A stretch of 64,000 nt of DNA from the IMG/VR virus record IMGVR_UViG_3300027741_000038. The stretch is one strand, 5' to 3'. The notes under the pieces were generated by a model. That model saw only the letters and a program-made list of their open reading frames with translations. It was not told where the DNA came from and searched no databases. Positions 1 through 64,000 of the stretch are shown piece by piece. A program made the position numbers and the translations under genes. This stretch comes from an uncultured virus (IMG/VR IMGVR_UViG_3300027741_000038) (Duplodnaviria; Heunggongvirae; Uroviricota; Caudoviricetes). Positions within the stretch are counted from its first letter, which is position 1; every line of letters starts with the position of its first letter.

Positions 1-84
1 ATCCGACCCTAATGATTCAAGAATTTCTTGATCTTCATCCATGATTCTTTTTATGTATTTATCAAATCCAGATTTTTCGTTCAC
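1..84 (-). CDS. partial small hypothetical protein (runs off the left edge)
   Basis: Manual translation from GTG: MNEKSGFDKYIKRIMDEDQEILESLGSD...; start overlaps the stop of 84..176. Confidence 0.4.
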   Translation of the reverse strand, partial: MNEKSGFDKYIKRIMDEDQEILESLGSD

Positions 85-176
85 TAATCTATTGTATCCC
101 AATCTTCTGGATTTTGTACACCGTATAAAGTCCATGCTTCTTCTGAAGTTAAAGCTATTTCAAAAATTTTATCCAT
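84..176 (-). CDS. 30-aa hypothetical protein, probably leaderless
   Basis: Manual translation MDKIFEIALTSEEAWTLYGVQNPEDWDTID; ATG lies 6 nt after a TGATACAAT -10 box. Confidence 0.5.
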   Translation of the reverse strand: MDKIFEIALTSEEAWTLYGVQNPEDWDTID

Positions 177-182
177 GCAACG

Positions 183-229
183 ATTGTATCATATTGTAAG
201 TTTGAGTGTCAACTTTTAAATGATATAAT
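183..229. promoter_or_regulatory. divergent sigma70/SigA-type promoters
   Basis: Minus strand TTGACA-N18-TACAAT with TG extension; plus strand TGATATAAT at 221-229. Confidence 0.65.
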
Positions 230-264
230 TAACTTAACAATCATGCTTTACACGGAGGTCTTAA

Positions 265-1893
265 ATGACCAGAAAGATTAATCTATTATTAGCTATCCTG
301 CTTTCAGTAGGATGGCTTTTTTACATCCCAGCAAATGCAAAAGCATCTTGTATTACAACTGCACAATCAATAACAACTGCATCAACATCATCTACAATTT
401 TAAATACTGAAAGTGAAACAGTTAATTTTGATGGGTCAACATCCACATCAACCCCAGTAATTGTTCAAAACACATGTGGTGGAGATGATGTTTCATATCA
501 GGTTGCATTACCAACAGCCATTAATTTTCAAAATGAGACATATACTGCTGTATATGCCACAACAAACTCTACTATTGTTTTTGGTCGTCAAGATAATAAT
601 TATTCTAATTTTCCAAATACCACTTCAATATCAGTAAATGCTTATGACTGGGTAGTTCTTAGTACAGCAAATACTCCTGGGTACCCTTCATCATGGCAAT
701 CTACAGATGAACATTTAATTATTTCTTCCAGTCAAGCTGGTTTTCAAGTAGATCTTGCTGTAAGACCATATGGATCAAATGTTTTAAATACACCTTTATC
801 AACAATTGTTGTAACTGCTGCTATCAACACAGATAATACTTTAAGCATAACCTATCTATCAGATATTCAATCTAATATAAATACTCGTACTGGTGTAAGG
901 TTGCCAAATGGGTCTGTTGTTAGTCTTGAAGAAGCAGGTTTAACTCGTGTATATGTTGCTCCTGTAGTAACATCAGAAGAAATAGCTTCCGTTCCTACTC
1001 CCAGCCCAACCCCTACAGAAACTTCAACCCCTACACCAAGTCCTACACCGACCCCAGCGCCTACGACAACCCCCACACCAAGTCCTACACCGACCCCAGC
1101 GCCTGCGCCACAACCAGAGCCTGAACCAGCGCCTGCGCCAGATCCAATTATTATTGTAGAACCTGCTCCAGAGCCTGCTCTTGAACCAGCGCCTGCGCCA
1201 CAACCAGAGCCTGCTCCTGAACTAGCGCCTGCGCCACAACCAGAGCCTGCTCTTGAACCAGCGCCTGCGCCACAACCAGAGCCTGCTCTTGAACCAGCGC
1301 CTGCGCCACAACCAGAGCCTGCTCCTGAACCAGCGCCTGCGCCACAACCAGAGCCTGCTCCTGAACCAGCGCCTGCGCCTGCGCCAAAACCAGAGCCTGC
1401 ACCATTAGTAATTGCTGGATTAATATCAAACAATCCAAATCAACTTTCAGATACTATAATTAAAGAAGCACCAAAAGAAATATTAGTTCCACATATTCAA
1501 ATAGACAAAGCAGGTGTAGAAAACGGCGGTATTGAATTCTTTGGTACTAAGTCTGCACCTCAAGTAGTAGGAGAAGATGGCAAACTTACTCCTCCAGCCC
1601 CACCCCCAGGATCTGGGCTGCCAATACCACCAGAGGCGATAACAACAGAAGACACTTTTATAGGTCAACCAGGAGGAACAACATTTAACGCTCCAGATAT
1701 TGCAGTTCCAGTAATTTTGACACCAGTGACTGGAGCAATTGCTTCAGTTCCTGGTGCTCAAGCAGTTAATCAAGCATATGTAGCATTGGCTAATATCGGA
1801 AACGATATGAGTCCAGTAACAAGAAAAAAAGCTAAAAAAATATTGGTACTAACCGTTGCGGTTGTAGCAATTAGAAGGAGGTTCGAACAGTGA
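265..1893 (+). CDS. secreted/surface protein with Pro-rich stalk and C-terminal membrane anchor
   Basis: N-terminal signal peptide, beta-rich domain, PT and EPAPAPQP repeats, hydrophobic C-terminus flanked by basic residues; GGAGG SD. Confidence 0.75.
   Translation: MTRKINLLLAILLSVGWLFYIPANAKASCITTAQSITTASTSSTILNTESETVNFDGSTSTSTPVIVQNTCGGDDVSYQVALPTAINFQNETYTAVYATTNSTIVFGRQDNNYSNFPNTTSISVNAYDWVVLSTANTPGYPSSWQSTDEHLIISSSQAGFQVDLAVRPYGSNVLNTPLSTIVVTAAINTDNTLSITYLSDIQSNINTRTGVRLPNGSVVSLEEAGLTRVYVAPVVTSEEIASVPTPSPTPTETSTPTPSPTPTPAPTTTPTPSPTPTPAPAPQPEPEPAPAPDPIIIVEPAPEPALEPAPAPQPEPAPELAPAPQPEPALEPAPAPQPEPALEPAPAPQPEPAPEPAPAPQPEPAPEPAPAPAPKPEPAPLVIAGLISNNPNQLSDTIIKEAPKEILVPHIQIDKAGVENGGIEFFGTKSAPQVVGEDGKLTPPAPPPGSGLPIPPEAITTEDTFIGQPGGTTFNAPDIAVPVILTPVTGAIASVPGAQAVNQAYVALANIGNDMSPVTRKKAKKILVLTVAVVAIRRRFEQ
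1183..1402 (+). repeat. 36-bp coding tandem repeat (5 full copies plus a partial copy) encoding EPAPAPQPEPA[PL]
   Basis: gaaccagcgcctgcgccacaaccagagcctgctc(c/t)t repeated head to tail. Confidence 0.9.
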
Positions 1894-2075
1894 AGCAATT
1901 CTTTAAAGATATCTCTGCAGATTTTTTTAGTGAGATCTGGACATTCGTTGGGTTATTCTCAGCGTGGTTAGTTTTGACTGGATCTGCAAAGACAGTAATT
2001 GGAAAAGTAACATTAGTATCTTTTGTCTTATGGATAATTACACTAAGATTACGTAACCCAAAGGAAGGAGAATAA
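1890..2075 (+). CDS. small membrane protein (2 TM)
   Basis: Two hydrophobic segments; GTG start overlaps the upstream stop. Confidence 0.7.
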   Translation: MKQFFKDISADFFSEIWTFVGLFSAWLVLTGSAKTVIGKVTLVSFVLWIITLRLRNPKEGE

Positions 2076-2076
2076 C

Positions 2077-2373
2077 ATGGAAAGCGTAAAAAATATTAAA
2101 AACATCTTGATGCGTATCGTAGCAGTATTTGCTGCCAACGGTCTTGCTGTTATTGGTGCTGGAGCAATCGCAGGTATCTCTACAGTAAAAGCAATTACAG
2201 TTGCTGGACTCACAGCAGTTGCAGCAGTTGTTGAAAAGCTTGCTCGTGCATTTATGGACGATGGAAAACTTTCAGTAGATGAAATCAATGCAGCATTCTC
2301 TACAGTTGATAAGAATGCCGTTACAGTTGAAGATCTTGTAGTTGAAGATCGTAGAGCAAAAACAAAGAAGTAA
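2077..2373 (+). CDS. holin-like membrane protein
   Basis: Two TM helices, charged C-terminus containing DDGKLSVDE; AGGAG SD. Confidence 0.55.
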   Translation: MESVKNIKNILMRIVAVFAANGLAVIGAGAIAGISTVKAITVAGLTAVAAVVEKLARAFMDDGKLSVDEINAAFSTVDKNAVTVEDLVVEDRRAKTKK

Positions 2374-2385
2374 ATAGAAATAAAG

Positions 2386-2415
2386 AAGGGCTATAGTTAT
2401 GCTATAGCCCTTTTT
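2386..2415. terminator. bidirectional intrinsic terminator
   Basis: aagggctatag/ctatagccctt stem between convergent genes, T-tract on plus. Confidence 0.8.
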
Positions 2416-2429
2416 CTATTATAAAATAA

Positions 2430-2663
2430 TTATTCAGGTAGAACTAACTTTTGTGTTTGCTCGGACTTTATCATCATGTGATCATTAAAAACTTCCATGA
2501 ACCTATTAATAACAAATATAGCATCGCTTGCTGCATTTTGTGCTGCTTCAAGTTCTTGTTCTTCTGTAAATCTATCATCAATTGCCCATTGTTCTAGCAA
2601 TTCTCTTGCTACTTCTGTTGCAATATCTTCTAGTTCATTCATTGACAATGGAATGTCAGCCAT
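2430..2663 (-). CDS. hypothetical acidic protein
   Basis: ORF with AAGGAG SD. Confidence 0.7.
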   Translation of the reverse strand: MADIPLSMNELEDIATEVARELLEQWAIDDRFTEEQELEAAQNAASDAIFVINRFMEVFNDHMMIKSEQTQKLVLPE

Positions 2664-2690
2664 AATATCTCCTTATTATTAATACCAATA

Positions 2691-2716
2691 AGGGCGGGAT
2701 AATTAAATCCCGCCCT
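2691..2716 (-). terminator. intrinsic terminator after 2735..3730
   Basis: 10-bp stem agggcgggat/atcccgccct. Confidence 0.7.
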
Positions 2717-2734
2717 CAATGGTGGATTAGGTGG

Positions 2735-3730
2735 TTACTTCTTTAGTGCAACCTTAGCCTTTGGATGAGCCTTGTTCCACTTTGTAGCAAGAGCGTTGTA
2801 CTCTGCCTTGTATGCTGCTGCTGCAAGATCTGCTGCTGCCTGTGCTGCTGTCTTATCGGTTGCTGACTTTGCAACTGCATCTGCAAGTGCCTTATCTGCT
2901 GCTACCTTATCTGCCGCACGTCCAGCCTTTTCTGCTGCTAACGCTGCATTTGCTGATGCAAGTGCATCTGCAGGATTTGTAATTGTTGCAAACTTTGTAA
3001 CAGTCTTAACTGCTGGTGCAAGAGTTGCAATATCTGTTGCCGTAATTGATACTGCAAGTGCTACTGTACCAACTGTTGCGGGTGCTGTAAGGTCAAATAC
3101 AAATGTTCCTGTTGCTGTATCAGAAACTGATACTGAACCAAATGTTGCATTGATTGCAGATACTGTTGGAACAGTTGTGACAACTGGGTTTCCAAAAATA
3201 TCTACTGTCTTTGCATACACCTTAGATACTGTTGAGATGTTTGCTGAATCTCCGCCTACAACTGAAAGATTGTATGCAGGTCCCGCTGAACCCTTAACAT
3301 AGTATGTTGTTGTGTTTCCACCAACTGTTACAACTACTGTGCCAGCAGTTGTTGTCTTTGTATATACATAAAATTCAGCAGTTGTGCCTGTTCCTGTATT
3401 AATTGAAATTGATGAAGCTCCTGCTGATGCAGAAACTGGTGTTGCAACTGTTGCCAATGCTGGAACAATTGTTGCGTTTGTTGCGTTTGCAGAAACTACT
3501 GTTCCTGTGTCTAAACCTGTGAGTGCAACCTTAAGTGCATCTGCTGAGTCTACGCTGTTATCTGCTGGTACTGGAAGTACTGCAGGATTTGAAGCAACAG
3601 TTCCTGTTGAAACTGATGAGCCTCCGACTGTAAGGGCAGTTGATACTGCCGCTGAAGCCGTTACCATTGATAATGCACCAAGTGCTACAACTGTAGCAAC
3701 TACTGCACTAATCTTCTTGAACTTGTTCAT
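2735..3730 (-). CDS. secreted Ala/Thr/Val-rich surface protein with C-terminal coiled coil
   Basis: Signal peptide (ASA), Ig-like beta-rich body, Ala/Lys helical tail; AGGAG SD. Confidence 0.75.
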   Translation of the reverse strand: MNKFKKISAVVATVVALGALSMVTASAAVSTALTVGGSSVSTGTVASNPAVLPVPADNSVDSADALKVALTGLDTGTVVSANATNATIVPALATVATPVSASAGASSISINTGTGTTAEFYVYTKTTTAGTVVVTVGGNTTTYYVKGSAGPAYNLSVVGGDSANISTVSKVYAKTVDIFGNPVVTTVPTVSAINATFGSVSVSDTATGTFVFDLTAPATVGTVALAVSITATDIATLAPAVKTVTKFATITNPADALASANAALAAEKAGRAADKVAADKALADAVAKSATDKTAAQAAADLAAAAYKAEYNALATKWNKAHPKAKVALKK

Positions 3731-3784
3731 TTTTCTCCTATAGTTAGTTTATTTTATCCCTGATCAGGATTATCGTAACGGGTG

Positions 3785-4330
3785 TTACGAATTCTTGTTT
3801 ATCTTCTTATTTTGCTTTACAATCTGAAATGGTCCCGATGTATATATATCGTTATCTGCTGCAATTTGCAAAGCTTTTTCAATTGTTGCACCAGCATATA
3901 ACGCACCTATGGCATACTTAGAGCCGTTTCCAACCCCGTATACGCCAGTATCGTTTAATAATACACTAAAGTCATCACCTATGTCAAATAACTCCCCATC
4001 AAAGGCTATGAGCATACTAAATCCAGAATCGTCCTTTGGATCAGCTTTGTACCCCGCTTCATCAAGTGCATCACGCATAGCTGGAACAAACTTAGTAATC
4101 ATAAACTTATAAAGATTTTTTCTTTCAGTAACAGTTGGAACTGGTGGGATAAAAATATGTTGCAATATGTCGCAAGGCGTAGCATCTCCGCTTCCAGCAA
4201 TAAGGTAGCCATTGTTGTTAGTAATCTTCTCCATTTTTAGGCTATTATTACGTCTATCTCCATCTGTAACTTGAGAATCTGCACCCAAAATTACTTGGCC
4301 ATTTTTACATGTTCCAACAATTGTTGTCAT
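3785..4330 (-). CDS. HslV/proteasome-beta-like Ntn threonine protease
   Basis: N-terminal MTTIVG (Thr1 nucleophile), ADSQ, EKI, AGSG, GNGSKYAIGAL. Confidence 0.85.
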   Translation of the reverse strand: MTTIVGTCKNGQVILGADSQVTDGDRRNNSLKMEKITNNNGYLIAGSGDATPCDILQHIFIPPVPTVTERKNLYKFMITKFVPAMRDALDEAGYKADPKDDSGFSMLIAFDGELFDIGDDFSVLLNDTGVYGVGNGSKYAIGALYAGATIEKALQIAADNDIYTSGPFQIVKQNKKINKNS

Positions 4331-4343
4331 TACTTTTCCTTAC

Positions 4344-4874
4344 TTAGTTGTCTGATGTATCTGGTGATTTTGCATCTGCTGGTATAACATACTTTTTGTA
4401 TGCTGCAGGCCAGTTTAAAATAGCTTTTTGAGCATCTTTTAACTTAATTGTACCCGCACACACTAAACGCTTTAAAGCAGTTTCTACAACATCTTTTTTA
4501 CGTGCACCATTATCTGCATATGGCTGTGGCCAAAGATTTTTTTCGCTTGATGGATCTCCACCAAGTTGAAGAGAAATCAAATGATCTTCCTCATAAGCAC
4601 CTGGAGTTGCACCCCAAACGGCGACATAAGATTTATATGTTGTTTTTAACTGTGTATCTTTTAGTTTATTTGTATATGTAACAGTTGGTCGAATAGTTGC
4701 TGTCCAACCAGACTTACAAACTGTTGTGGCAATATTTTCTTGTGTAACATCATTGTTAAGTGCACCTGGAGTTACTTTTTTATTTTGTATTACCCAGTCT
4801 GGATTTGCTGCATAAGCAGAAACTCCAATACTAAGTATACCAGTCAGTACTAATGCCGTCAATTTATGCTGCAT
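4344..4874 (-). CDS. secreted HNH-like protein
   Basis: Signal peptide from MQHKL; EEDHLISLQLGG...NLWPQP...KDVVE...LVCAG. Confidence 0.65.
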   Translation of the reverse strand: MQHKLTALVLTGILSIGVSAYAANPDWVIQNKKVTPGALNNDVTQENIATTVCKSGWTATIRPTVTYTNKLKDTQLKTTYKSYVAVWGATPGAYEEDHLISLQLGGDPSSEKNLWPQPYADNGARKKDVVETALKRLVCAGTIKLKDAQKAILNWPAAYKKYVIPADAKSPDTSDN

Positions 4875-5172
4875 GATTTTTACCCATTTCATTTAATATT
4901 TCACTGCTAGTTTTACCAGTGATTTTCTTATTAATTAAACCTTTATTCATTTCAAAAACTTGAGGGATGCTTTTGATATTGTATTCTTCTAAATATTGGG
5001 GGGAAATCTTGTCAACATCAACCACATAATATGGAGTATCCTTATCAAGTATAGATGCCTTCGCAAATTGTGGTTTTAACTGTTTACATGGATTACACCA
5101 TTCAGCTGTAAATGCTACCACTGCATTATCTTGATTTAATATTTCTTCCATATCATTGCTGATCTTTAACAT
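4864..5172 (-). CDS. trxA: thioredoxin
   Basis: FTAEWCNPCK active site and IKSIP cis-Pro loop. Confidence 0.9.
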   Translation of the reverse strand: MLKISNDMEEILNQDNAVVAFTAEWCNPCKQLKPQFAKASILDKDTPYYVVDVDKISPQYLEEYNIKSIPQVFEMNKGLINKKITGKTSSEILNEMGKNHAA

Positions 5173-5184
5173 ATTTTCCTCTTT

Positions 5185-5415
5185 CTAAGCAATCAATTCT
5201 TCAGCATCAATAATTCTGCCTATATAACGTCGCTTAATAATATAATCTTTTACTGATTCAACACCATTTTGTCTACCGCTCAAAATGATAACCCACCTAG
5301 GTTCAAATTTAGAATCTATACAGGTTTGACACATAAAAAGTGTCACTCCATCAATTATATCGGACTTTTTAGGGTGAAGCTCATTTTTTTGCTTCCCACA
5401 ACTAAAACATTGCAT
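5185..5415 (-). CDS. small zinc-finger protein
   Basis: CFSCG...CQTC. Confidence 0.7.
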   Translation of the reverse strand: MQCFSCGKQKNELHPKKSDIIDGVTLFMCQTCIDSKFEPRWVIILSGRQNGVESVKDYIIKRRYIGRIIDAEELIA

Positions 5416-5666
5416 TATAAATTTTCTTCCATTTCTTCGCCTTGGTATTCTTCAAGATCGTCAACATAAGTTATTCCAAACTCATCAACAATTATAAAAT
5501 CTTCATTATCAACTTCAATATGATAGCCTAGGCCATTATCAAAGTATTCTACTATAGAGTAGTAACTATTTTGTGCGACAAGAGTTCCGTATATATCCTC
5601 ATCTGGAATATAAACATACGAAACTGTTTTGTCAGGAAGTTCTTCGTTGTTTTCTTGCTTGCTCAT
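5415..5666 (-). CDS. hypothetical acidic protein
   Basis: ORF coupled to its neighbours. Confidence 0.65.
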   Translation of the reverse strand: MSKQENNEELPDKTVSYVYIPDEDIYGTLVAQNSYYSIVEYFDNGLGYHIEVDNEDFIIVDEFGITYVDDLEEYQGEEMEENL

Positions 5667-5910
5667 CAGTATATTTCATCCCCTCTATTTCACACGGCGT
5701 TCCATAAGACATGATTAATTTTCTAATTAAAAGTAAGTAATCCATCAAAGCCATGCGTTGATTTTCACTATACTCCATTACATTAGATTCATACACTGTT
5801 AATGCAAGATAATTTGGTCTTGCTCTAATGTCTAAGATAAGGCCTTTAACAGGAACTTTAACATCCCTAATTTTTTTTGCCATATCAATCGTGTACAATA
5901 TTTTTTCCAT
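5632..5910 (-). CDS. hypothetical protein
   Basis: ORF in operon. Confidence 0.65.
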   Translation of the reverse strand: MEKILYTIDMAKKIRDVKVPVKGLILDIRARPNYLALTVYESNVMEYSENQRMALMDYLLLIRKLIMSYGTPCEIEGMKYTDEQARKQRRTS

Positions 5911-6211
5911 GTGCTTTCTTTAACTGCTTCCATATTTCAGGATTTTTGTGTGAATTATGTTGTTTGTCTGGCCTTCCAAGATCCATGTAAACCCCGCCCC
6001 AAACACCTTTTTCTTTATTTGATACGCCCTGTGCGTGACACATTTGAATTACAGGACAATGCAAACATACTTGATCAGCTTGTTTTGCCAATTCTTTATC
6101 TGATTCATAAATATCGTAGAACCAATCAATTGGCATTCCTTTACATGCTGCTAAGTGATACCACTTAACATCTTGTTCATCTAAACCTAACTGACTAAAT
6201 AAATCTGGCAT
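5885..6211 (-). CDS. whiB: WhiB-family Fe-S transcription factor
   Basis: W...AAC...C-x2-CPV-x3-C...GVWGG signature. Confidence 0.92.
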   Translation of the reverse strand: MPDLFSQLGLDEQDVKWYHLAACKGMPIDWFYDIYESDKELAKQADQVCLHCPVIQMCHAQGVSNKEKGVWGGVYMDLGRPDKQHNSHKNPEIWKQLKKAHGKNIVHD

Positions 6212-6425
6212 ATTTATCGCTTAATTCCCATGTGCCAGAGGAATTGACTTCATATCGTGAGGAATAACCCCATTGATTATTGCGATACATACCATTCTTT
6301 TGCATATATCCATTTGAACCTGGTGTCCACTTTATAATTGTGTAGCCATCCCAAAAGAAACCATTCTTCTTATTTTTATTTACAAACTCGTGAGCCTTGC
6401 TATAATCTAAAACAATCTTTGACAT
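6195..6425 (-). CDS. hypothetical protein
   Basis: Aromatic-rich ORF in operon. Confidence 0.65.
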   Translation of the reverse strand: MSKIVLDYSKAHEFVNKNKKNGFFWDGYTIIKWTPGSNGYMQKNGMYRNNQWGYSSRYEVNSSGTWELSDKYARFI

Positions 6426-6730
6426 TACAATGAACCTTCTTTTCCAAATAAACTACGCCAGTTAATAAAGTAGTATTTACTTCCCAAAGCATCTGTTACT
6501 TCGGTGGCGTTACCTTCATTATATATTACTACATCTCCGTGTGTCAAGGGAATTTTGTGCTTATTCCCAGCATTATCATAATCTCCTGTACCCACAGCAA
6601 TTACTTTTCCACGCTTTAATTCGTTATCAAGCACTAATGCTGATAAAACTAATCCTGAACTTGTTTTTCTTTCTGATTGCTCAATCTCTTCAATTAAGAG
6701 TAAGCTTCCAAATGGTTCAATGTTTGTCAT
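6425..6730 (-). CDS. groES: GroES-like co-chaperonin
   Basis: IEPFGSLLL, KTSSGLVL mobile loop, GKVIAVGTG, GDVVIY. Confidence 0.9.
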   Translation of the reverse strand: MTNIEPFGSLLLIEEIEQSERKTSSGLVLSALVLDNELKRGKVIAVGTGDYDNAGNKHKIPLTHGDVVIYNEGNATEVTDALGSKYYFINWRSLFGKEGSL

Positions 6731-6767
6731 TTATTTCCTTTTATAGTAGGGACATTACTAATCTATT

Positions 6768-6796
6768 GTATCAGTTAATATACGCTTATGTCAAGC
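6768..6796 (-). promoter_or_regulatory. SigA-type promoter of the groES operon
   Basis: TTGACA ... TGATACAAT at canonical spacing on minus strand. Confidence 0.7.
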
Positions 6797-6799
6797 TTA

Positions 6800-7165
6800 T
6801 TATTTAATGTATCTGTGAGGGACTGCATATGCTTCTAACAACTTTACACAGGACCTATTTCTTGGGGAATCTCCAAAAACAAGAGCAAAATCAGGCATAG
6901 ATTCAATTAAAGAATGATCTGCTAATCCAGATTTATCTCTAATTATTTCTTCTTTAATCTTGTAGCCTTTTTGTCTAAGAAACTTTTCTGTCTTACCAAT
7001 ATATTCTGTGACCATATTTTCTGCACCCCGCATTCCTGTATGAACAAAGGTGTACTCTGTATCTTCAGGATAGAAGTGTTTACGGTCATCAATCAATACT
7101 GTAAGCTGACGAATTAGATCATTATAATCTGACCAATCTTTGCTTCCAAAAACTATTACTCTCAT
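6800..7165 (-). CDS. SLOG-family (DUF2493/YspA-like) protein
   Basis: MRVIVFGSKDW...VHTGMRGAE...ALVF; AAAGG SD before this ATG. Confidence 0.7.
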   Translation of the reverse strand: MRVIVFGSKDWSDYNDLIRQLTVLIDDRKHFYPEDTEYTFVHTGMRGAENMVTEYIGKTEKFLRQKGYKIKEEIIRDKSGLADHSLIESMPDFALVFGDSPRNRSCVKLLEAYAVPHRYIK

Positions 7166-7235
7166 TTTTTCCTTTCTGAAATGGACAAGGACGGGGTTAC
7201 CGTCCTTGTACATATATATACGTATATATAATTAA

Positions 7236-7943
7236 TTACTTACGTGGTGCAAATGCTCCGCCCCATAGGGACTTCTTCATTTCCGCCTTTTCATCTGCTT
7301 CAGTTTCCTTAGCAGCTTCTGCTGCAGTTTCCTTTTCGTCTACTGCTTTGCCCATGCAATTACATAGATTCATAGGCTTACCGCAATCTGAACATGCCTT
7401 TGCATCTACTGCCTTACCAACGCAATTGCATTGATCTCCAGGCTTACCGCAATCTGCACATGCTGCAGCCTTTGTAATTTCATCTGCCTTTGCTACTGGA
7501 AGTGCTTGTCCGCACTCCTTGCATGTTGCAGCCTTTTCAATGTTTACATTGTCTGGTGTGTTAACTTCATCTGTTTTAGATGGAGCAATTGCTGTATCTG
7601 CAGCACTGTCAAGTGTTTCTTGATCTGGAACAACTGCATCATTATTTGGTGCTGCTGCTACTGAAACTCCATCTGTTGGACGAGTTTCTTGATTAATTAG
7701 TGGACCGCCTGCCGCATTTGAGAAAGACTTTGTTACTGCAATATCTCCCTGTGGATCTGGTTCTGTTGTGTTTGACACTATACTACCTCCTATACTTGAA
7801 TTTGTATTTGTATTAGAATTTCCTCTAACATAATTTTCTACTGATCTTTCATCCCGTTCCTCGTTAGCCGAAGATGAAGTACCAATAGCTTTAATTAAAT
7901 CCTTTACTTCCTCAAAAAATTTTTTGAAATCTAATGATTCCAT
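7236..7943 (-). CDS. modular protein with CxxCG repeats, candidate head-associated protein
   Basis: Three CxxCG units, repeated x-x-K-[AS] junctions, C-terminal KKSLWGGAF; internal GGAGG-N6-GTG at 7778. Confidence 0.7.
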   Translation of the reverse strand: MESLDFKKFFEEVKDLIKAIGTSSSANEERDERSVENYVRGNSNTNTNSSIGGSIVSNTTEPDPQGDIAVTKSFSNAAGGPLINQETRPTDGVSVAAAPNNDAVVPDQETLDSAADTAIAPSKTDEVNTPDNVNIEKAATCKECGQALPVAKADEITKAAACADCGKPGDQCNCVGKAVDAKACSDCGKPMNLCNCMGKAVDEKETAAEAAKETEADEKAEMKKSLWGGAFAPRK

Positions 7944-7945
7944 TT

Positions 7946-8182
7946 TTACTTTGATCCAGCCTCTGTTGTTGTAATGTTACCACCAGCATATTGTGGTGTT
8001 GTCATTGAAACATCTTTGCCTGTGAAAGGAGTTGCTGTATTCATCGTGCTTGGGTTATGCACTCCAAGATTAGAAACTGTTGGTGCTGCAAGTGTATTAC
8101 CTGAGCCTGCTTGTTCTGTTACTGGAGTTGCTGCTGCTGGTTGTTCTGTTCCTGCACCAGCTACTTGTTGGTTGTTATCCAT
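7946..8182 (-). CDS. small low-complexity protein
   Basis: ORF with upstream GGTATAAT and AAGGCGGTG SD. Confidence 0.65.
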   Translation of the reverse strand: MDNNQQVAGAGTEQPAAATPVTEQAGSGNTLAAPTVSNLGVHNPSTMNTATPFTGKDVSMTTPQYAGGNITTTEAGSK

Positions 8183-8212
8183 TTAAATCACCGCCTTATG
8201 GTTAATTATACC

Positions 8213-8539
8213 TTAATATTCTTCTTCTTCAGAACTGTCCATGTCAAATCCTGCATTTTCCAAAGCCTGCCTGCCTTCTGGAGATACGGACATTTGAGCG
8301 TTAAGATCTTCATCGTAACTTATTTCAATAAGCCCTTTTTGATATAAATCAATTAAAACTTTATCCATATCATCCATCATTGCTTGATGTAATTCTGGCA
8401 TCACTTCTTCTAATAAATTCATATCAAATTTATAAATTGGCTCTCCATCTTCATCAATTCCGTCAAGAATTGCAGCACCTTCTTCTACTAGACGCTCCAT
8501 TACTTCACGATGTTCTTCATTTGATGGATCATATTCCAT
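8213..8539 (-). CDS. hypothetical acidic protein
   Basis: ORF in operon. Confidence 0.7.
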   Translation of the reverse strand: MEYDPSNEEHREVMERLVEEGAAILDGIDEDGEPIYKFDMNLLEEVMPELHQAMMDDMDKVLIDLYQKGLIEISYDEDLNAQMSVSPEGRQALENAGFDMDSSEEEEY

Positions 8540-8542
8540 TTT

Positions 8543-9184
8543 TTACTTCTTTGCTTTTGCCACTGGCTTTGCTGCAGGCTTTTTTACTGCAGGTGATACT
8601 GGTGTTACAACTGGAGCAACAATTGGTGCTGTTGCAATACCAACCTTTGAAAGTAATTCTTGACCTTCTTCGCCAACATAAACTGGACGACCCCAGCCTA
8701 CAACTGCATTAAGCAACTTCTTTTTATTATTCTTTTCGTAACCACGAGTTTTTTCAACACACATTCCTCCGTTACGTTGATCTCCCTTTGCAGTTCCTGA
8801 AGTATTTCCTTCAATAACTTGAATTGTTCCGTCTCCGTTATTCTTAACGCAAAGACCAACATGCGAAATGCGATTTACGCCATCATCTGGGAAATCAAAA
8901 TAAATCCAGTCTCCTGGGGTTGGATCATCATTACGAGCATCAGCCCAACGATTATTCTTTTTAAACCAATCTGATGCAACAATTGTTGCTGCAGATTTTG
9001 GATATTTTTTTGCATCTAATCCTGATGTAAATGCACACCAAGAAACAAATGATTGACACCATGGCTGAAAGTTTACACCTGTCCATGCTCCATACTTTGT
9101 TTCATTATCCTTTGGACCTTCAATAGTCCCAACTTCTTTCTTTGCAATCTCAATGATTGCTTCCACTGAACCTTTTACTGACAT
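8543..9184 (-). CDS. CHAP-domain endolysin/peptidoglycan hydrolase
   Basis: PWCQSFVSW (catalytic Cys), PGDW, HVG, IEGNT. Confidence 0.88.
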   Translation of the reverse strand: MSVKGSVEAIIEIAKKEVGTIEGPKDNETKYGAWTGVNFQPWCQSFVSWCAFTSGLDAKKYPKSAATIVASDWFKKNNRWADARNDDPTPGDWIYFDFPDDGVNRISHVGLCVKNNGDGTIQVIEGNTSGTAKGDQRNGGMCVEKTRGYEKNNKKKLLNAVVGWGRPVYVGEEGQELLSKVGIATAPIVAPVVTPVSPAVKKPAAKPVAKAKK

Positions 9185-9185
9185 T

Positions 9186-9641
9186 TTATTTCTCCTTTAG
9201 TATTCTGACTATTTCATGAAACTTATCAAAATCACACACATTTCTTCCAAAATTTGCAAATCTTGAAGTGATTACTATATTATCTTTTGTATAATCACCG
9301 CTCACATCTATCTTATCAATAGAAGGAGCAAGTGGATGTTTTGGCATCCAGTCTGGGTGATCCTTGTATAGTAGTCCTAAATCTAATTGTACACCAAACC
9401 AATAACAACGCCCGTCTTGTTTTTCCCAAATTTCTTTAAGCTCTTCTGGTGTAACTATAATTTTTGCTGGTACCCAAGGTCTTTGGTTTTCTCCAGAAGG
9501 ACCGCCAACTGATGAAGCCTTGCCTTCCATTCTTCTTTTATTTGTTGAAGAATTTATGACATTCCAATTACCGCCGCCGTCTTGCCTAACACCGTTAGAC
9601 AGAATAGATGACCATAGTTTTTTAAAGTAATCTCTTTTCAT
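9186..9641 (-). CDS. HNH-like (His-Me) endonuclease, possibly homing
   Basis: QDGRCYW...PSIDKID...GDYTKDNI...N; directly follows tRNA-Arg. Confidence 0.7.
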   Translation of the reverse strand: MKRDYFKKLWSSILSNGVRQDGGGNWNVINSSTNKRRMEGKASSVGGPSGENQRPWVPAKIIVTPEELKEIWEKQDGRCYWFGVQLDLGLLYKDHPDWMPKHPLAPSIDKIDVSGDYTKDNIVITSRFANFGRNVCDFDKFHEIVRILKEK

Positions 9642-9642
9642 G

Positions 9643-9714
9643 CACCCTCAGCAGGAATCGAACCTGCGACGCTTGGCTTAGAAGTCCAACGCTCTTCCTC
9701 TGAGCTATGAAGGC
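9643..9714 (-). tRNA. tRNA-Arg(UCU)
   Basis: Cloverleaf gccttca/tgagggt, anticodon loop CT-TCT-AA, GGTTCGATTCC T-arm; no encoded CCA. Confidence 0.9.
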
Positions 9715-9720
9715 AAATAC

Positions 9721-9746
9721 AAAAGGTACTATTTCTAGTACCCTTT
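9721..9746 (-). terminator. putative terminator after dps
   Basis: ggtacta/tagtacc stem followed by T-tract on minus. Confidence 0.5.
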
Positions 9747-9773
9747 ATATAAATCAGAATGCTGATCCGCTAA

Positions 9774-10223
9774 TTACATTATAGTTGTTTTAATTGATGC
9801 TGTCAATTGCCAGTTCCAAAATTCATGCTGTGCTAATCTATCTGCAAAAAAATTAAGAATTGATTGTTCACGAGAAGCATCTGCAACATCGCAAGCACTC
9901 TTTAATTTTTCAATAATATGATTGTTTGTTGTAATTAATTCAAGATACATCTGTGTGGCACTTAATTCAAGCGAATCATTAATTTTTAAATCACTGTTTG
10001 CTTGTAGCTGAGCTAATCCAAATGGTGCTTTTGAATTTAATTTACGAATATTTTCTGCATATGTATCAATTGAATCAAATAGATCTTCATAGATTTCTAG
10101 GAAAAATGCGTGATCTTGCTTAAACATACGACCTTCTACATTCCAGTGATATCCGTGTGATTGTGCATACATATTCATTGAATCTGCTTGCAGTTCTTTT
10201 AGTACCTTAATTAATGCTTCCAT
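9774..10223 (-). CDS. dps: Dps/ferritin-like DNA protection protein (leaderless)
   Basis: HGYHWNVEG..F...H..F.EIYE...D..AE ferroxidase motif; TGGTATAAT 6 nt before ATG. Confidence 0.92.
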   Translation of the reverse strand: MEALIKVLKELQADSMNMYAQSHGYHWNVEGRMFKQDHAFFLEIYEDLFDSIDTYAENIRKLNSKAPFGLAQLQANSDLKINDSLELSATQMYLELITTNNHIIEKLKSACDVADASREQSILNFFADRLAQHEFWNWQLTASIKTTIM

Positions 10224-10244
10224 GCTTTTATTATACCAGCTTTT

Positions 10245-10388
10245 TTAATTAGAGCCTTTTGCTTTATATCCTCTATAGCCTGTTTTCTTCTTATTCATTG
10301 AGCCAGGCTTGTGGTACCCGCCTTTATTTGGCGTTGCTGCTTGGCGTTGAGCCAAAGCCTTTTCAACTTTGTCAAGATGCTTTCCCAT
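10245..10388 (-). CDS. 47-aa basic peptide (not in ORF track)
   Basis: MGKHLDKVEKALAQRQAATPNKGGYHKPGSMNKKKTGYRGYKAKGSN; AAGGAG SD; own TTGACA-N18-TATAAT promoter. Confidence 0.75.
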   Translation of the reverse strand: MGKHLDKVEKALAQRQAATPNKGGYHKPGSMNKKKTGYRGYKAKGSN

Positions 10389-10485
10389 TTTTTCTCCTTG
10401 TTTGGTTATTATTATTATAGTACGTTTACTACAATTTTGTCAACAGTTTTGCGTGAAATAAATCACAATGTATAATTACTTTATC

Positions 10486-10785
10486 ATGTCATCTATTAAT
10501 ATTATTCTTGCAGTTGGCGGAATTGCAACTGCTTTAGCAGCAATTGGTTATATTTTAGCAAAAGGATTTAAATTTATTCAATCTGCTACAAGATTTATGG
10601 ATGATTGGTACGGTACAGAAGAGTATCCAGGTGTGGTGGAAAGATTAGCACACGGTAATGCAAGATTTGATAATATTGAAAAAGAAATCAGCATAGTTAA
10701 AGCTGAATTATTTAATAACGGCGGATCATCATTGCGTGATTCAATTGATAGAATTGAAGAAGCCGTAACTAAAAAAAATAAATAA
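10486..10785 (+). CDS. membrane protein with coiled coil, lysis-associated type
   Basis: N-terminal TM, NGGSSLRDSIDRIE motif as in actinophage membrane proteins; TATAAT at 10471. Confidence 0.7.
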   Translation: MSSINIILAVGGIATALAAIGYILAKGFKFIQSATRFMDDWYGTEEYPGVVERLAHGNARFDNIEKEISIVKAELFNNGGSSLRDSIDRIEEAVTKKNK

Positions 10786-10786
10786 A

Positions 10787-10853
10787 GAGCAGTTTTTGTT
10801 TGGGGCTTGCTCAGGCCCCTAATCTGCGACTTCCCGATGAATGGATGCAGATT
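10787..10853 (-). ncRNA. candidate structured RNA: hairpin plus H-type pseudoknot
   Basis: AAUCUGC/GCAGAUU stem; GGGGC/GCCCC stem whose loop GAGCA pairs with UGCUC after an A-rich linker; U-rich tail. Confidence 0.55.
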
Positions 10854-10866
10854 TATATTATATACC

Positions 10867-11301
10867 TTATTTTATTTTAATGGTCTTAGGCTTTGCTTCT
10901 TCTGGAAGTTCCCGTTCAATATTAATTGAAAGTAATCCATTTTCAAGTGAAGCAGACTTAACAATCATATACTCGCCCAATGTAAAGTGTTGAGTAAAGT
11001 TACGTCCAGCAATTCCACGATGCAAGAAATCAGACTTTTCATCTTTTTCTTTTTCGCTCTTAATTGTTAGAGTATCTTTTTCTACCTTAATATCAAGGTC
11101 TTCACGGGAATATCCCGCAACTGCAAGTTCAATTACATAATTGTCCTCGTCAACCTTTTTTACATTATATGGTGGGAATTGAGATGTTGTTTTTTTATTT
11201 GATTCCCATCTTACAAACTGATCATTAAACCCTAGAAAGAACGGGTCATTAAAAATAGATTGAATTTGTACAAATGGGTCTATATACTTTAGATGTGTCA
11301 T
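10867..11301 (-). CDS. hsp20: small heat-shock protein (Hsp20/IbpA family)
   Basis: FPPYNV, IELAVAG, LHRGIAGRNF, ASLENGLLSI. Confidence 0.93.
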   Translation of the reverse strand: MTHLKYIDPFVQIQSIFNDPFFLGFNDQFVRWESNKKTTSQFPPYNVKKVDEDNYVIELAVAGYSREDLDIKVEKDTLTIKSEKEKDEKSDFLHRGIAGRNFTQHFTLGEYMIVKSASLENGLLSINIERELPEEAKPKTIKIK

Positions 11302-11360
11302 GTTACTTAGCTCCTTTTCAGCAAGTTAGTTAAATTCAGAACCCTTACGGCATTCTGTAT
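11302..11360 (-). promoter_or_regulatory. ROSE-like RNA thermometer in the hsp20 5' UTR
   Basis: CUUGCU-GAAA-AGGAG hairpin masks the SD with a bulged G; upstream CAGAA/UUCUG hairpin; TGATATAAT just upstream. Confidence 0.65.
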
Positions 11361-11377
11361 ATATATTATATCACAAA

Positions 11378-12415
11378 CTATGAATTAGATCTACCATGCT
11401 GATCGGAACGATTTCCGTATCCCACACTTGGCTTCCCGTCATTTTGCGGTGGGCTATTGTAAGTTGATCTCCAACCAACATCTCCCATACGATCACCAAA
11501 ATTAGTTCCAGAAACTATGTCTCCTGTAGGAGTAAATACTCCATCCCAAATAGATGTTGAATCTTTTGTTGGAACTGGATCTCCACCTTTTACAATAGGT
11601 TCATTTACTGCAATTGCAGCCATAGCTTCTTCTGCATGTGCTTTAGTTGTATAGCAACCAATTACTTGACCAGTTCCCACTTTAGTAATAGCATATCCGC
11701 CTTGGCAATCTGGAACATTGTATTCAAGTTTAAATCCATTTCCGCCGCCCAATCTTCCAGCACCAGCTGATTCTTTTTCAATTTTGTTTTCTCTGTTTAC
11801 AATAGCACGAGACCATGCAAATCCTGCATCTCCGCCCCAAGCATTCCACATAATTTTTCCGTTAGAAGGATCGTTCCAATTTTTGCCCTTTTTATCAACT
11901 TCATGTCTTGAAAAGAAAGAATACATTCTTTTAACTGTATCAAGAGACATTGATCTTCCAGCAACTATATCACTTGCACGACCCCAACCTACGGGTGTTC
12001 CTGCTCCAGTTGCTAGGCCTGCATCTCTCCATTTTAATGCACGGCGTGCCGCTGCTTTCATTCCCGCATTTGGCTGATATCCACCATCAGCTTTTTTGAC
12101 TGGAATACAATTAGGAACTGTCTTTCCATCTTTATCTTTAGTCCCAGCATATTCATAGCCTTCCCAACATGGGCCTTGTCCTTTTTCAATACATGAGATA
12201 CATTTTTCTGTATCTGAAATATAATGATGATCATTACCTAAATCATCGCATCCGCAAGTCATGCATTTTTTTACACTTGCTTCTGGTTCATTGGCATATA
12301 AAGCAGCCATTTGTGCTTGTGCTTTTTGTTTGCTTGGATGTGTTCCAGCAACATGTCCAGTATTTTGTGCTACTACTGAAAACTTATCTCCGTGTTGAAT
12401 TATTTTATATGGCAT
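11378..12415 (-). CDS. modular head-associated protein (leaderless)
   Basis: Two related small domains ending AQMAALYANE/EAMAAIAVNE, PCWEGY..VPNC module, RMYSFFSRH domain, SIWDGVF; TGATATAAT 6 nt before ATG. Confidence 0.7.
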   Translation of the reverse strand: MPYKIIQHGDKFSVVAQNTGHVAGTHPSKQKAQAQMAALYANEPEASVKKCMTCGCDDLGNDHHYISDTEKCISCIEKGQGPCWEGYEYAGTKDKDGKTVPNCIPVKKADGGYQPNAGMKAAARRALKWRDAGLATGAGTPVGWGRASDIVAGRSMSLDTVKRMYSFFSRHEVDKKGKNWNDPSNGKIMWNAWGGDAGFAWSRAIVNRENKIEKESAGAGRLGGGNGFKLEYNVPDCQGGYAITKVGTGQVIGCYTTKAHAEEAMAAIAVNEPIVKGGDPVPTKDSTSIWDGVFTPTGDIVSGTNFGDRMGDVGWRSTYNSPPQNDGKPSVGYGNRSDQHGRSNS

Positions 12416-12431
12416 AGTAATATTATATCAG

Positions 12432-12502
12432 CTCCCTGACCTGGATTCGAACCAAGATACCCGCCTCCAAAGGGCGGTGTCCTACCGTTAGACGATCTGG
12501 GA
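12432..12502 (-). tRNA. tRNA-Gln(UUG)
   Basis: Anticodon arm ccgcc-CT-TTG-GA-ggcgg; GGTTCGAATCC T-arm. Confidence 0.9.
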
Positions 12503-12503
12503 A

Positions 12504-12594
12504 TGGCGGAAGATGTAGGATTCGAACCTACGGTAGTTTTTAACACTACGATCAGTTAGCAACCGATTGCTTTAGACCACTCAGCCAATCTTCC
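12504..12594 (-). tRNA. tRNA-Ser(GCU)
   Basis: atcgg-TT-GCT-AA-ctgat, long variable arm, encoded CCA. Confidence 0.93.
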
Positions 12595-12595
12595 G

Positions 12596-12668
12596 TACCC
12601 ATAGTTGGATTTGAACCAACGCTTTCACGATTTTAAGTCGTGTGCCTCTACCACTGGGCTATAAGGGC
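12596..12668 (-). tRNA. tRNA-Leu(UAA), short variable loop
   Basis: cacga-CT-TAA-AA-tcgtg; 5-nt variable region; discriminator A. Confidence 0.88.
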
Positions 12669-12672
12669 TTAG

Positions 12673-12743
12673 AGCGAATAGCGAGAATCGAACTCGCACA
12701 TTAACCTTGGCAAGGTTACGCACTACCACTATGCAATATTCGC
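12673..12743 (-). tRNA. tRNA-Gly(GCC)
   Basis: gcgaata/tattcgc acceptor, taacc-TT-GCC-AA-ggtta, discriminator U. Confidence 0.93.
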
Positions 12744-12744
12744 A

Positions 12745-12872
12745 GGGGCTATAAACGATTGCGACTTCCAGTTGCACATGACGTACATGCTGTATCTGTC
12801 TCACACGCCACTCATCCGAGTTTCGGGTGTATATGTAACTATAACATCCTAAGTTGTGTCGTTTATAGCCTT
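12745..12872. ncRNA. unknown structured RNA/element with a 23S helix-69-like hairpin
   Basis: Perfect 12-bp terminal inverted repeat ggctataaacga/tcgtttatagcc extended by G-U pairs; three internal hairpins; fills the gap between two tRNAs. Confidence 0.7.
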
Positions 12873-12873
12873 G

Positions 12874-12947
12874 TAGAGCAAGTAGGACTTGAACCTACGA
12901 TTACCGAATTATGAGTTCGGGGCTTTAACCAACTAAGCTATTGCTCC
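12874..12947 (-). tRNA. tRNA with CAU anticodon, probably Ile2 (lysidine); elongator Met not excluded
   Basis: ccgaa-CT-CAT-AA-ttcgg; lacks the initiator GGG/CCC anticodon stem. Confidence 0.85.
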
Positions 12948-12955
12948 CTATTTAA

Positions 12956-13195
12956 TTATGCGTGTGGAGGTTTTTTTGCTTTATTTTCTTTTATTTTATG
13001 CCGCTCATCAATAGTTTCATATGCAAACACTGATAATGCTTTTTCATTTTTTGCGTAGTGATGACCGCAAAACATAAGTTGACCTGTTACGCCTTTTACT
13101 AAAACTAAGGCTTCTGCATAACATTGATCGCAACGATCAAGTGGGCTTAATACATACTGTACTTCTTCTGCAACTGATTCTATTGTCATATTCAT
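12956..13195 (-). CDS. small zinc-binding actinobacterial-type protein
   Basis: DRCDQC...LMFCGHH; start moved downstream of tRNA-Asn. Confidence 0.75.
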   Translation of the reverse strand: MNMTIESVAEEVQYVLSPLDRCDQCYAEALVLVKGVTGQLMFCGHHYAKNEKALSVFAYETIDERHKIKENKAKKPPHA

Positions 13196-13230
13196 AATTA
13201 TACTCTCTCTAGTAGTTGTTTTGTAATTTG

Positions 13231-13303
13231 CTGGCCCACCAGGTCTCGATCCTGGGACATTCGAATTAACAGTTCGACGCTCTACCAACTGAGCTATGGG
13301 CCA
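13231..13303 (-). tRNA. tRNA-Asn(GUU)
   Basis: tggccca/tgggcca acceptor, tcgaa-CT-GTT-AA-ttcga; atypical T-arm GATCGAG. Confidence 0.9.
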
Positions 13304-13313
13304 TCAGTAAAAT

Positions 13314-13601
13314 TTATTCTACTATACCAAATGGATTTTTGTCAATCATTTTAAGCAAATCTTCTGGACTATCAATTAATCTTCTTTGTGCTTCAAACTT
13401 GCCCAACTGTACCATTTCATCTGCAATTGTGTGCATCATATCAAGCAATCCTGCAGCATATCTTTTATTTTTAGGATCAGCTTCTTCAATTTCTTTTTGC
13501 ATGTTTACAACTGATTGTGTAAAATATTCGCAAAGTTGTGTAAGCGAAATATAAATATCTTTTTCATCTTCAATTGTTCTTATTGTGCCATTTGCCAACA
13601 T
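13314..13601 (-). CDS. hypothetical protein
   Basis: ORF with AAAGG SD. Confidence 0.7.
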   Translation of the reverse strand: MLANGTIRTIEDEKDIYISLTQLCEYFTQSVVNMQKEIEEADPKNKRYAAGLLDMMHTIADEMVQLGKFEAQRRLIDSPEDLLKMIDKNPFGIVE

Positions 13602-13640
13602 ATTTTTTTTCCTTTATTAGTGGTTATAGGTTGTAGTCTA

Positions 13641-15488
13641 TCAGAGCATACGAATGCTGTCAATAGGAGATTCATCTTCATCTTCTTCTATTCCTAGATA
13701 ATCCCGCAAATTTGATGGCATCTCTTCTCTATCTGGAAGCTTAATTGTTTTATTTCTAATAAGTCTGGCATCTGATTCTTTTCTTAATTGATCTAATTCA
13801 TCTGAAAATACCCCAGCGTAAGTATATAGTTCAACTTCAGGGTTTATATCCCTAGGTGTTAACGCTACTGAGTTGTATATCGCCCCGCAAACGGCATCTG
13901 AGAGGTCCTTAGAGCCTTTTCTAGGGTGGTCTACCTTATCCTTTACAATACGCAATTGAAGCAGTTCATCAATCAGCAGTTGAATCCTGGGTCCGTCTAC
14001 CCGCTCTTCAGTAATACATAGTGACATATCCTCGTAATGCTTTTTAGCAACAGACAAAGTTTCACAATTCATTCCATGAGCTTTTAACTGTTGCATCATA
14101 TCGTGTGAATTCCAACGGTCAAATGTAACCATCTTAATATTAAATCCACGTTCTCTTAAACTAATTATATATTCTTTTACTTCTGTAAAATCTACTGATC
14201 GTGATGATGTAGGTGTCCAAAATCTTACTGCGTCTACTATAATTCTTGGGGCTGCTTCTTTCATCTTGTCCCCAATTTTCATTGTAACCCAGTTATGAAC
14301 ATGAGCTAATGCTACGGCACAATGGTCATGTTTTTGTGCAAGGTCAACGTGAATGTAGTACCATTTTTCTGGATCTGGTTTAAAAGTATCAGCAAAGCGA
14401 CCATACGAATCTACATTTAAATTAGGATTTGCAAATGCTTTTTCAATTACTGCACGGTTTTTAAAGAAAGCGTCTGTTGCATCTGGTGGCATACAAGCAA
14501 AACGAGATAACGCATCAGTTGGGTCTGTATAAAAATCAATAGTAAAATCTGTTATTTTACGTGTAGGATTTACCTCCCATGTTGGTCTTTTAAGTGCATA
14601 TACTCTAGGAATTTTGTAGGAAACAATATGATCTTCTTCCCATTCCATTTCAAATTCATTTCCCTCCACGCCATCTGGCAACTCTGGATCTACTTTAAAT
14701 TTCCAATGTCGTAATATAACTTCTTTTTCAGCAATAACGTCATTATATCTTTGTTGAATGTAATCATTTTTAAAACGTGGAAATGAAAGCAAAATTACTT
14801 TGCCAAAATCTGGAAAACGAGAGTTTACAGATGCACGATACATCTTATATATAGATGATGCTGTCTTTGCTTGTTCATTCCCAGATGTTGACTCTAGGTC
14901 AAAACCTGAAATTTCATCAAGAATAACAACAAGAACGTTATATCCTTCCCAAGCTTCTCTTTCTGAGTGACCTGAGTGAACTGTAACGCCTTTATCAAAT
15001 TCAACCATGTTAGCTTTTGATATATACTTGCCTTGAAACCAAGGTGATTTTTCAATACGTTGGTTAAATCCTTTAAAGAATACTCGATTTGCCTGAACTG
15101 CGTTAATAGCAATGTTAATAATATCAATTGCATCGCCTGGGGGTTTGCCATAATATCTGGCAGGATCTGTAAGACAAAGAAGTAAATGCACCATATATGC
15201 ACAAGCAATAGTAGAAGTATAGTCCTTACCAGAACCCTTACCAAGTTGTAGAATTACTTCATTACATGTTTGTTTAAATATCTTGCGACCTTCATCTTCC
15301 CCATAAATTTTAATTAGGGTTTCTTGCTTATAAATTTGAGTAGATGCTTTGATCATTGTGTATTGATGTTCTGATAAAGAAGGTAAGCCTAAGTAATCTC
15401 TGCTTGTTACAAACTCTTCAAGAGGTGCTGGTTTTTCTACAAACTCATCACCTTCAAGAGCATCTAAAAAAATGTTAAATTCGGACAT
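13641..15488 (-). CDS. terL: terminase large subunit
   Basis: Walker A GKGSGKD, Walker B ILDE, nuclease HVDLA, FDRWNS, DHPRKGSKDLSDA. Confidence 0.93.
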   Translation of the reverse strand: MSEFNIFLDALEGDEFVEKPAPLEEFVTSRDYLGLPSLSEHQYTMIKASTQIYKQETLIKIYGEDEGRKIFKQTCNEVILQLGKGSGKDYTSTIACAYMVHLLLCLTDPARYYGKPPGDAIDIINIAINAVQANRVFFKGFNQRIEKSPWFQGKYISKANMVEFDKGVTVHSGHSEREAWEGYNVLVVILDEISGFDLESTSGNEQAKTASSIYKMYRASVNSRFPDFGKVILLSFPRFKNDYIQQRYNDVIAEKEVILRHWKFKVDPELPDGVEGNEFEMEWEEDHIVSYKIPRVYALKRPTWEVNPTRKITDFTIDFYTDPTDALSRFACMPPDATDAFFKNRAVIEKAFANPNLNVDSYGRFADTFKPDPEKWYYIHVDLAQKHDHCAVALAHVHNWVTMKIGDKMKEAAPRIIVDAVRFWTPTSSRSVDFTEVKEYIISLRERGFNIKMVTFDRWNSHDMMQQLKAHGMNCETLSVAKKHYEDMSLCITEERVDGPRIQLLIDELLQLRIVKDKVDHPRKGSKDLSDAVCGAIYNSVALTPRDINPEVELYTYAGVFSDELDQLRKESDARLIRNKTIKLPDREEMPSNLRDYLGIEEDEDESPIDSIRML

Positions 15489-16012
15489 TAGTCTACTATT
15501 ACTGCTTCAATTTGTCCTGTAACCTGAGATAATCTTTTTGACACTTCCCATTTACAGTGTTCACATTTTGCAGTAACATCCTTTAATATTCCAACTAATA
15601 AATCTTGCTTTCTTTCTGATTCTAATATCTGATCAGCCATGGAATCGCTTTCAAGAACTCCCGCTTTATTAAGCATATCAATACGCTTAGCTTCAATGTC
15701 AGCAATAAGTTTTAACGCTGCGTTCTTTGTGTTAAGCTCTGAGGCAATGCCTGCTTCTTCCACAACATTCCAAGCTTCTTTAATCAACATATTGTAATGT
15801 TCGTCTGCTCCAGCAAGAGCTTCTTTTGCACGTTCACGAATAATTTTGCTATCTTGCACAAAATTTTTCCAACTCTTTACATGATTTTCTACTTGAACCC
15901 GAGTAAGTCCTAAACTGGTTGCAATTTTTGCGGGGGAATTGCCTTTAAGCAATTCTTCTACTACTTTATTCATTTGATCAAATTGACCAGCAAGCTCTAT
16001 TGAATTATCCAT
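15488..16012 (-). CDS. putative terminase small subunit
   Basis: N-terminal HTH (SPAKIATSLGLT), helical body, translationally coupled to terL. Confidence 0.65.
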   Translation of the reverse strand: MDNSIELAGQFDQMNKVVEELLKGNSPAKIATSLGLTRVQVENHVKSWKNFVQDSKIIRERAKEALAGADEHYNMLIKEAWNVVEEAGIASELNTKNAALKLIADIEAKRIDMLNKAGVLESDSMADQILESERKQDLLVGILKDVTAKCEHCKWEVSKRLSQVTGQIEAVIVD

Positions 16013-16187
16013 TATCTGTTTTATAAAAACCTGATCCTTTAAATTGTATACCTATATTATTAACTATCATTCTAATCATATAGCTGCCGCATGAACATGT
16101 TAAAGACAAATCTCTATTATCTATTGATCTTTTTTCTTCAACAATGTGTGTTTCATCATCTATACAACGATATTGATATGTTGGCAT
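16005..16187 (-). CDS. FmdB-family zinc-ribbon protein
   Basis: MPTYQYRC...CSCG...FKGSGFYKTD. Confidence 0.85.
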   Translation of the reverse strand: MPTYQYRCIDDETHIVEEKRSIDNRDLSLTCSCGSYMIRMIVNNIGIQFKGSGFYKTDNG

Positions 16188-16195
16188 ATTTTTTC

Positions 16196-16813
16196 CTATT
16201 CAAACAAAATATTTCCATCAACATTATTACAAATAGCAGGACTCCAAAGATCTTCATTAATTACGTTTGGATCAATATACCAATCTTCAAAAGGTCTATT
16301 TTCTCCGTGATTTATATTTTCTGCAATTAATTTATAACCGTGTGTTTCAAGAATATTTTTTGCTGTATCTTTATGTTTATGATTATCTGGCCAATTAGTA
16401 TCATAAATATCATGCTCAAAAGTTATAACCGAAAAGCGATATTCTTCAAAAGGCATTCTAAGTAAAACCGCTAAAGTGTTTTCAGCTGGTTCAATGTCAA
16501 GTTGCAAATAATCAATTTGTTTTGGTGCACTGTATTCTTTAAATAAATCAAAATAATCTGCTGTTGTTGCATCAAGTGTTAAACACGGATTATTTCTAGA
16601 TTTAAAGTTATCCGCACATTCTGATTTAATTTCTATGCCAAAGCCTTTCCACATATATTCTTGTTCAAGGTTGTATGTGTTAGAATCTATCCACGGATCA
16701 AATGCGCCAATTTCTACGTAGTATCCATCTTTTTTCCAATTAGTCATATTAAGAACAAATGATTCTTGTCCCGCTTGTGATTGTGAGCCAGCTTGTTTTT
16801 TTAGATTACCCAT
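16196..16813 (-). CDS. FkbM-like SAM methyltransferase
   Basis: SQAGQE, YVEIGA, SNTY.LE, IDYLQLDIE, ITFEH, EDWY. Confidence 0.8.
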   Translation of the reverse strand: MGNLKKQAGSQSQAGQESFVLNMTNWKKDGYYVEIGAFDPWIDSNTYNLEQEYMWKGFGIEIKSECADNFKSRNNPCLTLDATTADYFDLFKEYSAPKQIDYLQLDIEPAENTLAVLLRMPFEEYRFSVITFEHDIYDTNWPDNHKHKDTAKNILETHGYKLIAENINHGENRPFEDWYIDPNVINEDLWSPAICNNVDGNILFE

Positions 16814-16829
16814 TATTTAATTATACCTC

Positions 16830-17162
16830 CTAATACTTGCTTTTGTCAATGGCAATTTTAAGTAAGATTAAATAACCAATTAAATCATCAATATCATTGT
16901 CTCCCGCAAATCCTTGATTGTTTTTTACACGATTAATCTTGTCATCAATTCTAATTTTAATCTGCTCAATACTATCAGATTGTGCAAATATTCTAACTGG
17001 ACTGAGTGCTGAATCTCCATATGAAACATTTTTTTTAATAAGCATTTCCATAATCTCTAGGCATGCTACTATAATCTTACTACCTGAAGGTGCTCCAGTA
17101 GCAATTAATTGAAGATCTGTAATCCAAGATTGATATCCGCTTTTATCTGGATAATCCGACAT
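16830..17162 (-). CDS. DUF1599-like nucleotide-modification-associated protein
   Basis: KKNVSYGDS...RIDDKINR...DDLIGYLIL. Confidence 0.75.
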   Translation of the reverse strand: MSDYPDKSGYQSWITDLQLIATGAPSGSKIIVACLEIMEMLIKKNVSYGDSALSPVRIFAQSDSIEQIKIRIDDKINRVKNNQGFAGDNDIDDLIGYLILLKIAIDKSKY

Positions 17163-17824
17163 TATAATTCCTCTCTATACAACATTTTAAGACCATTTAC
17201 TGTTCCAATATCTAGGTACTTGCCTTGTGCAACTACCGCTTTTACATCCTTACCTTCATTAACCCAATCCATAATTTGAACGCCTGGATTTGGAAGCTCT
17301 TCATCAATATAAGTATTTTGTACAGCCATCGCTCCCCACATATAATTATAATCACAGCCTGGGGTCTTGTCAAGAGCATCAATAACTCTGTTAAACTCAT
17401 CAAACTTAATCTGCCCAACTCTGCCTTTGATATCTTCATGACATTCGAATGCTGCTAATGTTACGTCTGCATCAGACCAAGCAAGTTGTCTGTAAAAATC
17501 TCCGTCAGAACCTGGCATATAAGTATCTGGCATACCAATAATGTATTTAGAGTTTGGGTTAACCATCATTTTAACTAATGCATCTGACATTGTTGAAGGT
17601 TCAATTTCATATACAACTGCTGTCGGTGGCAAATCCATTTGATTTACAATAGGAAGCCATGATTTTCTAGTTGATATCTTTACTATGTCGCAAACCTTAA
17701 GCATTTGCTCTACATGCCATTGTAATATATTCTGCTGATCAGTTAATGGTAAACAAAACTTTGGGATCCCGCCCAATCTTGATGCACTTCCAGAAGCAGG
17801 TAGTAAACCAATTACCGCAGCCAT
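17162..17824 (-). CDS. sugar-1-phosphate nucleotidyltransferase-like protein
   Basis: LPASGSASRL..PKFCLP, GMPDT, YLDIGT. Confidence 0.85.
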   Translation of the reverse strand: MAAVIGLLPASGSASRLGGIPKFCLPLTDQQNILQWHVEQMLKVCDIVKISTRKSWLPIVNQMDLPPTAVVYEIEPSTMSDALVKMMVNPNSKYIIGMPDTYMPGSDGDFYRQLAWSDADVTLAAFECHEDIKGRVGQIKFDEFNRVIDALDKTPGCDYNYMWGAMAVQNTYIDEELPNPGVQIMDWVNEGKDVKAVVAQGKYLDIGTVNGLKMLYREEL

Positions 17825-18465
17825 TCTTGAGCCCTTCTACGATCAATATTCCAAACACCATTAATCTTAAAGTCTTGTTCTTTCTTTTGATTAAAGTATG
17901 CTTCATTTACAAAAAATGTTTCATTGTTTCTATTCTTTAACTTTTCATCACTATTAATAGTTTGAGACGCACCATCTGGCACATTAACTTTTATAGTACC
18001 ATTTACATAGCCGTCTTTTACACTTGAGCGCATAACTCTTTCATAGTAGTCATTGTCTTCAAAGTAAATTGGATAAAAGAATTCATCAAATAAACCAACT
18101 TCTCTTACAATATTTTCTCCAATTGAAAAACAGCTCCAGCCCTCTACTGTCATAACAAGTTTTTCTTTTCCACTTGCACGATTTAATTCTTCAAGAGATC
18201 CTGGAACCCAATGTGTATCTGCTGATGAAAACATCCAGTATTCTTCATGTGGATAAAGTTTTATGGTTAGGTTCCAAGAACCAGACATGCCAAGATTTGA
18301 CGGCAGATTAAGTACTCTTACATTTAAATCTTTACGCTTAGGCTCATATGGCTCTTTGCCATTATTTAATATTAATATTTCTTTAACTGGATAATCAATT
18401 GTTTCTAAGTTTTGATCTAACAGATCATATCTATTTAAAACTGGTATAGCTAATACTGGTATCAC
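17812..18465 (-). CDS. family 2 glycosyltransferase
   Basis: IPVLN, NLG.SGSWN, VGLFDE.FYPIYFEDND. Confidence 0.85.
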   Translation of the reverse strand: MIPVLAIPVLNRYDLLDQNLETIDYPVKEILILNNGKEPYEPKRKDLNVRVLNLPSNLGMSGSWNLTIKLYPHEEYWMFSSADTHWVPGSLEELNRASGKEKLVMTVEGWSCFSIGENIVREVGLFDEFFYPIYFEDNDYYERVMRSSVKDGYVNGTIKVNVPDGASQTINSDEKLKNRNNETFFVNEAYFNQKKEQDFKINGVWNIDRRRAQEWLR

Positions 18466-18623
18466 TTAGTCCATTTTCTTTGCTGTTTAATTAGACCCCA
18501 TCTTTGCAAGGATCTTTGAATAGTCATATGGCTACATTTAGCTTCCATCGCCATATCTAAAATGCTTTTTTTTTCTATAACGTAGCGCTTATAGCACCAG
18601 TCTTTACTATCATATAATTTCAT
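18462..18623 (-). CDS. 53-aa HTH DNA-binding protein (not in ORF track)
   Basis: MKLYDSKDWCYKRYVIEKKSILDMAMEAKCSHMTIQRSLQRWGLIK...; overlaps both neighbours. Confidence 0.75.
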   Translation of the reverse strand: MKLYDSKDWCYKRYVIEKKSILDMAMEAKCSHMTIQRSLQRWGLIKQQRKWTK

Positions 18624-19167
18624 TGACCGCATACCAAGCTATCCCCGCCGCATCAGCAACATTATCGGACTGAGTTTCAATGCCCAGCGTTCTACTAAAA
18701 TCAATAGTGCGTTGCTTTCTACGCTCTCTGATTTTTCCTTTAATCCAGGTATCGGATTTGTCTGGGAACTCATTTTTTATCGCCTGCTTTTCTGTTTTAT
18801 TAAAATTTTTGTTGCCTATATAAGATTGCCAGGTTATAGGATGAACCTCAACCACTTGCATATTATCACTGAGTAACTCTCCCATTATAGCACCAAATAC
18901 GTATGCCATCTTTATTCCCGTGTGAACTGATTTCACTGATATAGCTGCTTCTATGACTACAAAATCTGTATCAAGCTCTTTTTTAAAAGCTTTTATCTTT
19001 CTTTTTGCATCAAGAATTCTTTGATATACATCTCCTCCATCAAAAGTAATCTCTCCCCATTTTATTGGCTTTTTGCCATCCATCAAGCAAAAAGCAATAC
19101 TATTTGTACTGGCATCTATTCCAAGTACTTTCCCAGATCTTTTATTGATTAATTTTGCCAGAGACAC
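18610..19167 (-). CDS. ruvC: RuvC-like Holliday junction resolvase
   Basis: LGIDAS, VVIE, DNVADA.GIA acidic residues. Confidence 0.85.
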   Translation of the reverse strand: MSLAKLINKRSGKVLGIDASTNSIAFCLMDGKKPIKWGEITFDGGDVYQRILDAKRKIKAFKKELDTDFVVIEAAISVKSVHTGIKMAYVFGAIMGELLSDNMQVVEVHPITWQSYIGNKNFNKTEKQAIKNEFPDKSDTWIKGKIRERRKQRTIDFSRTLGIETQSDNVADAAGIAWYAVNEII

Positions 19168-19441
19168 TTTTTACCATTTCTACCAAAGCTTTTCTTTCTT
19201 TTTCTTTTTTAGCGCTTTGACATTTATCGCAAATACGACCTTCATTATATCTGCTAAGTATGACAGTGCAGCCTGTAGTTTTACAGATTCTTTTAGCCCC
19301 CGCAAGTCTTGCTTTCTTTTCATAATAAGCTTCTTTTAATTTTTGATTTGTTGCTATTCGGCAACACTCATCAGAACAATATTTTTGATTGTGTGTTTTA
19401 GACTCAAACTCATTATTACATTCATTATAAGCACATATCAC
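19142..19441 (-). CDS. zinc-finger protein
   Basis: Multiple Cys pairs, QKYCSDEC. Confidence 0.7.
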   Translation of the reverse strand: MICAYNECNNEFESKTHNQKYCSDECCRIATNQKLKEAYYEKKARLAGAKRICKTTGCTVILSRYNEGRICDKCQSAKKEKERKALVEMVKSVSGKINQ

Positions 19442-20226
19442 TTTGTAAGTACCAACGGTTCTATGTAAATATCGCCTTCTTCATTTTTCATGTCTTTCCA
19501 GCAAACTGTTTTAACTGGACAGCCTTTACAAGCCCATTGAGATTTTGTAAATGTTCTTTCTGGAAGAGTGTTGGCTTCGTATGCACCATAAACTTTTCTC
19601 ATCCAGTCCCATACACCATCTACAAGGTTTTTATTTTTTTCATCCATATTAATTGGAACAATTAAAAAACTATTATCATTTTTATTTTCATAAAAGAAAA
19701 AACCCTGTTGTGCTCCACGAATCTTCATATATGTAAGTAGTTGAACTTTGTGATATGGCAAACCATCCATCTCCGCTTGCCTAATATCAAATATTTCTTG
19801 TTTAGCAGATTTAATTTCTCCTACTACCTCTTTGCCGTTCCATTCAATAAAAGTGTCTGCAAATCCTCTAATCGGTGGATCATCATTGGTAACTTCAATT
19901 TCATTTGCTCTAAATACTGACGTTTTAGCCATATTCTTTTGAATCCTATCATGGACATACGTACCGTTATCCATATTAGAGATACCCATAGCATCGGTTT
20001 CATTTGTAAACTCTGCACCATTAAAAGCAATGAACCAATATCTAGGGCAGTTACCATTACCATAACCAACACCACTAGGGCTAAATGTCTTTTTTTGTGT
20101 AAATTCGTTTGGTCTTTTACCACTTAATACCGCCTCCTCGTACATTTCTGCAAACTTAATTGGATCAAATCCTTCTGGATCATTTATTTTTTTAAACTTA
20201 AGATTAGCTATTATATCTCTTCCCAT
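19438..20226 (-). CDS. Cas4-like (PD-(D/E)XK) exonuclease
   Basis: SPS..CPR, GT.VH, G.AD, EIKS, Q...Y, C-x2-CP-x4-C Fe-S motif. Confidence 0.85.
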   Translation of the reverse strand: MGRDIIANLKFKKINDPEGFDPIKFAEMYEEAVLSGKRPNEFTQKKTFSPSGVGYGNGNCPRYWFIAFNGAEFTNETDAMGISNMDNGTYVHDRIQKNMAKTSVFRANEIEVTNDDPPIRGFADTFIEWNGKEVVGEIKSAKQEIFDIRQAEMDGLPYHKVQLLTYMKIRGAQQGFFFYENKNDNSFLIVPINMDEKNKNLVDGVWDWMRKVYGAYEANTLPERTFTKSQWACKGCPVKTVCWKDMKNEEGDIYIEPLVLTK

Positions 20227-20552
20227 TATGCCCCATATCTAGCAGAATACTTTAGGGCATCTACTAATTTATTAATTGCTTCTTCTGCTGTATAGTACAC
20301 ATTTTTTTTCTTTGCATTCTCCCCACCTTTTTCAAAGGTGGTATAAAATCTAGATAGCATCGCAAATTTTGCACTCAAAGCTTGCATTTTAATTATAAGG
20401 TCTGGAGCTTTAGAAGAGGGAACATCTGGTTTTGCAATAAGCTTAATTATAAGGTCAAGTGCATAATCAAGATCTGAGTCTCCCATAAACTCTTTCATAT
20501 CATTAAATTCTGTAATTTCGTTTATAATATCAATTGTTGATTTATCTGTCAT
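20226..20552 (-). CDS. hypothetical helical protein (possible recombination mediator)
   Basis: Coupled ORF in the recombination operon. Confidence 0.6.
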   Translation of the reverse strand: MTDKSTIDIINEITEFNDMKEFMGDSDLDYALDLIIKLIAKPDVPSSKAPDLIIKMQALSAKFAMLSRFYTTFEKGGENAKKKNVYYTAEEAINKLVDALKYSARYGA

Positions 20553-20731
20553 TCAAGAATCCTAACTACAAATTGACATGGGTCTCCGCCATCTTCCCAT
20601 TCTTTTTCTTCTTCTTCAGATATAGGGGGAATTCCATCATGAGTTGCACATACAACATCAGAAATCCAGCCACGTTCTACGCCATTATTAAACCAAATTT
20701 GAAACTCGTCAAGATCTTTTTCTTCAATCAT
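20549..20731 (-). CDS. hypothetical protein
   Basis: GWIS..C.THDG.P...DPC. Confidence 0.65.
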   Translation of the reverse strand: MIEEKDLDEFQIWFNNGVERGWISDVVCATHDGIPPISEEEEKEWEDGGDPCQFVVRILE

Positions 20732-21032
20732 TATGTGTCTCCCAACACTCTATCAACTGCTCTAGTAGTGCCCATTCTATTACCGCAAGCCTTGTTTTTT
20801 TAGATTCTTCGCCAAGTATGAGCTTAAGGACTGGATATTTATTCCTATCAACTTTAAAAGTATCTGTGCAAATTTTTGCCCAAATACTTTGCGAGATGGA
20901 GATGCTTTTTGAGTACTCTTTATAATCAACCAAAAAATTATGCCATTGAGCATCTCCTTTTTGATAGTCACCACGACCACTATTTTTTTGCCTTTTTGCG
21001 CCATCTCTTTTAATTTCACCACGTTCTGACAT
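20724..21032 (-). CDS. small PD-(D/E)XK nuclease/resolvase-like protein
   Basis: E...NSG...KGD...VDYKE. Confidence 0.7.
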   Translation of the reverse strand: MSERGEIKRDGAKRQKNSGRGDYQKGDAQWHNFLVDYKEYSKSISISQSIWAKICTDTFKVDRNKYPVLKLILGEESKKTRLAVIEWALLEQLIECWETHND

Positions 21033-21229
21033 TAAACAGCCACGCTAGAATGGTGTCCTCGTGAACAAGTCCACATTAATTTATTATTAATTTTATCAAT
21101 ATGTCCTTCATAAATAACTTCATCACAATCTTCATGTTGACATGAAAATGATCCACTTGCAGGCTCTAAATTAATATAATTAACTTTATCATTAATTTTT
21201 TTGTTTAAAAAATTTTCAAGATTTGTCAT
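21032..21229 (-). CDS. small zinc-ribbon protein
   Basis: CQHEDC...WTCSRGH. Confidence 0.65.
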   Translation of the reverse strand: MTNLENFLNKKINDKVNYINLEPASGSFSCQHEDCDEVIYEGHIDKINNKLMWTCSRGHHSSVAV

Positions 21230-22214
21230 AAATTTTCTCCTGTAATTCTTTTACTACATTTAAATTATTTCTAAGGTAGTCTACTGTCTTTGCTCTTCCT
21301 TGAAATCTTTCTTCACCAACTGTATACCAAGCACCGCCTTTTTGAACAATACCCATCATCTCAGCAACATCAAGGACTTCTCCAACACTGTCAACCCCAA
21401 GAGTTTCCCCTTGATAGTAGAAATCGTATTGACCCGAAAGGTTGGGGGGTCCAAGCTTATTATAGTCAATAATCCAGTTAACTGGTCTTCCAACCCTTTG
21501 TTCAATAATCTTATCGCCAACTTGTATGCCAGACTTAATGGCATTTGCTTCGGCTTCTGATGACCACAATTTAATAATTGTGGAAGAGAAAAATTTAACA
21601 GCCATTCCTCCTGTTGGAATGTGAGAGGCATGCATAGATCCAAATTGATTCCTCTGCTGGGAAATAAGTACAAGAAGTGTATTTTTATTTGCATAGTTAA
21701 GCATTTTGACTGCATGTGTCATGTCCTTTGCTTCTGCACCAATCTGCTTGGTGTCTTCAAGTTTTTTTAACTCTGTACTATCTTTTTCAAAATAAATTGC
21801 TGGTAGTAGTGCTGAAATAGAGTCTACTACAATTATGTCAACCCCAGCTTCCATAAGCTGAGTTGCAATATCTACCATATCATTAATTGATTTTGCTTGT
21901 GAATAGATAAGTGAATCTGAATCAACACCAAGCGTTTTAGCCCAAGCAACATCGTAAGATGCTTCTGCATCAACCCAAGCGCAAGTTTTACCATTTTTTT
22001 GTGCATCTGCAATCATCTGCAAACAAAAAGAAGATTTACCTGCTGATTTATTTCCCCAAACCATTACTTGACGACCAAAACCTAAGCCGCCCTTTAATGC
22101 AAGGTTCAAACCAATGCTAGGAGTCTTTTGTTTTTCTACGCTTACTTTTGTTGCTAATTGGACTCTTGCCCGTGTCTTGGGGTCTAGCTTTGCTAGAATC
22201 TCTTCCGTTATCAT
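21216..22214 (-). CDS. recA: RecA/UvsX recombinase
   Basis: GNKSAGKS, VDAE, IVVDS, ISQQR, TGGMAVKFFSS, GAWY. Confidence 0.95.
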   Translation of the reverse strand: MITEEILAKLDPKTRARVQLATKVSVEKQKTPSIGLNLALKGGLGFGRQVMVWGNKSAGKSSFCLQMIADAQKNGKTCAWVDAEASYDVAWAKTLGVDSDSLIYSQAKSINDMVDIATQLMEAGVDIIVVDSISALLPAIYFEKDSTELKKLEDTKQIGAEAKDMTHAVKMLNYANKNTLLVLISQQRNQFGSMHASHIPTGGMAVKFFSSTIIKLWSSEAEANAIKSGIQVGDKIIEQRVGRPVNWIIDYNKLGPPNLSGQYDFYYQGETLGVDSVGEVLDVAEMMGIVQKGGAWYTVGEERFQGRAKTVDYLRNNLNVVKELQEKIYDKS

Positions 22215-22371
22215 TCATGCTCTTCTCTAATTCGTGGGCCAACTCTATAACCTGCTTACTCTTACTTGTTGATAAAAAGTCTATTATGTTATAGATTGCC
22301 TTTTCATCTTCTGCTCTAATTACAAGCAGATACTCACCTTCTGTTCCTTTAAGGATATACGATTGAGTCAT
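22117..22371 (-). CDS. hypothetical protein
   Basis: ATG 8 nt after TGGTATAAT; 3' end overlaps recA. Confidence 0.6.
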   Translation of the reverse strand: MTQSYILKGTEGEYLLVIRAEDEKAIYNIIDFLSTSKSKQVIELAHELEKSMNDNGRDSSKARPQDTGKSPISNKSKRRKTKDS

Positions 22372-22391
22372 ATAACTCAATTATACCAAAC

Positions 22392-22604
22392 TTATTCATT
22401 TTCTGTTTGTGGTGTTTCTGCCAATTCAAATCTAATAATTTTGCTATCTGGATTTTGATCCACAGCAATACTTTTAGATGAATAATTATCTAACAATTCT
22501 TCTACTGAAAGCTCAATAGAACCTAATTTATTTAATATTGCAGCAATAATTTGCTCAATACTAATATTAAAATTGTTAATATTGTCGTTTGTCTCTTCAG
22601 TCAT
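22392..22604 (-). CDS. hypothetical protein
   Basis: Coupled to the dnaE stop; GGAGG SD. Confidence 0.65.
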   Translation of the reverse strand: MTEETNDNINNFNISIEQIIAAILNKLGSIELSVEELLDNYSSKSIAVDQNPDSKIIRFELAETPQTENE

Positions 22605-25600
22605 TAGCCTACCTCCTTTACGTATACTGTTCCATCTTCCATTTCAGCAATTGCAGGATCGCATATCTTTCCCGCCTGCATTTTACCCAGAGCTTTTGTG
22701 TAAAGTTTTGGAAAAACAATAACACGCTCTAAACTTTTATCCGCATCTGACAAGATAATATGAGCCATCATTTTATTAGCTTTTGTTTTGTAATGTGTAA
22801 AATCAAGAACTAATCTTTTTCCTGATTCAATCTTTAATTTATCTCTGTAAAGCCATTGAACAAATGGATCATCTATCTTATTTACCACATCATCAATTGT
22901 TAAATACTTATGAATACGGTTATCTCCTACTAAGAAGAAATACATCATTCCCGCCTCAATCTTAGTATTAACCTCATGAAAAATACCTACCGAGCCTGTA
23001 TCATCTACAAGCTCAATTCTAGACCATGTAGGGCCTTTCTTAATTGATTTAACCATAGCAAGTAATACAAAACAACCACTTTCAAGAAAGTCTTGCAAAG
23101 GATTAACCTGTGCTTTAATCTTTGGCGTTAACTTACCAGTATCAAACTTTGGAATTCCAAGGTACTCATATAGGTTTTCATTTTCATTTCCAAGGCGTGG
23201 GTTGTCTGGAAAAGCTGAAGCACCAATCATATTAAGAGACTCTAAAGCTCTTGAGTTGATTCCGCTACCTTTTTCTTTAGCTTTTTCTGTAAACTCTGCA
23301 TATGTTTTGAAAGGTCTTAAAGCAGTTATTTTACTTCCAATGTTATCAGAAATATATTTAATATTTGACAAACCAAATCTTATTGAGTTTCCTTGAATGC
23401 TAAAGTCAAGATCAGATTCATTTACATGGGGTAGTAATACCTTAATTCCCAATCGCTTAGCCTCAAGGAGGTAGTCTGTTCTGGCATCTTTGTCTTTTTC
23501 ATTTTTAAGAATGGCAAACATAAACTCAAGAGGATAATAACATTTAAGCCAAGCCGTATAATAAGAGAGCATAGAATAAGCAATAGCGTGGGAACGATTA
23601 AAAGAATAACCTGCGTGAGCTTCAAAATCATGCCAAAGCTTTGCCGCATCCTCTGGTGTAATATGATTTGAAGCGCCTGTGATAAACTGTTCTTTATATA
23701 CGTCAAACTCTTTTGCATCTTTCTTCTTTCCAATAATCTTTCTAACCTTATCAGCATCAGCCCATGACATTCCGCCTAAGTGTACGCAAGCCTGCATAAC
23801 CTGCTCCTGATAAATAATAACTCCATATGTTCTTGCAGTAAACTCTTGCATAATTGGGTGAGCGTATGTAACCATTTCTTCACCACGCTTACGCCTAATG
23901 TAAGCACCACCTACAGTATTCATAGCACCTGGACGAACCAAAGCGTTAGATGCTGCAAGATCTTCAAACTTATCTACACCCATCTTAATAAGAAGGTTTG
24001 TGTATGGCGTTGCTTCTGCTTGAAACACTCCCTTTGTAAAACCATTTGAAAGGTTTTCATAAACCTTTGGGTCATCAAACTTAATATCCTTAAGATTAAT
24101 ATCTTTCTTTTTTACGTGTTTGATTGTTCTAATTGCATCATCAATAACAGATAATGTTTTTAGCCCAAGTACGTCAAGCTTGATAAGTCCTAGGTCTGCT
24201 GTTTGATCCATATCATATGCAACAACTGGAATACGACCTGATATTGAATCATTTGGATCTTTGCGTGTTTCAATAGGAACATACTTACTAATGTCATCTT
24301 TTGCAACTACAACTCCCGCTGCATGCATACCATTTCCACGAATTTTTCCACGAAGCATAGAAGCATACTTAGTCACTTCAGGATACTTGGTGCGAAACTC
24401 TTGTGTACTTTGACTTGATTCATATTCTTCAAATGTTTCAACACCCTTAAGTGCTCTATCTACTTCGCCAAGTGGCACAAGCAAAGCTCTAGCAACGTCT
24501 CTTACAACACCTTTATCCTTAAAATACTGGTATGTAGAAATAGAAGCAACGTGTTTAAACTTCTTGCGAAGATATTCTTTAACTTCTCCACGGCGACGAT
24601 CCATAAAGTCTGTATCAATATCGGGAAAGTCATTACGTTCTGGGTTAATAAATCTAAAGAACAGCAAATCGTATTCAATTGGATCTACCTCTGTAATACC
24701 CAAAAGATAACATACTAAAGATCCTGCTGCTGATCCTCTTCCTGGTCCAACAAGGATTTCATTTGTTTTTGCCCAACCAACCATATCGCTGACAACAAGG
24801 AAATAGCTAGCAAAGTTTTTATCGGAAATAACTTGGAGCTCTTCTTTAAGTCTTTCTTTATACGCTTCATCTTGTAACCCCTTTTCTTCTAGCGCTTTGT
24901 TACACATATCTTTTAATGTCTTTAATGCATTCTTTTTAGGAACTGGAAGTAAATCTAAGTTCTCATGAAAATCATATATGTCAATCTTGTCAGCAATCTC
25001 TACTGATGTTTGATAAATGTCTTCTCTTGTAATCCCCGCTTTTTTAAAGTCCGCTTTAATCTCATCATAGGATTGAATATAAACGTTAATATCAGCGAAA
25101 GAGATAGGGCGATTGGGATAAAAATAATCAAACCTATCAATAAGATTAGTATGTACACGACCACTTGCATGGTCTGCTTCTTTATTTTGAGCTGGTTTAG
25201 TAGAAAGGATAAGAAGTAATTCTTCCAAATCTCTTTCTTCTTTTTTAGCAAAATGACAATCTCCTGTAGCAACTGGCTGTATCCCCAATTCATCAGCAAT
25301 CTTTAACAATTCTGAATTTAAATTATCTGGGTTATGAGCTTGTACTTCTATATAGAAATCTTTTTCAAAACGTGTTTTAAATGTTTTAGCAATATCTTTT
25401 GCTTTATCATTTTCTCCACGCTCAATAGCCTTTGATATAAGACCATTCATGCAACCAGATATTACAATTATACCGTCACCGTACTCAAATAGTACTTCCA
25501 TATCAATACGTGGCTTATGATAATAACCTTCAGTCCAAGCAATCTGTGAAAGCTTTTGAAGGTTCTTAACTCCTAAGTCATCTTTTGCAAGCAAGATAAT

Positions 25601-25879
25601 GTGATTGTATAGAGATGTATTATCATCACGCTTTGAAACTGCTCTCTTGTCAAACCTATCTGTTGAAGATATATACGCTTCTAGACCAAGTATTGGTTTC
25701 ATCCCCAGCTCTTTTGCAGCAATCTGCATATCTCTATGTGCTGCTAAAGATCCGTGATCTGTGATAGCCAAACATGTCTGACTTTGATTTTTTGCAGCCT
25801 CAAGTAATTCATGGGGTGTATTTAAACCATCCATAAGCGAATAGTGCGAATGGACATGCAAATGAACAAAGTCAGACAT
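22604..25879 (-). CDS. dnaE: DNA polymerase III alpha subunit (family C)
   Basis: PHP HLHVHSHYSLMDG, GRGSAAGS, PDIDTDF, HAAGVV, YSFNRSH. Confidence 0.97.
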   Translation of the reverse strand: MSDFVHLHVHSHYSLMDGLNTPHELLEAAKNQSQTCLAITDHGSLAAHRDMQIAAKELGMKPILGLEAYISSTDRFDKRAVSKRDDNTSLYNHIILLAKDDLGVKNLQKLSQIAWTEGYYHKPRIDMEVLFEYGDGIIVISGCMNGLISKAIERGENDKAKDIAKTFKTRFEKDFYIEVQAHNPDNLNSELLKIADELGIQPVATGDCHFAKKEERDLEELLLILSTKPAQNKEADHASGRVHTNLIDRFDYFYPNRPISFADINVYIQSYDEIKADFKKAGITREDIYQTSVEIADKIDIYDFHENLDLLPVPKKNALKTLKDMCNKALEEKGLQDEAYKERLKEELQVISDKNFASYFLVVSDMVGWAKTNEILVGPGRGSAAGSLVCYLLGITEVDPIEYDLLFFRFINPERNDFPDIDTDFMDRRRGEVKEYLRKKFKHVASISTYQYFKDKGVVRDVARALLVPLGEVDRALKGVETFEEYESSQSTQEFRTKYPEVTKYASMLRGKIRGNGMHAAGVVVAKDDISKYVPIETRKDPNDSISGRIPVVAYDMDQTADLGLIKLDVLGLKTLSVIDDAIRTIKHVKKKDINLKDIKFDDPKVYENLSNGFTKGVFQAEATPYTNLLIKMGVDKFEDLAASNALVRPGAMNTVGGAYIRRKRGEEMVTYAHPIMQEFTARTYGVIIYQEQVMQACVHLGGMSWADADKVRKIIGKKKDAKEFDVYKEQFITGASNHITPEDAAKLWHDFEAHAGYSFNRSHAIAYSMLSYYTAWLKCYYPLEFMFAILKNEKDKDARTDYLLEAKRLGIKVLLPHVNESDLDFSIQGNSIRFGLSNIKYISDNIGSKITALRPFKTYAEFTEKAKEKGSGINSRALESLNMIGASAFPDNPRLGNENENLYEYLGIPKFDTGKLTPKIKAQVNPLQDFLESGCFVLLAMVKSIKKGPTWSRIELVDDTGSVGIFHEVNTKIEAGMMYFFLVGDNRIHKYLTIDDVVNKIDDPFVQWLYRDKLKIESGKRLVLDFTHYKTKANKMMAHIILSDADKSLERVIVFPKLYTKALGKMQAGKICDPAIAEMEDGTVYVKEVG

Positions 25880-25903
25880 GTTTAACTTTCTGTTAGTTAT
25901 TTA

Positions 25904-26581
25904 TTACCACTCAACGGCTGATGAGGTGGATGACGCTTCTGCGCTTGATGAGTCAGAAGTAATTCCTAGATAGAAATTCTCCTGCTCTGAATACTGAACA
26001 TCACGAACTGCTGTCTTAGCAAGATCAAATAGTTCATACTTGTCAAAATCAATTTCTGCTGCATTTGCTGTAGGCAAAGGAATAATTGAATAGTTGGTAT
26101 CAGTCTTCTCACCTGTACGCTTTAGCTTCCAGTTAAGATTTGTAATACTTCCTGTCTCACCTGCATAAGCAACAACTTCTTGTGTTGCTGACTTAGGACC
26201 AACGCCCTGTGAGAAGATTGCGACATACGGTTCTTCTGCTCCGTCATCAACTAGCACGTTAGCGTAAAAACGCTGACGACCTTTCCAACCAGCCTTTGGA
26301 TCACGACGATGCATTTCGCATCCGTAGCAACGACCTTGATCTTCAATTGTGCAAAGCGCCTTGCGCTTATAATCATGTGGATTTGTGTGTTCAATTGCAA
26401 TAAAAGCAAGTCCAGCTTTTTCAACATATGTTGCTGAGTCTGCATCAATTTCTTGCATGAAGCGAATTTTTAACGATTGACCATCTTTAAGTTGTAGCCA
26501 TCTTCCTTTTTGCGAATCACCTGAGTGTGATTTTTGTTCCATTTGAAGGTTCATAGCCTTCAAGCCTGTTACTATACCCAT
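25904..26581 (-). CDS. single-stranded DNA-binding protein (gp32-like)
   Basis: H..C..CYGC zinc site, KRTG..TDTNY, low-complexity tail ending in EW; between primase and polymerase. Confidence 0.75.
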   Translation of the reverse strand: MGIVTGLKAMNLQMEQKSHSGDSQKGRWLQLKDGQSLKIRFMQEIDADSATYVEKAGLAFIAIEHTNPHDYKRKALCTIEDQGRCYGCEMHRRDPKAGWKGRQRFYANVLVDDGAEEPYVAIFSQGVGPKSATQEVVAYAGETGSITNLNWKLKRTGEKTDTNYSIIPLPTANAAEIDFDKYELFDLAKTAVRDVQYSEQENFYLGITSDSSSAEASSTSSAVEW

Positions 26582-26632
26582 TTATTTCTCCTTGTGTAGT
26601 GGACCATATTGTGTCCTGTTATTAACATTATA

Positions 26633-27592
26633 TCACATAACAGCGTACTCAAAATGCGAAATTGCATTCTTTACACACTGTTTTATTTCTTCATCATTCA
26701 TGTCTCCAACATCTTTAGCAGAATGAGGATACATAATATTGTGGTCGTATTTAGCCCACAAAACATTTTTATTTTTTAATTTGTTAGCAATAGTCATACC
26801 TAAAGCTTTTCCAGCAGCATCAGCATCTGTCATTATAATAATTGTTGATGCATACTTGTTTAAATGATTTAAATTAATATCAGATATGCTTCCGCCTAAT
26901 GTAGCAACAGCATTTGGATACCCCGCCTGCCATAAACGAATAACATCAAAGCTAGATTCAACAACAATTATAGTTCCGCCTTCACGCTTTGCCCTATTTA
27001 AATTAAACATAGTTTTGTTGCGTGGAAGATTGGGACTATTCTTAAAAGACTTTCCCTCAATTGATCTACCAATTATTCCAACTGGTAGGCCGTCGGGAGA
27101 ATGCAATGGCACAGTAACCATATTCTGTCTATCTGAATACCCAAGCTTAAAGTAGTTAATCGCATCCAAAGTTATGTTGCGTGAAGCAAAATAATCTATA
27201 GCTTTAGAATTATTTATTACATCTGCGTAAAGCTTGTCTAAAGTAAGTTGTGAAAATTCTGTAAACTCTGGTTTATCATCAAGCAACTCTTTTAATCCAT
27301 CTTCAAAAGCTTCTGCTTGAGTTTGTTTATTTGCAGATATAAATCTTAAAGCCTCAAAATCATTTCTATTGGTTAACTGTTTAACCAAATCTAATACTGT
27401 TCCAGATGAATCACAATTTTGATTATAACAAATATATAAACCCTTTGAATAACTTACAGCAAAAGCTGGGGAGTCTACGTTATGATGAAATGGGCATAGG
27501 CACAAAAAGTCTGTACCAGTCTCTGAAACAATATCAATATTGCAGGAACGCAAAATAGAACGGAGATCCGCTTTACTATATGCATCTAACAT
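26633..27592 (-). CDS. dnaG: DNA primase
   Basis: CPFH zinc finger, VVESSFD, DADAAG TOPRIM, KDVGD. Confidence 0.93.
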   Translation of the reverse strand: MLDAYSKADLRSILRSCNIDIVSETGTDFLCLCPFHHNVDSPAFAVSYSKGLYICYNQNCDSSGTVLDLVKQLTNRNDFEALRFISANKQTQAEAFEDGLKELLDDKPEFTEFSQLTLDKLYADVINNSKAIDYFASRNITLDAINYFKLGYSDRQNMVTVPLHSPDGLPVGIIGRSIEGKSFKNSPNLPRNKTMFNLNRAKREGGTIIVVESSFDVIRLWQAGYPNAVATLGGSISDINLNHLNKYASTIIIMTDADAAGKALGMTIANKLKNKNVLWAKYDHNIMYPHSAKDVGDMNDEEIKQCVKNAISHFEYAVM

Positions 27593-27595
27593 TTT

Positions 27596-27877
27596 TTATC
27601 CTTTAGGTATTAAACTCTGTCCCGAGAAACCTTCATATTTCAGTGCTTTGGCTTTCCCAAGATACATGCCATACATAACCAAGTTGAAGGTATAATGATC
27701 CTTCTCCTCGTTATATTTTATATTAAATTGTGGCTGTATGTCAAGAACAGGAATATAACCTTTGTCCCGCATCTGCTGGACTAAAAGCCTTTCATAGTTC
27801 TCTTTAGAGCTTTGGAGTTTAGAATCATCAAGTATGGTTCCGCTTATCCAAAAGTCATGTATTTTTCTTGGGTACAT
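27596..27877 (-). CDS. hypothetical protein
   Basis: ORF with upstream TGGTATAAT. Confidence 0.7.
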   Translation of the reverse strand: MYPRKIHDFWISGTILDDSKLQSSKENYERLLVQQMRDKGYIPVLDIQPQFNIKYNEEKDHYTFNLVMYGMYLGKAKALKYEGFSGQSLIPKG

Positions 27878-27928
27878 GGCTGCCTAACTGTCTTGATAAT
27901 TATACCAAGTTAGCTAGGCATTACATAT

Positions 27929-29155
27929 TTAACCAATAGGGATATCGTAGACTTCTTTAACAATTCCCCGATTAAGATCCCAGTCTAAATACATTCCAAA
28001 ATCAGTTCCGTGGCGGTTCTTGCGACTTACAATCTCCATGATATTGCTATCAGGGTTTTTGTGAATTGCCATAGCCATATCAGCATCATATTCAATTGCC
28101 TTAGACCAAGCAACTTGACTTAGCATAGGTGGTGAATCATGATCTGCTACTTCTTCTGCAGTTGCTGCAGTAATATCAATAATAGGAATATTATTACTCA
28201 TTGCTAACTTCTTAAATGACTTTGAGATATTCATATTTCTTTCAGTTGGGCCCTTTGAGTTTTGATTATCAGCAAACAACTGGTGATAGTCAAGAATAAC
28301 AATGTCAGGTTTATATTGATCAATCTTTCCCTGAATAACATTTGGAGTTACTTCTCCCATTCCTTCATTTGATACTAATATAAACTGATTTTTGTCAGCA
28401 AACTTCTTTGAACCCCAGTCATCAAACTGATCTATATTAACATGTCCTCTAGCAAAGTCTGATGCCTTAAACAATCCCGACCCCATCATAGTATAGATAC
28501 GATCACGCATATTTTCAGGAGTCATTTCAAGGGATACAATCATTGGCTTAAAGCCCTGTTCCCATGCTTTGCAGGCCAAATAAGAAGAGAACCACGTCTT
28601 ACCCTTACCTGGCCAACCAATCATCACTATAAGGTGCCCTGGAGCCATTCCAGTAGGGTATGCGTAGTCAATAGCCTTAAATCCTGTCATGATTCCTGGA
28701 CTACCACCCATTGCATCTGAACGGTCTTTAATTGCCTTAAAATGTTTTTCTGCTTCTTTATAATCAGTTAAATCAACATCTCTAACATTTGCAGTAAGCT
28801 TTCCAAGAGCTGTGAGTTCTGATTGCATTTGAGCAATTACTCTACCCGAAGCTTCTGTTTTTAAACTTGCCCCCGAAGACAACAATAGGTTGCGAAGGCG
28901 GGAAGCAAGATATTCATTTTTAAGTTGATCTAGGTAATAGGCTGTCTCGCCCTTTACGCTAGTCGGTTCAAAATCTTTAAACTTTTCAGTAAGGACAGAA
29001 ACATCAGGTACAGCTTTAAACTTTAAATAGTAAGACTTTAATCCTTCCCACACATCTCTGTGCGAAGTAAAGACTTCATCAATATTTCCAGACATTACTA
29101 CGGAAATATCTTTGTTCTCACATATTGCTGTGATTACTGCTGATTCTGTATTCAT
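27929..29155 (-). CDS. dnaB: DnaB-like replicative helicase
   Basis: GWPGKGKT, SLEM, ILDYHQL, IEYDAD, KNRHG. Confidence 0.95.
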   Translation of the reverse strand: MNTESAVITAICENKDISVVMSGNIDEVFTSHRDVWEGLKSYYLKFKAVPDVSVLTEKFKDFEPTSVKGETAYYLDQLKNEYLASRLRNLLLSSGASLKTEASGRVIAQMQSELTALGKLTANVRDVDLTDYKEAEKHFKAIKDRSDAMGGSPGIMTGFKAIDYAYPTGMAPGHLIVMIGWPGKGKTWFSSYLACKAWEQGFKPMIVSLEMTPENMRDRIYTMMGSGLFKASDFARGHVNIDQFDDWGSKKFADKNQFILVSNEGMGEVTPNVIQGKIDQYKPDIVILDYHQLFADNQNSKGPTERNMNISKSFKKLAMSNNIPIIDITAATAEEVADHDSPPMLSQVAWSKAIEYDADMAMAIHKNPDSNIMEIVSRKNRHGTDFGMYLDWDLNRGIVKEVYDIPIG

Positions 29156-29477
29156 TGTCTCTTTCTTCAACCATAGTCTTTGTCTTGGCCCTAATCAATT
29201 CACGACGGGCTTTATCTTGCTCAATTTGAGTAAGAGTTAAATCTATCTTTTCAAAATTATAAAAAAACCATTGTATAGGATGACCTGGGCGACTCATCTT
29301 AAAATAATATTCTAAAAGCTCTTTGGATCTATCATACCCTATGCTATCAATAACATCTTGCATAGCCCACTTTTCACGATAACGATTTACAATTGGAGAT
29401 TTACCATAGACCTGCTTGTATAAAGCACAATAGAAACCAACTAAACCGTAGGCTAATTTTGCTTCATCTTTAGTCAT
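29118..29477 (-). CDS. hypothetical protein (possible helicase accessory)
   Basis: ORF directly upstream of dnaB. Confidence 0.65.
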   Translation of the reverse strand: MTKDEAKLAYGLVGFYCALYKQVYGKSPIVNRYREKWAMQDVIDSIGYDRSKELLEYYFKMSRPGHPIQWFFYNFEKIDLTLTQIEQDKARRELIRAKTKTMVEERDNEYRISSNHSNM

Positions 29478-29686
29478 TTTTTATTAGCCTTTAGCTCTTC
29501 CTCTATCTCGCTAACTTTTTCCATTAACTTTTTTTCTACAAAAGCATAAACCCTATTTGTGGCTTCGTCAATAGTTTCACCATTGCGTTGAAAATCTTCA
29601 ATTCCAATACCAACTTTTAAGCTTTCAAAATTACCTAGGTTACGGGTAAACTGTAAATCAACTTTAACGTTAGTCTGATTCGTCAT
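29474..29686 (-). CDS. hypothetical protein
   Basis: TRNLGNFES motif common in phage replication regions. Confidence 0.7.
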   Translation of the reverse strand: MTNQTNVKVDLQFTRNLGNFESLKVGIGIEDFQRNGETIDEATNRVYAFVEKKLMEKVSEIEEELKANKK

Positions 29687-29909
29687 TTTTTTGAATGTCT
29701 TCCTTTTCCATTAAGGCAAATCCTGGCTTAAACTTCTTATGACCTTTATCTGCTAAGTGCTGGTAAAGCATCATAAGGCGATCTGATATTGCTATCATAG
29801 CATCTAGGTCTTCTTTTTGTCCAGCCAGCTCCATTGCATACTCTAAAACCCTCATGGAAGCATCAAGTGTTTGTTTTGCTTCTTTACTTAATTTATTTTC
29901 GTTTACCAT
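29670..29909 (-). CDS. hypothetical protein
   Basis: Coupled ORF. Confidence 0.65.
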   Translation of the reverse strand: MVNENKLSKEAKQTLDASMRVLEYAMELAGQKEDLDAMIAISDRLMMLYQHLADKGHKKFKPGFALMEKEDIQKNDESD

Positions 29910-30418
29910 TCAGGTTGTTTCCAAACTGGACTAAATGTCCCATCATTGTTTTTAACATATAAAATATTTTCTTGTCTCATTATTGCTTCTATCTCTGCCC
30001 TACTTGGCATATTGCCTGGATGAACTTCTCCATCATTTCTAGGCCTGCCCCTATGAACAGTTTTAAAAAATTCATGCATTTCTCTAACATCGTCTTCACT
30101 CCAATAGTATTTGCCTGGAGTTTTTTTACCATTTAAAGAATAAACTTGTTGAGGTTTTTTTATATTACCTGCGTACAAATGTCTTTTAATTGTATCTTCA
30201 TGTCTTCCAATAATTTTACAAACTTTAGAGAGAGGGTAAGCGTTTTGCATATTATTCTTAACATCAGTTAAAACAAAAGCTACACGCTTACCCATCTCAT
30301 AATCCCAAGCGACCATTAGATCTTCTGCTCTTGATTGCCTCAAGACTTTGTAAAGCTTGGTATTTAAATAGAAATACCGTAACTTTTGTGAAGTCTTTCC
30401 TCGTTTTTTGACAGCCAT
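29903..30418 (-). CDS. HTH (MerR-like) DNA-binding protein
   Basis: LSKVCKIIGRHEDTIKR...G.I; GRPR. Confidence 0.7.
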   Translation of the reverse strand: MAVKKRGKTSQKLRYFYLNTKLYKVLRQSRAEDLMVAWDYEMGKRVAFVLTDVKNNMQNAYPLSKVCKIIGRHEDTIKRHLYAGNIKKPQQVYSLNGKKTPGKYYWSEDDVREMHEFFKTVHRGRPRNDGEVHPGNMPSRAEIEAIMRQENILYVKNNDGTFSPVWKQPEW

Positions 30419-30546
30419 GCACCAAACCTTGCGTCTCTTTTGATCATCCATCTATTCCCACACATAATGCAATAAAGCTCAACACGGATTTTTTGGGAAT
30501 AAACCCTGTCTACAAATACTCTGCCTTTGCATTTTTTACAATACAT
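30364..30546 (-). CDS. zinc-ribbon protein
   Basis: CKKCKG...CIMCG. Confidence 0.7.
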   Translation of the reverse strand: MYCKKCKGRVFVDRVYSQKIRVELYCIMCGNRWMIKRDARFGAWLSKNEERLHKSYGISI

Positions 30547-30565
30547 TATTTAGTTTTTCTTTTGC

Positions 30566-30868
30566 CTACTTAGAAGATGGCTTCTTAGCAGCGGCCTTCT
30601 TAGGCTTTGCAGCCTCGTCTAGCTTCTTGGTAACGGCTGATGTTGCAAACTGTGCAACAATACCGAAAGCAGGATCTTTCTTGTTAACATAGCGCAATGC
30701 TACTGGAACAAGTGATGCCCACAAAGAGTTTGCAACTAGCAACCACTCGTGTCCACCAAAACTTGAGATAGATACATGTGTTGTTGCTGCAACAATTGTT
30801 GCTGCTCCAATAATCTGACCTACCAAGTTACGAACATAAGATTCAATCATTGCTTGATTAATCTTCAT
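30566..30868 (-). CDS. putative holin
   Basis: Two TM segments, LRY.N..DPAFG, Lys-rich tail; AAGGAG SD. Confidence 0.65.
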   Translation of the reverse strand: MKINQAMIESYVRNLVGQIIGAATIVAATTHVSISSFGGHEWLLVANSLWASLVPVALRYVNKKDPAFGIVAQFATSAVTKKLDEAAKPKKAAAKKPSSK

Positions 30869-30934
30869 TTTTTTCTCCTTTTAGTTTGTTGGTATTGCTG
30901 GGCATTGAAACCCTTCTTTATTATAAGTTTTAGC

Positions 30935-31738
30935 TTATACCGAAAATAATTTCCCATCTACAAAACAAGTGTAGTCAGGGGAAATTTCTACTATCTGTAC
31001 ATGAGGACGTTCACCGTTCTCAATGTGAGCGATAGCAAAACCTTTTTGCCAGTTATGGTTTTGTGTATACTTCATGCCATCTGACTTTTCATCACACATA
31101 TGTCCAATTTCGTATCCACGAATTGCCCTGCCACCTGTTGCAAGTGGAAGCTCATATGTTTGAAAGTGTGAAGCAATTCTATGTGAATGACCTCTAATTA
31201 AAGAAATCTGTAGATCATCAATGTCTTTTCTTACAGCGCCTGTATCAGCGATTGAAAGTCCATGATGAACGTGAATGTCTCCAAAACGATGTTTTGGTAA
31301 TTCATTATAATAAATATATTCATAGCCCAAAGAGTCTAGGGACCAAAGTGATTCTGGTGTAACATCTGACAAGTATTCTGGAAGCTTTTTATCTAAGTAA
31401 TCAAAAATTCTAATATCGTGATTTCCAAGTGCTGAAAATAACTGTGCATCTGGAAGCATCTCTCTGGTTTTAGCATAAAAATCTCTTGCACCCTTTGCTT
31501 CATGACGAATCATTGGAACAATTAAATCTCTACTATCATCTTTATACAACTGCATAAATTCTGCAGAACGACCCTCTGTGTACTTGCTATAGCATGCTTG
31601 GTCATCTGTGTCTCCCAAATAATCTACAACATCTGGCTTAAACCACTTCATAACCTTAAACCATAATTCAATGGCTTTATCATCTTGATATGGAAATTGC
31701 TGATCAGATGATAGCATCCATTTTAAATCATTACTCAT
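30935..31738 (-). CDS. calcineurin-like metallophosphoesterase
   Basis: SD, GD..D, GNHD, HG, GHSHR. Confidence 0.85.
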   Translation of the reverse strand: MSNDLKWMLSSDQQFPYQDDKAIELWFKVMKWFKPDVVDYLGDTDDQACYSKYTEGRSAEFMQLYKDDSRDLIVPMIRHEAKGARDFYAKTREMLPDAQLFSALGNHDIRIFDYLDKKLPEYLSDVTPESLWSLDSLGYEYIYYNELPKHRFGDIHVHHGLSIADTGAVRKDIDDLQISLIRGHSHRIASHFQTYELPLATGGRAIRGYEIGHMCDEKSDGMKYTQNHNWQKGFAIAHIENGERPHVQIVEISPDYTCFVDGKLFSV

Positions 31739-31790
31739 GTAATCCCTTTCTGGGGGTTTAGTTAATTGTATCGCATGTTATTGTTTTCTG

Positions 31791-32051
31791 TCAAGCAGCG
31801 TGTGCTTTATTATGTTCTTTTCTTGAACATATAAAAAGATTAATTAATCTATTATCAGTCTTATCATTATTGATATGATGAATAGTTTCCCAATCTTCTA
31901 TAATTCTATTTAATTGTTTTTCAATTATAAGGCGGTGTTCATAATACCAACCTTTAAAATTTTTAGGATGTTCTGGTACTTTTACCAATACATATCCTTC
32001 ACGACTTATTTTCCTATCCCGCTTATTCCAAAAGCTGATAGGTATATACAT
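31791..32051 (-). CDS. HNH endonuclease
   Basis: EHR...IHHINNDKTDN...NL...H...H. Confidence 0.88.
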   Translation of the reverse strand: MYIPISFWNKRDRKISREGYVLVKVPEHPKNFKGWYYEHRLIIEKQLNRIIEDWETIHHINNDKTDNRLINLFICSRKEHNKAHAA

Positions 32052-32470
32052 TAAGAATTACTTGCTACTGCAACCCAATATAAATACATGCCCTTTGTTC
32101 CAGAAGGTGAACTAGAAACAATTGTAAAACTTGCTTCTGATGCCGTAGGCATTTTATCAATATATGCATAAGCTTTATTTCCTTTTGACGATAAAGAAAG
32201 AACGGTTCCAACTACGGTTGGAGGTTTTGAAAATGAATAATTAATTGTTACATGATTATTTTCAATTAATTTGCGACCTGATTGAAATGAAATAGCTCCA
32301 GAAGTAGTTATTGGTAAACCACTAACTGTATCATATGTAGTATCAGTATGAGTTGTTGCTTTTTGCAAACTTTCAATTTGATCTTGTTGTTGATTTACAG
32401 TATTGATTAATGCTGAAATTGTTGTATAGTCAATAACTGCATTATCTGATTGTATAATCTTATTACTCAA
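32051..32470 (-). CDS. tail-associated protein
   Basis: Coiled coil then FSKPPTVV...YWVAV beta domain. Confidence 0.6.
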   Translation of the reverse strand: MSNKIIQSDNAVIDYTTISALINTVNQQQDQIESLQKATTHTDTTYDTVSGLPITTSGAISFQSGRKLIENNHVTINYSFSKPPTVVGTVLSLSSKGNKAYAYIDKMPTASEASFTIVSSSPSGTKGMYLYWVAVASNS

Positions 32471-32861
32471 TTGGTTCTCCTTCTTGATGGACTAAAATTT
32501 CTTTTTGTCCCGCATCAACTATATCTGTATTAATCCAGTTTAGCACATCTGGATCAACTACATGTCTGCGCTTTGAATCACTTATAAGATATATTTTACC
32601 ATCAGATATATCCTTGACCAAAGATCCATCTCTAAATCCTAAAGTACCGCCAGATGTTAGTTTGTTTAAAAATCCAGCATCAATTTTTAATACTGGAAGA
32701 CACCATGATTGCATGGCTCTTTCAGAAACAAACTTAAACCTTTTATTTCCTTTTACATAGTAAAAAGAACCAGCGTTTGATCCAATCAATCCGCTGGGTA
32801 TAAAAGGTGCGTCTTTAGTTATCTGTATTGATTTTTTGTGAAAGGCTTTGAGAATATTCAT
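32463..32861 (-). CDS. hypothetical protein with two repeated beta modules
   Basis: YYVKGNKR / IYLISDSKRR repeat. Confidence 0.6.
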   Translation of the reverse strand: MNILKAFHKKSIQITKDAPFIPSGLIGSNAGSFYYVKGNKRFKFVSERAMQSWCLPVLKIDAGFLNKLTSGGTLGFRDGSLVKDISDGKIYLISDSKRRHVVDPDVLNWINTDIVDAGQKEILVHQEGEPIE

Positions 32862-32991
32862 CTGTTGCTTTCTCTTTATCAATCAACTGTGTAAGCTCTG
32901 CTCTTAAGATAGCAACTTGTGTTTCATATTGTGAAACAATTTCACCAATACGTTGTTGTAATGCTGTAATTACTAATTCTACTTTTTCCAT
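32815..32991 (-). CDS. small coiled-coil protein
   Basis: MEKVELVITALQQRIG... Confidence 0.6.
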   Translation of the reverse strand: MEKVELVITALQQRIGEIVSQYETQVAILRAELTQLIDKEKATDEYSQSLSQKINTDN

Positions 32992-33007
32992 TTTTATCTC
33001 TTTTCTA

Positions 33008-33232
33008 TTAGTTTGAAGATGTAAATTTTGCAGCTTCTTCATTAAGTGCAGATATTTGTGATTCTGCTTCAGATATATCTGCATTAAGTTTTGCTATAAT
33101 AACTGTATCTTTGTTGGTTTTTGTATTTTCTTCAAGCAAAGCTATTTCATTATTATATTTGTTATAAGAAATATTTTTAATATGAGAGTTAATTATTCCT
33201 ATTTTTTCTTCTGGTGTTAATTCTATTGTCAT
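33008..33232 (-). CDS. small coiled-coil protein
   Basis: AGGAGG SD; TTGACT/TATAAT promoter upstream. Confidence 0.7.
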   Translation of the reverse strand: MTIELTPEEKIGIINSHIKNISYNKYNNEIALLEENTKTNKDTVIIAKLNADISEAESQISALNEEAAKFTSSN

Positions 33233-33282
33233 TATTCCTCCTTTACTATTATAACCTATTTATACTATATAGTCAATTAATT

Positions 33283-33981
33283 TTAAAAAGCTTGTTTAAT
33301 TAAACTAGGATCAGTCCAAAACATTGATAATGTATATCTTATTCCTTTTGTTACTGCCCTAACCCCGTGAATTGTTTTTTCATCTCCTTTAAAAGTAATT
33401 AAAGATCCTTTTTCTGGCTTAATTGAAAAATTATCATATTGCGGAAACCAAATTTCTCCACCCTCATAATCATCATTAAGATAAATAAGTGTTGAGTAAT
33501 GTTTTGTTTGAAACCTACCAGCAAAACTTTTTAAATAATCTTTTGGTATATTATGCATTGCAAGCATTTCATAATCATGATCTATTTCATTTTCAAGAAA
33601 ATAATCTATGTGTGGAGTTTGTTCTCTGCCTATCCTCCATCTATTAATTAAATATTGTTCTTTTAATAAATTTTTTACATCAAATCTTTCTTCTGTATAA
33701 AATTGCATTTTTTTTGCTAATTCATCAAAGTATTCTTTATCAAGACTATATCTTTCAAAAAAATCTTCATTTGTAAAATTAATGCACATACCCTTCCATT
33801 GAATAATAGAAGGCCATAAAGCTGGATCTGTTTCTTTTTCTTTTGGATAATTAATATCAAAATCTAAATTCCACAAATCTTCAGAAAAAGATTTAATGTA
33901 AAGTATGTCTTCACATTCTTTATTTGTTAAAAAATTTTTTATTACTCTTATTTTTGGCTTCTCTAAATCAATTATTTCCAT
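33283..33981 (-). CDS. 2OG-Fe(II) oxygenase (prolyl-4-hydroxylase-like)
   Basis: HID...YLNDDYEGGE..F...HGV..V..G.RY. Confidence 0.88.
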   Translation of the reverse strand: MEIIDLEKPKIRVIKNFLTNKECEDILYIKSFSEDLWNLDFDINYPKEKETDPALWPSIIQWKGMCINFTNEDFFERYSLDKEYFDELAKKMQFYTEERFDVKNLLKEQYLINRWRIGREQTPHIDYFLENEIDHDYEMLAMHNIPKDYLKSFAGRFQTKHYSTLIYLNDDYEGGEIWFPQYDNFSIKPEKGSLITFKGDEKTIHGVRAVTKGIRYTLSMFWTDPSLIKQAF

Positions 33982-33982
33982 T

Positions 33983-34216
33983 TTACCATTTTCCAATTGG
34001 GCAAGTTGCATTTAAAAGTTTTGTTTTTGCTTTCATAAAACATGCACATTTTTTACATTGTTTTGTTATTTGAATTAATTCTGGACATGCTTTACATATA
34101 TTAAGCCTATTTGTAGCATCTTTTTCAGATACAGTATCTATATTTAAATTAACAATATCCCAAGGTCTTGTTTCACCTAAATTTTCTTTATACTCTTGCC
34201 ATTTACTTTTACTCAT
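33983..34216 (-). CDS. Cys-rich small protein
   Basis: R..ICKACP...QCKKCACFM..K......CPIGKW. Confidence 0.75.
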   Translation of the reverse strand: MSKSKWQEYKENLGETRPWDIVNLNIDTVSEKDATNRLNICKACPELIQITKQCKKCACFMKAKTKLLNATCPIGKW

Positions 34217-34436
34217 TTACTACAGGAGCCTTAAATTCTTCGCCATCCCATGTCCATCCGCTAGCTTCTGGAAAAAGCTCCATGTCTGTAGCATCTATTA
34301 CAATAGGATTACTGGATAATGCAGCATTTACCATTTCTATCCTTGGAACGCCTTTTGATGGAAATCTAAGGTAGCATGCCAGTTCCCCTTCAACTATCAA
34401 AGCATATACTTTAAGTGGGCCATATTCTTCATTCAT
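34209..34436 (-). CDS. tail fibre-associated small protein
   Basis: GWTWDGEEF motif; downstream of fibre gene. Confidence 0.6.
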   Translation of the reverse strand: MNEEYGPLKVYALIVEGELACYLRFPSKGVPRIEMVNAALSSNPIVIDATDMELFPEASGWTWDGEEFKAPVVNE

Positions 34437-34484
34437 AATAACTCCTTTTTTGTTTATTATACATTATTAAGTTTAATCTGTCTA

Positions 34485-36257
34485 CTAACAGTATGTTGAA
34501 GCGTATACACAATTACAACCCGAATCGTATACATAAAAATCAATACACCCTCCAGAAAATACTGCATTACATATTGTATCTGGCGTACAGCCAGACGGAG
34601 GTGTAGACGGAGGTGTAGACGGAGGTGTAGACGGAGGTGTAGACGGAGGTGTAGACGGAGGTGTAGAAACAGTAGATCTTGTTCCAGTAACTCCATTTGT
34701 TTGATATGGATACCAATTAGATACTCCATAAGAATTATATCCTCTAACCCAATACCATCTGGTATTTCCTGACCCAATTGTTGTATCTAAATAAGGAGAT
34801 GATTGATTTGAAAAATCTGGAGATGCTAAATTTGAAGGATAAGCTGTGGATGTAAGATTCCAAAATATATCATAACCTGTAGCATTTGTAGAACCGCTGA
34901 ATGTTAATTCAACTCCATCAGTTCTAGTAGTTGTTGCAGATAAAGATGTTGGAATTGTAGGAAGATTTGATAGTCTGGTGCCAGTTACTCCAGGGGTTCC
35001 CCCTGGGTACCACGAGCTGGTGCCGTCAGAATTTTTACCTCTTACCCAGTATTCTCTTGATGCGGTTGTTGTGGGAGATCCAATACTTGTATCTAAATAC
35101 GGTGAGCTAACTCCAGCAAAATCTGGCGTTGAAGAATTAGTTGGAGCAAGGCCCCCAACTATATTCCACCAAATATCATAACTTGTTGCATTTGAAGAAC
35201 CACTAAATGTTAAATTGACGCCATCTGATCTATTTGTTGTTGCAGATAATGATGTTGGAGTAGTTGGAAGTGATACAGCTGTAGTTATATTAATAAAGTT
35301 TGAATACGCTCCGCTACTTGATCCACTTGCATTATTGGCTGTAACCACACAATATATATCATATCCAACATACGTAGAGCTTGAAGTGTAGCTACTACTA
35401 TTTGCACCACTAATAGTTGTATACTCACTGTATGGTGGGTATGGCAAAGACCTATAATACCCCCATTGGTAACTATATGAAGTTGGAGAGTTAGTCCAAG
35501 AACCATTATTTGTTACTGAGTATAAATAAGAAGATGAAGAATATCTAGCTATTGTTGGTGATGAAACAAGTGTTGGCACTGTTGATTTTGATGATGTTAC
35601 TGAACCATTACCACTATCATTATAATTTGTATAAGTATATTTTGCAGTTAAAGTAATAGAGCTTGTATCTGAAATAGCAACAGTTATTGGTAAATTAGAT
35701 CCGCTTGGGGTTCCCGCCGTTGCTGTAGCTACTCCACTATTGCTAACAGATAAAGTGTAGCTATAATTAGAGTTATAATTTGTTATAGTAACGTTATATC
35801 CTGTAGAAGTTGGAGTTGGTGTATTAAATGTAGGAGTTGGTAGCGTTAATTTTGTACTACCAGTGACGGGGGTTCCAAATGTTGATGTTACTGAATTATA
35901 AGGAGTTATTCTCCAATATATTGGAGAATTGCTACTATTTAAGCTGTAAGACGAAGAAGTTGTTGATCCACCATTTGTTCCTTGATAAACAGTTGTTCCA
36001 TATGATATTGAAGTTCCATATTCAATTTTTACTGATGTTGTGTTTGCACCAAACGATATTGTCCAAGTTACTGTATTTAAGTTAGATGATGTTGATATAG
36101 ATGGAGTTCCAGGAGTTAAAGCGGTAGTAAAAAATTGCTTCCAAATTCCATTAACATTTACCCATCCAGCATATACGGTCTTCCAAACACCCTGTACATT
36201 TACCCATATATTTGAAATGCTTTTCCAATTTCCATTAACATTTACCCATTGTGCCAT
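34485..36257 (-). CDS. tail fibre/receptor-binding protein with FN3/Ig-like domains
   Basis: Three WVNV.G.WK repeats, Ser/Thr-rich Ig domains, duplicated FN3, TPPS repeats, Cys-rich tip. Confidence 0.8.
   Translation of the reverse strand: MAQWVNVNGNWKSISNIWVNVQGVWKTVYAGWVNVNGIWKQFFTTALTPGTPSISTSSNLNTVTWTISFGANTTSVKIEYGTSISYGTTVYQGTNGGSTTSSSYSLNSSNSPIYWRITPYNSVTSTFGTPVTGSTKLTLPTPTFNTPTPTSTGYNVTITNYNSNYSYTLSVSNSGVATATAGTPSGSNLPITVAISDTSSITLTAKYTYTNYNDSGNGSVTSSKSTVPTLVSSPTIARYSSSSYLYSVTNNGSWTNSPTSYSYQWGYYRSLPYPPYSEYTTISGANSSSYTSSSTYVGYDIYCVVTANNASGSSSGAYSNFINITTAVSLPTTPTSLSATTNRSDGVNLTFSGSSNATSYDIWWNIVGGLAPTNSSTPDFAGVSSPYLDTSIGSPTTTASREYWVRGKNSDGTSSWYPGGTPGVTGTRLSNLPTIPTSLSATTTRTDGVELTFSGSTNATGYDIFWNLTSTAYPSNLASPDFSNQSSPYLDTTIGSGNTRWYWVRGYNSYGVSNWYPYQTNGVTGTRSTVSTPPSTPPSTPPSTPPSTPPSTPPSGCTPDTICNAVFSGGCIDFYVYDSGCNCVYASTYC
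34593..34664 (-). repeat. six perfect 12-bp tandem repeats encoding (TPPS)6
   Basis: agacggaggtgt x6 on plus strand. Confidence 0.95.
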
Positions 36258-36269
36258 ATTAAATATCCC

Positions 36270-37955
36270 TTATGGAGTATACTGAAGGAATATATCACCA
36301 TTATAATATGGTCCCCCAGTTCCAGGAGTTCCAGATGCAGCATAATGTGCAATTTTTATATTTTTAGCAGACAAAAGAGATGCACTAGTATTATTTACTA
36401 AGTCTGGGTCGTCTTGTTTAATAAGAAGAGTTTCTCTAGATATTATAGTATTTGGAACTCCCGCACTTCCTGATCCATAAAGAGTTAATCCATCAACTCC
36501 TCCAGTTCCTCCTATAGGTACTATATGCAATCCATTTGCATCGGTAGAAAGTTTTATCTCTGCTGTTCCAACTGTATTAACAAGTTTTATTGAATCTGAA
36601 GCTCCACCTGATGAAGTTATAGTTATTCCATAAGATCCAGATGAGGTTTTTATTGTACTTCCAGTAATTGTTCCACCAGTAATTGTTGAGGCAGCAATAA
36701 CTCCAGAAAAATAAGCTGATCCTGCGGGCAAACTTATAGCATTTCCAAGTTTATCGGTGCCAGAAAAAGAAGTAGATGTTATTGCAAAAGATATTTTATC
36801 TAAATCTGCTGTACTCCCAGTATCATAACCCAAAATTCCATATTGATTAACAAGTAATCTTGCACCTGAAGTAGCACTAGCACCAGAATAAAAAGTAGTT
36901 CCATTTGCACCAACATATTGAATTTGTCCTGTAGCATTTGATATTTGAGAACCAACCATTTTTAATGCTGTTGCAACAAGGGCATTTCCATTATAAGCAT
37001 TAGAAGCAACAACAGAAGCAAGCGTTCCAGCAATTGAAGCATTTGAATCTACGCTTCCAGCAAATACCGCATTACCTGTTGCGGAATCAATATAAAATGT
37101 TTTTGCACCTGTTTTAAAACCTGCAATACCTGTACTATTTAATATAATACCAGTTCCAGTTGTGGTTCCATTTACAACATCAAATAAACCAACATCTGTT
37201 CCAAAATCTCCAGCAAATAAAGAACCTCCATCTAATTTAATATCTCCATTATTGTTTACAGATACATTATTTGTTCCAATAGCTGAGAAGCCTGGAGTAG
37301 TAACATATATTGGAGATGAATATTCTGAATAAATTCTTTTACCATCAACATCTGTTGTTTCTGCACGAACTTTAATTGCATAAGTTTGATTAGGCGCTAA
37401 ATCTCTAACTGCTAAGGAGAGTCTTCCTGGAGCATTTAAATCAGATGGAACAACCGCATCTGTTGTTCCCGCCAAAAATGTTGGAGTATTTGATCCAGCA
37501 GAACTTGATTTTACAATAGTTCCGCCATTTGCGGTTGCGCCAGTTGGTGAAGATTGTGTTACTGCTCCAGGCGGGTTGCCCAGTGTTGTAGTTAGTGCAT
37601 CAAATATAAAATTATTTTGAGCATTTGTAGTAATAGCACTTGGCATCTTAACAGTATTTACTGGACTTGAATTGCTATTATAATAAATTCTTGCAGTACC
37701 TGCAGCTGACCCATTGTAAGGCGTACCAGAAAGCGTATACTTTTGCGTTGAAGATAACCCTGTAAAATTATATGTAAGTTGTGTACCAATTGAACCTGCT
37801 GGTACTGTGTAAGTTTTTGATATAGCAGAGCCTACAGGATTTTTAGGAGTAAGAGTAAAAATAACTTTAGTACAGTTTGCTGGTTTAGCAAAACTGATAG
37901 CTATTGATGTAGTTGAAGCTGATACGCTTAAACTAGCAATTGTTCCAACTGCCAT
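36270..37955 (-). CDS. minor tail protein with FN3 domains
   Basis: FN3 motifs, ITGGTITGS repeats, C-terminal GDIFLQY. Confidence 0.75.
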   Translation of the reverse strand: MAVGTIASLSVSASTTSIAISFAKPANCTKVIFTLTPKNPVGSAISKTYTVPAGSIGTQLTYNFTGLSSTQKYTLSGTPYNGSAAGTARIYYNSNSSPVNTVKMPSAITTNAQNNFIFDALTTTLGNPPGAVTQSSPTGATANGGTIVKSSSAGSNTPTFLAGTTDAVVPSDLNAPGRLSLAVRDLAPNQTYAIKVRAETTDVDGKRIYSEYSSPIYVTTPGFSAIGTNNVSVNNNGDIKLDGGSLFAGDFGTDVGLFDVVNGTTTGTGIILNSTGIAGFKTGAKTFYIDSATGNAVFAGSVDSNASIAGTLASVVASNAYNGNALVATALKMVGSQISNATGQIQYVGANGTTFYSGASATSGARLLVNQYGILGYDTGSTADLDKISFAITSTSFSGTDKLGNAISLPAGSAYFSGVIAASTITGGTITGSTIKTSSGSYGITITSSGGASDSIKLVNTVGTAEIKLSTDANGLHIVPIGGTGGVDGLTLYGSGSAGVPNTIISRETLLIKQDDPDLVNNTSASLLSAKNIKIAHYAASGTPGTGGPYYNGDIFLQYTP

Positions 37956-37965
37956 TTATTCCTCC

Positions 37966-38892
37966 TTACAATACTTGAACGTAATACTCAATGTCAAGCG
38001 GTGTTCCATATACTTTTGCTATTGGTGTTGAAAGAGCTGATTTGCTGATTATATAATCTTCGGTAGTTAATTCTGTTGATACTGAAGCTTTAATAGCATC
38101 AATTGTAACTGAAGCTGTGGTATCTGTTTTTATGTTTATCGAACTAATTGTATTAGTAAAAGAAATATTTGCTGGAAATATTGCACTTAAAACTTGATAT
38201 CCTGAATTATCTGATAATGTATAATTAAATACATAAGAATTATTTTGTACATCTTTAAATGTAACTGTTAAAATTCCAGCTACTGTATTATAAGCAAGTA
38301 TTTTTAATGCATCTAAATCTGAATAACCCGCCAAACTAAAACCAAATGTATTATTTTCATACATAGTGTTTTGAGCCAGATCAACCGAAAACCCACCAAT
38401 TCTTGGCGAAGCTGTTCCTTGAGGAACGTATCCAGTAATTGATACTGTTCCTTGATCTGTAATGGTTTGACTTTGATCAGAAATGCTTGCTACCCAATTT
38501 GATAAATCTGAAAAATCAGTAATTATTCTATTATTTCTATTTGCAACATCAGTAATTCTTGATTCTGGATATAGGCCAACCTCATAAATATTTGCATATA
38601 AACTTGCAGGCAATGTGCCTCTTACAATAATTAAATCTGGATTACCACCTGTTGCAGACTTATAAGTTTTTAGAGATACTGGAACTCTTGCAGTTTCAAA
38701 ACTAAGTTCAACGTCAGATGTAGACGGAGCAGTATCAATTGCTCCAAAACACATATCTGCTGCCCATTCAGTTCTTATTCCAGCAAGGTATTGGAGCAAC
38801 ACCTTTCTTCCATTTGTAGTAATAAGGTTTTCTGATCTTCCTATTTCTTTACCATCTTGTTTAAATACATATGTTCCTTTAAATTGTAACAT
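37966..38892 (-). CDS. minor tail/tip protein
   Basis: ENLITTNGR, EVGLY; position in tail operon. Confidence 0.7.
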   Translation of the reverse strand: MLQFKGTYVFKQDGKEIGRSENLITTNGRKVLLQYLAGIRTEWAADMCFGAIDTAPSTSDVELSFETARVPVSLKTYKSATGGNPDLIIVRGTLPASLYANIYEVGLYPESRITDVANRNNRIITDFSDLSNWVASISDQSQTITDQGTVSITGYVPQGTASPRIGGFSVDLAQNTMYENNTFGFSLAGYSDLDALKILAYNTVAGILTVTFKDVQNNSYVFNYTLSDNSGYQVLSAIFPANISFTNTISSINIKTDTTASVTIDAIKASVSTELTTEDYIISKSALSTPIAKVYGTPLDIEYYVQVL

Positions 38893-39676
38893 TATATGTA
38901 ACCGCCTTTGTTGTTGAATCAGTATATTTTGCTGCTATTTTAAATGAATAATTTCCACTAAATGAGTAGCCAGCTTTAGGAGTAATGGTAAAAAAATGAT
39001 AACCATTTGCATTAAGATTTGAATTTGAATGATAAGGATAAAAAGTTTTTTTGCCAGGAACATCTAAGTTTGATCCAGTTACATTAACTTCATAACCAAT
39101 TGCATTTTCATAACCTTTCCATTTTAAAGTAATGTTGCTTGTTGTTTTTACTGTGTAAGATACTGTTGATAAAACAACAGCTTTTTTTATTGCATCGCTT
39201 TTTATAGTTTTTGTTGCATTAGCATTTGTAGAATCAGCTCCACCTACAGCATTTATTGCTGTTGATACTTGATGGTTTGATATATCTGCAACCGCAGTAT
39301 ATTGAATTTCTCCATCTGTTGAAATTTCATCAGTAGCGGGATCAAAAGTTACAATTAAAGAAATTAAACTTGAAGCATTAGATTGGTTATATTCTATGCT
39401 TGCAGGATCTGTGGGGTCCCAATAAACATTTGTTGGAGGGTGCAAGGTTATAGATAGAACACCTTCATCAGTATCGTCTGATTGTTTTACCTGATTTGTT
39501 TTTAAATATTTAAGATAATCATCATCATTAAGTACAACAACTTCGCCAACATAGTTATTTATATAGAAGGAATCTTTGGCTCTTGGGTCATCTTGGTGCA
39601 AAACAAGGGTTTTACGTTTTTGTACGCTTCCTGCTAGCCCTGTAACAACTCTATTGCTTGAATACACGTTGGTCAT
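38879..39676 (-). CDS. minor tail protein
   Basis: C-terminal FN3-like domain; GGAGG SD. Confidence 0.7.
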   Translation of the reverse strand: MTNVYSSNRVVTGLAGSVQKRKTLVLHQDDPRAKDSFYINNYVGEVVVLNDDDYLKYLKTNQVKQSDDTDEGVLSITLHPPTNVYWDPTDPASIEYNQSNASSLISLIVTFDPATDEISTDGEIQYTAVADISNHQVSTAINAVGGADSTNANATKTIKSDAIKKAVVLSTVSYTVKTTSNITLKWKGYENAIGYEVNVTGSNLDVPGKKTFYPYHSNSNLNANGYHFFTITPKAGYSFSGNYSFKIAAKYTDSTTKAVTYNVTI

Positions 39677-39699
39677 TTTTCCTCCTTTACCATTATACC

Positions 39700-42600
39700 T
39701 TATCCTATTTGATTAAGGGTTAATACAGTTTTTAAACCCTGATCAAATGATTGTTGAACTCCTTGAACAAAATATGTTTGATTAGATATATTCTTCAATG
39801 AATAATTAACTTTAACAACATCTCCAATTTCAAATAAAGGGTTTCCATATACTGAAACTGTTGTATCCCTACTGAACCCGTCAACTGCTCTAAAAATATT
39901 CTTTAAAATTCCTAGTGCAGCATTTTTTGATTGTACCCAGTTTGATCTAATCTCAATACTTTCATTAATATTTGCTGGATCAAAAACTTTTTCTATTGCT
40001 ACTTCGCTACTTAAAGAAACTAACTCATTAGTATTAATTAAAAACGTTACATCCAAATTTGGATTTACTGCGTCTGGAAATTTTTTAATCCATATAGATG
40101 ACGGGGATCCGTTAATAATTGCAAATCTGCCTCTGAATCCAGAATTATATATTTGAGAATATGCAAGTGCATCTGAACCTACAGTTACATGTTCAAGGGT
40201 TTGTTTTTGCCCCTCTCCCGTATAGTAGTACCAACGATACGGTGCGGGTAAAGCATAAGCACTAAGCGCTGGTGCAGTTTGATATTGAATGTCATAATAA
40301 TTAATTCCAAAAATTTGTGGCTTTGTTTGCATCATATAATTAATTTCAAAAACTTTATGTCCTCCAGCTATAGTGCTTGCAAAACTTGGTAGTTGCCAGT
40401 GATACCACATTGCTGGATCTGTCAAAGCAGTTTGAGTTGCATATAATTCAGAAAAAGCTATGCTTCCAGCTGTAGAATTTTCTTGATTTTTAGTTTGTGC
40501 AAATATACCATATTGACCTGATGTATTAATTGTTATATCTTTTGTTTCTATATTTAATTTCTTTTTATTTAAATGAATTTCAAATGAAGCGCTTTTAATT
40601 TGTTGTTTTGTAACAGAATCAATCCATGTGTTTGGGTTTTCAATTTTAACAAATTTAAGATGAACAGATTTTCCAAATTCTTCAAAAGGTGAACCTGCTG
40701 GATAAGATGCAATATCATTTAATAATGATTCGCTAATATCAACAAAAGGAATTCCTTTACCAGCTTTTGATAAAAGTGAATTACTTTCAGTACCTTGATA
40801 AACATATAAACGATATGCGGGGGTTGCAGCAAGTGAGCTACCAATATATTTTGTTCCACCATTTTCTTGTCTTAATTCTACATATATTGGATTACTGCCA
40901 CTTCTTATACCAAATACTATTCCCCCGCCCATTCCAATATGAAATGGATTTCCAGAACTTGGGCCTACATGCATTTTTGTAGAAAATGTATTATACGGAT
41001 GACTTGAATCACTTTGCTCACTACTTCCTGCAACTAATATGCTATATGTTCCAACGGTTGTGGCGTTCATTTGAATGTGATTATTTGAATTTAAAGAAGG
41101 ATTTAGTCCACCTGTAACAATCATTTTTGAATAAAGGGAATTAGTATCTGATGAGCCAGATGTTGATGAGCCATTTAAATTTGTAATAAGGTTGTGTGTT
41201 CTTACTGGAGTATTAAATAATCCTCTTTCAACGTTTGCAATTTTTCCTGTTGGCGCATAATGTATTACTCCGCCCCAGCCTGACCTGGCAGAAAAATCTG
41301 AAACAGCTGTAGATAGATCAGAACTGCTTGATACTATAACTCGATAATCATTATCAATAAAACTTGCAGTCATTGCTGGATCTTGAACATTTAAGTTTCC
41401 AATATTAAATTTAAATTCCTTATCTTTAAAAGATACTATTTCTCCTTCAATAATTGCATAACCTGCGTGATCTACTCCAAATGAACTAAATGTATTTGTT
41501 AAATCATCTGGATTAATATAAAAATAATTTTGAGAATAAGAAGATATTGAATTGTTTAAATAATTAAAAGTACAAACATCTTCTTTTTCTGCTTGCCATA
41601 AAACGTCATATTTATCTATTAAATTTGTTGTTAATGTTTTAACGCTGGTCAATCCTTCTAGACCAATTGTTTTTACAATTTGAGGTATTTTAAATCTTAA
41701 TGTTGCTTTTCCAAGTTTGGTCTTTACTTTTTCTGTATAAGTATCTTGCGTAATATTACTTGTTACTGAAAGATTATCTGTGTATCCCCCCGTCGTTGTA
41801 ATTGATTGTGGAGTTGAATTATCATGAAGTAAAAGATTTGGCTGAGTATTAGAAAGAATATTGTCTAGGCTAAGAAACTTCATTACGCCGTAGGAATCAA
41901 TATATGCTCCAATTTGATAAACTTCAAATAATTCTCTAAGTACATCAAATACTTTTTGTTGTTGACCATCAGCATAGAAAAATGATGAATCAATTGCTTG
42001 CTTATTTTTATAAACAGTTCCATCTACCATTGTTACTTGAGATTGAGTTACTTTTCTTAAACTATCATAATCATAATCTGTAAACCCAGCAAAATCAAGA
42101 ATATTGCTTATAACTTTAAATACATCTTGTGATTTAGAAACATAGTCTGTTGGAGACAATAGCTGTAGGTATTTTGTAATATCAAATGCTGTTACCGTAG
42201 TTCTTTGAAGATCTTGTCCTTCCCAACTTTCTGCATACCAAACTCCACCTGGAATTACTTTGTCTGCTGATGTTGCTCCAGATACTGAGTCTTTAATTAT
42301 ATAATTTACATAAAACTTTACATTTTTCTTAAACAATCCCGATAGCGGGGATTTAGAAGAGTTGTTTGAAAATATACTTAATACATATCCACTTACATTA
42401 AATGGAATATTTGAAAGATGAATCAAAGCGCTGTTTGAAGATATAGCAGAAATTGGCAAAGGATTTTGTTTGTTGTCAAGCTCTGAAGTAGTTTCAACAT
42501 TCATTACAAAGTTTGTAAGGTCTAGCTCTATTCTTGGAGATATTTCTATAACTTGAAGTCTTCCCATGTCAGCCTGATATTGAGCATATCTTGTTGAGTT

Positions 42601-43854
42601 ACTTGTAATTGTTGAGCTTGGGCTTGCATAGGCAGAATTGATTGAAAATGAATTTTGAGTAATAGCAATTTTATTAATTGCTTGCGATAAAGTAATATCT
42701 CCAACATTATTAAATGTTGGCATAGTGGTCCATGGTGTAGTTGTCCAATTTCCATTTGTTTGTAAATACAAAATACAAACACCAGAGTTTGATATGTCAC
42801 TTCCAGATATACTAATTGATTTTGAATAGCTTGTAATAGTATTATATAAATTGATAGTCATACTTGTAGGCTTTGAGTAAGCTATATTAAATTTAAGAAC
42901 TATTTTATTTGTTGACATTAGCTTGTCATATAAAGCTCCTATTGAACGACTTGAGGTATTTGAAACAAAATACTTATAAGTTGTATAATCAGATAAAATT
43001 CCATTTTTATAAACTGGGTTGCCAGCTGAAGAACTTAAAACTTGAGGATGATATAAAACTGGGCTACATGGCATAACTTGTGCATCCCAATATGAAGATC
43101 CAGATCCTTTATTAAATCTTGTATTAATAGTTCTAAATCCCGATGGAAGTTGTGTCAATGAATTTCCAGATGGCACATAGCTTTCTCCTGGTCTAAAAAA
43201 TCCAAACGGTGCATCTGTTTTCCAAATATTTCCATATTGATAGTCAAAGTCTGTAGATTGAAAAATTTCAAGTTGATCAATAAGAACATCATAAGTTGTA
43301 GGTGCTCCGACAACTTTTGAAGCAATTGTTGTGTCTGTAGAAGTAAAATCTAAGTTTAATGTAAATGATGAATATGAAGTATCAACTGGGCGGGAACTGG
43401 CATAAAGCTCAAACTTAGTCCATGTAGTATTATCAATTCTTTTAGATTCTGAATCTGATCTGTGGCTATCTATGTATGATAAAGCAGTTAGTGTTACTTC
43501 AACGTCTGTGACTATCTTTGCATAAAATACTATCTTGTATGTATTAAGTCCGCTTGTAGTTGTTATCGTTAATTTTCCCGACCCGTTTTGTCCAGTAGTA
43601 GAAAATTTTAATGCGCTTGTATCTGAGTAACCATTTGAGACCCTACCCTTAGATGAGTCATATGAAGCTGTGCAATTTGATACTGTCCAACTACTAGGTG
43701 TTTTCCAATTGCTTGAGATCTGCGTTCCATCTCCTGCAAAGGTTGCGTATGGAGCATAAAAAAGATTATAATTCCATTCAGCAGAAACGGCGGGAACTAC
43801 ATAATGTGAGTCTCCCGTTGAAAAATATTGTTTAACAGCCGATGTACCTAGCAT
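39700..43854 (-). CDS. large tail tip/central fibre protein
   Basis: 1384 aa, second gene after tape measure; GNPLFEIGDVV hub-like C-terminus. Confidence 0.8.
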   Translation of the reverse strand: MLGTSAVKQYFSTGDSHYVVPAVSAEWNYNLFYAPYATFAGDGTQISSNWKTPSSWTVSNCTASYDSSKGRVSNGYSDTSALKFSTTGQNGSGKLTITTTSGLNTYKIVFYAKIVTDVEVTLTALSYIDSHRSDSESKRIDNTTWTKFELYASSRPVDTSYSSFTLNLDFTSTDTTIASKVVGAPTTYDVLIDQLEIFQSTDFDYQYGNIWKTDAPFGFFRPGESYVPSGNSLTQLPSGFRTINTRFNKGSGSSYWDAQVMPCSPVLYHPQVLSSSAGNPVYKNGILSDYTTYKYFVSNTSSRSIGALYDKLMSTNKIVLKFNIAYSKPTSMTINLYNTITSYSKSISISGSDISNSGVCILYLQTNGNWTTTPWTTMPTFNNVGDITLSQAINKIAITQNSFSINSAYASPSSTITSNSTRYAQYQADMGRLQVIEISPRIELDLTNFVMNVETTSELDNKQNPLPISAISSNSALIHLSNIPFNVSGYVLSIFSNNSSKSPLSGLFKKNVKFYVNYIIKDSVSGATSADKVIPGGVWYAESWEGQDLQRTTVTAFDITKYLQLLSPTDYVSKSQDVFKVISNILDFAGFTDYDYDSLRKVTQSQVTMVDGTVYKNKQAIDSSFFYADGQQQKVFDVLRELFEVYQIGAYIDSYGVMKFLSLDNILSNTQPNLLLHDNSTPQSITTTGGYTDNLSVTSNITQDTYTEKVKTKLGKATLRFKIPQIVKTIGLEGLTSVKTLTTNLIDKYDVLWQAEKEDVCTFNYLNNSISSYSQNYFYINPDDLTNTFSSFGVDHAGYAIIEGEIVSFKDKEFKFNIGNLNVQDPAMTASFIDNDYRVIVSSSSDLSTAVSDFSARSGWGGVIHYAPTGKIANVERGLFNTPVRTHNLITNLNGSSTSGSSDTNSLYSKMIVTGGLNPSLNSNNHIQMNATTVGTYSILVAGSSEQSDSSHPYNTFSTKMHVGPSSGNPFHIGMGGGIVFGIRSGSNPIYVELRQENGGTKYIGSSLAATPAYRLYVYQGTESNSLLSKAGKGIPFVDISESLLNDIASYPAGSPFEEFGKSVHLKFVKIENPNTWIDSVTKQQIKSASFEIHLNKKKLNIETKDITINTSGQYGIFAQTKNQENSTAGSIAFSELYATQTALTDPAMWYHWQLPSFASTIAGGHKVFEINYMMQTKPQIFGINYYDIQYQTAPALSAYALPAPYRWYYYTGEGQKQTLEHVTVGSDALAYSQIYNSGFRGRFAIINGSPSSIWIKKFPDAVNPNLDVTFLINTNELVSLSSEVAIEKVFDPANINESIEIRSNWVQSKNAALGILKNIFRAVDGFSRDTTVSVYGNPLFEIGDVVKVNYSLKNISNQTYFVQGVQQSFDQGLKTVLTLNQIG

Positions 43855-44420
43855 TATACCTCCGTAAATTCTATTGTTATATTTACGAGATCGTAACCTT
43901 TTCCATTACCGCCTGCATTTCTTTTAACAACCTCATAATCAAAATTAGTCATATAAGCAGTATAAACTACATTATCTGTATCTGTGGGGGCTTGAAAAGA
44001 AGAGTAATAAGTATTTTCATCTGGAGTAAATCCATCCGTTGTATTAACATTTTGAGTAGTAATTCCAGCATTAATTAATTTAACATAGATAGGAACAAAC
44101 ACATTAGCTTCATAAAATGATTTCATCCATGCTCCCGCTTTACCACTATTTGTATCTGATGATTTATAATCAACTGCATTTTCTGTAAGTGAAGGCACTA
44201 GACTCCAACTTGAATTAATTTTATGTTTTCTTGCAACAACATAACGACGCAAAGTTCCATCTGCCATACGATTAGTTTTTTCAATAACCTCATATGTAAT
44301 GTGAATTGGCTGACGATTATGATCTGTAAGTTTATACCAAACCATTTGAGTTGTATCAGTGGTCGGGGCTCCCAGAGAGTTAAGGCCTATTGATACTTGA
44401 ATTCCAGCTTGTAGTTGCAT
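43854..44420 (-). CDS. distal tail protein-like
   Basis: RMADGTLR, ends F-x-E-V; immediately after tape measure. Confidence 0.75.
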   Translation of the reverse strand: MQLQAGIQVSIGLNSLGAPTTDTTQMVWYKLTDHNRQPIHITYEVIEKTNRMADGTLRRYVVARKHKINSSWSLVPSLTENAVDYKSSDTNSGKAGAWMKSFYEANVFVPIYVKLINAGITTQNVNTTDGFTPDENTYYSSFQAPTDTDNVVYTAYMTNFDYEVVKRNAGGNGKGYDLVNITIEFTEV

Positions 44421-47400
44421 TATCCACCCACTTTACTTTTTGTTGAAGACATTGCTTCTTGTCTTTTCATTTCTTTTACAATTTGTTCTGCACTCATATT
44501 AGCACCATTTATAACAATATTATAAACAGGGTTAGTTGTTGTATTTGTACCCATTTGTACACTATTACCATATTGTACCGCAGCTGGCATATTTACTGAA
44601 CCTAAATTATATTTACCAAGTGTCGGCTTGTAATTTTGAAGTGCACTAACTTCTGCTTTTGTAAGAGATTTTCCATCTGCAATTTTTGATTGTGCATCAG
44701 CATAAAGTTGTCTACCCTGATCAATAGTTTGTGTATTTTTATTAGATATAACACCCATTTGATACTTATCGGCATTACCTGCCATTTGTTGACGCAATAA
44801 ATTAGCTTTTAGATAATCGCCACTTGCCATAGCCATTCGGATTTGTCCTTGAAGATCTGTCTGTTGAGTAGCATAACCAATTGCATCTTGAGCAGCAGTA
44901 TTTTGATCATCCATCAATTTCTTTTGTCGTTCTAACTCTGTTGTTCTTTTGCTTTCTTGATCTAATAACGGCTTATATTTCTTTTGAAGTGCTGTAACTC
45001 TTTGAGCTGCAAGCTCTTCTGCACTTAAAGGGGTTCCATTTGCATTTAATGTTGGATCTAAAAGAGGCTTAATTTTAAAAAGTCTTTCAAGTTCTGTATT
45101 TGCCAAACCTAAATCTTTTGCAAGAGATGCGGCATCACCTTTTTGTGCTGCATCAATAATTTGTTGAAGCAATGGAGACTTTGAATCTTTTTGCCTTAAA
45201 GCAAGAATTGTTGTAATGTCAGAAAGTTTTAATTTCATTCTTCCAAAAGCATCAATGTTTTTTGCTAAGTCTGGATTTTCTTCTCTTATAGCATCAGCAT
45301 ATTTTTTAGTTGCTGCAATTGTATTATTTTTACTTTTTGTAATGCCGTCAAGTTGTCCTTTATAATTTACAAATGTTGGAGATGTTTGTGATATTGCATT
45401 AACTAAATCTTTTACAGCTTTTGGATCTAACTGTTGGTTACCTTTAAATTGTGATACTGCACCAACATGTGTTCCTATTGTTGCAGTTGTACGGCCTTCA
45501 GTTACTGCTGAATCTAATGCTGCAGTTGTTGCTTTTTCCAATGTAGGAACTTTTATAGATTTTCCTTTATATCCTGACGCAGCCATATAAAGATCAATCA
45601 TTTTTTGTGCTTGTTCTGGCTGCATTCCATTTATCGCCATTTGAGTTGCTGCAAAGGTTGAAGCAATTTTTCCTGCTTCTGTTGAACTGCCTGCGTTTTT
45701 CATTTTTTGAAGAATAAGAGACATTGGGTCATCTTTTGGCAATTTATTTATTTCACTTATAAAACTTTTTACTGCATCAGTTACTTGTTGTGTTTTTGGA
45801 ACTATTGAATTCATAATAGAGTTTAAATTACCTGTAGGTGTTGCAGCTTTTGTAACAGCTCCACCAAACATACTTGCTGCTGAAGCGCTTGCGGTAAATG
45901 TTGCTTTTGCACTTGCTTCATGCATTTTTTCACTATTAATTAACTTGCTAATGCCACCTATAATTCCACCAATTGCTGCGCCTGCCAAAGCACCCTCTGG
46001 TCCTAAGAAAGCTCCGTAACTTGCTCCTGTTATAGCAGAGTTTGCAACATCTCCGCCAGGAAGTTTGTTAATCATTGGAGCAGCAAATTGTCCTGCTAGT
46101 TGCAAACCAAGGCCCATGCCTAAACCACTAAATCTTCCAGTCATCATTTTGGGCATTCTTGATTGAAGCTTTGCTCTTGTTGCCATTCTTTTTTGATTAA
46201 ACTTTGCAAATCTTCCGCCAGATCTTGATGTTGCCGCTAGCCCTGGCTCTGTCTCTGTAGCAAGATTTGTATATTCTCCACCACCAGAATTTGCAAGTAA
46301 TGCTTCTTCCATAGCTGTGTTTGCTGCTGCTTTAACTTTTGGTCTTGATTGAGCAATTCCTTCTGTAACACCATCAACCATATTTTTAGCAGCACGCTTT
46401 GTTGCTTTTGAAGGAGATGCGGATTCTGAAGCAATATTTAATTCTTTTGCTAATTTTTCTTCTTCTAATCTTCTTGCTCTTTCAAGAGCAAGGTTGTTAG
46501 TTCTTGTATAACTTGCACTGCTTCTAGCCATTCCGCCTGGGCTTCCAGTTAAATCAATTTTTGGTTGGAATTGTGGAGAATTTGCAAATGGTTGAGGTCT
46601 AGGTCCTTCAAGCATATCTATTTTTCTTCTACTTAAAACATCTTTTGCAATTGCCATTTTAAATTTTCTTTCAGCTTCAACTCCAGCTTTTTTGCCTGTA
46701 GATGTAATATAACTTCCTGGCCCTGCCATTGAAGAATTTCTTGCAGAACTTAATTCTCCTTCTGCACCTGAAATTTGTCCTATTGCTGTTGTTCCATAAG
46801 TTGATTCATCTGCAAATCTTACATTCCATGCACCAGTTTTTTTATATTTTCCGCTCTTTAAGCCTTTTCTAATTTCTGCAGTTCCAGCATTTGGTCTTAC
46901 TTCACCAACGGACTTTGATGCTTGATCTAACGCTCTTGCAAATTCTCCTTCTGCTCCAGCAACATGTTTTCTTGCATCAATTTCTGCTCTTACTGCTTTT
47001 GCAACATCTTCATCAAGAATTCCTTTTTCAAGAACTCTTCCTTCTGCTTTTGCTGCAAGTTGTGCAGCTTTTCTTTCTTGAACAACTCTTTTTCTAACTG
47101 CTTCATCAAATTCAGTTGCAGCCTTTGAAGTAGCGGGATCTGAAAAATCTGCACCATGTCTTGCTGCTGAACCTACAAACTTATCTGCCCCACCTTCACG
47201 CCAACCTGAATTAAATTCTCCAATGCTTGCACCTTTAGATGTTGGTCGCATTAACAAGTTTAATTTTTCTGTAGTCCAAGCAGTGAGGTCTGGAGTTATT
47301 TTAACTGATCCAGTTTTTGCTACTTCTGCTAATGCTGGATCTGATGCAATCAAGGATTCATATTCTGGAGTTCCTGGTTCAAAATTTTCAGCCATGTGTG

Positions 47401-49582
47401 CTTGATTTAAAATATTACCACGATTACCACGCTTTAAACCTCTTTTAAATCCTGGCAACTTTCCATCAATCATTGCATTAATAAATGATCCATATTTTGT
47501 TGCTTGCTTTGTAGGAATTACTGCTTCTCCGCCTTGAAGAAGTGCTGGATAAACATCTCCGTCGGATGGGTTTCCAGGAACATATCCTCCAGTTGCCATC
47601 TTTGGTCCTTTAAACGGAATACGACCACCTGCAAGTCCCGCCTCTGCTGCAAGAAGTTTTGCGGCCATGCCAGTTCCAGATGCGGCTGACATTCCCATAG
47701 CCATACCTTCAAGACTAACAGTTAATTCTCTAACAGCTTTATTAAGAAGCATTACTGCTGATTCATCTTGCAAAATCTTTTGACTAAACAGTTGTGCTGC
47801 ATTTTGAGATGCAATGATTTCGGGGGTAAAAAGTTGACCAAATGTTTTAGTTCCATTAATAAGATTTTTCATTGAGAATAAACCTTTAATTAAATATCCA
47901 ACAAAGTTGGCAAGAACACCAGTAAACATAATAATTGGGCCTGATAATGCTACTCCTGCGGCAACTATTCCAAGCACTGTTTTTACTGGTGATGGCAATT
48001 CACCAAATACTTTTGCAATGCTATTTCCAAAATTAAGAAGTGTAGTTGCAACTTGCATAATTTTTTCACCAACTGGCAGAAGGTCTGCCTTCATTGTTTC
48101 AACTGCTCTTTTAAATTTACCTGTTGTTGATTCTGTTGCTACTTTTAATTCGCCCGCTGCAATTCCTTTTAGTTGTGACTCTGATGCATTCATTAAATCA
48201 AATGCTTGTTTAGTTTGACTATTAACTGCACCTAAATTTGAAATAAGTGCTTGTATTCTTGCTTCTTGAAATTTACCAAAAAGTTTTTCAATTAATTGTG
48301 CTTGTGCAAGTGGTTGTAAACCCTTTAATGCATCTTGCAACATCATAATCATCTGTATTGGATTTCCGCCAGTTTTTGTAGCAATTGATGATAGGTTTAT
48401 GTTGTATGCAGCAAAGGCATCTTTTGCTGCTTTAGTTGGGTTAATAAGTGATGCCAAAGCTGATTTGATTGCGTTTGCAGATTGAGCTGCAGGAACTCCC
48501 GCTTCTTTCATTGCAACCATCATAAGTGCTGTATCTTTAAAAGATCCACCAAGCTGTTGAACAATAGGTCCAACTTTTGGAATACCTGCTGCTAAATCTT
48601 GCATGCTTGTTGATGTTTGGTTTTCAACTGCGTTAAGAAAATCTATTGCGCCAGACAATTGATTTGTACTAAGCTTGTATACATTCTGCAAAGAAATGGT
48701 TGTTTGCATTGCATCTTGTTGATCCATTTCGCCCAGCTTTTGTAGGCGTATTGATTCTCTTGTTGCGCCAATGAGGTCATTGCCTTGCAAGCCAGTGGCT
48801 GCTAAATCTGCCGCCATAGCTGCAGTATCTTTTACTGCAATACCCATTCCAGCTGCTAATTCTTTTGATAAACTGAGAACTTGTTGTTTTATAGCGTCTA
48901 GCGCTGCTTGTGTTGGTTGTTGAATTCCAGTTCCATAAACTTTTTGCAACCTTACAATTTCATCATTAACTTCTTTAAAAACTCTTGTTGCTGTGCTTCC
49001 AAAGATTGTGAGTGGTACGGTCATACCAACTGTTAATTGACGACCTGCCCATTGGGTATTTTTACCCCAGTTGATAAGCGATTGCGTTCCTTTTTCAACA
49101 GCAATATTATAAAGGTTTTGTGTGTTTGCAGCAATTTTTGTAGCATTTGCAACAGCATTAATTTTTGTGGGAGTGTAAACAGATAAAATACCTTGTTTAG
49201 TTGGGTCTGACATAACCAAAGAATTTTGAAGCTTTGTTTGCTCCATAGCAAGCGCCTTCATTTGAGAAGTTGCGTTGGCTGTTCCAGCTTTAATTATTTG
49301 AAAATATTGAGTAAGTTTTAATTTACCGCCAACTAAAGCTTCACCAAATTTATCTGTTTCAGCTTTTAGTCTTACTGTTTGTGCTGTGAATTGTCCAGTA
49401 GAAAGTATTGTTGCTTTGAAAGCAGCATTGGCTTCATTTAATTGTTTTGTTAAATTAGCATTAACTCCAACGCTTGCAACACTCTTATTAAGAAGAGTTA
49501 CTTGATCTTGAAGAGATTTGATTTGAGCATTGACTGATTTAAAGTCACCTAGGGCAACTATATTCAGTTCGACTTTTGCCAT
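44420..49582 (-). CDS. tape measure protein
   Basis: 1720 aa, Ala-rich helical, TP901-like core, follows tail chaperone. Confidence 0.93.
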   Translation of the reverse strand: MAKVELNIVALGDFKSVNAQIKSLQDQVTLLNKSVASVGVNANLTKQLNEANAAFKATILSTGQFTAQTVRLKAETDKFGEALVGGKLKLTQYFQIIKAGTANATSQMKALAMEQTKLQNSLVMSDPTKQGILSVYTPTKINAVANATKIAANTQNLYNIAVEKGTQSLINWGKNTQWAGRQLTVGMTVPLTIFGSTATRVFKEVNDEIVRLQKVYGTGIQQPTQAALDAIKQQVLSLSKELAAGMGIAVKDTAAMAADLAATGLQGNDLIGATRESIRLQKLGEMDQQDAMQTTISLQNVYKLSTNQLSGAIDFLNAVENQTSTSMQDLAAGIPKVGPIVQQLGGSFKDTALMMVAMKEAGVPAAQSANAIKSALASLINPTKAAKDAFAAYNINLSSIATKTGGNPIQMIMMLQDALKGLQPLAQAQLIEKLFGKFQEARIQALISNLGAVNSQTKQAFDLMNASESQLKGIAAGELKVATESTTGKFKRAVETMKADLLPVGEKIMQVATTLLNFGNSIAKVFGELPSPVKTVLGIVAAGVALSGPIIMFTGVLANFVGYLIKGLFSMKNLINGTKTFGQLFTPEIIASQNAAQLFSQKILQDESAVMLLNKAVRELTVSLEGMAMGMSAASGTGMAAKLLAAEAGLAGGRIPFKGPKMATGGYVPGNPSDGDVYPALLQGGEAVIPTKQATKYGSFINAMIDGKLPGFKRGLKRGNRGNILNQAHMAENFEPGTPEYESLIASDPALAEVAKTGSVKITPDLTAWTTEKLNLLMRPTSKGASIGEFNSGWREGGADKFVGSAARHGADFSDPATSKAATEFDEAVRKRVVQERKAAQLAAKAEGRVLEKGILDEDVAKAVRAEIDARKHVAGAEGEFARALDQASKSVGEVRPNAGTAEIRKGLKSGKYKKTGAWNVRFADESTYGTTAIGQISGAEGELSSARNSSMAGPGSYITSTGKKAGVEAERKFKMAIAKDVLSRRKIDMLEGPRPQPFANSPQFQPKIDLTGSPGGMARSSASYTRTNNLALERARRLEEEKLAKELNIASESASPSKATKRAAKNMVDGVTEGIAQSRPKVKAAANTAMEEALLANSGGGEYTNLATETEPGLAATSRSGGRFAKFNQKRMATRAKLQSRMPKMMTGRFSGLGMGLGLQLAGQFAAPMINKLPGGDVANSAITGASYGAFLGPEGALAGAAIGGIIGGISKLINSEKMHEASAKATFTASASAASMFGGAVTKAATPTGNLNSIMNSIVPKTQQVTDAVKSFISEINKLPKDDPMSLILQKMKNAGSSTEAGKIASTFAATQMAINGMQPEQAQKMIDLYMAASGYKGKSIKVPTLEKATTAALDSAVTEGRTTATIGTHVGAVSQFKGNQQLDPKAVKDLVNAISQTSPTFVNYKGQLDGITKSKNNTIAATKKYADAIREENPDLAKNIDAFGRMKLKLSDITTILALRQKDSKSPLLQQIIDAAQKGDAASLAKDLGLANTELERLFKIKPLLDPTLNANGTPLSAEELAAQRVTALQKKYKPLLDQESKRTTELERQKKLMDDQNTAAQDAIGYATQQTDLQGQIRMAMASGDYLKANLLRQQMAGNADKYQMGVISNKNTQTIDQGRQLYADAQSKIADGKSLTKAEVSALQNYKPTLGKYNLGSVNMPAAVQYGNSVQMGTNTTTNPVYNIVINGANMSAEQIVKEMKRQEAMSSTKSKVGG

Positions 49583-49585
49583 CTA

Positions 49586-50211
49586 TTACCCCTCCATTTG
49601 CATAAATCCAAGTCCTTCGTTTAAACCGAAGCCTTCTTTTTGTGCAACTCTTGCAGAATTTAAATCAGTAACATCTTCTATTACTTCTTCATTGCTATTT
49701 TCTAAATCTACTCCGTTTATCGCTGCGACAAACTTTTTATCATTGTTATCTTTACTACGAATTGCTTCAATTGTTGCCATTAATTCTTCTAATGACAAGC
49801 TTTCTTCTAATTCCTCGTAATTCTTCCAACGACCAAGTAGAAATACCTCAGACTCAAGGGAGCGTAGGTCTAGTTCGTCCCAACTAGTGCCGCTCCCAGA
49901 AGGTTTGGGTCTGTAAGTTTCAATCCGCCAGCGATTTCAAGAATCTTCATCATCGTTGGAATTTCAACAACTTCTTCAAACTTTTCCTTGTTCTTTCCTA
50001 GTTCTGAGTTTGGATATAGACCTGAGATGCAAACCATTGCACCTTCAATGAAAACATCCATAGCCGCATCTTCAGATGCATTTTCTGGTAGGTCCATCTT
50101 CTTAATGAGTTCCATAAACTCTCTAAGCTTCTTGATTGGAAGCGGTTTTAAAGTGATAGACTCACCATTTGATAGCTCAATATCTATTACATCATATACT
50201 GTTGTTGCCAA
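49586..50211 (-). CDS. tail assembly chaperone, long (GT) form via -1 frameshift
   Basis: -1 frame stays open from the slippery site (PKPSGSGTSWDELDL...) into ORF 49586..49798. Confidence 0.8.
49870..50211 (-). CDS. tail assembly chaperone, short (G) form
   Basis: Between major tail and tape measure genes. Confidence 0.85.
   Translation of the reverse strand: MATTVYDVIDIELSNGESITLKPLPIKKLREFMELIKKMDLPENASEDAAMDVFIEGAMVCISGLYPNSELGKNKEKFEEVVEIPTMMKILEIAGGLKLTDPNLLGAALVGTN
49903..49909 (-). other. -1 ribosomal frameshift slippery heptamer C CCA AAC
   Basis: X XXY YYZ in the correct phase near the 3' end of the chaperone gene. Confidence 0.8.
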
Positions 50212-50269
50212 GTTATAGCTCCTTTGTTTAGTTAAATTATACCAATAGAACCGACATACACAAATTCAA

Positions 50270-50293
50270 GACCCCGCCATTTCTGGCGGGGTC
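50270..50293 (-). terminator. terminator after major tail gene
   Basis: 10-bp GC-rich stem gaccccgcca/tggcggggtc. Confidence 0.8.
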
Positions 50294-50327
50294 CGAATAT
50301 TATTAAATTGTTAGAAAGGTTAACTAA

Positions 50328-51080
50328 TTAGTTAGTTCCCCATATACGATCAATTACGATACCATACTCAGAGCCAGCATAGCTAGACTGTGAATCATCT
50401 GGTAAACAACGGAAGCTTACTGGGAATACAGTAGCTGAATCACGCTTTAATCCGTGAGCAGTTGTATCCATAGAAACAACACGACGTGCAACGTATACAC
50501 GCTCTTTGTTTGTTAAAGCAGATGTAGTTGGAGTAACATTCTTAACTTGAGCTGGAGCATTACCAACTGCAATAAGAGTACGCTCTACTGGAGCATCTCC
50601 AAGAGAGCCTGCTGCCATATTTAAAGTTGTACCAACTTCTGATCCACCAACTGGTGTTACATCAGTCATTGAGCTAACAGCAGTAATTGAGCTACCTGTT
50701 TGGTTTACATAATATGTATCCATCTGACCCCATGAAAGAGTAAGATTGTCAAGAGTTGCTTCTACTAATTCTGTCTTAAGCATAACCTTAAGTGTTTGCT
50801 TAAATAGCTTTGCTGCATCTAGCAACTGATCAACCATTACTTCGCCGTAGCTTGGCTCGTAAGAAACTTCTAGACCTGCGTTTGTATAACCAACTTCACG
50901 ATACTTAGAACCTGTTGCAAGTAAACCTGTACGTGCTGAAGCACCTGAAGTTAGAAAACCACCTGATGCTGTTGCACCTGTAATAATTGCGTTTGTAGTT
51001 GCTGGACGTGCTGTATCTTCTTGAGAACTGATAAAGAGAGACGCTGCTCCAACAATAACATTTTTTGTATTTGTAGCCAT
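50328..51080 (-). CDS. major tail (tube) protein
   Basis: NVIVGAA, VGYT..G, VDQLLD; position and terminator. Confidence 0.88.
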   Translation of the reverse strand: MATNTKNVIVGAASLFISSQEDTARPATTNAIITGATASGGFLTSGASARTGLLATGSKYREVGYTNAGLEVSYEPSYGEVMVDQLLDAAKLFKQTLKVMLKTELVEATLDNLTLSWGQMDTYYVNQTGSSITAVSSMTDVTPVGGSEVGTTLNMAAGSLGDAPVERTLIAVGNAPAQVKNVTPTTSALTNKERVYVARRVVSMDTTAHGLKRDSATVFPVSFRCLPDDSQSSYAGSEYGIVIDRIWGTN

Positions 51081-51184
51081 TTTTTTATTTCACCACCTTA
51101 TTTTATTTTATTAAAAAATCTAAAAAGGTAACAATTTACTTCCTCATGTAAAACTATAGCAGGAATGTCTAATAAGTCAAAGTT

Positions 51185-51700
51185 TTATAAATATCGCCCA
51201 GTAACTGGGTCCAGTGTGCGAGAGTATGAGTATCTTACGGATATTATGCCATTCATAAACCCGCCTTCATTTGCAAAAGCTTGAATGGGATCTGCTGATT
51301 CTACTTTAAAATAATGATATTTATATGGGCTTGAAGCAATCAAAGATAGATTAACTTCTTTTGCTGAATCATCGTATCTTCTAAAAAAGTCTGTAATAAG
51401 GTTAATAATTGTTTGAATTTCAGAAGGGTCTCTTGACACAATATCAAATGTTATAACATCTTCACTCATCCACCATTGGGTAGCACCATGACTTTGAGTA
51501 ATGTCATAAATTATAAATGTTTTTCCTGGAAGCATGTTATTGAATTCTGGTACCTGCTGTGCGGGTATAATAGGCTCTAGGGGCTTTGTAAAGCCATCAG
51601 CCATATAGTTGTTAAGGTCAATTAATCCTTTGGCTATAAGCTCGTTTAAGAGCGTTTTACGAATATCGTATGATGCCACATATTTGTAGTCTGCTGTCAT
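51185..51700 (-). CDS. tail terminator-like protein
   Basis: Synteny upstream of major tail gene. Confidence 0.65.
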   Translation of the reverse strand: MTADYKYVASYDIRKTLLNELIAKGLIDLNNYMADGFTKPLEPIIPAQQVPEFNNMLPGKTFIIYDITQSHGATQWWMSEDVITFDIVSRDPSEIQTIINLITDFFRRYDDSAKEVNLSLIASSPYKYHYFKVESADPIQAFANEGGFMNGIISVRYSYSRTLDPVTGRYL

Positions 51701-52428
51701 TTAATTATCTCCCTGCCTGCAACAATTGAATTTACAACTTGACGGGTAACAGCTTTTACATCTGATATATCCCCATTATTCTTGGATAAAGCAATAGCTG
51801 TTTCGTTAGCTATTCTTTCATATAATCCAGAAGAATCTATAATTGTTTGAGCATTCTTATTATACCAAGCAGACATAAAAGTAGCCAAAGAGCCTTTTAC
51901 AAATTTCCCGCCTGGATTATTAATGTTTACTGTAGTTCCTGGTTGAATAAATTTTATACCCAAATCTGATCCCATAAATGCAAGCATTTTTTTAGCTTGA
52001 TAGCGAACTGCCCTTCCTTCTTCCATTACTTGAGCTTTATCTCTAAATATATTTTTTTTGCTTACTAACTTTCCTGTTGAGCCAGGAGTAAGAAGTTCTG
52101 GGTTGATTGGGACGGGAGTTTTTGATGGCTTAAACTCTGCCTTAATAGTCATAGATCCATTTATTAAAACTGCTTTATTTAAAACAAAAAGTCGGGCTGA
52201 AGGAAATCCTACCTTATTCCACTCATATATATGATGCATTCTTTTTGGATTTGTTACAGAAAATCTATCTACAGCTAAAACAAATCTTTCGCCTAATATT
52301 ACAAATACAGCTTTTGAAACCTCGTTTAAAAATTCTGGTTGAGTCATATAGCCAATTGCTTTTACTTTAAGATTAATTTCTCTATTTAAAGCCTCAATAC
52401 TTTTTTTACTTATTGATAGTTTTATCAT
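51697..52428 (-). CDS. neck/tail completion protein
   Basis: Synteny; HHIYEW, F..KA.VME.G. Confidence 0.6.
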   Translation of the reverse strand: MIKLSISKKSIEALNREINLKVKAIGYMTQPEFLNEVSKAVFVILGERFVLAVDRFSVTNPKRMHHIYEWNKVGFPSARLFVLNKAVLINGSMTIKAEFKPSKTPVPINPELLTPGSTGKLVSKKNIFRDKAQVMEEGRAVRYQAKKMLAFMGSDLGIKFIQPGTTVNINNPGGKFVKGSLATFMSAWYNKNAQTIIDSSGLYERIANETAIALSKNNGDISDVKAVTRQVVNSIVAGREIIK

Positions 52429-52867
52429 TGTCTTGGACCTTTACTCTGTGGATTGTGCTTTCATAATAAGAAATTTTTCCAAATGGGTCTAAGACTGCGT
52501 GTGAGGATGTTACCTCAAAAATAGTATCTGGCTGATCAATTTTATCAATTTCAATAAAAACTTGTTGCCCATCACTTGATCTAACAGCAACAATTCTTGA
52601 ACGCTTGCTCAAAAGCTCAAGAGTTTTTAGTTTAAGTTGAAAACCTTCATCATATCCACCAAGTGCTCCGTCTGATGTATCAAATGTTTTATTGTCACCT
52701 TTTGTATTTGTGCCTCGTGCCTGAATAGGCTCAACCTTGCATTGAATAGTTTTTTTATACACCCATTGTCTGGATATTGCTCCAGTGTCTGTATCTTGTA
52801 TATTTTGTTGACCATAAACTTGGGCGGTCATGTTCATGATTGATGCAATGATTGATGTATTAAACAT
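52406..52867 (-). CDS. head-tail stopper-like protein
   Basis: Synteny; beta-rich. Confidence 0.65.
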   Translation of the reverse strand: MFNTSIIASIMNMTAQVYGQQNIQDTDTGAISRQWVYKKTIQCKVEPIQARGTNTKGDNKTFDTSDGALGGYDEGFQLKLKTLELLSKRSRIVAVRSSDGQQVFIEIDKIDQPDTIFEVTSSHAVLDPFGKISYYESTIHRVKVQDNDKTINK

Positions 52868-53817
52868 TAAATGATTACAATATTAACGTTGCGGTATGTG
52901 TCCAAGATATTATCTACAGTAACATTACCAGTTCCGTTAAATGCTCCTCCTGCCATTTCAAATGAAATTTCTGAAAGGTTTACTTTCTTAAGGTACTTAT
53001 TACGCCAATTATAATCGTTGGCTAATATGTCACCAACAAGAAGCATTGAAGCAATTTTAATGTCTTCTGGTACGTATTTCCATCCAATTAATCCTTCAAA
53101 CTTATATCTTGAACCATCTCTAAATCTTCCATTTCCTAGTGCGCTTGGGTCTACTTGATTGTCAAATCTAAGATCCCAGCCAACATTTATAATTCTAATT
53201 GCTTTTTTTGTTGGACTTAATTCTATAGGGAACCCAAAATTATTATAAACTGGAGTTACTGTATTATCAATTAATAACTCATCATTTTCCCACACTCTAT
53301 CTATACTAATCATTTTTTCAGTAATTTCTATTGCGTCTGAGCCAAAACCAAATTGTTCTTGTTGGCCATAATATTGAACAAATTTTTGACCAGTGTAACC
53401 ATCAATTATTGTTCTTGCAACTTTTTCGGCTGATTCAATTTCTTTAGGATTTCTATAATTAATCTCTGATGGGGAAGTTCCTAAACCAAGAAAATCTTGT
53501 ATCTCACTTACAGTAGAATAAACAGTTTCTACTGCATAAAATTGTTCTTCTGTAGTTGATACAGAATTTAAAGAATAAGACCAAACAAACTTTAAAGTTC
53601 TATTAATTTGAGTAAGTGCTGGGGTCATTGTATAAGAATAAACCCCAGCAGCATTCTCATCTGTTGTTGCTACATTGGAGTATCCAGTTAACGCTGTGGT
53701 ATCACTGTCTGCATTATATACACTCAAGGTTGGTACTGCTGTTGCCTGTGTTAAGACTCCATCGCTGTATACATTAAGATATATCTTTTGCTTACTTCCC
53801 TTGATTATATTTTGCAA
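52867..53817 (-). CDS. head-to-tail adaptor
   Basis: IIDGYTGQKF, GW..VPEDIK.A. Confidence 0.8.
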   Translation of the reverse strand: MQNIIKGSKQKIYLNVYSDGVLTQATAVPTLSVYNADSDTTALTGYSNVATTDENAAGVYSYTMTPALTQINRTLKFVWSYSLNSVSTTEEQFYAVETVYSTVSEIQDFLGLGTSPSEINYRNPKEIESAEKVARTIIDGYTGQKFVQYYGQQEQFGFGSDAIEITEKMISIDRVWENDELLIDNTVTPVYNNFGFPIELSPTKKAIRIINVGWDLRFDNQVDPSALGNGRFRDGSRYKFEGLIGWKYVPEDIKIASMLLVGDILANDYNWRNKYLKKVNLSEISFEMAGGAFNGTGNVTVDNILDTYRNVNIVII

Positions 53818-53830
53818 TTAATTGCCTCCG

Positions 53831-54229
53831 TTATGCGTAAAAGTCTTGAGCCTCTCTTGGAGTCGCAAGTCTAAATCCACCCTGTGAATCAAAAATGCTT
53901 TGTGCATCTCTTTCAGACATGGCTACAAATGGGTGCTGTTGTGTAAAGGTATGACCCATTGCTTGATAAGAAAAATTATCTCTTTCCATTTTTACTAGTA
54001 CTGAGCTTTCAGTCTTCATAATTTTTTTCTCTCTCTGTTTCTTTTCTACTTCTGAAATTTCAATTTCTTGCTTTTCAGTATTGTTAAACTTTTCATACAT
54101 TTGATAAGTGATACCTTCTTCTTCAAGAAGTGCTACAATCTCTGTCTTTGTTTTAGATCCATCAAGATCTACACCAAATGATTCAGCTGCTTTTTTTAAA
54201 TCGCTTATTTTTAAATTTGAAAATGACAT
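53831..54229 (-). CDS. Rho-N/HeH-like domain protein
   Basis: LKISDLKKAAESFGV....KTEIV. Confidence 0.7.
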   Translation of the reverse strand: MSFSNLKISDLKKAAESFGVDLDGSKTKTEIVALLEEEGITYQMYEKFNNTEKQEIEISEVEKKQREKKIMKTESSVLVKMERDNFSYQAMGHTFTQQHPFVAMSERDAQSIFDSQGGFRLATPREAQDFYA

Positions 54230-54276
54230 TATCTTCCTCTCGTTAATGTGTTTTAATTATATCAGAAAATGATTAA

Positions 54277-54298
54277 GGGAGCTACTTTCGCAGCTCCC
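54277..54298 (-). terminator. terminator after major capsid gene
   Basis: gggagct/agctccc stem. Confidence 0.7.
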
Positions 54299-54320
54299 CC
54301 AATCTTGCAACTAATAAATA

Positions 54321-55448
54321 TTAGTATGTGTAAGTTCCTGAACCACCAGTTACGTTTGATCCGTGTGTTACGGAACCAAATGATGTACCTGTTGAGCCTG
54401 AGACCTTAATGTTTTTTACGATTACGTGTGCATCAAAGTTTTCTACCTGGCAACCAACACGGATAAAGAGAGTGTACTCAATTGTATCCTTCTTTGGCTG
54501 GAATAGACGATAAACAGTAACATCACGCTTGATACCGATGATAAAGTTCTGTGGGAATGTCAAGTGAAGGTCACCATGCAAACCGCTTGGGCTTGAATAG
54601 TCTCCTGTACGAGTTTCATCCATCAATGGAACGTTAATCACTGGAATACCAAATGCGAATGGTGTTACAGTACCTGGACCGCCGTCGTTAGCAGCAACAT
54701 CTCCACGGATAACGCCAGAAGCGATATCGAATGGATTACCGTTGCCTGCGTTAGCAGTTAGGTTGTACAAATAATCTTGTACCAAGTTTGATCCTGAGAA
54801 GAATCGAAGTTGATTGCGACGTTGCTTATACTTACGAGGCATAGTCTTAATTGCCATGTTAAACACAGCCTTATCAAGTCCTAGTCCTGCAGCATCAACA
54901 ACGTGTGCATTTGCGAGTGCAAGTGCTCTGAAGCCCTTAAACGCTGAAAGCAAACCTGTGCTTGTACCTGTACCGTTGATGAGAACATCCTCGATATCGT
55001 TACCAGCTTGGGTAGCCATAAGACGTGCAATGTGGTCTTCTAGATCTGGACCCTCAATATTGTCTTCAAGAGACTCTGATGAGAGTTCCCAGTCAAGACG
55101 AAGCTTGCGTGTTGTCAAAGAAACCTTTGAGAAAGTTGCAGCTGCGTTTGTAAAAGAAGCATTTTCTGTTGCGCTGACATAGTCACGAGGTTGGTCCTCT
55201 GAAGCAACAGTCATAATTCTCTGACCGACTGAAACACGATCAATTTCAGTTGTATTGCTACGCATACGGATTGTACGTGAAGCCTTTGCCAAAATAGTCG
55301 CATCCCACATATAATCTAGGAAACGATTAGCTTGATCTGGATATAGAAGTCCAGAACCGCTGAGTGTAGAAGTGTCTGTTGACGCTTGTACTCCGCTTGC
55401 ACCGAGATTAGTTGTATCAATTACTTTTTGTAATAGTTCATTACTCAT
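54321..55448 (-). CDS. major capsid protein (HK97 fold)
   Basis: LYPDQANRF, LEDNIEG, INGTG; follows portal and protease. Confidence 0.92.
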   Translation of the reverse strand: MSNELLQKVIDTTNLGASGVQASTDTSTLSGSGLLYPDQANRFLDYMWDATILAKASRTIRMRSNTTEIDRVSVGQRIMTVASEDQPRDYVSATENASFTNAAATFSKVSLTTRKLRLDWELSSESLEDNIEGPDLEDHIARLMATQAGNDIEDVLINGTGTSTGLLSAFKGFRALALANAHVVDAAGLGLDKAVFNMAIKTMPRKYKQRRNQLRFFSGSNLVQDYLYNLTANAGNGNPFDIASGVIRGDVAANDGGPGTVTPFAFGIPVINVPLMDETRTGDYSSPSGLHGDLHLTFPQNFIIGIKRDVTVYRLFQPKKDTIEYTLFIRVGCQVENFDAHVIVKNIKVSGSTGTSFGSVTHGSNVTGGSGTYTY

Positions 55449-55472
55449 TTTTTATTTCACCACCTTATTTTT

Positions 55473-55982
55473 TTATAGATTTTTAGTTAAGCTATTAACA
55501 CCGAGGAAGTGTCCTTGCCATATACTTTTTTGGATTTTTGTTTCCTCTAGTGATCCGTTAAGATCGCTAGACTTCTTTACTGCTGTTGCGGATTCAAATC
55601 CGTTCAGCTTATTATCAACATAGTCAATTTTACCGTACATATCAGTAATTGATTTGTTAATCTCTTCATGCTTAGCTTTGATTTCGTCAATCGCCTTTGA
55701 CATTTCTGCCCTTGTTTCCTCAACAATGCGATAAACATCTTGAACTGTTGCTGCATGAGTTGCATAATTCTTTTCAATAGAATCATTAAAGAAGGTCTTA
55801 AGGTCAGTTACCATCTTTGTGAAATCAAGTGTATCCTCAACCTCTGAAATAGCAACAGCCTTTTCGATTGCTTCTCCTGCATCAACTGCTGGTGCTTCTG
55901 TAACTTCCGCTACTTCTTCAACAGCTGGAGTTTCAACTTCAGTAACTTCGGTAGTTACTTCTGCGTTTGTTTCTTCTGTCAT
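55473..55982 (-). CDS. nested in-frame scaffolding protein
   Basis: GAAGGAGGT-N6-ATG (MTEETN...) inside the protease gene. Confidence 0.65.
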   Translation of the reverse strand: MTEETNAEVTTEVTEVETPAVEEVAEVTEAPAVDAGEAIEKAVAISEVEDTLDFTKMVTDLKTFFNDSIEKNYATHAATVQDVYRIVEETRAEMSKAIDEIKAKHEEINKSITDMYGKIDYVDNKLNGFESATAVKKSSDLNGSLEETKIQKSIWQGHFLGVNSLTKNL

Positions 55983-56849
55983 TTCATTACCTCCTTCATT
56001 CTTCTTAATAGTCGCCGCATCAACTGTGATAGGCGAAACTTTTTTTGTTTTATTTTGATCTGGATAAAGATTGATTGCTGAGCTAGTGTCAATTACGCTT
56101 GTTGGAGCGGCTGTTTCTAAAGCTGAGTGTGTTGGGCCTGGAGCATCATCTTTTTTAAAGTAAGAATCAATTACTTTTTCAATTGCTTCAAATTTTTCTG
56201 AATCTGCTTGCTCAACCCAACCAACATTTGTCATTGAATCTCCGCATACAGAACAATTTTTTGCTATTTCTACTGATGTTGATGCAACTTCATCTTCTTT
56301 ACACCAGTAAACATTTTCTAATGTCATATTCTTTGCCATTTTTTGAATAGAAAAAAAGTTAGCAAGTGGATTTGCTGGTGAATCTACTAATGATAGTTCA
56401 TGTAGATCGTAGTTATGAATAACTCTACGCTCTTCATCCCCGCCATCTGCTTTTTCCATTTTTGCATCTACAATATTTCCGCCAATTGAAAATCCTGAAT
56501 AAGTTCCATCAAGAACTTTTTCCCACGCATCTTGTGCGCCCTTAGAGATGTATGCTGTGACATAAACGCCACTATATTTCTTACCAGAAGCTTTATCAAA
56601 AAAAGCGTCTTCTTTAAAATCAATCATCTTGCCTACAGCAGATGGACCATGCATTTCACGTATGTTGCCTCTAAAGCTTTCAAATGCTTTTTTGCTTGCT
56701 TCAGATGTAACAATATCCCCATGACGGTCTACGTTATCTAATGAAGCAAATCCAGAAACAGTTCTCTTCTCCTTGTTAACCTTTGCAATAGGAAAGGATA
56801 AGGCCATTGATGATTCACTATTTTGCCAATACGTTTTTTGTAGTTCCAT
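55473..56849 (-). CDS. prohead protease fused to scaffold
   Basis: VSGFA..DRHGD, REMH, GFSIGG, ELSLVDSPAN; acidic coiled-coil C-terminus. Confidence 0.9.
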   Translation of the reverse strand: MELQKTYWQNSESSMALSFPIAKVNKEKRTVSGFASLDNVDRHGDIVTSEASKKAFESFRGNIREMHGPSAVGKMIDFKEDAFFDKASGKKYSGVYVTAYISKGAQDAWEKVLDGTYSGFSIGGNIVDAKMEKADGGDEERRVIHNYDLHELSLVDSPANPLANFFSIQKMAKNMTLENVYWCKEDEVASTSVEIAKNCSVCGDSMTNVGWVEQADSEKFEAIEKVIDSYFKKDDAPGPTHSALETAAPTSVIDTSSAINLYPDQNKTKKVSPITVDAATIKKNEGGNEMTEETNAEVTTEVTEVETPAVEEVAEVTEAPAVDAGEAIEKAVAISEVEDTLDFTKMVTDLKTFFNDSIEKNYATHAATVQDVYRIVEETRAEMSKAIDEIKAKHEEINKSITDMYGKIDYVDNKLNGFESATAVKKSSDLNGSLEETKIQKSIWQGHFLGVNSLTKNL

Positions 56850-56903
56850 ATATAATTTAAATAATAGCAGTATTTATAATTAACTCATAATTTACAGTAG
56901 TTA

Positions 56904-58481
56904 TTATTTTACTTTTCTACCCTCACCTTGAGCATTTCTTCCGCCCCCTGATTTGTCTGGTGCATTTAGATTTCTTTGGGTGTCACGTTCTCTATTGCCA
57001 TCCATTCTTGCATCTGCTGCTTGTTGTGGCTTTAGCTCCAAAGGATCATCTCCGCCTTCAATTGGGGCTAAGCCCTTTCTTGAACGAACTTCATTTGGAA
57101 GAATTACCTTGTCTTTAAGATAAGTATCATCAATTCTTGCCATTGTTTCTTCATCTGTAAGAGACAATTCTTCAAATCTAAGCATAAATGCGTCTGTAAA
57201 CTCAGCTAAAATCTTGTTAAGCTTGTACTCAAGTTCTTCTTGCATTGGACGACACACTTGCTCTTTAAATGTTTTATCCGCATCCTTAGCGTTTGCCAAT
57301 GAGACTCCTGCAGGCATACCAATTTTAGAAATTGGCACACGATGAGCAATAAGGATACGATCTCTATTTTCTATGGCATAGTTATTAAATGAAGAGTCTT
57401 GTATTCCCGCCTCAACTGGCTCCATCTTAAATTCAACACGACTATTTTCGCCATCCGATGGAAGAGGAATATAGAGCGTTCTGTGGTTACGGCCTTTAAG
57501 CCCAGTCTGAAAAAACTCAAGAAGCTTACGCTCTGACTCTGCACTTAACTTGGCACCCTTTACAGTAATAATATAGCGTGGCACTGCTTTGTTTTCAAAA
57601 TAATCTAAATTAAATCTTTGTGCAAACTCATCACCAGCTACAGCATTTTTTGCAGATAAAATATCTGGTACACCGTAGTATGTATTTGATGGTGTAAACT
57701 TTTTAAAATGAATTACTTCGTTTGGCTGTGGGTCTGTTCCAATTTGATCTGGAGTTTCTGTATCTCCAAAATTTCTAAAGAATGTATAACGATTATATAC
57801 AACCTGCACAAAGCCATCACGGTGACGACGAATACGCATAGTTGTTGTTGGGATATGTCCCAGATAGCCAATTTTTCCTGTAGCTGTACGACCAACTTCA
57901 AGATAAGCGTTACCTGTTGACTCTAAATCTGTATATACTTTTTTCATATTTTCTGTAAAAGAATCATCTGAATTCATTGATTCAAGAAAATCACGAAGCT
58001 CAACTTTTGCTGCTTCAATTTTTGTGCGTAGCTTGTCAAGCTTCTTTGGATCATCAATAACATCTTGTACTTTTTGAGTTACTTTAAATGTTTCTTCAAA
58101 TTTATACCCCAGCCCAATTACGTTTGCAACTTTGGCATTAACTGCTGAATGGTGATAGGGGGACACATCATAAAGTTGTGATAAATAAAGCATGTTAAAT
58201 GGAGGCTGAACAATCTGAAATAAAGAATAGCCTGTAAGATCAAGCGGATCAAGCTTTTTAGATTTTGCATCATCTATGCCAGAAAAAGACTTTTCAAGCC
58301 TATTAGCTTGACGACGGATATTTGGATTAAGCCCGTCCATCTTTTTAATATCATCCCAAGATTTAGAAAACGGATCTTCAAATGCTTCTGATGTAGAGCC
58401 ACCAAATCCAAAGTCTACGTTTGATCTAACTTGTACTTCGTTTTCTTCGTTATCGTCCATGATTGTTACGTTGTGTTCCAT
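56904..58481 (-). CDS. portal protein
   Basis: TGNAYLEV, EVIHFK, YYGVP, YFENKAVP, PNEVR...GL.P..GGD. Confidence 0.93.
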   Translation of the reverse strand: MEHNVTIMDDNEENEVQVRSNVDFGFGGSTSEAFEDPFSKSWDDIKKMDGLNPNIRRQANRLEKSFSGIDDAKSKKLDPLDLTGYSLFQIVQPPFNMLYLSQLYDVSPYHHSAVNAKVANVIGLGYKFEETFKVTQKVQDVIDDPKKLDKLRTKIEAAKVELRDFLESMNSDDSFTENMKKVYTDLESTGNAYLEVGRTATGKIGYLGHIPTTTMRIRRHRDGFVQVVYNRYTFFRNFGDTETPDQIGTDPQPNEVIHFKKFTPSNTYYGVPDILSAKNAVAGDEFAQRFNLDYFENKAVPRYIITVKGAKLSAESERKLLEFFQTGLKGRNHRTLYIPLPSDGENSRVEFKMEPVEAGIQDSSFNNYAIENRDRILIAHRVPISKIGMPAGVSLANAKDADKTFKEQVCRPMQEELEYKLNKILAEFTDAFMLRFEELSLTDEETMARIDDTYLKDKVILPNEVRSRKGLAPIEGGDDPLELKPQQAADARMDGNRERDTQRNLNAPDKSGGGRNAQGEGRKVK

Positions 58482-58819
58482 TATCCTAGCTTCATCTCCC
58501 GCATTTCTTTAACATATTCCATCATTGCAGGTGTGTCCTGTGTATCTGGAATTAAGCCTATATTTGATCTTGTTTTTTGTTCTTCAAGTTCATCATCTGT
58601 TACTGTTCTATGACCCGCAAAAAAGATAGGCTTTCCTTCTGAAAGACCATGGTATTTAGCAACTTCTTTAATCTTTTTAATCTGCTTAATGTCACCTTTA
58701 AGTGACGGGACACAAAGATATCCGCCTTCATCGTCTATAACTAATGATTCATCGGGCATTTGCCACATATATAATCCCCAGTTGACTTCATCTACGGGGG
58801 TAATCTTCATTTTTCCCAT
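58481..58819 (-). CDS. hypothetical protein (leaderless)
   Basis: TGGTATTAT 6 nt before ATG; coupled to portal. Confidence 0.7.
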   Translation of the reverse strand: MGKMKITPVDEVNWGLYMWQMPDESLVIDDEGGYLCVPSLKGDIKQIKKIKEVAKYHGLSEGKPIFFAGHRTVTDDELEEQKTRSNIGLIPDTQDTPAMMEYVKEMREMKLG

Positions 58820-58879
58820 GTTGTTATAATACCATTTTGTTTAGTTAAAGCCTAATAAATGTACTGATGACTGCCATTT

Positions 58880-60847
58880 TTAATATGTATGATCATGTGA
58901 AATGACAGCAAGACCGCCATTTAAGCTTGTAGGAGTTGATCCAATGTACTCAAGAATAGTGCCCAGCGTAGTTGTAGTATCATATACAATTGCAGTTTGT
59001 GTAGCAAGATATGAAAGGTATCTCGTTTGAACCTCTGTTGCACTTAAAGCGGTTGGGAACATGGTTATATATCCATACATTGCTTGCGGAGATGCTGATA
59101 AACCATCTGTGCTTCCATTAATGTATATTGGATTAGTTGTTGATGTATTATAAACAAGTGTTATAAAATAAGTTGCCCCAGGCACTATAGCATATGAGTT
59201 TGTTGATTGTTGTACACCATTGATATATAGGGTTGCATTAGCCCCTAGGTTGCTTGATAAGAGGTTTGAGCTACTGGATATAGATATATCTACACCCGAT
59301 ATAGTTGCAGTGTCTAAAACGGCTGCTGAGCTTGCGCTAGTTCCTGTGTATTTAAACCAAAATTCTATAGTTTTATAAGCAGTACTATTGGTTGATGTAA
59401 TTACAGCTGATCCTGGATATCCCGTCCCAGGTGTTTGATTTACAAAATTAATGCCTAAATTCCTGTGTCTTGAAAGCAAATTATCTGTGTGCTCTTTAAT
59501 CATATAGGTTGATCCAGTTGTAGGGGTCATAACAAATCCGCCTGAATCTGCTGCTATATTTAAAGTTTTATAAATTTTAATTGAAAGATTATCTAGTCTT
59601 GGCTGGGTGCTTAAAGAAGTATCTGGTGAATACATTTGTACTTTAATTAATAAACTTGCACTTGCATTGTTAAGCGAATTTTGTAAAAAGAAAGGAACTA
59701 GTTCATTGCTTAATACCTCATACCATGTTGTTCCATTATCATAAGATGAATAAACCTTTATGCTTTTATTCCCGCCTGTTGTTACATTTGAAGTTGCAGT
59801 ATCCCAATAAATACTTATTCCAACAAAGCTTATGGTGTTGATTAATGGAAAGTTATAGTACCAAGTACCAGTTAATGTGCTGGCTGTAGTAGTTTGTTTA
59901 ATCGTTATTCCGCCGTTATCTGGAACAAGATCTACATATGAGCCTTGATCATAATCTTTTGAAGAACTAAATCTTCTTTCCATATGTATCATTTCACTTC
60001 TTGATTTAATATCAAAATGATAAGCATTACCTTGTTGTGCAAAATGGTCTGGTCCAGAATCTGTGTTTGCCCAATATATATGATTATCAATTTCTTTTTT
60101 AGAAAGCTTATATGTGTAAAAAGCAAGATCATTTATTGTAAATGATTTACCTGTTGGGGCTGGCCCTAACTTATACTTTACATAAGTATTTGTAGTCATT
60201 GTAAATTTATCATTTTTTGGTATCATAACAGATTCATCTGATACGCCATCTGCCATAATTTCAATATTTTTTTCATTATAAGAAAGATATATGTGAACTT
60301 TTTTATCCCATGAATACATACGCTTTTTAGTTGTATATGAGCTTGTGGCAGTATTTACAGTAAAATAAATATAATCATTTTGAGCATATGCTTCAGCAAT
60401 TACGGTTGTATCATTTACAACGCTAAATAGATTTGTTTTAGCATCTGGTGCTTCTGAAAATAATGCCCAGAATTCTATTCCAAATATCCCGCCTTCATAA
60501 TTTTTATCAAAAAAACTATATGTATCAAAAATACTTATAATTGAATTATCATTAAGCTTGCAACCATTAATTGTTGAATCGCTAAAAAGACGGGAGTTAA
60601 GGGTTAAAATATCTAAGAAAGTTGGTAATTGAGATCCAAAACCAACAGCAGCATGATTACCACTTACAGATATATCTTCAAAAGTAATAGATCCAGCTTC
60701 ATATGCATATGTAGCTTCAGAATTTAACCATTGTTGATATGTTGCGTATTGCTCAAGTACAGTAGCATAGGTGCGGTAGGTAAAGGTACCTGTTAAAGGC
60801 CAATAGGCTACAGGATCATCTCTAAGTACAGCTTCTTTATATGACAT
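58880..60847 (-). CDS. LamG/concanavalin-like virion protein
   Basis: MSY...VL.D.P.AYW.L, two IEFW LamG-type domains. Confidence 0.75.
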   Translation of the reverse strand: MSYKEAVLRDDPVAYWPLTGTFTYRTYATVLEQYATYQQWLNSEATYAYEAGSITFEDISVSGNHAAVGFGSQLPTFLDILTLNSRLFSDSTINGCKLNDNSIISIFDTYSFFDKNYEGGIFGIEFWALFSEAPDAKTNLFSVVNDTTVIAEAYAQNDYIYFTVNTATSSYTTKKRMYSWDKKVHIYLSYNEKNIEIMADGVSDESVMIPKNDKFTMTTNTYVKYKLGPAPTGKSFTINDLAFYTYKLSKKEIDNHIYWANTDSGPDHFAQQGNAYHFDIKSRSEMIHMERRFSSSKDYDQGSYVDLVPDNGGITIKQTTTASTLTGTWYYNFPLINTISFVGISIYWDTATSNVTTGGNKSIKVYSSYDNGTTWYEVLSNELVPFFLQNSLNNASASLLIKVQMYSPDTSLSTQPRLDNLSIKIYKTLNIAADSGGFVMTPTTGSTYMIKEHTDNLLSRHRNLGINFVNQTPGTGYPGSAVITSTNSTAYKTIEFWFKYTGTSASSAAVLDTATISGVDISISSSSNLLSSNLGANATLYINGVQQSTNSYAIVPGATYFITLVYNTSTTNPIYINGSTDGLSASPQAMYGYITMFPTALSATEVQTRYLSYLATQTAIVYDTTTTLGTILEYIGSTPTSLNGGLAVISHDHTY

Positions 60848-60914
60848 ATAATCTATTATACCTTTTTAATAAATTAAAGCGTTAAATTCTTAGGTATGTC
60901 ATGGTTAATTAAGT

Positions 60915-61484
60915 TTAATACTTGTCTATTAGCAGGTTCGCGTTGACAACTGACCTTACAGAGTGTTTTTGAGGAGGGGTTATGGCGTGAAAATGCCTAC
61001 CGTCCACAACAAACGCCGCGCCTCTTTTAGGGGATATTGAGTGCATAATCGTAAGAGGGGGCTTAATAATCTGACCAGTAAACGTATCCTCATATAAAAC
61101 TGTATCCCCATCACTATCGTGCAGGTAATACAAAAATATTAAATGCGGGTCGTCCCTGTCTACGTGTGGGTATAGCGACCCAGTCTTAAAAGTATGAGGG
61201 GTTACGTTAAGTTTTACCCTACCAAGGGAGGTATAAGCTATGCCGTGTTTTATACAGAACTTATCAATTAGCCACTTAAAGTCTTTGTGTATAGGTGAAC
61301 CTTCAGGTATTCCAGCTGAAAAATAAGGTACATCTTTTTTACGTGTATTTACAACACCAGGGTGGTCTACGTCGTTACTTTGAGTTCCTTTAAAATAGCA
61401 CCAAGGTGTATCTACAGAATAGAAAAGGTCGTCTACAAAACGCATTTCGTCTTCGGTAAGGAAGTCATCATCGTATATAAACAT
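60915..61484 (-). CDS. 2OG-Fe(II) oxygenase
   Basis: PHVD, LYYL.DSDGDT, FHA..P....R. Confidence 0.8.
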   Translation of the reverse strand: MFIYDDDFLTEDEMRFVDDLFYSVDTPWCYFKGTQSNDVDHPGVVNTRKKDVPYFSAGIPEGSPIHKDFKWLIDKFCIKHGIAYTSLGRVKLNVTPHTFKTGSLYPHVDRDDPHLIFLYYLHDSDGDTVLYEDTFTGQIIKPPLTIMHSISPKRGAAFVVDGRHFHAITPPQKHSVRSVVNANLLIDKY

Positions 61485-62218
61485 TATTTGTAAACCTTAC
61501 GTTCCCAGTAAAGCTTTTTATACACCCCACTAGGCTCAGTTCTAAAAACATCCCCAACGTGTTGTTTAGCGTGTGCCTCTTGGTCCGTAAGCATACTTAT
61601 ATTGCTTTTCCAAAGCTCTCTTTTAAAAGGTATTATTTGAACGTAGGGGGTACCTTTTGGTATTACACCTTTAAAACTTCTTTTTAAGAATAAAGGAACG
61701 TTTCCAGGCGTATCCATTTTATCGTTTTCAATAATACCGTTAGTTACAACCCAAGGTAAATCAAACCTATTTAATGGGCTTACGTATAAAGCGCTATATC
61801 CTTCAGGCAAGCTAACCCCCCACTGAGGCAGCACCGCTATATGATGAGGGTAGCAGTCATCTGGGGCGCTAAATCCTTTCATTTCTGGGCGAACCTCAAT
61901 AAAAGTTTTATATTTTTCATCAATTGATACGTGAATATCATCGCCATCCACTTCTATTAAAATATCAGTAGGTGTTACAAAACAATAACCCAGTGACATA
62001 GCGTCAAAGAACGGCATACAAGCTTTAAACGTTGGTTTATTTACGTCGCCCTCTAAATAACGTTCCGCTTCTCTGTACCAGTGGGGTAGTGAATAGAGTG
62101 CGGTAATAGGGTTATTTGGGTCGTCTTGGAGCTTATTATCAAATGAATAAAAAGTAATCTCTTTATCTGTAGGTTTCACCGAATATGTCCTCTGGGTAGC
62201 TGTAATCAACAGAATCAT
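61484..62218 (-). CDS. hypothetical protein often found with phage 2OG oxygenases
   Basis: KACMPFFDAM..GY, P.GYS, GTP..QIIPFKR. Confidence 0.7.
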   Translation of the reverse strand: MILLITATQRTYSVKPTDKEITFYSFDNKLQDDPNNPITALYSLPHWYREAERYLEGDVNKPTFKACMPFFDAMSLGYCFVTPTDILIEVDGDDIHVSIDEKYKTFIEVRPEMKGFSAPDDCYPHHIAVLPQWGVSLPEGYSALYVSPLNRFDLPWVVTNGIIENDKMDTPGNVPLFLKRSFKGVIPKGTPYVQIIPFKRELWKSNISMLTDQEAHAKQHVGDVFRTEPSGVYKKLYWERKVYK

Positions 62219-62531
62219 AATAGCGTGTTAGCTTTGGGCTATTTTCTTGAATATACTGCAACACGTCCATAGTGTTATCAAATTTTAACGATAACTGTGT
62301 TAAATGTTCCGCAGCCTCATTATGAAAAGACTTAGCCTCCTCTTCGGAAGAATGAAGATTATAAAACAATATTTTAAGGTGTGAAATTTTTCCTTCATGC
62401 TCTGAAGGAAGAAGAGCAGTTTCATATTTATTGTTTATTAATTTAATAGTATTTAATCTAAAGTAAATACGGTCGTCAAACTTCAATAAAGTTTTTAATT
62501 CCCAATGATTTATAGTCGGATCATATGCCAT
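62163..62531 (-). CDS. hypothetical protein
   Basis: ORF in operon. Confidence 0.55.
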   Translation of the reverse strand: MAYDPTINHWELKTLLKFDDRIYFRLNTIKLINNKYETALLPSEHEGKISHLKILFYNLHSSEEEAKSFHNEAAEHLTQLSLKFDNTMDVLQYIQENSPKLTRYYDSVDYSYPEDIFGETYR

Positions 62532-62534
62532 TTT

Positions 62535-63155
62535 TTATACCTCTTGTTCTAACTTATCCTCATGGTTTGCGTATTCCGTCCAAAAACTAGAAATAGTATA
62601 GCGGGTGCCGTTCAATACCCTTTTAACTCCATGAGAGTGGTGCACATCCCCTGGAAAAAAAGCAAGCATGCCCGGTTTAACGGGGATAGAAATGCCGTGT
62701 TGGGGAAAATGAATATCTCCCCCCTCAAAATCATCGTTTAAATATAAAACGCAACCCACCTGTCGCCAGTTATACACATGCGGCTCTAACCCATAGTTTT
62801 CAAAGTCTGAGTGGGCTGGTTGAACGTATCCGTGGGGCCACTTAATTAAATTTAAACTGTCGGCGTATACAACATCAAGGTTATAAACTTTCATTATCTC
62901 GTGTTTAATCCTTGTTCTTAAGTTAACTAATTTATTAAAAATGTCAATGTCATAAGGTGTCCCTAACCCCTTTCCAATGGATTTAAGATTTGCAGCGCCC
63001 ATAAATCTATTAGACCACTGGCTGTAGGGGTCACCCGTAGAGTCCCCCATATCCCAAAGACCATTAGTATCTAAATACTTTTGATAGTTTATAAATAAAT
63101 CAATTTCTTCTTTTTTTATAAAATCGTGGATAACTATTATGTCCTCTTTAGCCAT
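62535..63155 (-). CDS. 2OG-Fe(II) oxygenase (P4H-like)
   Basis: HSD...YLNDDFEGG...HGV....G.RY. Confidence 0.88.
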   Translation of the reverse strand: MAKEDIIVIHDFIKKEEIDLFINYQKYLDTNGLWDMGDSTGDPYSQWSNRFMGAANLKSIGKGLGTPYDIDIFNKLVNLRTRIKHEIMKVYNLDVVYADSLNLIKWPHGYVQPAHSDFENYGLEPHVYNWRQVGCVLYLNDDFEGGDIHFPQHGISIPVKPGMLAFFPGDVHHSHGVKRVLNGTRYTISSFWTEYANHEDKLEQEV

Positions 63156-63157
63156 AT

Positions 63158-63724
63158 CTATTTCCTATCTAAAAATGATTGAGCCGCGGATACCGAGTAA
63201 TCGTAAGACCAAAACGAAGTTATAGCATACCTAACACCATTAAATATCTCAGTTACCCCGTGCATATACTCAAAAGTGGAGGGAAACATTACTAATAAAT
63301 TTGGTTTTGGGGTAACAGTTGTATTTTGATTTGGAAACCATAGGTCGCCCCCAGAAAACTCCCCACCCAAATAAATTAACGCAGAGAATTTTCTATGTGA
63401 GGTTCCATTGTCTTCCCCGTTATTTCCCGTAGAATCAGAGTGCGGGTTGCCAGTCTGCCCTCTATAAGTCCTAGCAAATTGAAGGAGTTCCGCATACAGA
63501 GGAACCTCTATATTAAAAGTGTTAGTTATTTCAGCTGACATTTTAATAGAAGTATCTTTTAAAAGATTAAGAAGCTCGGTTGACTTAACTGAATGCGGGT
63601 TTATACATCTACTATCCCACAAAGGGGTGTGAGGAAGCGGCTCCCAGTCCTCTGTAGTTAAAACATAATTAGAAAGGGTATTAAAGTCATCTTCTAAAAG
63701 AAAGTTTTCTTTTTGTATAATCAT
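63158..63724 (-). CDS. 2OG-Fe(II) oxygenase (P4H-like)
   Basis: HSD...YL...F.GG...HGV....G.RY. Confidence 0.88.
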   Translation of the reverse strand: MIIQKENFLLEDDFNTLSNYVLTTEDWEPLPHTPLWDSRCINPHSVKSTELLNLLKDTSIKMSAEITNTFNIEVPLYAELLQFARTYRGQTGNPHSDSTGNNGEDNGTSHRKFSALIYLGGEFSGGDLWFPNQNTTVTPKPNLLVMFPSTFEYMHGVTEIFNGVRYAITSFWSYDYSVSAAQSFLDRK

Positions 63725-63927
63725 TGCTCACGACCCCATTTAACTTTATTCCAAACGCGTTCGTGGACATAGTAAAGAAAAACTTTAGTAAATATCTCCA
63801 TGCCCGAAATAGCTAAAGCCAGCTTTGCTTTTCCAGTGATAACATAAGACAAGATAAACGTGTCTACAGTACCCATAAGTCTCCAAGTAACAGCTTTGGT
63901 AAAAGAACGTGAATGCGTGACGTTCAT
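63721..63927 (-). CDS. DUF2061-type small membrane protein
   Basis: RS..KA.TWR..GT.DT...YY.HERVW..V.WG. Confidence 0.85.
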   Translation of the reverse strand: MNVTHSRSFTKAVTWRLMGTVDTFILSYVITGKAKLALAISGMEIFTKVFLYYVHERVWNKVKWGREQ

Positions 63928-64000
63928 TGCCCCGCCCCCAAAGCCATAAAACCAAGTAGCTTAGATACCCATTTCGCTACGCTTTTGAGTAGCGCTGATA

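Follow-up and report, generated by a model that had tools for sequence, protein, structure and literature searches.

The window analysed here, that is, the whole stretch of 64,000 nucleotides from an uncultured virus of the Caudoviricetes, carries a cluster of genes that all lie on the minus strand, in the order terminase large subunit, a 95-aa ORF, tRNA-Asn, a 110-aa ORF with a DUF7455 domain, and tRNA(CAT). Next comes the element studied here, followed by tRNA-Gly and then by tRNA-Leu, tRNA-Ser and tRNA-Gln. The features are as follows (RNA positions count along the element, 5' to 3', in the tRNA sense).

12744-12872, minus (tRNA-sense) strand: the whole element, 129 nt, which exactly fills the gap between two minus-strand tRNAs
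12873-12947, minus strand: upstream tRNA with anticodon CAT (Met or Ile2), found by ARAGORN and by the Rfam tRNA model (71.1 bits)
12672-12743, minus strand: downstream tRNA-Gly (GCC), found by ARAGORN and Rfam, its 5' end 3 nt past P1
13641-15488, minus strand: terminase large subunit
13316-13345, minus strand: promoter-like TTGACA-18-TAGAAT upstream of tRNA-Asn (consensus scan, 11/12 matches), candidate start of the transcript carrying the element
12859-12870, minus strand: 5' strand of the closing stem P1, RNA 3-14, GGCUAUAAACGA, perfect complement of 12747-12758
12747-12758, minus strand: 3' strand of P1, RNA 115-126, UCGUUUAUAGCC, followed by CCU and then by tRNA-Gly
12830-12853, minus strand: invariant core CUUAGGAUGUUAUAGUUACAUAUA, RNA 20-43, whose complement is the stretch resembling helix 69 (H69) of 23S rRNA
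12826-12849, minus strand: hairpin P2, RNA 24-47, with apical loop GUUACA at 12834-12839 (minimum-energy fold)
12838-12846, minus strand: TGTTATAGT, an extended -10-like motif within P2
12806-12825, minus strand: predicted hairpin P3, RNA 48-67 (minimum-energy fold)
12760-12805, minus strand: domain P4, RNA 68-113, predicted only (minimum-energy fold and alignments)

Neither ARAGORN nor the Rfam tRNA model recognised a cloverleaf in the element. The 110-aa ORF (12956-13288, minus strand), which lies between tRNA-Asn and tRNA(CAT), has a CxxC...CGHH pattern as well as its DUF7455 domain (E 6e-15); its place relative to the element differs among relatives, and it was not found in the fetched flanks (up to 6 kb) of the L054-L068 group. 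Stress-type genes for an Hsp20 and a ferritin/Dps-like protein occur near the tRNA region (9774-11301, 60915-63724), four ORFs of the window have 2OG-Fe(II) oxygenase domains, and in relative L057 a peroxiredoxin-like ORF follows the element at about 8077. Contigs from a lake metatranscriptome match the 345-aa ORF adjoining the tRNA cluster (11304-12392) almost without differences, so the phage of the window or a near-identical one was present there; the element lies outside those contigs.

The original prediction described the gap as a structured non-coding element closed by a perfect 12-bp inverted repeat (12747-12758 / 12859-12870), and both parts of this description hold. The repeat, P1, is confirmed in the window, and the covariation proposed as a check is strong. 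In a MAFFT alignment made without reference to structure, 11 of the 12 P1 pairs showed compensatory changes. In an alignment of 46 distinct sequences to our covariance model R1, all 12 pairs did so and 98.7% of cells were paired; this second alignment was fitted to the structure, so that its pair counts lean towards the model, whereas the MAFFT result is independent of it. None of 500 shuffles reached the observed values, and sliding the partner strand left only 25-48% pairing. P1 measured 11-14 bp in 39 loci (12 bp in 31) while its sequence changed freely, and even within the subtype of the window a compensatory A-U to G-C change was found in L202. The minus strand of the window folds at -37.7 kcal/mol (z -2.8 against shuffled controls) and the plus strand better, at -44.6 kcal/mol (z -4.5). 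A single sequence would not suffice to exclude a chance origin of the structure; the comparative data do exclude it. A cmscan search against Rfam 15, also proposed earlier, matched no family to the element at E<=10 in the window and 11 relatives' loci. Judged from sequence comparison, the gap at 12744-12872 encodes a conserved, folded small RNA of an uncatalogued family.

The plus strand had been favoured as the transcribed one, and here the evidence points the other way. Scored on the tRNA-sense strand over the 46 distinct sequences, G·U or U·G pairs number 23 in P1 and 12 in P2, and A·C or C·A pairs, which the opposite strand would show as wobbles, number 2 and 3; the sum is 35 versus 5 in favour of the tRNA-sense strand. 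The neighbouring genes are all on the minus strand, and the consensus scan found no promoter-like site on the plus strand near the element. From the wobble asymmetry, the gene orientation and the lack of such a site we conclude, on sequence grounds, that the RNA is read from the minus (tRNA-sense) strand. About eight further plus-strand pairs had been said to extend the stem; all eight form in the window, but the extension is perfect only there, falling to 7/8 in L003, L045 and L037 and to 6/8 in L202, with losses never compensated, and it is absent from other subtypes.

In the transcribed sense the core reads CUUAG-GAUGK-UAUAGUUAC and forms the 5' strand and loop of the apical hairpin. The 24-nt sequence has no second copy in the window even with 3 mismatches allowed; among the distinct homologs UAGUUAC is found in 45/46 and CUURG (CUUAG or CUUGG) likewise in 45/46, and the invariant core measures 19 nt. 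P2 closes UAUA on UAUA round GUUACA, and its upper stem has compensatory changes in two of four pairs (A-U to G-C four times, to U-A once): where the 5' arm is UGUA, the 3' arm is UACA (four sequences) or a G·U pair forms (three), and where it is UUUA the 3' arm is UAAA (one sequence). Three internal hairpins had been proposed; internal hairpins do exist, but they are not the ones that were named. The P3-equivalent hairpin of other subtypes has the loop motif GUAAGAGU, and its arms differ yet remain complementary (CCCG/CGGG, CACC/GGUG, CCGUAGC/GUUAUGG, UUAUGG/CCAUAG and others), a listing from our own script with G·U allowed that is indicative and not a formal test. P4 varies by subtype, with a short hairpin in its place in the forms with gaps of 82-85 nt; these short forms keep P1, P2 and the small hairpin alone. 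The variable further hairpins make up a three- or four-way junction. RNAalifold run on the MAFFT alignments recovered P1 alone because the interior was misaligned. As P1 and the P2 core are the sole universal parts, the function should reside there.

The terminase of the window shares about 67% identity with its counterparts in Streptomyces phages (Stanwilliamsviridae). Closer relatives number in the hundreds and come from uncultivated viral contigs; 80 of these loci were kept. By blastn the element was found in 39 of 81 loci, mostly through its first 45 bases alone. The R1 model, built from 28 copies and searched in 83 sources, gave exactly one match in each of 62 of them, namely 60 of the 80 terminase loci, the window and L163. 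The match to the window (88.2 bits, E 1.4e-18) is the only one in 64 kb, and in oriented loci the matches lie on the terminase-sense strand every time. Several of the 20 terminase loci with no R1 match end at or just past the terminase match. Members span 77-136 nt across the closing stem, with R1 matches of 82-141 nt. The family is thus found in a clade of uncultivated phages, as a single copy that keeps its place downstream of the large terminase gene, and its conservation spans phages with terminases as little as about 66% identical. In the nearest record, G001, the element does not differ from that of the window, so this record is uninformative. In L045 the terminase is 83% and the element 98% identical to that of the window, and element subtypes are common to phages with divergent terminases, which fits the mosaic nature of tRNA regions.

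Wider searches added little. When 50,697 phage records were searched by blastn with the element and with the complete tRNA region, the element stayed unmatched, and a distant-mode search of the same records matched tRNA parts alone among the best 40 of 135 matches. The main text of PMC10690425, which concerns about 10,000 viral structured RNAs, does not identify the motif, although its supplement may still list it; six contig numbers were not found in a portion of the supplementary files of PMC10690425. Scanning viral contigs for the core pattern returned 117 stretches, of which about 18 have the closing stem, with one new variant (L163); the stretches with no closing stem resemble the chance matches that a pattern with 15 fixed bases should yield. 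The same scan of the genomes of 185,579 species gave 5 matches, of which one is real (L202, 92.9 bits). L202 belongs to the subtype of the window and has tRNA-Met, Gln, Gly and Thr on its flanks. The 23.8-kb contig that carries it had been assigned to a Bacteroidia MAG, probably because a phage contig was binned there by mistake, and has no weight as host evidence.

The element lies downstream of the large terminase gene in every locus while its immediate neighbours vary, and in deep-branching relatives no more than a few tens of bases separate its start from where the terminase match ends. By our own reading of the loci, a tRNA (Met, Leu, Gln, Ile or Asp) abuts its 5' side in about 33 of 45 distinct loci, the element starting 0-2 nt past the tRNA in most loci. 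On the 3' side, again by our own reading, a tRNA lies 0-7 nt away in 27/45, most often Gly but in some loci Ser, Thr, Gln or Pro. In 9/45 the element has no tRNA on either side. Where an ORF comes next, an extended -10 motif (9 loci) or a ribosome-binding site is found within about 15 nt. The element thus behaves like a self-contained module with the packing of a tRNA gene. The upstream tRNA and the element are set apart by inserted DNA in L007 (8859-10566, about 1.7 kb) and L049 (2313-3164, about 0.85 kb), perhaps mobile genes; in L060, L065, L022, L031 and L039 the element is followed by HNH endonuclease ORFs.

The likeness to 23S rRNA that first drew attention to the gap is real as a sequence match. 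The plus strand at 12833-12853 reads atgtaactataacatcctaag, and the blocks GTAACTATAAC-ATCCTAAG (12835-12853) are identical at 11/11 and 7/7 positions to 1910-1920 and 1923-1929 of E. coli K-12 rrlH 23S (1910-1929), as the original prediction of an H69-identical stretch would have it, with a spacer one base shorter than in 23S. Expressed in terms of the helix (E. coli 1906-1924), the plus strand of the window shares GUAACUAUAAC and UCCUAAG with 1910-1929. When a 26-nt core was scored against the E. coli rRNAs, 0 of 2000 shuffles reached its score.

The hairpin that was to display this sequence has fared less well. The proposed AUGU/ACAU stem with its 7-nt loop is in the minimum-energy fold of neither strand and is not kept in homologs. 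Its pairs (RNA 26-40, 27-39, 28-38 and 29-37) show 0/4 compensatory changes with values not above those of shuffles, the innermost, loop-closing pair is broken in 29/46 distinct homologs, and the AACUAUA loop, for which invariance had been proposed as a check, is kept in only 34/46. Nor is the likeness to H69 maintained, as had been supposed: it is strongest in the lineage of the window and fades until, in deep branches, it is no better than chance. The scores are 23 for L057 (reached in 28/2000 shuffles), 20 for L024 (253/2000) and 18 for L079 (931/2000), and L066 has its best rRNA match elsewhere. The H69 site is the top rRNA match in 28/46 distinct homologs, a count made against the E. coli rRNAs. 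Because all copies share one ancestor, the match amounts to one coincidence counted many times. Compared with the rRNA helix itself, then, the element has the likeness on the non-transcribed strand, in a hairpin that is not conserved, and loses it over the family; it is best read as a chance resemblance in an AU-rich hairpin. Two other rRNA resemblances were seen, both in sense orientation and in the subtype of the window alone, one to E. coli 23S 651-685 (score 30; 12812-12846, RNA 27-61; reached by 3/400 shuffles) and one to 16S 1037-1057 (score 25; 12787-12806, RNA 67-86; reached by 40/400). Other subtypes are without them, and we regard both as chance.

We lean, with only moderate confidence, towards reading the element as an uncatalogued small structured RNA that is co-transcribed with the terminase and tRNAs, released by tRNA processing and active in trans through its invariant hairpin. 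A candidate start of the transcript that carries it is the promoter-like TTGACA-18-TAGAAT site upstream of tRNA-Asn. To judge from position, RNase P cutting at the 5' end of the next tRNA would free the 3' end of the element, and 3' trimming of the preceding tRNA would free its 5' end; excision by tRNA processing is thus probable on the strength of the gene arrangement. The excised element would be a discrete RNA whose closed 12-bp helix may resist exonucleases. It might then act in trans, some conserved factor of the phage or the host binding to the invariant hairpin as to a scaffold or decoy. In the 9 of 45 distinct loci with no flanking tRNA, release would need another nuclease, or else the RNA stays in the mRNA. 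One point against this reading is the better fold of the plus strand in the window (-44.6 versus -37.7 kcal/mol).

As a non-tRNA RNA gene contiguous with same-strand tRNAs, the element has the layout of rnaC and rnaD (species 1 and 2) of phage T4, non-tRNA RNAs of 119-139 nt placed head-to-tail with tRNAs. In T4, rnaD lies 1 nt past tRNA-Arg and rnaC 6 nt past rnaD, and both are annotated as small, stable RNAs; to our knowledge their function is still unknown. The resemblance stops at the layout, with no likeness of sequence or fold: rnaC has a T-arm-like GGGUUCGAAUCCC hairpin that the element lacks, and neither T4 RNA has the 12-bp closing helix or the CUUAG...UAGUUAC core.

The alternative that survives best, which we consider possible but rather unlikely, is that the element acts only in cis, as an end module of the terminase/tRNA transcript whose stable, closed structure would mark and protect the 3' end of the RNA upstream of it or insulate the units on either side. 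Its constant place after the terminase gene, within a few tens of bases of the terminase match in deep branches, would suit such a role, as would the fresh extended -10 motif within about 15 nt in 9 distinct loci, as if a new unit started there. Some copies are followed by a U run (7 T in L064; CCCCTTTT in L022, L031 and L039), but these are a minority and most copies have none. A mere stabiliser, moreover, has no need of an invariant 19-nt core and loop, and in 27/45 distinct loci a tRNA of the same transcript comes directly next. An intrinsic terminator was rejected, a scan of the window having found no terminator-like site on the element and the U run being confined to that minority of homologs.

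The remaining alternatives are far less probable than a cis-acting module. It seems very unlikely that the element is a self-cleaving ribozyme that would free the 3' end of the preceding tRNA, by analogy with the HDV-like theta ribozymes of gut phages. According to PMC10879173, theta ribozymes place their cleavage site at tRNA 3' ends, and they resemble the element in being small structured RNAs set against the 3' end of phage tRNA genes; they differ from it in architecture and belong to a different phage group and habitat. A start 0-2 nt past a tRNA in most loci and a multi-helix junction with conserved joining nucleotides would be in keeping with a ribozyme. Against it, no Rfam ribozyme family matched at E<=10, the 5' and 3' ends of the element pair together whereas HDV-like ribozymes are nested double pseudoknots, the short forms (gaps of 82-85 nt) lack most candidate core nucleotides, and 9/45 distinct loci have no adjoining tRNA.

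A similarly small chance attaches to the caveat raised at the outset, an internal promoter: as an extended -10 site (TGTTATAGT), the core would drive transcription of the tRNAs downstream of it. The window has 30 copies of TGnTATAnT where 19.2 are expected, often a short way upstream of genes on the minus strand (minus-strand sites include 13321-13329, 12422-12430, 11365-11373 and 10230-10238), which suggests that many genes of the window have their own extended -10 promoter. The homologs, however, do not keep only the hexamer. TGnTAnnnT is kept in 28/46 distinct homologs and TAnnnT in 34/46, whereas the 12 losses of the hexamer (7 with TGTAGT and 1 with TTTAGT) occur while UAGUUAC and CUURG each persist in 45/46, so that a promoter is not the conserved unit. 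The TGTAGT and TTTAGT variants are each matched by a change or wobble on the other arm of P2, and conservation exceeds the -10 element, taking in CUUAG upstream and UAC downstream. An RNA begun at this site could not form P1, a stem under strong selection, and the 24-nt motif occurs only once in the window.

The rRNA match can also be taken at face value on the transcribed strand, and this too we think very improbable. The RNA would be antisense to 23S, with CUUAGGA and UAUAGUUAC pairing with 1923-1929 and 1910-1918, the 3' flank and loop of H69, and any effect would fall, in an unlikely scenario, on free 50S subunits or nascent rRNA. The core of the window is complementary to 18/20 bases of E. 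coli 23S 1910-1929, a score that 0/2000 shuffles equal, and the site is the top rRNA match for 28/46 distinct homologs. The best-conserved blocks, CUUAG and UAGUUAC, are the complementary ones, and variants in L025 and L067 lengthen the match by one base. Yet the match is at chance in deep branches (18 in L079, 20 in L024, best elsewhere in L066); U27 and G28, though invariant, lack complementarity to 23S, and variation falls on the complementary positions 23, 25 and 26. Most of the core is taken up by pairing within P2, and the would-be target, helix 69, is likewise folded into a hairpin and modified. The copies descend from one ancestor and so represent a single coincidence, the phage needs working ribosomes, and the complementarity was scored against E. 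coli 23S, from which the host rRNA may differ. The more specific proposal of a trans-acting anti-H69 RNA, whose core CUUAGGA...UAUAGUUAC would pair with the H69 loop and 3' flank and so, in the infected cell, tune subunit joining or shield the region of bridge B2a, is marginally less probable again. We know of no phage or bacterial RNA that acts as an anti-H69 RNA.

A role as a Y RNA-like partner of the Ro60 protein, which we rate lower still, came into question through Phredrick, a related Streptomyces phage with a gene for a Ro-like protein and, within its tRNA cluster, weak matches to YrlA. The terminal stem formed by the RNA's own 5' and 3' ends and the size of 80-140 nt are those one would want, and in both respects YrlA Y RNAs are like the element. 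The differences are that the element lacks a YrlA match and a tRNA-like module and that no Ro gene was found. The YrlA model (RF02553) did not match the element at E<=10, its matches falling on tRNAs only, and no T-arm or D-arm-like module is visible in the element. No TROVE domain turned up in 43 of the 45 window ORFs that reach 150 aa, nor in the contigs of any of 5 relatives, which are 56-85% complete, the window genome being likewise incomplete. P1 is a perfect helix with no bulge, whereas Ro sites typically carry a stem bulge, and R1 has no match in the Phredrick locus. In that phage (L199), three stretches at 11419-11810, between tRNA-Ile and tRNA-Ser, each start with GGGTCGGAT; the first of them matches YrlA over its full length but below threshold (29 bits against a gathering score of 69), and it has a T-arm and D-arm-like module. 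The gene for the Ro-like protein lies 1.6 kb downstream, and the record has no RNA annotation at these stretches. PMC4201824 reports Y RNA-like genes in the neighbourhood of Ro60 for over 250 species of bacteria and phages. The GNCGAAN0-1G motif given there was not seen, by eye, in the stem of the element.

Equally remote is an inverted-repeat element acting as DNA, such as a miniature mobile element, a cruciform or a packaging site beside the terminase gene. It would account for the terminal inverted repeats, for the linkage to the terminase gene and for subtypes incongruent with terminase identity (83% for the terminase against 98% for the element in L045). The mismatches, however, are nearly all G·U on one strand (35 versus 5), a bias that points to selection on a single strand, most simply an RNA, rather than on double-stranded DNA. 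Each genome has a single copy, and internal helices covary too. Least probable of all, and largely refuted already, is a plus-strand RNA displaying an H69 decoy: the identity to helix 69 does sit on the plus strand, which in the window also has the more stable fold, but the G·U and A·C counts favour the opposite strand, no promoter-like site lies nearby on the plus strand, the hairpin has no compensatory changes (closing pair broken in 29/46, AACUAUA loop kept in 34/46) and the plus-strand stem extension erodes uncompensated. A CsrA site (AGGAUGU), a T-box specifier (UAC), a phi29 pRNA-like packaging RNA, a retron msr/msd and 6S RNA were also considered and set aside.

A striking 18/20 match to a famous rRNA helix can fall on the wrong strand, and calls for caution. 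Phage tRNA clusters are usually annotated as tRNAs and gaps; here one gap is an RNA gene supported by covariation. The element is a well-defined addition to the short list of non-tRNA RNAs in phage tRNA arrays, which so far holds species 1 and 2 of T4 and Y-like RNAs, the roles of none of which are understood. Its linkage to the terminase gene and its tRNA-like packing provide concrete experimental handles.
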